In this document: positions 1 through 22,720 of the stretch, one piece after another | How the letters are laid out: every line of letters starts with the position of its first letter | Position numbering within the stretch: the first letter of the stretch is position 1 | From: Armatimonadota bacterium | GTDB taxonomy: Bacteria > Armatimonadota > Armatimonadia > Armatimonadales > Armatimonadaceae | Direction: 5' to 3' | Assembly: GCA_043754515.1 (NCBI GenBank) | Contig: JAYUUO010000286.1 | Coordinates: forward strand, 1-22,720 | DNA: 22,720 bases | The notes under the pieces: generated by a model | What the model saw: the letters and a program-made list of their open reading frames with translations, nothing else | What the model was told of the DNA's origin: nothing | Database searches by the model: none | Translations under genes and position numbers: made by a program

Positions 1-1110
1 TCCGCGCCTCCGGTGCCGTGGGGTATGTCACCGGACGATTTACCCACCTTATGGAGACGTTGCTGAGGCAGTGCCGGAATTCGTCGCTTGTAGGCACCGG
101 TACTTGGAACGCGTTTATCCTGCTCTTCGTCAGCGCGCCAGATCCTGTCAATGGGTACTGGCTATTATATCTTTGTTCATAAGGAGGCGACATTGGGTGC
201 TGTTTTTCTCTCGTACAACTACTTCATGTTGCTGTTGATGCCGGTCTTCGACATCGGGGAGCAGGTACGCAGTTTGCAACGCACGATGGCGAGCCTCAAG
301 CGCATCAACGAACTGTTCCTGACAAGGTCGGCGATCACTGACGAGGGGACTGATGTCCTGCCGGATCGGGCACTCTCCGTGGAGTTGGAAAACGTCACCT
401 TCGGCTATGATGAGGATCGCAAAGTCCTCTCTAACGTCTCCTTCCATCTGCCGACCGGCGAGCGGATGGGTATTCTGGGGAGGACCGGAAGCGGGAAGAC
501 CACGCTGACGCGCCTGCTCTTGCGCCTGTATGACGCGACGAGTGGCGCGGTCCGCTTGGACTCTACGGATATTCGTGACATAAAGGTCGCCGATCTGAGA
601 CGCCACGTCGGGATGGTGACACAGGATGTACAACTCTTCCAGGCGACACTGCGTGAGAATCTGACGCTGTTCGATACCACGGTTGACGACGCCGAAATCA
701 TCGGGGTTCTGCGGAAACTGGGCCTCCGTGAGTGGTTCCACTCGCTACCGGAGGGGCTGGATACGCGGTTATCTGCCGGCGGCGGGGGGCTTTCCGGCGG
801 CGAGGCCCAACTGCTCGCGCTGACGCGTGTGTTTCTGCAACGCCCCGGACTGGTCATATTGGACGAGCCCTCCTCCCACCTGGATCCCGCCACCGAAAGC
901 ATTCTGCGGACGGCACTGGAACACCTGTTCGAGAATCGTACGGTGATCATTATCGCCCATCGTCTGGCGACGGTGGAGCAGGTGGATCAGATCCTGATTC
1001 TAGAGAACGGGCAGGTAGTGGAAAACGGCCCACGGGAAGCGCTTCTCAACGACCCGAACTCGCATTACCGAAATCTGCTTCGGCACGGGATGGATGAGGT
1101 ACTGGGATGA
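1..1110 (+). pseudogene. ABC exporter half-transporter (TMD+NBD), 5'-truncated by the window, with an apparent +1 frameshift near 138
   Basis: ORF 151..1110 has Walker A GRTGSGKT, signature LSGGEAQ, Walker B VILDE and IAHRL. Its frame has TGA at 64-66. Frame 3 from base 3 reads TMD-like RASGAVGYVTGRF...AFILLFVSA and joins QILSMGTGYY if one C at ~138 (gcg[c]cag) is removed. Confidence 0.75.
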
Positions 1111-2237
1111 CGAGAGGTCAATTGTTGTGGCGGATGGCATCGTTCCGGCTGAACGCGACGCGGAAGAAAGCCCAGCTGGATGAAGTTCTCCTCGGGCGCA
1201 CGGTGGGTTCCCTGTCTGGAATTACGGTGGCCATAGGCACGGCGGTGATTCTCTTCCTTTCCGGTCGGAGCATGCGCGTGGGAGCCTTCACGGTCGGGAA
1301 CCTGGCACTCTATATCTTCTTGCTGAACTGGATCACTTCGATCATCTCCTCGTTCGGTGATCGCCTGGTAGCCTACCAGCGGCTGGGGGTATCGTTCGAC
1401 CGGTTGCAAGTCCTGCTCGCCGGTGCCACCGCAGACTCCCTTTTCGACGGGAAGATGCGGAACACCTAGTCTCCCGGCGACGCGTTGCTGATTGACAAGA
1501 GCTTCCAATCCCTGGAACTCACCGGTCTGACATACCGTTTCCCGGGATCGGAGCGCGGCATCACCAACATCAACCTCGCGGTTCCCAAAGGCTCGTTGAC
1601 GGTTATCACGGGGCGTATCGGCTCCGGGAAGACGACCTTGCTCCGGGTGCTTCTGGGGTTGATCCCGAGAGCCGCCGGGAACATCTACTGGAATCAAAAA
1701 CGGGTCGAATCCCCCGAGGATTTCCTTGTCCCGCCGCGTGTCGCTTACACCGCGCAGGTGCCGGTCGTGTTCAGCGAGTCGGTCAGAAATAATATCCTCA
1801 TGGGGCGCGATGAGAATCCGGAAGAGCTTGAGGCCGCGTTGAACCGCTCCATTCTTGAGCGGGATCTGGGGGAGATGCCTCTGGGGTTGGACACAAGAAT
1901 CGGCGTTCGCGGGGTTCGTCTCTCCGGCGGACAAGTTCAGCGACTGGCGGCGGCCCGCATGTTCGTGCGGAAGACGCCACTTCTCGTCATAGACGATCTA
2001 TCCAGCGCGTTAGACGTCGAGACGGAGCATCAACTCTGGGAAACTCTGCTCAGCACCCGACAGACCACGTATATCGTAGTCTCCCACCGGCACGCACTTC
2101 TTCGCCGGGCCGACAACATCGTCGTGCTGAAAGATGGACGTGTCACCGGGCAAGGTAAGCTTGACGATCTCCTCGCGGTCAACGAGGAGATGCGGCAGTT
2201 ATGGCTACGCACCGTCTCTGACGGCGACGAGACTTGA
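1107..2237 (+). pseudogene. Partner ABC half-transporter, interrupted by an in-frame TAG (1467-1469), with a shortened TMD
   Basis: ATGA overlap with the upstream gene. ORFs 1107..1469 and 1485..2237 share a frame and are separated only by TAG. The NBD has [21 protein letters not shown] and VSHR. The TMD portion is only ~120 aa with about 2 hydrophobic helices. Confidence 0.8.
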
Positions 2238-2327
2238 ACAATCATGGAGTCGTACCTGAAGCCAAAGGTCCATCACGCGGCGGTGGCCAATACGGAAACG
2301 CCATGCGGCCCAGTATACGAAAAAATC

Positions 2328-2356
2328 TTGCGCCGGGCCTCGCCGGGTGGTATATT
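2328..2356 (+). promoter_or_regulatory. Sigma70-type promoter of tRNA-Phe
   Basis: TTGCGC (2328-2333), 17 bp spacer, TATATT (2351-2356) preceded by TGG (extended -10); A-tract upstream of the -35. Confidence 0.7.
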
Positions 2357-2397
2357 GACCTTCGTGCCCGGACGCGAGCAGTCGCCCACCCGAACAC

Positions 2398-2470
2398 GCC
2401 GCTTTAGCTCAGTTGGTAGAGCAATGGACTGAAAATCCATGTGTCCCCAGTTCGAGTCTGGGAGGTGGCA
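2398..2470 (+). tRNA. tRNA-Phe (GAA), CCA not encoded
   Basis: 73 nt. Acceptor GCCGCTT/AGGTGGC, D-arm GCTCAGTTGGTAGAGC, anticodon arm ATGGA-CTGAAAA-TCCAT, T-arm CCCAG-TTCGAGT-CTGGG. Confidence 0.97.
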
Positions 2471-2486
2471 TACGAACGCATAACTC

Positions 2487-2516
2487 GCCACCTTCGCTTT
2501 CGGAGGTGGCTTTTTT
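2487..2516 (+). terminator. Intrinsic terminator after tRNA-Phe
   Basis: GCCACCTTCG-cttt-CGGAGGTGGC followed by TTTTTT. Confidence 0.8.
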
Positions 2517-2517
2517 C

Positions 2518-3822
2518 ATGCCGAACGTTTCTCCGCCCTCCAAACGCATCGTTCTAACCACCTTCGGCTCGCTCGGTGATCTGCATCCCTATCTCGCGCT
2601 AGCCATCGGCTTGCGGGATCGTGGGCACCTTCCTGTCCTCGCGACGCACGGCGTTTACCGCGCTAAAGTCGAGTCGGAGGGCATCGCGTTTCACGCCGTC
2701 GCCCCGGACATAGCCGACTTCGGTGATGAGCGGGAGTTTACGCGCCGCGCTTTCGCGACGCGTGGAGGCATCGAGTTTCTGGTGAGGAAGGCGGTGGTCG
2801 AGCCGTTCCCCCGCACCTACGCCGACCTCCAAGCCGTGGTCGAGGCGCACCAAGCCGATCTCGTCATCGGGCACCCGCTCACGTTCGCGGCGCGGATGGT
2901 CGCCGAAAAACGCGGCGTACCGTGGCTCTCGGTCGCGCTCGCGCCGGGGTCATTTCTGTCCGCGTACGACCCCTTCGTGTTCCCTCAGGCAGCGTTCATC
3001 TCCGCCCTGCAACCCGCGATCGGCGTGGCGATGTTCCGCGGACTTCTTAATCTGCTCACAAAGGTGCCGTACCGATGGACGAAGCCGGTGCGCGACTTCC
3101 GGCGGACGATTGGCCTGCCGCCGTCCGACGCGGACCCGCTTTTTGACGGCCAGTTTTCGCCATACGGCACGCTAGCACTGTTCGCATCCGCGCTAGGCTT
3201 GCCGCAACCGGATTGGCCCGCGAAGGCGACGCAGACGGGCTTCTGCTTCTATGATAAACTTGCCGCAGGGAGTGACCTGCCCCCGGAGGCGGAAGAGTTT
3301 CTAAGCACTGGGGACGCGCCCGTTGTTTTCACCCTCGGCTCGGCGGCGGTTATGGACGCGGGGCGGTTTTATGAGGTTAGCAACGCGGCGGCTAGGCAAC
3401 TCGGGTGCCGGGCTATCTTGCTCACCGGGAGGGATCCGCGAAACATCCCCGCATCGCTACCTGCCGGGGTGATAGCCATCCCGTACGCCCCCTTCTCGCA
3501 ACTGTTCCCGCGTTGCGCCGTGATCGTACATCAAGGCGGCGTCGGCACTACGGGACAGGCGATGCGCTCGGGCCGTCCGCAACTCGTCGTCCCGCACGGC
3601 TTCGACCAGCCGGATAACGCCCACCGTATCGTACAACGTGGCTTAGGACTTCCCATCTCCCGATCCGGCTACCACGCGGGAAGCGTCACGAGGGCCTTAT
3701 CCGCGCTGCTAACCGGCACCGGCTATGCGGCGCGGGCGGCGGAAGTGGGTGCGCGGATACGGGGCGAAAACGGCATCGCCGCCGCGTGCGACGCCGTCGA
3801 GTCGGTGCTAGAAGTGGCCTAG
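2518..3822 (+). CDS. GT1-family (GT-B fold) glycosyltransferase, RhlB/sterol-glucosyltransferase-like
   Basis: N-terminal LTTFGSLGDLHP; C-terminal VHQGGVGTT...PHGFDQPDNA. Start moved to ATG 2518 because the longer ORF overlaps the tRNA; GGAGGT lies 10 nt upstream. Confidence 0.9.
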   Translation: MPNVSPPSKRIVLTTFGSLGDLHPYLALAIGLRDRGHLPVLATHGVYRAKVESEGIAFHAVAPDIADFGDEREFTRRAFATRGGIEFLVRKAVVEPFPRTYADLQAVVEAHQADLVIGHPLTFAARMVAEKRGVPWLSVALAPGSFLSAYDPFVFPQAAFISALQPAIGVAMFRGLLNLLTKVPYRWTKPVRDFRRTIGLPPSDADPLFDGQFSPYGTLALFASALGLPQPDWPAKATQTGFCFYDKLAAGSDLPPEAEEFLSTGDAPVVFTLGSAAVMDAGRFYEVSNAAARQLGCRAILLTGRDPRNIPASLPAGVIAIPYAPFSQLFPRCAVIVHQGGVGTTGQAMRSGRPQLVVPHGFDQPDNAHRIVQRGLGLPISRSGYHAGSVTRALSALLTGTGYAARAAEVGARIRGENGIAAACDAVESVLEVA

Positions 3823-4556
3823 ACCGCGCCGGTGGGGAACGTGGGGAGATCCGAGATGGTGACCCCACCCTCGTCGTTCGTCTGGAACAACACACGCTCT
3901 GGCAGACAGAGCGCGGTCAGTGGGCCACCCCGAAACGCCGCAGTATCAATCCCTATCTTGTCGGCTAGCACCCGGACCTGTGCGAACGGCGTGTGCCCGT
4001 GTACGACGATGCGCCCCGACGGGTCGTAGGAATCCAGAAACTCTTCGCGCACCCAGAGCAACGTTTCCCCAAGCGTGTCCTCCGGCTCGCGCCCCGGTAG
4101 AAGCCCCGCATGAACGAACAGGTACGGCTCCATGGCGGCAATGCCGGTTTCGGCTCCGCGGAAGAAGAGGCGCAATAAGCCAAGCAACCGTCGCAAATCG
4201 GGGGGGCACTTCACGGCGAACATCTGCGGCGTCTTGTATCCCCATGACTCCATCGCGACCAAGCCACCGTTTCGGAACCAGTCGTACGGGTCGTAGGGTA
4301 TACCAGTCGGAGAGAGAGTTCGGAAGTTGCTCGCCGCCATGTCCTCATGATTGCCCCACAGCAAAATCGTTCGCGTTGGGGCGCGGTCGTGCTCGGCCAG
4401 CACTCGCCGTACCACTTCCGCCGAACTCGGCCCACGGTCAATGTAGTCGCCGAGAAAGATCGTGTAGTCGTCTTCCCCGCGCGGGAGAGCATTCAGTAAC
4501 GTGTCAAGTTTCGTAATCTCCCCATGTATATCCCCAATCACCCAGACAGAAGCCAT
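3819..4556 (-). CDS. Calcineurin-like metallophosphoesterase (PphA-like Ser/Thr phosphatase family)
   Basis: Motifs GDIHG, GDYIDRG, GNHE, VHAG, HGHT and IDT. Confidence 0.92.
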   Translation of the reverse strand: MASVWVIGDIHGEITKLDTLLNALPRGEDDYTIFLGDYIDRGPSSAEVVRRVLAEHDRAPTRTILLWGNHEDMAASNFRTLSPTGIPYDPYDWFRNGGLVAMESWGYKTPQMFAVKCPPDLRRLLGLLRLFFRGAETGIAAMEPYLFVHAGLLPGREPEDTLGETLLWVREEFLDSYDPSGRIVVHGHTPFAQVRVLADKIGIDTAAFRGGPLTALCLPERVLFQTNDEGGVTISDLPTFPTGAV

Positions 4557-4563
4557 ATCCCCT

Positions 4564-4607
4564 ATTGTATCGCCGGTTTGCGCAATTGCCTGTTTCCCCC
4601 GTATAAT
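4564..4607. promoter_or_regulatory. Divergent promoters for the phosphatase and the MalK-like gene
   Basis: Plus strand: TTGCGC (4578-4583), 18 bp, TATAAT (4602-4607). Minus strand: TACAAT (4569-4564), 7 nt before the phosphatase ATG. Confidence 0.6.
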
Positions 4608-4733
4608 GTCATCATCTCCCTCGCCACCGGTGGCGTTTCCCGCCCGCTGTCATGCGTCGGTACGGTCGGAACCTCTCCTCCCGAGCACGGTTCTGCCCTG
4701 GCGAATTGAAATCAAGGACACCTAATATCAAAT

Positions 4734-5906
4734 ATGGCACGCGTCACCCTCAGTAACCTTACTAAAGTTTTCAACGACCCGCAGTCCAAAAAAGAAGTCA
4801 CCGCGGTGGACAACGTCAACCTGGAAATCAAGGATGGCGAGTTCATGGTGTTGGTCGGGCCTTCGGGTTGCGGCAAGACGACCACCATGCGGATGGTCGC
4901 CGGTCTAGAAGAGATTTCGGGCGGTGAGATCCACATCGGTGACCGCATGGTCAACGACGTCCCGCCCCGCGACCGCGACATCGCGATGGTGTTCCAGAAC
5001 TACGCGCTCTACCCGCACATGAGCGTGTACGACAACATCGCATTCGGTCTGCGCCTCCGGATGCTTCCCTCGTTGCCGCAACAGTTGCTCAACATGAGCG
5101 AGACCCGGCGTATCAAAGAGGATATTGACCGCCGTGTCCGTGTCGCCGCCGAGTCTGTGAACATCACGCAGTTTCTGGATCGGAAGCCGAAGGCGTTATC
5201 GGGCGGTCAGCGTCAGCGCGTTGCCTTAGGTCGCGCCATTGTGCGCGACGCTCAGGTGTTCCTGATGGATGAACCGCTGTCGAATCTCGACGCGAAACTG
5301 CGTGTCCAGACTCGCGCCGAGCTGATCAAACTGCACCGACGCCTCGGCGTTACCACGATATACGTCACCCACGATCAGGTCGAAGCGATGACGATGGGCC
5401 AGCGGATCGCGGTGATGAACAACGGTCTACTTCAGCAGTGTGACACGCCGCTTAATGTGTACCATCATCCGGTAAACAAGTTCGTCGCGGGGTTCCTCGG
5501 CATGCCGCCGATGAATTTCATTGACGACTCGATAGTCAGCCAGAAGAACGGCAATATCTACCTGGACACGACCGGGTTCTCGGTGCGCATCCCGACCACT
5601 AAAGGCGAGAAGTTGTCCGCCTACCTCGGCCGGAAAGTAACGCTCGGCATCCGCCCGCAGAGCATCCAGGACAAGTTCCTCGCGACCGCCGATCAGATGG
5701 AGACTGGTACCGTGGTTCGGATGCACGTGGATGTGATCGAGCCGCTCGGGGCGGTGACGACGCTGTTCCTGAACGCGGAGGGAATCAACCTGGTCGCCGA
5801 AGTCGAAGCGGAAACCCCGGCAAAAGAAGGCGGGCCGCTCGACGTGGTGTTGGACGGCGCGGCGGTGTACGCGTTCGATCCCGAGACGGAACTCACCATC
5901 ATCTGA
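4734..5906 (+). CDS. Carbohydrate ABC importer ATP-binding subunit (MalK/MsmX/UgpC family)
   Basis: GPSGCGKTT, MVFQNYALYPHM, LSGGQRQRVALGRA, DEPLSNLDAKLR, YVTHDQVEAM, and a C-terminal TOBE-like region. Confidence 0.95.
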   Translation: MARVTLSNLTKVFNDPQSKKEVTAVDNVNLEIKDGEFMVLVGPSGCGKTTTMRMVAGLEEISGGEIHIGDRMVNDVPPRDRDIAMVFQNYALYPHMSVYDNIAFGLRLRMLPSLPQQLLNMSETRRIKEDIDRRVRVAAESVNITQFLDRKPKALSGGQRQRVALGRAIVRDAQVFLMDEPLSNLDAKLRVQTRAELIKLHRRLGVTTIYVTHDQVEAMTMGQRIAVMNNGLLQQCDTPLNVYHHPVNKFVAGFLGMPPMNFIDDSIVSQKNGNIYLDTTGFSVRIPTTKGEKLSAYLGRKVTLGIRPQSIQDKFLATADQMETGTVVRMHVDVIEPLGAVTTLFLNAEGINLVAEVEAETPAKEGGPLDVVLDGAAVYAFDPETELTII

Positions 5907-5973
5907 CCCCTGGCCGGAGGAGGTGCGTCCCGCGCGACTTCCTCCCCTTCCCTCTCGCCAACCAAGAACGAAG

Positions 5974-6504
5974 TCACAGTGCCTTTGAGAGCACGTCACG
6001 CGACTTCGCGTCTAGTGAATCGGTGTCTCGCACCTCGAAGCGGTTGCCTTCGGGGTCGGTGATTAGCACCCGGTTCTGGCCCAGGTTTTGCACCGAATCC
6101 TTGATGTTGCGTAGCGAGTAGGTGCGTGTCCCCCGATCGGTCACCATCTCCCAGTCAATGACGCCGTACTGCTCCTTCACACGCACGGTCCGCTCCCAGA
6201 CGGGCAGGAAATAACGCCGCTCCAATTCCTCGGTGATGATGCGGCGTGAATCCGCGTCAATTCCGTCTAGCGACACCAGAGTACCGATGTCTTTGTCGGA
6301 CGCGTCGCGCAGTCCGATGTACTTGTCCGGGTCGGAGAACGGGAAGGCGCGGGCGATGCGCACATCGGCATAGCAACGATCCGGCGTCAGTCGAGGATCG
6401 CCCTCCGCCGTCAGGCGAACCGTCACGCTTCCCGGTGCCGGTCGGGAAAGACGCACGGCAGAGGGTGACAGCAGTATTAGATCAGAGTGTTGTTCGTCGT
6501 TCAT
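5974..6504 (-). CDS. DUF1854-like protein
   Basis: Recognised pattern RAFPFSDPDKYI...EELERRYFLP...W...TDRG...LITDPEGNRF; lies directly downstream of an ABC transporter, the usual context. Start 6504 or 6525. Confidence 0.8.
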   Translation of the reverse strand: MNDEQHSDLILLSPSAVRLSRPAPGSVTVRLTAEGDPRLTPDRCYADVRIARAFPFSDPDKYIGLRDASDKDIGTLVSLDGIDADSRRIITEELERRYFLPVWERTVRVKEQYGVIDWEMVTDRGTRTYSLRNIKDSVQNLGQNRVLITDPEGNRFEVRDTDSLDAKSRDVLSKAL

Positions 6505-6588
6505 GATGTAGTGTCGCTCCCCCAACTAGCGAGCATTGGCGGACGCGAATTTCAACCCACGCCTGGTCTTTCAGTCCTCGTAAATCTT

Positions 6589-8841
6589 TCAGCCTTCGTA
6601 GATTCGCATCTTGTTAACTTCGAGCTGCATCTCGACCAGCCGCCGGAAGATCCCGTTTTCTTTGTCCATCAGTTCGTCGTGCGTGCCCATCTCCGCGACC
6701 TTCCCCTTGTCCATCACTATCAGGCGGTCCGCGTTTCGCAAGGTCGAGAGGCGGTGCGCGATAGCGAACGTCGTGCGCCCGGAGATCAGCCGCTGGATCG
6801 CCTGCTGTATCTCTGCCTCTGTCTCGGTGTCTACGCTCGCCGTCGCCTCGTCCAGAATCAGAATGCGCGGGTCGTGCAGAATGGCGCGGGCGATGGAGAG
6901 ACGTTGACGCTCGCCGCCCGAAAGCCGAACCCCGCGCTCCCCTACCTGCGTGTCGTAGCCGTCAGGAAAACGCATCACGAAGTCATGCGCGTTCGCCGCT
7001 TTCGCCGCCCGCATCACCTGCTCCGGCGTCGCGTCGGGGTTCGCGTAGGCGATATTGTCCGAGATCGTGCCGGGGAACAGGAACGGCTCCTGAAGCACGA
7101 TGCCGAGTTGACGGCGCAGATCATGTAGCTTAACGCCGCGCATGTCTACCCCGTCCAGCAGAATCCGCCCCTCCGTCGGGTCATAAAACCGGGAGATCAG
7201 GTTAATGATCGTGGTCTTCCCCGCGCCGGAGTGCCCGACCAGCCCGATCATCTCGCCCGGCTTGACGTCGAGATCCACGCTGTCGAGAACACGCCGCGCT
7301 TTATCATAGCCGAACGAGACGTTCTCGAAGCGGATCGCGCCCTCAATCCGCGAGAGCGGCACGGCGTCCGCCGCGTCCTTCACGTCCGACTCGGTGTCCA
7401 GTATCTCGAACACACGCTCCGCTGCCGTCACCGCGCGGGAGAGCCAGTCCGCTATGCGGGTCATCTGCTGGAGCGGCCCGTACAATTGCCCCAGGTAGAA
7501 AAGAAACATCTGGAAAGTGCCGAGGGTCATCAGGTTGCCGACCACGGACCGCCCGCCGACAAACCAGACGATGAACGAGCCAGACGACATCAGAAAGCCG
7601 ATCAGCGGGAACACTGTCGCCCAGTTCTGCTCCACGGATAGGTTCACAGTGAACAGTGAGCCGACGCGGCGCCGGAACTGCGACTTTTCCCGGTCTTCCT
7701 GAGCGAACGCCTTGACGACGCGCGTTCCCGCAAGCGTCGAGTTGAGAGTGGCCGTCATAACCGAGCGAAGGTGCCACATCCGCTCCATCTGGCGGCGCAG
7801 GAACCCCCACGTCATCCTCGTTGCCAGCACCACCAGCGGGACCGGTAGCACCACGAGAAGCGTCAGCCACGGGTTCCAAAACAGGAGTACGACCACGATC
7901 CCCACGATAGTCAGGCCGTTCACAACCAGGAACTGTAACCCGTCCACGAGAAAGTTGTTCAGTTCGTTCACATCCTGTGTCACGCGGGCGAGTAGCGCGC
8001 CGGTCTGCCGCTTATCGTAGTAGGACAACCCCAGTTGTTGCAGATGGTCGAAAACCTGCGTGCGGAGCCGGAGCGTGATGCTACCGGACAGGAACGCCGA
8101 GAGCCGCCCCCGGAAGACGGTGAGTACGGCGGCGAACAGTTGCGTACCGACGAGAAGTCCCACCAACAGCGGGAGCGAGGAGAGCCGCTCCGTCGCGGTG
8201 ATGGAAAGGTTTCGCGGGGCGAGCACATCGTCGGTCAGGTGCTTGACGACGATGCCCGGCGCGAGACCGGCGGCTGTCGCGGCGATCATCAGGAGTGCCA
8301 GTACGACCGCCTCCCCTTTCCGCTCGGCGGCGTACCCGAAGAGGCGCGCGAGCGTCTTGCCCTGGTTCAGACAGGCTTTGCAAACATCATTGTCGCCGGG
8401 GAGCGGCCGCCCGCACTTAGGACACATCCGGCGTTCCTCCAGCATGTCGGCACCTTCGGGGAGCGTGTCGCCGGTCGCGAGCGCGTTCAAAGCCCGCGCA
8501 ATCCCCGCCATGTTCCCAGCGAGCGAGGTGCCATACCGAAGCAGTTCGAGCGTGTCCCCGGTGCCCTTGCGCACGGCGAGGAGGCTCCCCCCGCCGACCA
8601 TCGCCTCGTCACGTACGGACGCTAAATCGGCGAAGCGCAAGGTGAGGTCCGGGTCCGCCTCCCCGGCTCCGGTGTAGACGCGGAGCGCGTTCGTGTCCGC
8701 GACGAGCCAGCGCGAACCGAAGTCGCCATTTGCCAATCGGTCTGTCTGTACGGCGACGTGAAGCGGCAAGTCACCGGTGCCGTTGCGGTGTACGGCGAGT
8801 TGGCGCGAAAGATTGACGGGAAGTTCTTCTAAAAGGGGCAT
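6589..8841 (-). CDS. ABC exporter (TMD+NBD) with N-terminal extension and C4 zinc ribbon, DUF1854-associated type
   Basis: CPKC-x9-CKAC precedes the TM region; NBD has GHSGAGKT, LSGGERQR, LILDEAT and IAHRL. Confidence 0.92.
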   Translation of the reverse strand: MPLLEELPVNLSRQLAVHRNGTGDLPLHVAVQTDRLANGDFGSRWLVADTNALRVYTGAGEADPDLTLRFADLASVRDEAMVGGGSLLAVRKGTGDTLELLRYGTSLAGNMAGIARALNALATGDTLPEGADMLEERRMCPKCGRPLPGDNDVCKACLNQGKTLARLFGYAAERKGEAVVLALLMIAATAAGLAPGIVVKHLTDDVLAPRNLSITATERLSSLPLLVGLLVGTQLFAAVLTVFRGRLSAFLSGSITLRLRTQVFDHLQQLGLSYYDKRQTGALLARVTQDVNELNNFLVDGLQFLVVNGLTIVGIVVVLLFWNPWLTLLVVLPVPLVVLATRMTWGFLRRQMERMWHLRSVMTATLNSTLAGTRVVKAFAQEDREKSQFRRRVGSLFTVNLSVEQNWATVFPLIGFLMSSGSFIVWFVGGRSVVGNLMTLGTFQMFLFYLGQLYGPLQQMTRIADWLSRAVTAAERVFEILDTESDVKDAADAVPLSRIEGAIRFENVSFGYDKARRVLDSVDLDVKPGEMIGLVGHSGAGKTTIINLISRFYDPTEGRILLDGVDMRGVKLHDLRRQLGIVLQEPFLFPGTISDNIAYANPDATPEQVMRAAKAANAHDFVMRFPDGYDTQVGERGVRLSGGERQRLSIARAILHDPRILILDEATASVDTETEAEIQQAIQRLISGRTTFAIAHRLSTLRNADRLIVMDKGKVAEMGTHDELMDKENGIFRRLVEMQLEVNKMRIYEG

Positions 8842-8943
8842 GGTTGAAATGCGACGGGGTACTACCCCCGTTGCAGTTCTTAAGGTACCCTATAAAACAG
8901 GCAAAAACAAACGTTCCCCGAGGAAACGATGACTGAAGCGTGG

Positions 8944-9393
8944 CTACGTGGTTCCGGCGTCCGCCGCCGCCGTAGCGACGCCATCAGTGCCAGGGTCGCC
9001 CCACGGGGAGGGCAAGGGCGATGAGGCAAAGGAAAAACTGCCGTCATCGGCGAGGTGGATTATGATCGTGCCCTCTATCACCCCGTCTAGCAAGGCGCGG
9101 TTCATCTCGTTTTGGAGTAGGCGATCCGGCTCCGCGCCGCCCTTCGGACGGCGTTGCCGCTCGCCGAGTTCGCGTAACGCCTCCGTCTCGGAGCGAACAT
9201 TCCTCGCCCAGACGAGCACTCCCTGGAGCATGTCCAGCCGGGCACCCTGCTCCCCACGCGACCGCAGTATCGCCGTAATCAAGGAGCGGATCTCGGCGTA
9301 GGAGTCGTACACCGGCGGGGCGGCTTTGCGCCGATGTTCCGGCTTCGCGGGTTCTTCGACAGGTCGTGTCCTCGGGCGTCCTCTACCGGGCAT
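8944..9393 (-). CDS. Hypothetical protein with N-terminal AT-hook-like motif (GRGRPR)
   Basis: Fills the gap after dnaN. AGGTGA (9405-9400) is properly spaced to ATG 9393; TACAAT at 9491-9486. Confidence 0.7.
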   Translation of the reverse strand: MPGRGRPRTRPVEEPAKPEHRRKAAPPVYDSYAEIRSLITAILRSRGEQGARLDMLQGVLVWARNVRSETEALRELGERQRRPKGGAEPDRLLQNEMNRALLDGVIEGTIIIHLADDGSFSFASSPLPSPWGDPGTDGVATAAADAGTT

Positions 9394-9499
9394 AGTCATT
9401 CACCTGCGTTCGGCTCGCGGGCGACTCCGAACGACACCTTTCCCGCGCGCGGGCGTCCTTAACCCCCAAACGATTTTAGGGCCTCATTGTACTTAAAGC

Positions 9500-9526
9500 G
9501 GGCCGGGGCGGTCAACCACCCGGCCC
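9500..9526 (-). terminator. Probable terminator after dnaN
   Basis: GGGCCGGG...CCCGGCCC stem, followed on the minus strand by a short GCTTTAA tail. Confidence 0.5.
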
Positions 9527-9544
9527 TACTATCCTGGTCGCGGA

Positions 9545-10705
9545 CTAGATCACCTGCATCGGCATCAAGACACACAGGTAGTCCTGCGCATTGTCCCCGA
9601 TCGGACGGAGGATGCCGGGGCGCAACGGCTCCGTCAGTTCGAGCACGACGCCTTCGGTCTCCACCACGTTCAGCACGTCGTTCATATACTTCGCGTTGAA
9701 CGCGATCTGGATGTCGTCGCCCTCGCGCGCCACCTCGATCTCGTCGCGCACCGAACCGACCGCGCCCGACTCGGCGGACAGCACCAGTTGTGCCCCCTCG
9801 GTTGAGAGTACCACCCGGTTCGCGTTGTCACGCGCGACAATGGCGGCCCGCTTAACGGCTTTGGCGAACTCGCTGGTCTCCAGCGTCAGTTTACGGTCGT
9901 GCCCGGCGGGGATCACGCGCTCGTAGTTAGGGTACTGTCCCTCGATCAGGCGGGTCACCATCGTGATGGTGGCGGACGGGATGCTCGCGTCCGGCTTCCC
10001 ACGCTTGATCTCGAACCGCGCCTGACCCTGCGCGAGCGACACGACCACGGAGCCTTCGTCGTCCGCTAGCCGTAGCAACTCGTTCATCGCCCGAGCTGGG
10101 ACAATAGCGTTCGCCTCGCCGGTGCCACCTTCGAGCTGGATCGTGCGCACCGCGAGCCGGTGCGTGTCGGTCGCGACCGCCCGCAGTTGGGTGCCGTTGA
10201 ATGCAAGCAGGACGCCGGTCAGGATTGGCCGCGATTCGTCGGTAGCGACCGCGAAAAGCACGTGCCGGATTACGTCGCGCAACAATTCGCCCGCGATGGT
10301 GAACGACGCGGACGGGGTGACTTCCGGTACGCCGGGGAACTCTTCGGCGGGCAGACCTAAAATCTTATAGTCGGAGCGGCCCGCGCGAACCTGCATCTGA
10401 TTCCCGCCGCTCGGGCGATCCAGCGTCACGTCCGCTTCTGGTAAGGCGCCGAGTATCTCGGTGAACACGCGCGCCGGTGCCGTGAAGCCCGCCGTGTCCT
10501 CGTCGTCGCCGATCCCGAGGTCGAGCCGCGCCGGGAGATGACATTCCATCCACATCTCAAGATCCGTCGCGGTTAGTTTCAAGCCGTCGCCCTGCGGCGT
10601 CGCGAGGATGTGCGACAGGATAGGCAGTGTCGAGCGGCCGGAAACGGCGCGTCCCACGGTCTGGACGGCTTCATATAGCTCTTTGCGAGGGCATATCACT
10701 TGCAT
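9545..10705 (-). CDS. dnaN: DNA polymerase III beta sliding clamp
   Basis: RSTLPILSHIL, LTATDLE, FAVATDESRPILTGV, VATDTHRLA, TRLIEGQYPNYERVIP, IAFNAKY, C-terminal VLMPM; 386 aa; AAGGA upstream. Confidence 0.97.
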   Translation of the reverse strand: MQVICPRKELYEAVQTVGRAVSGRSTLPILSHILATPQGDGLKLTATDLEMWMECHLPARLDLGIGDDEDTAGFTAPARVFTEILGALPEADVTLDRPSGGNQMQVRAGRSDYKILGLPAEEFPGVPEVTPSASFTIAGELLRDVIRHVLFAVATDESRPILTGVLLAFNGTQLRAVATDTHRLAVRTIQLEGGTGEANAIVPARAMNELLRLADDEGSVVVSLAQGQARFEIKRGKPDASIPSATITMVTRLIEGQYPNYERVIPAGHDRKLTLETSEFAKAVKRAAIVARDNANRVVLSTEGAQLVLSAESGAVGSVRDEIEVAREGDDIQIAFNAKYMNDVLNVVETEGVVLELTEPLRPGILRPIGDNAQDYLCVLMPMQVI

Positions 10706-10732
10706 ACGTTTATAGTTCCTTAGGTTGTCACG

Positions 10733-11044
10733 TTAGATGGAAATCGGGAGGCTGTATTGGCCCGCGCCGACCGGTGCCGGATCCGTGTCCGGCGCGACAT
10801 GTGGGTTATCCGAGTAAAGGGCGCGTAGGGCGCGGGCACGAAACGCGTCGGAGACTATCACATCCCCGGCATCGCTTCGTAGCCGCTCCCCGGTGATTCG
10901 CAGACCGATGACCTCGCGCGAACAGTCCGCGCATCCGAGCAGATGGACGCCGACCCGGTGGCGCGTCTCCGCAGAAAGCTCATCATCGTTGTACGCCCCG
11001 ATCAGTTCGGCGACATGTTCACACGCTAGTCTGTTATTTCCCAT
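10733..11044 (-). CDS. Small soluble zinc-binding anti-sigma factor (zf-HC2/ZAS), ~103 aa
   Basis: CEHVAELIGAYNDDELS...VHLLGCADC (HxxxCxxC). ATG 11044 overlaps the sigma 3' end. No TM segment. Confidence 0.88.
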   Translation of the reverse strand: MGNNRLACEHVAELIGAYNDDELSAETRHRVGVHLLGCADCSREVIGLRITGERLRSDAGDVIVSDAFRARALRALYSDNPHVAPDTDPAPVGAGQYSLPISI

Positions 11045-11598
11045 ATGTCTTTCAAGGCGTCGCGCAGGGCGCGGCGGGCGCGGTACAACAGCGATTTCGT
11101 GGCGGCGACGGAGCGGTTCAAGACCAGCGCGGCGTCCGCGTGCGGCACGTATTCCAGGTCGCACAGGGTCAAAACGGCGCGGTACTCTTCGGGTAGCGCG
11201 TCGAGAGCGCGCAGGAGCGTGACCTTTTCGGCACGGTGTTCGGCGTCAGCGGCCAGATCATACCGATCCGCGACGTTCAGCGCGTCGGTCGCATCTAGTG
11301 ACAGCGTCGGGAGCCGCAGTTGCCGCCGCTTGTCCGCGCACAGGCTACGCACCACGGTGAAAAGCCAGGACCCGAACCCCGCCGCCGTTTCGCCCCGGAA
11401 ACTTCGCGCAAGTCGGAACGCTTTAAGGAAAGCTTCCTGCGTAACCTCCTCGGCATCCTCTCGCGTTTCCGTCAAACGTACCGCGAGCCCGAGGGCGCGA
11501 TCCGCGTAAAGATCGAACAGTGTCTCCATTGCCCGGCCGTCACCCGCTTTAAAGCGGACAACAAGCCGCGTCTCCCACGCCGTGTTTCCGTCAGGCAT
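11026..11598 (-). CDS. ECF RNA polymerase sigma factor
   Basis: Region 2 DAEEVTQEAFLKAF...FGSWLFTVVRSLCADKRR; region 4 ALDALPEEYRAVLTL...ATKSLLYRARRALR. Confidence 0.95.
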   Translation of the reverse strand: MPDGNTAWETRLVVRFKAGDGRAMETLFDLYADRALGLAVRLTETREDAEEVTQEAFLKAFRLARSFRGETAAGFGSWLFTVVRSLCADKRRQLRLPTLSLDATDALNVADRYDLAADAEHRAEKVTLLRALDALPEEYRAVLTLCDLEYVPHADAALVLNRSVAATKSLLYRARRALRDALKDIWEITD

Positions 11599-11682
11599 TC
11601 ATCAGCCAATTTTCTCGTACGAAGGTAGACGTATCGCCGCGCCAAAAAGCGTCGTGGCGATCGGATATTATTTCGGGCGGCG

Positions 11683-11716
11683 AAAGAAAAGCGGGGAGGC
11701 ACCGTGCCCTCCCCGC
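11683..11716 (-). terminator. Intrinsic terminator after the transglutaminase-like gene
   Basis: GCGGGGAGG...CCTCCCCGC stem followed on the minus strand by TTTTCTTT. Confidence 0.75.
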
Positions 11717-11736
11717 CCCCTGGTAGTGGCGAGTCA

Positions 11737-12600
11737 CTACTGCTTGTCCGGCGTCAGACCGTTCCAGGCGGCCTCGGTCGCGTCCGGCTCGGTCTCGCCT
11801 ATCTCGTCGGTGATCACCACGAACTTGTCGAGCGAATGGGCACCGAAAGTCGTCATCAACGCGACATCGGCGGCGTCGCGCCCGACACCCATCAGGGTGC
11901 GGCCAATGAACGGGCGGTTATGACGCGCGTCGAAGTTCCACCACCGATTGTCAAGATACACCTGGTACCACGCGGAAAAGTCCATCGGCCCCGGCACGGG
12001 GGTCTGGCGGATGTCACCCAGGTAACCGGTCGCGTAGCGGGCGGGTATTCCGAGGGCGCGGCAGAATGTCACCGCTAGGTGCTGATAGTCGCGGCAAACC
12101 CCGGTCTTTTCGTTGAACGTATTCATGGCGGTCTTTGTCGGGCGGGCGTGCTGATAGCCGAACGCGACGTGGCGGTGTACAAAGTTGTTGACAGCCTGCA
12201 CCCTGCCCCACCCGAGCGGCGTGTTGCCGAACGTATCCCAGGCGATACCGCTCAGAAGGTCCACCTCGCAGTAGCGACTCGCTAGCAGGAACTGGAGGGC
12301 GTCGTTCGGAAGATCCTCAATGGGGATTTGCATGGCACTATGATTAACGGGATCGGGCACTCCGCTATCCTCGATAACGGTGTCCGCGCTCATCGTGAGG
12401 GACCCCGGGGGCGCAACGAGGCGCACACACGTGTTGCCGAAGCCGTCGGTGTACGTCTGGGTGGGAACATCCGGGAACAAGAACGGCGTGTCTGGGCGCG
12501 ACAACCTGCCCGTCACCTCCGGGCGAACATTAAGCATTAAAATCATCGGGGTAGGTGCCGGAACCGTCACCGCTATCTCGTATCCAATCCGAATCCGCAT
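11737..12600 (-). CDS. Transglutaminase-like family protein
   Basis: MRIRIGYEI start with AGGAG RBS; DGFGN, SRYCEVD, GVCRDYQH, PARYATGYLGDI, MDFSAW, FDARHN, GRDAADV. Confidence 0.9.
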   Translation of the reverse strand: MRIRIGYEIAVTVPAPTPMILMLNVRPEVTGRLSRPDTPFLFPDVPTQTYTDGFGNTCVRLVAPPGSLTMSADTVIEDSGVPDPVNHSAMQIPIEDLPNDALQFLLASRYCEVDLLSGIAWDTFGNTPLGWGRVQAVNNFVHRHVAFGYQHARPTKTAMNTFNEKTGVCRDYQHLAVTFCRALGIPARYATGYLGDIRQTPVPGPMDFSAWYQVYLDNRWWNFDARHNRPFIGRTLMGVGRDAADVALMTTFGAHSLDKFVVITDEIGETEPDATEAAWNGLTPDKQ

Positions 12601-12777
12601 GTAGTACTCCTGAGCGACCGCGTGGGGGATCGAACGCGCCGCCGGGCGTCGTTCTGCCGCCATTTTACCCGATAACCGGGCACGTTTCCCGCGCCCTGGC
12701 CAGAAGGAAACCGCCCCGACGCGAGTGAATGGTATCATCATTACGACATCATTTAACCAGGAGCGTAGGGCAGAGTT

Positions 12778-13038
12778 ATGGACGAAGAGATTTTCGAGTT
12801 CGCGATGGTGATCAGCGTCGCGCCGGGATGTAGCGAGGAATGGGCGCGCGCCCTGCGGGGGGCGACCGCGCCGCGTGGCATCGGCATGACCATCCGCACG
12901 CCATCGCTCGCCTTCTTCACCGTCCCGGCGGCGCAGGAGTTTCTGGCGGTCGAGAAGGCGGAGCAGTTTCTCGAAGCCGTCGCGAAGGCGGCGGGCATCC
13001 GTTGCGCGTTGAACGCCCAGCCTTCGGGCGAGGTGTAG
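12778..13038 (+). CDS. Small hypothetical protein (86 aa)
   Basis: Fills the gap between divergent and convergent genes; protein-like composition; TGGTATCAT (-10-like) and AGGAG upstream. Confidence 0.6.
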   Translation: MDEEIFEFAMVISVAPGCSEEWARALRGATAPRGIGMTIRTPSLAFFTVPAAQEFLAVEKAEQFLEAVAKAAGIRCALNAQPSGEV

Positions 13039-13049
13039 ATACGCCGACC

Positions 13050-13913
13050 CTATTCCGGCGGGTCGGGACGGCCGCGTAAGGCGCGTCGCAACCGGAATAG
13101 AACGTAGCGTAACGCGGCGAGCGCGGACGGGATCGCCGCGCCCGCCGCTCCGTAGAGGATGCGATACAGGCGTAGAGCGGAGCGGTACAAGTGAGTCCGC
13201 GACGCGAGCGGCACCCGCGCGGCAGACGCGCCGCCGTGGTGCGTCGCACTGACGGAGGGAGCCAACAAGACTTGCCAGCCCCCCCTCTGGAATCGGTGGC
13301 ACCATTCGACCTCCTCGCCATACAGGAAAAATCCCTCGTCCAGCAGTCCCGCTTCCACTACGGCTTCCCAGCGCACGAGGAAGCATGCCCCCCCCACCCA
13401 ATCGACCGGGAAGGGCGGGCGCGCGGCGCGGCGCGCCGGGTCATCGAAGTCACTCATCGGGTGGGGAGATTGGGACCGATCCAGGTGTCCTGTTAGTTCG
13501 CTGGTCGCGCCGGGAAAGCGCGCCCAGTTGGGTTGCACGGAGCCGTCGGTGTTCAGGAGGAGCGGGGAGCAAACAGCCGTTTTAGGATGGGCATCCATGA
13601 CACCGAGTAAACTGTCCAGAGTGCCATCCGGTAGCGACGTATCCGGGTTCAGAAGCAAACAATATTTCGCCGTGGCAAACTTAAGTATGACATTATTCGC
13701 CGCCGCGAAGCCGATGTTTCGCGCGTTTTCTATCACAATGACGTCAGGAAACTCTCCGCGAATCGCGCCGACCGAGCCGTCCGTAGATCCGTTGTCCACG
13801 ACATAAACTTCTGTTTGCCTTGTGGTTTGTTTCTGATTCGCGGCCACGGTTCGCAGGCATTCCGATAGCCGCTTTCGTGTATTCCAATTCACAAGGATGA
13901 TGGTCAAGTCCAC
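13050..13913 (-). CDS. GT2-family glycosyltransferase (WbbL-like)
   Basis: GTG start overlapping the GT4 3' end; IILVNWN, VVDNGSTDGS, NIGFAAANN, LLLNPDT, DWVGGAC, DEGFFLYGEEVEWC. Confidence 0.9.
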   Translation of the reverse strand: MDLTIILVNWNTRKRLSECLRTVAANQKQTTRQTEVYVVDNGSTDGSVGAIRGEFPDVIVIENARNIGFAAANNVILKFATAKYCLLLNPDTSLPDGTLDSLLGVMDAHPKTAVCSPLLLNTDGSVQPNWARFPGATSELTGHLDRSQSPHPMSDFDDPARRAARPPFPVDWVGGACFLVRWEAVVEAGLLDEGFFLYGEEVEWCHRFQRGGWQVLLAPSVSATHHGGASAARVPLASRTHLYRSALRLYRILYGAAGAAIPSALAALRYVLFRLRRALRGRPDPPE

Positions 13914-15118
13914 CGCTGTCCTCCTCCCCGCGGATGGTTGAGGTGCCCGCTCAACTCCGCCACGATATTCACCCAGTCGTATCGCTCCTCTACCAGGTGC
14001 CTCGCCGCTCGCGCCATGCGCTCCGCTAACTCCGGTATCGTAAGCAAAGACGAGCAGGCACCAGCGAAAGCATCCGCAGTGTCCGCGAGAATCAAGTGCC
14101 GCCCGTCTTCGCTCCCCGCAAGCCCCGCCGCCCCTATTGTAGTAGACACCACCGGCACGCCTGACGCCCATGCCTCCAGGATCTTTAGCCGCGTCCCCCC
14201 ACCTCGCGTTATTGGCACTACGTCGGCCACCGCGCTCGCGAGTAGCAGTCGCAAGTCGGGCACGAATCCTGTTAAAGTAACGCCGGGTTGACCGTCGTAC
14301 CGCTCACGGATCTCCGCGCGTACGTGTCCGGTCACGATTAGATGCGCCCACGGGACCGATTCACGCACCTTCGGTAGAACCGCGCGGACGAACCAATCCA
14401 CTGCCTCGCGGTTAGGCCCGTAGTTGAGCGACCCGCGGAACAGAAGCCTTCCGGCGACGGGAGACCGCGCGGACGGGGCGTAGTGAGAGCAATCCACGCC
14501 GTTCGGCGCGACGATTACGGGAACGGAGGCGGTGCCCATTAGTGCCTTCACGGCTACCGCTTCCTGCTCGGAAACCGCCGTGAGCGCGTCGAAGCGGGCT
14601 AGTTCCGTTCGCCAGTACGAGTCATGCTTCGCCCGCGTCAGCCTCGCCCGCAGTCGTTCGCGCACGCCCCCGGCATGCCGCGCGGCCCGCGCTACTCCCG
14701 ACACCTCTACCTGATCGAGTACCACCGGCACGCCGTAGGTATTGACGGGGATGAACGGGGCGGCGGCGAGTTCCATAGCGACGCACAAATCGGGTTTCCG
14801 ACCCAGTTCCAAGGCGACGGCTTCAAGGAAGGCGGGATTTGTGGTCTCCCTGATCGAACGCGGCACTGGCGACAGAAACGCGGTGATGCCGCTCCACTTC
14901 TTCCCATCGTGCCAATGCCACGGCACAACCGCGGCGGAATCACAGATCGTCTTTAAGGAGTTGAAGTCGGCGCGGTCAGTAATGTCGTCTTGCATTCCGG
15001 TCACTACTCGGACGCCATGCCCCATCCGCTTCCACTCTCGCAGGAGATGAAAGGCGCGTTGGCGCGAGCCGTTATCCGGGGGACAGGGGAACCAGGGAGA
15101 GACGACCAGTAGATTCAC
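13904..15118 (-). CDS. GT4-family glycosyltransferase
   Basis: GTGA overlap with the upstream gene; PWFPCPPDNG, AVSEQE, PNGVD, GGGTRLKILEAWASGVPVVST. Confidence 0.9.
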   Translation of the reverse strand: MNLLVVSPWFPCPPDNGSRQRAFHLLREWKRMGHGVRVVTGMQDDITDRADFNSLKTICDSAAVVPWHWHDGKKWSGITAFLSPVPRSIRETTNPAFLEAVALELGRKPDLCVAMELAAAPFIPVNTYGVPVVLDQVEVSGVARAARHAGGVRERLRARLTRAKHDSYWRTELARFDALTAVSEQEAVAVKALMGTASVPVIVAPNGVDCSHYAPSARSPVAGRLLFRGSLNYGPNREAVDWFVRAVLPKVRESVPWAHLIVTGHVRAEIRERYDGQPGVTLTGFVPDLRLLLASAVADVVPITRGGGTRLKILEAWASGVPVVSTTIGAAGLAGSEDGRHLILADTADAFAGACSSLLTIPELAERMARAARHLVEERYDWVNIVAELSGHLNHPRGGGQRWT

Positions 15119-16074
15119 ACTGGCTGGGCACGCCAGAAGTCGAGCGTTTCCCGGAGCGTCGTGTGTAGATCGGAGCGGGGTGCCCATCCCCCGAGTGACG
15201 TGAGGAAGGAAAAATTGCCGACGCATTCCGAAAGATCGGACGGTCGCAGTCGAGCGGAATCAGTTTCGACATTCACTACGACCGACGCCATCGCAATCAA
15301 ATCGTCCAAGATCGCGCGGATCGTCACGCCCACCCCGGATGCCACGTTCACCGGCGTGACGACATCTGGAAGTACCAATTCACAGGCGAGCTGACGGTAG
15401 GCCCGCGCCACGTCTCGCACATGCAGAAAATCGCGCAGGGCGTCCAGGTTCCCGACCTTGACCACCGGCGACTCATGCCCTTTCTCAATCCGCGCGATCT
15501 GTTTCGCGAAAGCGGGCACCACGAACGCGTCAGTCTGCCGGGGACCCGTGTGATTGAAAGCGCGGGCGAGTACCACCGAAATATTAGTCGGTGCCTCCTC
15601 GCGGAAGAACTGCGCCACCGCCGCTTCCATCGCTACCTTCGACTCCGCATATGCCCCGATGGCGTGGAGTGGGTCCGCCTCGCGTGCCGGGTGTCCCGGC
15701 GCCGTCGCGCCGTAAACGTACCCCGAGGAGGCGAGCAACACCCGGCACTCGCTACCGAGCCTTGCGACGGAGCGGAGAAGCGTTACTGCCGCGTCCGCGT
15801 TCACCGCGCGGAGATTGACCCCGTCGCCCCCCGCCGCCGACGCGACCCCGGCGAGGTGGATCACTCGGTTAGGTCGCGCGGTTCGCACCGCGCTTTCTAC
15901 CGAGTCCGCCCGCGTGATGTCGCAGGGCAGGAGCGTGATCCCTTGGGCGGCACCATGATCTGCCCGGTGCGTCGTGCCGAACAGCAATGCTTCGGGGCGG
16001 CTCGCCCGTAGTTCGCCTGTCAGCCACCCGCCCACGAAGCCGGTCGCCCCGGTGATCAGAATTCGCTCCTCCAC
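15115..16074 (-). CDS. rmd: Extended SDR, probable GDP-4-keto-6-deoxy-D-mannose reductase (Rmd-like)
   Basis: ITGATGFVG, YAESK (YxxxK), RAFNHTGPRQ, VGNLDALRDFLHVRDV; directly downstream of gmd. Confidence 0.75.
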   Translation of the reverse strand: MEERILITGATGFVGGWLTGELRASRPEALLFGTTHRADHGAAQGITLLPCDITRADSVESAVRTARPNRVIHLAGVASAAGGDGVNLRAVNADAAVTLLRSVARLGSECRVLLASSGYVYGATAPGHPAREADPLHAIGAYAESKVAMEAAVAQFFREEAPTNISVVLARAFNHTGPRQTDAFVVPAFAKQIARIEKGHESPVVKVGNLDALRDFLHVRDVARAYRQLACELVLPDVVTPVNVASGVGVTIRAILDDLIAMASVVVNVETDSARLRPSDLSECVGNFSFLTSLGGWAPRSDLHTTLRETLDFWRAQPV

Positions 16075-16095
16075 GGTTCGTTCTTGCTTTCTTTT

Positions 16096-17959
<1,864 letters not shown>

Positions 17960-17993
17960 GACCCACATTATATGCCGTAAAGCATCCCGATGG

Positions 17994-18029
17994 CAACACC
18001 CCCCGCCCGCCTCCGCGGGCAGGGGGTTG
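17994..18029 (-). terminator. GC hairpin after the PARP gene
   Basis: caacaccccccGCCCGC-ctcc-GCGGGCagggggttg inverted repeat; lacks a clear U-tract. Confidence 0.5.
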
Positions 18030-18038
18030 TCGCATGCT

Positions 18039-19331
18039 CTACTTCCCGGCGGGCGCGAACTCGATCAGATGGCGCGGGCACACCTGCGCGGTGTTGTACA
18101 CGATCAGTTCGTCGTTCTGAACCCCGGACTCATTCCGCTTCGCCCACGTCGAGTCGTAGCCCGCTTTCGGCAGATGCTCCCCGTGCTTAGGCACGTAATA
18201 TTTGCCCATCGCGACATCGGCCAGGAACATGAAGCAGTTCTCGTCGCGCGCCCCGCTCCCCCAGTACCCATAGGCGTAATTGAGCGATTTCGTGGAAGCG
18301 TTCGCGAAGTACACGCCGTTCCCGAAGAGGCGTCCCGTGCAATGCGGGGCGTTGCCCGGCGGGATCACGAACCCGGACTTCAGGATCGAGAGCAGATTGC
18401 CCGCCCGTGTCCCGTGCCACAGTTCCTGGACGTTGCCACGCCGCGCGCCGTCCGCGTCGAACGCCTTCGCCATCGCGGCCAGCCCGACCTTGAACACGCG
18501 CTTGACATCGAGATGCTGACATACATGTGTGCTCTGCCGGGTCTCGTGGTATTTGCGGCGGATGCGCTCGATCTCGAACACGTCTTCGACCAGCGTCAGT
18601 TTCGCCTCGAACAGCTTCGGCACCACGGCCTTGCGACTCTCCTCGGCGTTCTCCGGCGCGTTCAGCACCATGTCGAGGCTCGCCTGGAGCGAATCCAAAA
18701 TCCCGTTCTGTTTGCGCACCGCTTCGAGATCGGGAAACAGAACTTGCGGGTCGGGCTTGGCGCGCCCGATGTTCTGCGGCACCAGCATCAGGTAATCGTT
18801 GAGCGAGGCGGAGAGTGCCTTCGCGCCGAAATCGCCCCCACTCACCAGGTTTCCGATTACCGATAGCAGGTCGCGTGCCTCCGCCAGGGCATCCCCGGTC
18901 ACGATGCCGAGCGGCGTGCTGAACGTCCCCCTCGATTCGTCGTAGGACAGCGTCGTGGACTCCAGAATACGGTGGACATTCACGCGGGCGAGGTGCCGAA
19001 CCAGTGCCATAGTCTCCGGTGAGTCGCACGTGATCTGGTCGGTCGCGATCCCGGCGAGGCGTGAGCCTTCGGCGGCTTTCGCGCTCGTCGCGGTGTTCGC
19101 GAGGGTTTTCTGGAGGCGGTAACCCTTATTCTCCTTCTCACGACACTTGGCGTCGAACTGGGATTCAGTGTACGAGGCCGCCGTCTTGCGTTGGCCGTCC
19201 TCACCGACGCGCCCCCAATGGGTCTCGCACGAATCGTCGGAGAACAGCGTGATGTTCCAGAACTTGTTGTTGTTGTTCTCGATGTTCGTCAGCACGTAGC
19301 GCGCTTCTTTGGTGGTTGTCGTGGTTGTCAT
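18039..19331 (-). CDS. Bacterial poly(ADP-ribose) polymerase: WGR + helical regulatory + catalytic ART domain
   Basis: NNNKFW...HWGRVG (WGR); TPLG...YLMLVPQ (PARP regulatory-like); LWHGT, GRLFGNGVYFA...KSLNY, FLADVAMG, NDELIVY (H-Y-E triad). GAGGA RBS before ATG 19331. Confidence 0.92.
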   Translation of the reverse strand: MTTTTTTKEARYVLTNIENNNNKFWNITLFSDDSCETHWGRVGEDGQRKTAASYTESQFDAKCREKENKGYRLQKTLANTATSAKAAEGSRLAGIATDQITCDSPETMALVRHLARVNVHRILESTTLSYDESRGTFSTPLGIVTGDALAEARDLLSVIGNLVSGGDFGAKALSASLNDYLMLVPQNIGRAKPDPQVLFPDLEAVRKQNGILDSLQASLDMVLNAPENAEESRKAVVPKLFEAKLTLVEDVFEIERIRRKYHETRQSTHVCQHLDVKRVFKVGLAAMAKAFDADGARRGNVQELWHGTRAGNLLSILKSGFVIPPGNAPHCTGRLFGNGVYFANASTKSLNYAYGYWGSGARDENCFMFLADVAMGKYYVPKHGEHLPKAGYDSTWAKRNESGVQNDELIVYNTAQVCPRHLIEFAPAGK

Positions 19332-19478
19332 GTCGCCGATCCTCGTCACTCTGTGTGGTTTCTCGCGGTGTATATCGCTTACACACCGACACTGCGGGCG
19401 CGGGCGGCGATACGGAAATCGGCGCGGCCGTAAAGAATGGCACCGCCCCGCCTCCGACGGAGCGGGTACAATGTGCGC

Positions 19479-22319
19479 GTGACCACACTATCCGAGCCCC
19501 CCCCCATACCGACGAGTGAAGCCGACGCAACCGTTCGCGCCTTCACCACCCCGGACGCCGAAGCCGCCCGAGTCGCCGCCGCCGGAGGAGCCGAAGCCGC
19601 GCGCGTCGCCGCCTCCGCGAATGACCCGAACGGCTGGCGCCTGTGGGGTCCCTACCTTTCCGAGCGCGCCTGGGGAACCGTGCGCGAGGACTACAGTAAG
19701 GATGGATCGGCGTGGGATTACTTCCCCCACGACCACGCCCGGAGCCGCGCCTACCGCTGGAACGAGGACGGTTTGGGCGGGATCTGCGACATCCGGCAAG
19801 ATCTATGCTTCGCGCTCGCGCTATGGAACGGAGTAGACCCCATTCTGAAGGAGCGCCCCTTCGGGTTGACGGGGCCTCAAGGCAACCACGGCGAGGACGT
19901 CAAAGAGTATTACTTCTATCTGGACGGCACCCCCACCGCTTCCTACCTCAAGTTCCTGTATAAGTACCCGCAGAAGCCGTTCCCGTACGAGGATCTAGTG
20001 AAGACCAACGCGGCCAGGACCCGTCACGAGTGGGAGTACGAACTGCTGGACACCGGGATATTCGAGGAGGGGCGTTATTTCGACGTCTTCGTCGAGTACG
20101 CCAAAGCGGATACGGACGACATTTGTATCAAAATCACGGCGCATAACCGTGGCCCCGAACCCACGACGCTGGACCTACTGCCGACCCTGTGGTTCCGCAA
20201 CTGCTGGTCGTGGGACCAGAGTCACGCGAAGCCGAACCTGCGCCGGACCACCTACTCGCCCGACGGTGCCGTCCGGATCGTCGCCGAGCACGCCCGGCTT
20301 GGTGCCTACGAACTGTACGCCGAGGCGGACGGCGAGGCGGGTCCCCCCCGTTTCTTGTTCACCGAGAATGAGACGAACAACGAGCGTCTTTTCGGCTCCT
20401 CCAACGCATCGCCGTACGCGAAAGACGGGATCAACGACGCGATCATACACGGCAAGGTGGACGCGGTGAACGGGTTCGAGCAGGGAACCAAAGTCGCGGC
20501 GGTCTACCATGTCGCGATCGCGGCGGGCGGTTCGACCACGATTCGACTCAGGCTTAAAAGCGGCGCGCCGGACGCGTCTGTTCCCGCTCCGATCAGCGGG
20601 GCGATGTTCGGGGAGTCGTTCGAGCGCGTGTTCGCGGACAGGATCGCGGAGGCCGACACTTTCTACGAGCCGTTCACGCACACCTCGGAGGGGGGGCTAC
20701 TTTCCGATGACGCGCGGAATGTACAGCGGCAGGCGTACGCCGGGCTGGTCTGGTCGAAGCAGTATTACCACCTAGACGTGGCACGGTGGCTTCGTGGCGA
20801 CCCGCGCTGTTCGCCCCCGCCTCCCGAGCGCAAGGGAGGCCGTAACCACGACTGGACTGCCCTCTCTATCTCCGACGTGCTTTCCATGCCGGATAACTGG
20901 GAGTATCCCTGGTTTGCCGCGTGGGACTTGGCGTTCCACATGATACCGTTCGCGCAGATTGACGCCGACTTCGCGAAGCATCAGCTGCTCACGCTCTGCC
21001 GCGAGTGGTACATGCACCCGTCCGGGCAACTCCCCGCGTACGAATGGGCATTCGGCGACGTCAACCCGCCGGTTCACGCGTGGGCGGCGTTACGCGTTTA
21101 CAAGATCGAACGTAAGAACCAGGGCAAGACGCGCGGCGAGCCGGGCGACGTCAACTTCCTGAAGCGCGTCTTCCATAAACTGCTGATTAACTTCACCTGG
21201 TGGGTCAACCGCAAGGACGCCCTCGGCAACAACGTCTTCGAGGGCGGGTTCCTCGGCCTCGACAACATCGGCGTCTTCGACCGCTCCGCTCCGCTCCCCC
21301 TCGGTGGCACGCTGGAACAGGCGGATGGCACGGCGTGGATGGCGATGTACTGCCTGAATATGCTGGCGATCGCGCTCGAGCTCGCCCGCGTTGACGGCGA
21401 CTATGAGGATGTTGCGACCAAGTTCGCCGAGCATTATGTCTATATCGCGTACGCGATGAACACGATCAGCGACAGCAACCTGCCGCTCTGGGACGATACG
21501 GACGGGTTCTACTACGACCTGCTCCATTTGCCACCCGTGAACGCAGGCGAAGGCTCCGATTACATCCCGCTCAAGGTGCGCTCGTGGGTCGGCATTATCC
21601 CCCTTTTCGCCGTGGAATCGTTCGATGCGGACACGCTCGCCGCTGTCCCGGACTTCCGCCGACGCTTCGAGTGGTTCCTGAAGCACCGCCCCGAACTCGC
21701 GAAAGGTGTCGCCCATATCGGGCGGCTCGGCACGGACGAACGTGCCCTGTTCTCGCTCGTGGCACCAGAACGGCTGAAGCGCGTACTGCAACGCACGCTG
21801 GATGAGGCGGAGTTCTTGTCCCCGCACGGCATACGCAGTATCTCCAAATACCACGCTCAGCACCCGTACCGACTGCAACTGGATGGGACCAAGTACGAAG
21901 TCGCCTACGCTCCCGCCGAGAGCACGACGGACTTGTTCGGCGGCAACAGCAACTGGCGCGGGCCGGTCTGGTTCCCGCTCAACTACCTGCTGATCGAGGC
22001 ACTGCAAAAGTTCGACTACGTGTACGGCAACGATTTAACGGTTGAGATGCCGACCGGCTCGGGAAAGCAGGCCACCCTCTGGGAAGTGTCGGTCGAACTG
22101 TCGCGCCGCCTGAACCGCATCTTCCTGCGCGACGAGAACACGGGGCGTCGCCCGGTCTACGGCCCCGGCGATAACCTGTTCCAGAGCAACCCACACTTCC
22201 GCGACTACCTACAGTTCCACGAGTATTTCCACGGCGACAACGGCGCGGGACTCGGCGCGAGCCACCAGACGGGATGGACGGCACTGGTCGCGAAAACGCT
22301 GTCGCAGAGCGGCGAGTGA
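19479..22319 (+). CDS. GH63-like (MGH1/YMR196W-like) glucosidase
   Basis: [87 protein letters not shown]. Likely GTG start 6 nt after TACAAT. Confidence 0.9.
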
Positions 22320-22333
22320 CCTGGCCCACTCTC

Positions 22334-22400
22334 CCCCCTCGTCGTCCTCTCTCATCGGAATGAAAGAGGGGGGCAGGGGGGTGAGAGGGCGACGAGGGGG
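22334..22400. repeat. REP-like GC-rich inverted repeat
   Basis: CCCCCTCGTCGTCCTCTC (22334-22351) pairs with GAGAGGGCGACGAGGGGG (22383-22400), 17/18, with nested smaller repeats. Confidence 0.7.
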
Positions 22401-22405
22401 CTAAA

Positions 22406-22511
22406 CAGGGCGATTGCATCATAGACCGGTTGCCTTCTCGATTATCACCCCACAGGATCGGGGCGCGAGCATACACCCGACTAGCAACGTATCTATAATG
22501 CAATCGCCCTG
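22406..22511. mobile_element. 106-bp MITE with ISAs1-like ends
   Basis: 28-bp TIRs (24/28): CAGGGCGATTGCATCATAGACCGGTTGC and GCAACGTATCTATAATGCAATCGCCCTG. Flanked by GGGGGCTAAA and GGGGGCTAAG (9/10 direct repeat). Confidence 0.8.
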
Positions 22512-22554
22512 GGGGGCTAAGGGAACACCCCCGTAAACACGATATACTGCCCCC

Positions 22555-22720
22555 ATGCCGAGCCTCGATTGGAAGGGACGCAACGCGGTTCTGACCCACG
22601 CCGAAACCGTCCCCTGTCGCCTCCTTCACGCGGTGCCCGAACTCAGCGTCGGCGACGATACCGGAAACCTGCTAGTGCAGGGGGACAACCTCCACGCCCT
22701 GAAGTCGCTCCTGCCGCGCT
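22555..22720 (+). CDS. Site-specific DNA methyltransferase, Type III R-M Mod-like, N-terminus only (3'-truncated by window)
   Basis: Manual translation MPSLDWKGRNAVLTHAETVPCRLLHAVPELSVGDDTGNLLVQGDNLHALKSLLPR; NL-x-x-GDNL-x-ALK-x-L is typical of Mod N-termini. Absent from the ORF track. Confidence 0.85.
   Translation, partial: MPSLDWKGRNAVLTHAETVPCRLLHAVPELSVGDDTGNLLVQGDNLHALKSLLPR

Follow-up and report, generated by a model that had tools for sequence, protein, structure and literature searches.

The stretch of DNA analysed here (the window; 22,720 nt) is contig C286 of genome G000, an Armatimonadota bacterium. It carries, on the reverse strand, three consecutive genes for an ECF sigma factor, a soluble anti-sigma factor and the beta sliding clamp DnaN, preceded by a predicted promoter and bounded by two hairpins (Table 1). 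The sigma and anti-sigma genes overlap by 19 nt, and 27 nt separate the anti-sigma stop codon from the ATG of dnaN. No terminator was called at the second junction, which folds weakly (-12.1 kcal/mol over 81 nt). The layout described in the earlier note, with overlapping regulator genes and dnaN starting 27 bp further on with no hairpin in between, was confirmed. The gap between anti-sigma gene and dnaN varies from -1 to 898 nt among the loci of the family, and extra sequence is inserted at this point in L002, L005, L006, L007 and L010.

Table 1. Features of the sigma, anti-sigma and dnaN locus in the window.
Feature	Position	Strand	Basis or description
Terminator-like hairpin and T-run	11683..11720	-	13-bp stem, 8-nt loop, then CTTT; RNAfold of 11740-11660
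Predicted ECF promoter	11625..11656	-	Upstream conservation and PWM; function inferred
ECF sigma factor gene	11026..11598	-	Sigma70_r2 (PF04542), Sigma70_r4_2 (PF08281); TIGR02937
Soluble ZAS/ASD anti-sigma factor gene	10733..11044	-	zf-HC2 (PF13490); AlphaFold2 model; alignment A1
QYSLPI, clamp-motif-like hexamer peptide	10742..10759	-	Sequence; conservation in A1; classes over 103 genomes
dnaN, beta sliding clamp	9545..10705	-	TIGR00663 above cut-off; 386 aa
GC-rich hairpin directly 3′ of dnaN	9497..9526	-	RNAfold; no call from terminator scan

The upstream hairpin lies between the operon and a transglutaminase-like gene (Transglut_core by Pfam). A simple terminator scan did not call it; as a terminator of the transglutaminase-like gene, it would insulate the operon from read-through. 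The GC-rich hairpin downstream of dnaN is the probable end of the operon. Next comes a gene for a 151-aa protein (8944-9399, reverse strand) with no Pfam or NCBIfam match, which has its own sigma70-like site (9515-9486) and homologues downstream of dnaN in L003, L004, L007, L009 and L016. The ORF at 5974-8841 (reverse strand) encodes an ABC exporter that has a long extension at its N-terminus and a zinc-ribbon-like Cys pair; a DUF1854 protein follows. A 436-aa ORF elsewhere in the window (18039-19349, reverse strand) presumably encodes a protein with WGR and PARP-type catalytic domains.

The sigma factor (190 aa) consists of regions sigma2 and sigma4 only, and scores 65.4 against the TIGR02937 cut-off of 42.9. 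At E ≤ 1e-36 there is one orthologue per genome, found in 70 of the 201 genomes sampled (a few of the 70 being other ECFs), so that the system spans part of the phylum. A tree of the sigma factors, built with a quick version of the tree search, tracks the families (8 changes for 9 groups). The linker between sigma2 and sigma4 (residues 91-98, about 11328-11305) opens with a conserved QxxL, which takes the forms QLRLPT in family f1, QPRLLL in f8 and QHKLLE in f11; judged by its sequence, this stretch may be either an ordinary ECF linker or, as in T4 gp55, a further clamp motif.

Within the family, dnaN was recovered from 28 of 32 genomes, and loci were considered usable if they held the main dnaN with at least 200 nt of upstream DNA. 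Sigma, anti-sigma and dnaN are syntenic in all 23 usable loci. Outside the 23 are L024 (61 nt upstream) and L025-L029 (5′ end missing), while L030 is a distant second dnaN with neither the sigma pair nor the promoter. Profile searches and fetched regions provided 103 anti-sigma orthologues, one per genome, from 9 families. Excluded from this set were L139, which has a different upstream motif and no tail and was judged non-orthologous; L204, L205, L207, L214, L217 and L219, where the sigma is a different ECF and the anti-sigma is long; L200 and L212, where there is a sigma only; repeat fetches of a genome already in the set; and, inadvertently, L089 and L090 (both QYQLPI). The small representatives P0018, P0023, P0030, P0031 and P0125 are L139-like and tail-less, and would count against the claim of a conserved tail if they were orthologous. 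In f8 and f27, dnaN is usually unlinked from the sigma/anti-sigma pair.

The anti-sigma factor (103 aa) has a zf-HC2 domain at residues 8-41, with an HxxxCxxC signature (score 35.4, cut-off 22.2), and its C-terminus reads ...DNPHVAPDTDPAPVGAGQYSLPISI*. AlphaFold2 predicts four helices (residues 8-19, 25-37, 39-61 and 66-79; mean pLDDT 75.8) and no regular structure beyond about residue 83. The top rows of a Foldseek search were the anti-sigmas RslA, RskA, DdvA and ChrR, none at E ≤ 0.001, and a sequence search for a solved relative found none. ESM Atlas returned only generic zf-HC2 clusters, the first of which is commonest in Armatimonadota, and the RsrA/RseA equivalogs of NCBIfam all scored under their cut-offs (TIGR03988, 22.2 against 62.5; NF041468, 19.2 against 165; NF052368, 29.9 against 50). 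Domain hit, four-helix model and sequence agree with the architecture first proposed, i.e., a ZAS domain, a helix, a linker and a terminal QYSLPISI. By analogy with such proteins, it would bind and inhibit its cognate sigma factor. HxxxCxxC is missing from 39 of the 103 orthologues, in one case through truncation, and 24 of the 103 lack it and retain Q..LPφ (f11, f34 and part of f1), indicating that the zinc site is under less constraint than the tail. The window ZAS retains the Cys/His ligands, making a redox or zinc input possible in the source genome.

The published consensus of the hexameric clamp motif is Qφx[L/M]x[F/L], where φ is aliphatic, and its Gln boosts clamp affinity yet is dispensable (PMC11139829). 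QYSLPI matches this at positions 1 and 4, and differs at positions 2 (Tyr) and 6 (Ile). Published hexamers are of the form QφxLxL, such as QLSLPL of Hda and QLVLGL of Pol IV, and bind the B. subtilis clamp with an affinity 10-20-fold weaker than the E. coli clamp (10.64898/2026.05.27.728225). Position 2 can be aromatic in a functional motif, as in Caulobacter HdaA, which requires QFKLPL (PMC3836487). Among 21,078 stop-to-stop ORFs of at least 100 aa in G000, only two, the anti-sigma included, carry Q[YFWLIM]xLP[FILMV] within their last 15 residues. Other ORFs of this genome with clamp-motif-like ends (QLALF, QLSLF, QMTLF, QLGLF, QIGLPF) are C35:15667-16614, C71:2756-3703, C81:7116-9992, C261:3218-4984 and C113:13898-16477.

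In an alignment of 23 family sequences (A1), which were picked by dnaN and so are not biased towards the tail, L99 and P100 of the motif are present in 23/23 and Q in 19/23; position 6 is I, L, F or M in all 23, while the linker differs in length and sequence. Across the nine families, 86 of the 103 anti-sigmas have, beyond a divergent linker, a terminal peptide that resembles a clamp motif, a fraction that is inflated because many loci outside f1 were chosen by full-length matches to a tail-containing profile. The tail classes, drawn up after inspection of the data, are QφxLxφ (63), QxxLxφ (6), pentamer-like (3; QLAF, QMTF and QLGLW), Q-less φxLPφ (14) and none (17). Shuffled tails gave 1.6% in the strict class and 7.6% in any class, and the ORF tails of G000, used as background, 14/3745 and 83/3745. 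In the 84 tail-bearing rows, the tail L reaches 98%, P 90% and Q 85%, whereas in linker columns the commonest residue does not exceed 38%. Between the motif and the C-terminus there are 0-20 residues, often forming an acidic end such as LEES or PED. Its forms among the orthologues include QFRLPF, QWSLPF and QLELPF, pentamers in f2, and, in f7, QLVLGI, which resembles QLVLGL of E. coli Pol IV. Gln at position 1 is absent from all 10 anti-sigmas of f15 and from 4 in f1, and position 6 is frequently Ile or Met, outside the published consensus.

Thirteen of the 17 tail-less anti-sigmas form one f2 clade (support 97); the remaining four are near misses (QLPLPN, QRVLPG, QLVLAS, QYRLFR). In the 13 genomes of the clade, sigma, anti-sigma and dnaN are still adjacent and the DnaN cleft is intact, so that no altered cleft was seen there as a reason for the loss of the tail. 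Both the zinc ligands and the -10 element CGTC are missing as well. This clade shows that dnaN linkage can persist without the tail. The expectation that motif and dnaN synteny would be kept while the linker diverged holds for the 23 family loci; the motif recurs after a divergent linker across nine families, and is lost in the 13-genome clade.

The dnaN gene of the window is the sole copy found in G000 (92.7% complete), and is not next to dnaA, which is on another contig. The motifs DTHRL, PNYERVIP and LMPM are intact in the window DnaN; by E. coli numbering, we take these to be the motifs of the peptide cleft. DnaA (G000:C303:10807-12870, forward strand) is unusually long (688 aa), has low-complexity insertions and ends in ...EQGLFGDK, and the next long ORF after dnaA is on the opposite strand and is not dnaN. 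Second copies of dnaN, divergent or partial, are present at G001:C6:92459-93661, G020:C156:9610-10779 and G226:C1:4721133-4721894.

A complex model of DnaN with anti-sigma residues 58-103 scored 0.48 (runs of 0.48, 0.61 and 0.44; best control 0.00; no interface given), passing a mark that 116 of 157 solved pairs and 2 of 215 mismatched ones also reach, where passes at 0.60 or below comprise only 18 of the 157 and both of the mismatches. The runs had at least 51% of contacts in common, with a partner pLDDT of at least 45, and the pass may reflect likeness to solved clamp-peptide complexes. The proposal that the anti-sigma binds DnaN gains from the conservation of the motif, and draws weakly on the modelling (0.48 against 0.00 for DnaN plus tail). 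From motif and model together, QYSLPI probably docks in the peptide cleft of DnaN.

The predicted promoter of the operon has a -35 element CGACGC (11654-11649), a T-rich spacer of 17 nt and a -10 element CGTC (11631-11628), with the sigma ATG 26 nt further on. The pattern CGACRC-N17-CGTC recurs upstream of sigma orthologues (29 of 65 upstream regions fit the seed pattern). In f15, f11 and the tail-less f2 clade, the ECF promoter takes forms that vary by family. A PWM was trained on sigma-upstream DNA only, and the window site was scored with a PWM from 28 other loci. The window site ranks first in G000, with 30.2 bits against 20.6 for the next site, and 17 sites reach 16 bits or more genome-wide.

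Of 22 genomes in which dnaN is unlinked from the pair, 17 have a site of at least 16 bits no more than 300 nt from this gene (at most 4.8 on the opposite strand), the other 5 falling below 16 bits, and two linked-but-interrupted dnaN loci also have their own copy of the promoter. Among 30 genomes chosen mainly from families without the sigma factor, none of which has the pair ahead of dnaN, the best score at dnaN was at most 12.2, and dnaA is upstream in 10 of the 30; as the PWM misses the variants of f11 and the tail-less f2 clade (scores 1-4), such low control scores do not prove that the promoter is missing. In f1 g2 and f2 g13, two separate lineages where the sigma gene has been split off, the promoter is found on anti-sigma and dnaN, with none before the sigma gene in G002 and G081. 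No internal ECF promoter was found before dnaN in f1 operons (best score at most 5.4 within 300 nt). A few low-scoring genomes aside, the recurring arrangement suggests that one promoter type serves both the inhibitor and the clamp gene. The sigma factor very probably recognises CGACRC-N17-CGTC and transcribes dnaN. Since the ECF-type promoter stays with dnaN where the genes are no longer syntenic, the case for sigma control of dnaN is now stronger than when it was put forward in the earlier note.

In G052, the strict pattern matches exactly two places, the sigma gene and dnaN. No third target is shared across 10 genomes, extra pattern matches being mostly within ORFs, and inspection of the other PWM sites of G000 (at most 20.6 bits) revealed no replication theme. 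A wider regulon was rejected, as the remaining sites are low-scoring, mostly intragenic and unshared; a second site that recurs among the tail-less genomes, located inside coding sequence, was attributed to chance. The predicted regulon is essentially dnaN and its regulators. A sigma70-like promoter, with TTGAC...TACAAT or else an extended -10, closely precedes the ECF promoter at f15 loci L092-L096, L099, L100 and L233-L235, as well as at several loci of f11, and could provide basal dnaN expression. No sigma70-like site was called upstream of the window operon. A check for RNA evidence in three sequencing runs recovered small shares of the window, in every case as contigs; X1 and X2 are probably DNA, and none of the pieces extends across the operon.

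The best model for this locus is a clamp-sensing negative-feedback loop on dnaN; to clamp sensing, in which clamp binding would set sigma activity, we assign a probability of about 0.6, the sign being uncertain. In such a loop, the sigma factor acting at CGACRC-N17-CGTC would transcribe dnaN and the anti-sigma gene, and usually its own gene too. The four-helix ASD of the anti-sigma would hold the sigma factor, as in established ECF biology, and the flexible QYSLPI tail would enter the DnaN cleft in the manner of Hda QLSLPL or Caulobacter HdaA QFKLPL. Clamps with empty clefts, when plentiful, would bind and stabilise the anti-sigma or the sigma:anti-sigma complex and keep the promoter low. When clefts become scarce, with loaded clamps taken by polymerases or repair proteins, or the clamp lost or poisoned, the unbound anti-sigma would release the sigma factor or be degraded, and dnaN and the anti-sigma would be made until balance is restored. 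The sign of this last step, by which free clamp keeps the sigma factor off, is put forward tentatively; it is preferred over loaded clamp turning it on because the inhibitor and the sensed product are co-induced and the output is a single gene. With somewhat better than even odds, several Armatimonadota families would have dnaN outside the dnaA operon and under a dedicated ECF sigma factor whose anti-sigma gauges free clefts, forming a cellular sliding-clamp homeostat, in which the sigma factor may be essential and may naturally sense replication stress as well as antibiotics or phage proteins that target the clamp.

An opposite trigger would agree just as well with all of the comparative data on clamp binding and promoter tracking. 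In this reading, DNA-loaded clamps would draw the anti-sigma away or target it for proteolysis, turning the sigma factor on with active replication or stalled forks, and more clamp would be produced as demand rises. The hexamer is of the Hda type and Hda works with the DNA-loaded clamp (PMC3836487), and the PIP degrons of PCNA provide a precedent. However, free clamp would bind as well unless discriminated, giving positive feedback, and no DNA-binding or AAA+ part is present; this reading is considered unlikely.

There is a still smaller chance that the sigma factor controls dnaN while the tail is recognised by the sigma factor itself, a protease or an adaptor, its likeness to clamp motifs being superficial. 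Short hydrophobic tails often act as degrons, support from the complex model is weak, and the Q is dispensable in f15, as is the entire tail in one f2 clade. Yet the position of the motif, up to 20 residues from the C-terminus and often before an acidic end, is unlike that of an end-anchored degron, the clamp cleft is the only known common receptor for a motif that switches between hexamer and pentamer, and the clamp gene is the sole predicted target. In a p21-like alternative, which seems improbable, some other stress would free the anti-sigma, its tail would plug the clamp cleft, replication would pause and the sigma factor would make clamp for restart, the clamp being the output. The two-ended architecture of the anti-sigma, the HxxxCxxC retained in the window and the lethality, via its clamp motifs, of MuC overexpression (PMC12867686) are consistent with such a brake, but 24 tail-bearing orthologues are without zinc ligands, there is no other sensor domain, and a dnaN-only regulon would be odd for a general stress response. 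An ordinary redox- or zinc-responsive ZAS pair, placed beside dnaN by chance and with a coincidental tail, is very improbable and largely refuted, for although zf-HC2 is present and soluble ZAS proteins are common (ECF14, ECF270, ECF271; PMC7826278), the synteny extends over several families, the promoter stays with unlinked dnaN, Cys residues are lost where the tail is kept, and the background rates of the tail are 0.4-2%.

The conserved ECF circuit devoted to dnaN is real and apparently undescribed, and its putative clamp-binding tail is well supported. No ECF or anti-sigma factor tied to dnaN or the clamp was found in the open-licence literature, in agreement with the earlier note, which knew of no described ECF system of this kind; in the open-licence papers found, clamp-coupled transcription is confined to phages (T4, Mu). 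The words 'dnaN' and 'clamp' are absent from the main text and part of the supplement of the ECF reclassification (PMC7826278), and dnaN is distant from dnaA in the Fimbriimonas genome, its neighbours receiving no comment in the available part of that report (PMC4072686). If the negative-feedback loop on dnaN is true, a cellular anti-sigma that reads the clamp would bring a new kind of input to ECF signalling and add a new level to the control of replication. The matching of clamp supply to demand in bacteria could then be put to a direct test that needs three small soluble proteins and a single promoter, and the same parts would offer a portable reporter of clamp occupancy or of inhibitors of the clamp.

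As a switch, the system is an ECF/ZAS pair; as a form of replication control, it has no counterpart found in the open-licence literature. It resembles the SigR-RsrA type of ECF with a soluble ZAS (ECF14, ECF270, ECF271; PMC7826278) in its sigma2 and sigma4 regions, the overlapping zf-HC2 gene at +1, the four helices and the conserved upstream promoter of autoregulatory type. It differs in having no sensor or membrane domain, dispensable zinc ligands, a clamp-like tail and a predicted dnaN regulon. The main subgroups of ECF14 have an O-methyltransferase gene at -1, whereas a transglutaminase-like gene is at -1 here, and subgroup ECF14s10 includes Armatimonadetes (PMC7826278). In phage T4, C-terminal clamp motifs of gp55 (a sigma factor) and gp33 likewise tie a sigma factor to a sliding clamp, gp45, but the clamp, on DNA, co-activates late genes, and the system as described there includes neither an anti-sigma nor any control acting on the gene for the clamp (PMC9690074). 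Phage Mu has a transcription regulator, MuC/Mor, that binds the bacterial DnaN via clamp motifs; these are pentamers, the protein is an activator working with sigma70 on late promoters, and the account given involves no feedback on cellular dnaN (PMC12867686). Closest in its use of the peptide is Hda/HdaA in RIDA, where Q[LF]xLPL on a flexible terminus reads the state of the clamp, but there the motif is N-terminal, the protein is an AAA+ protein and the output is the hydrolysis of DnaA-ATP rather than transcription (PMC3836487).
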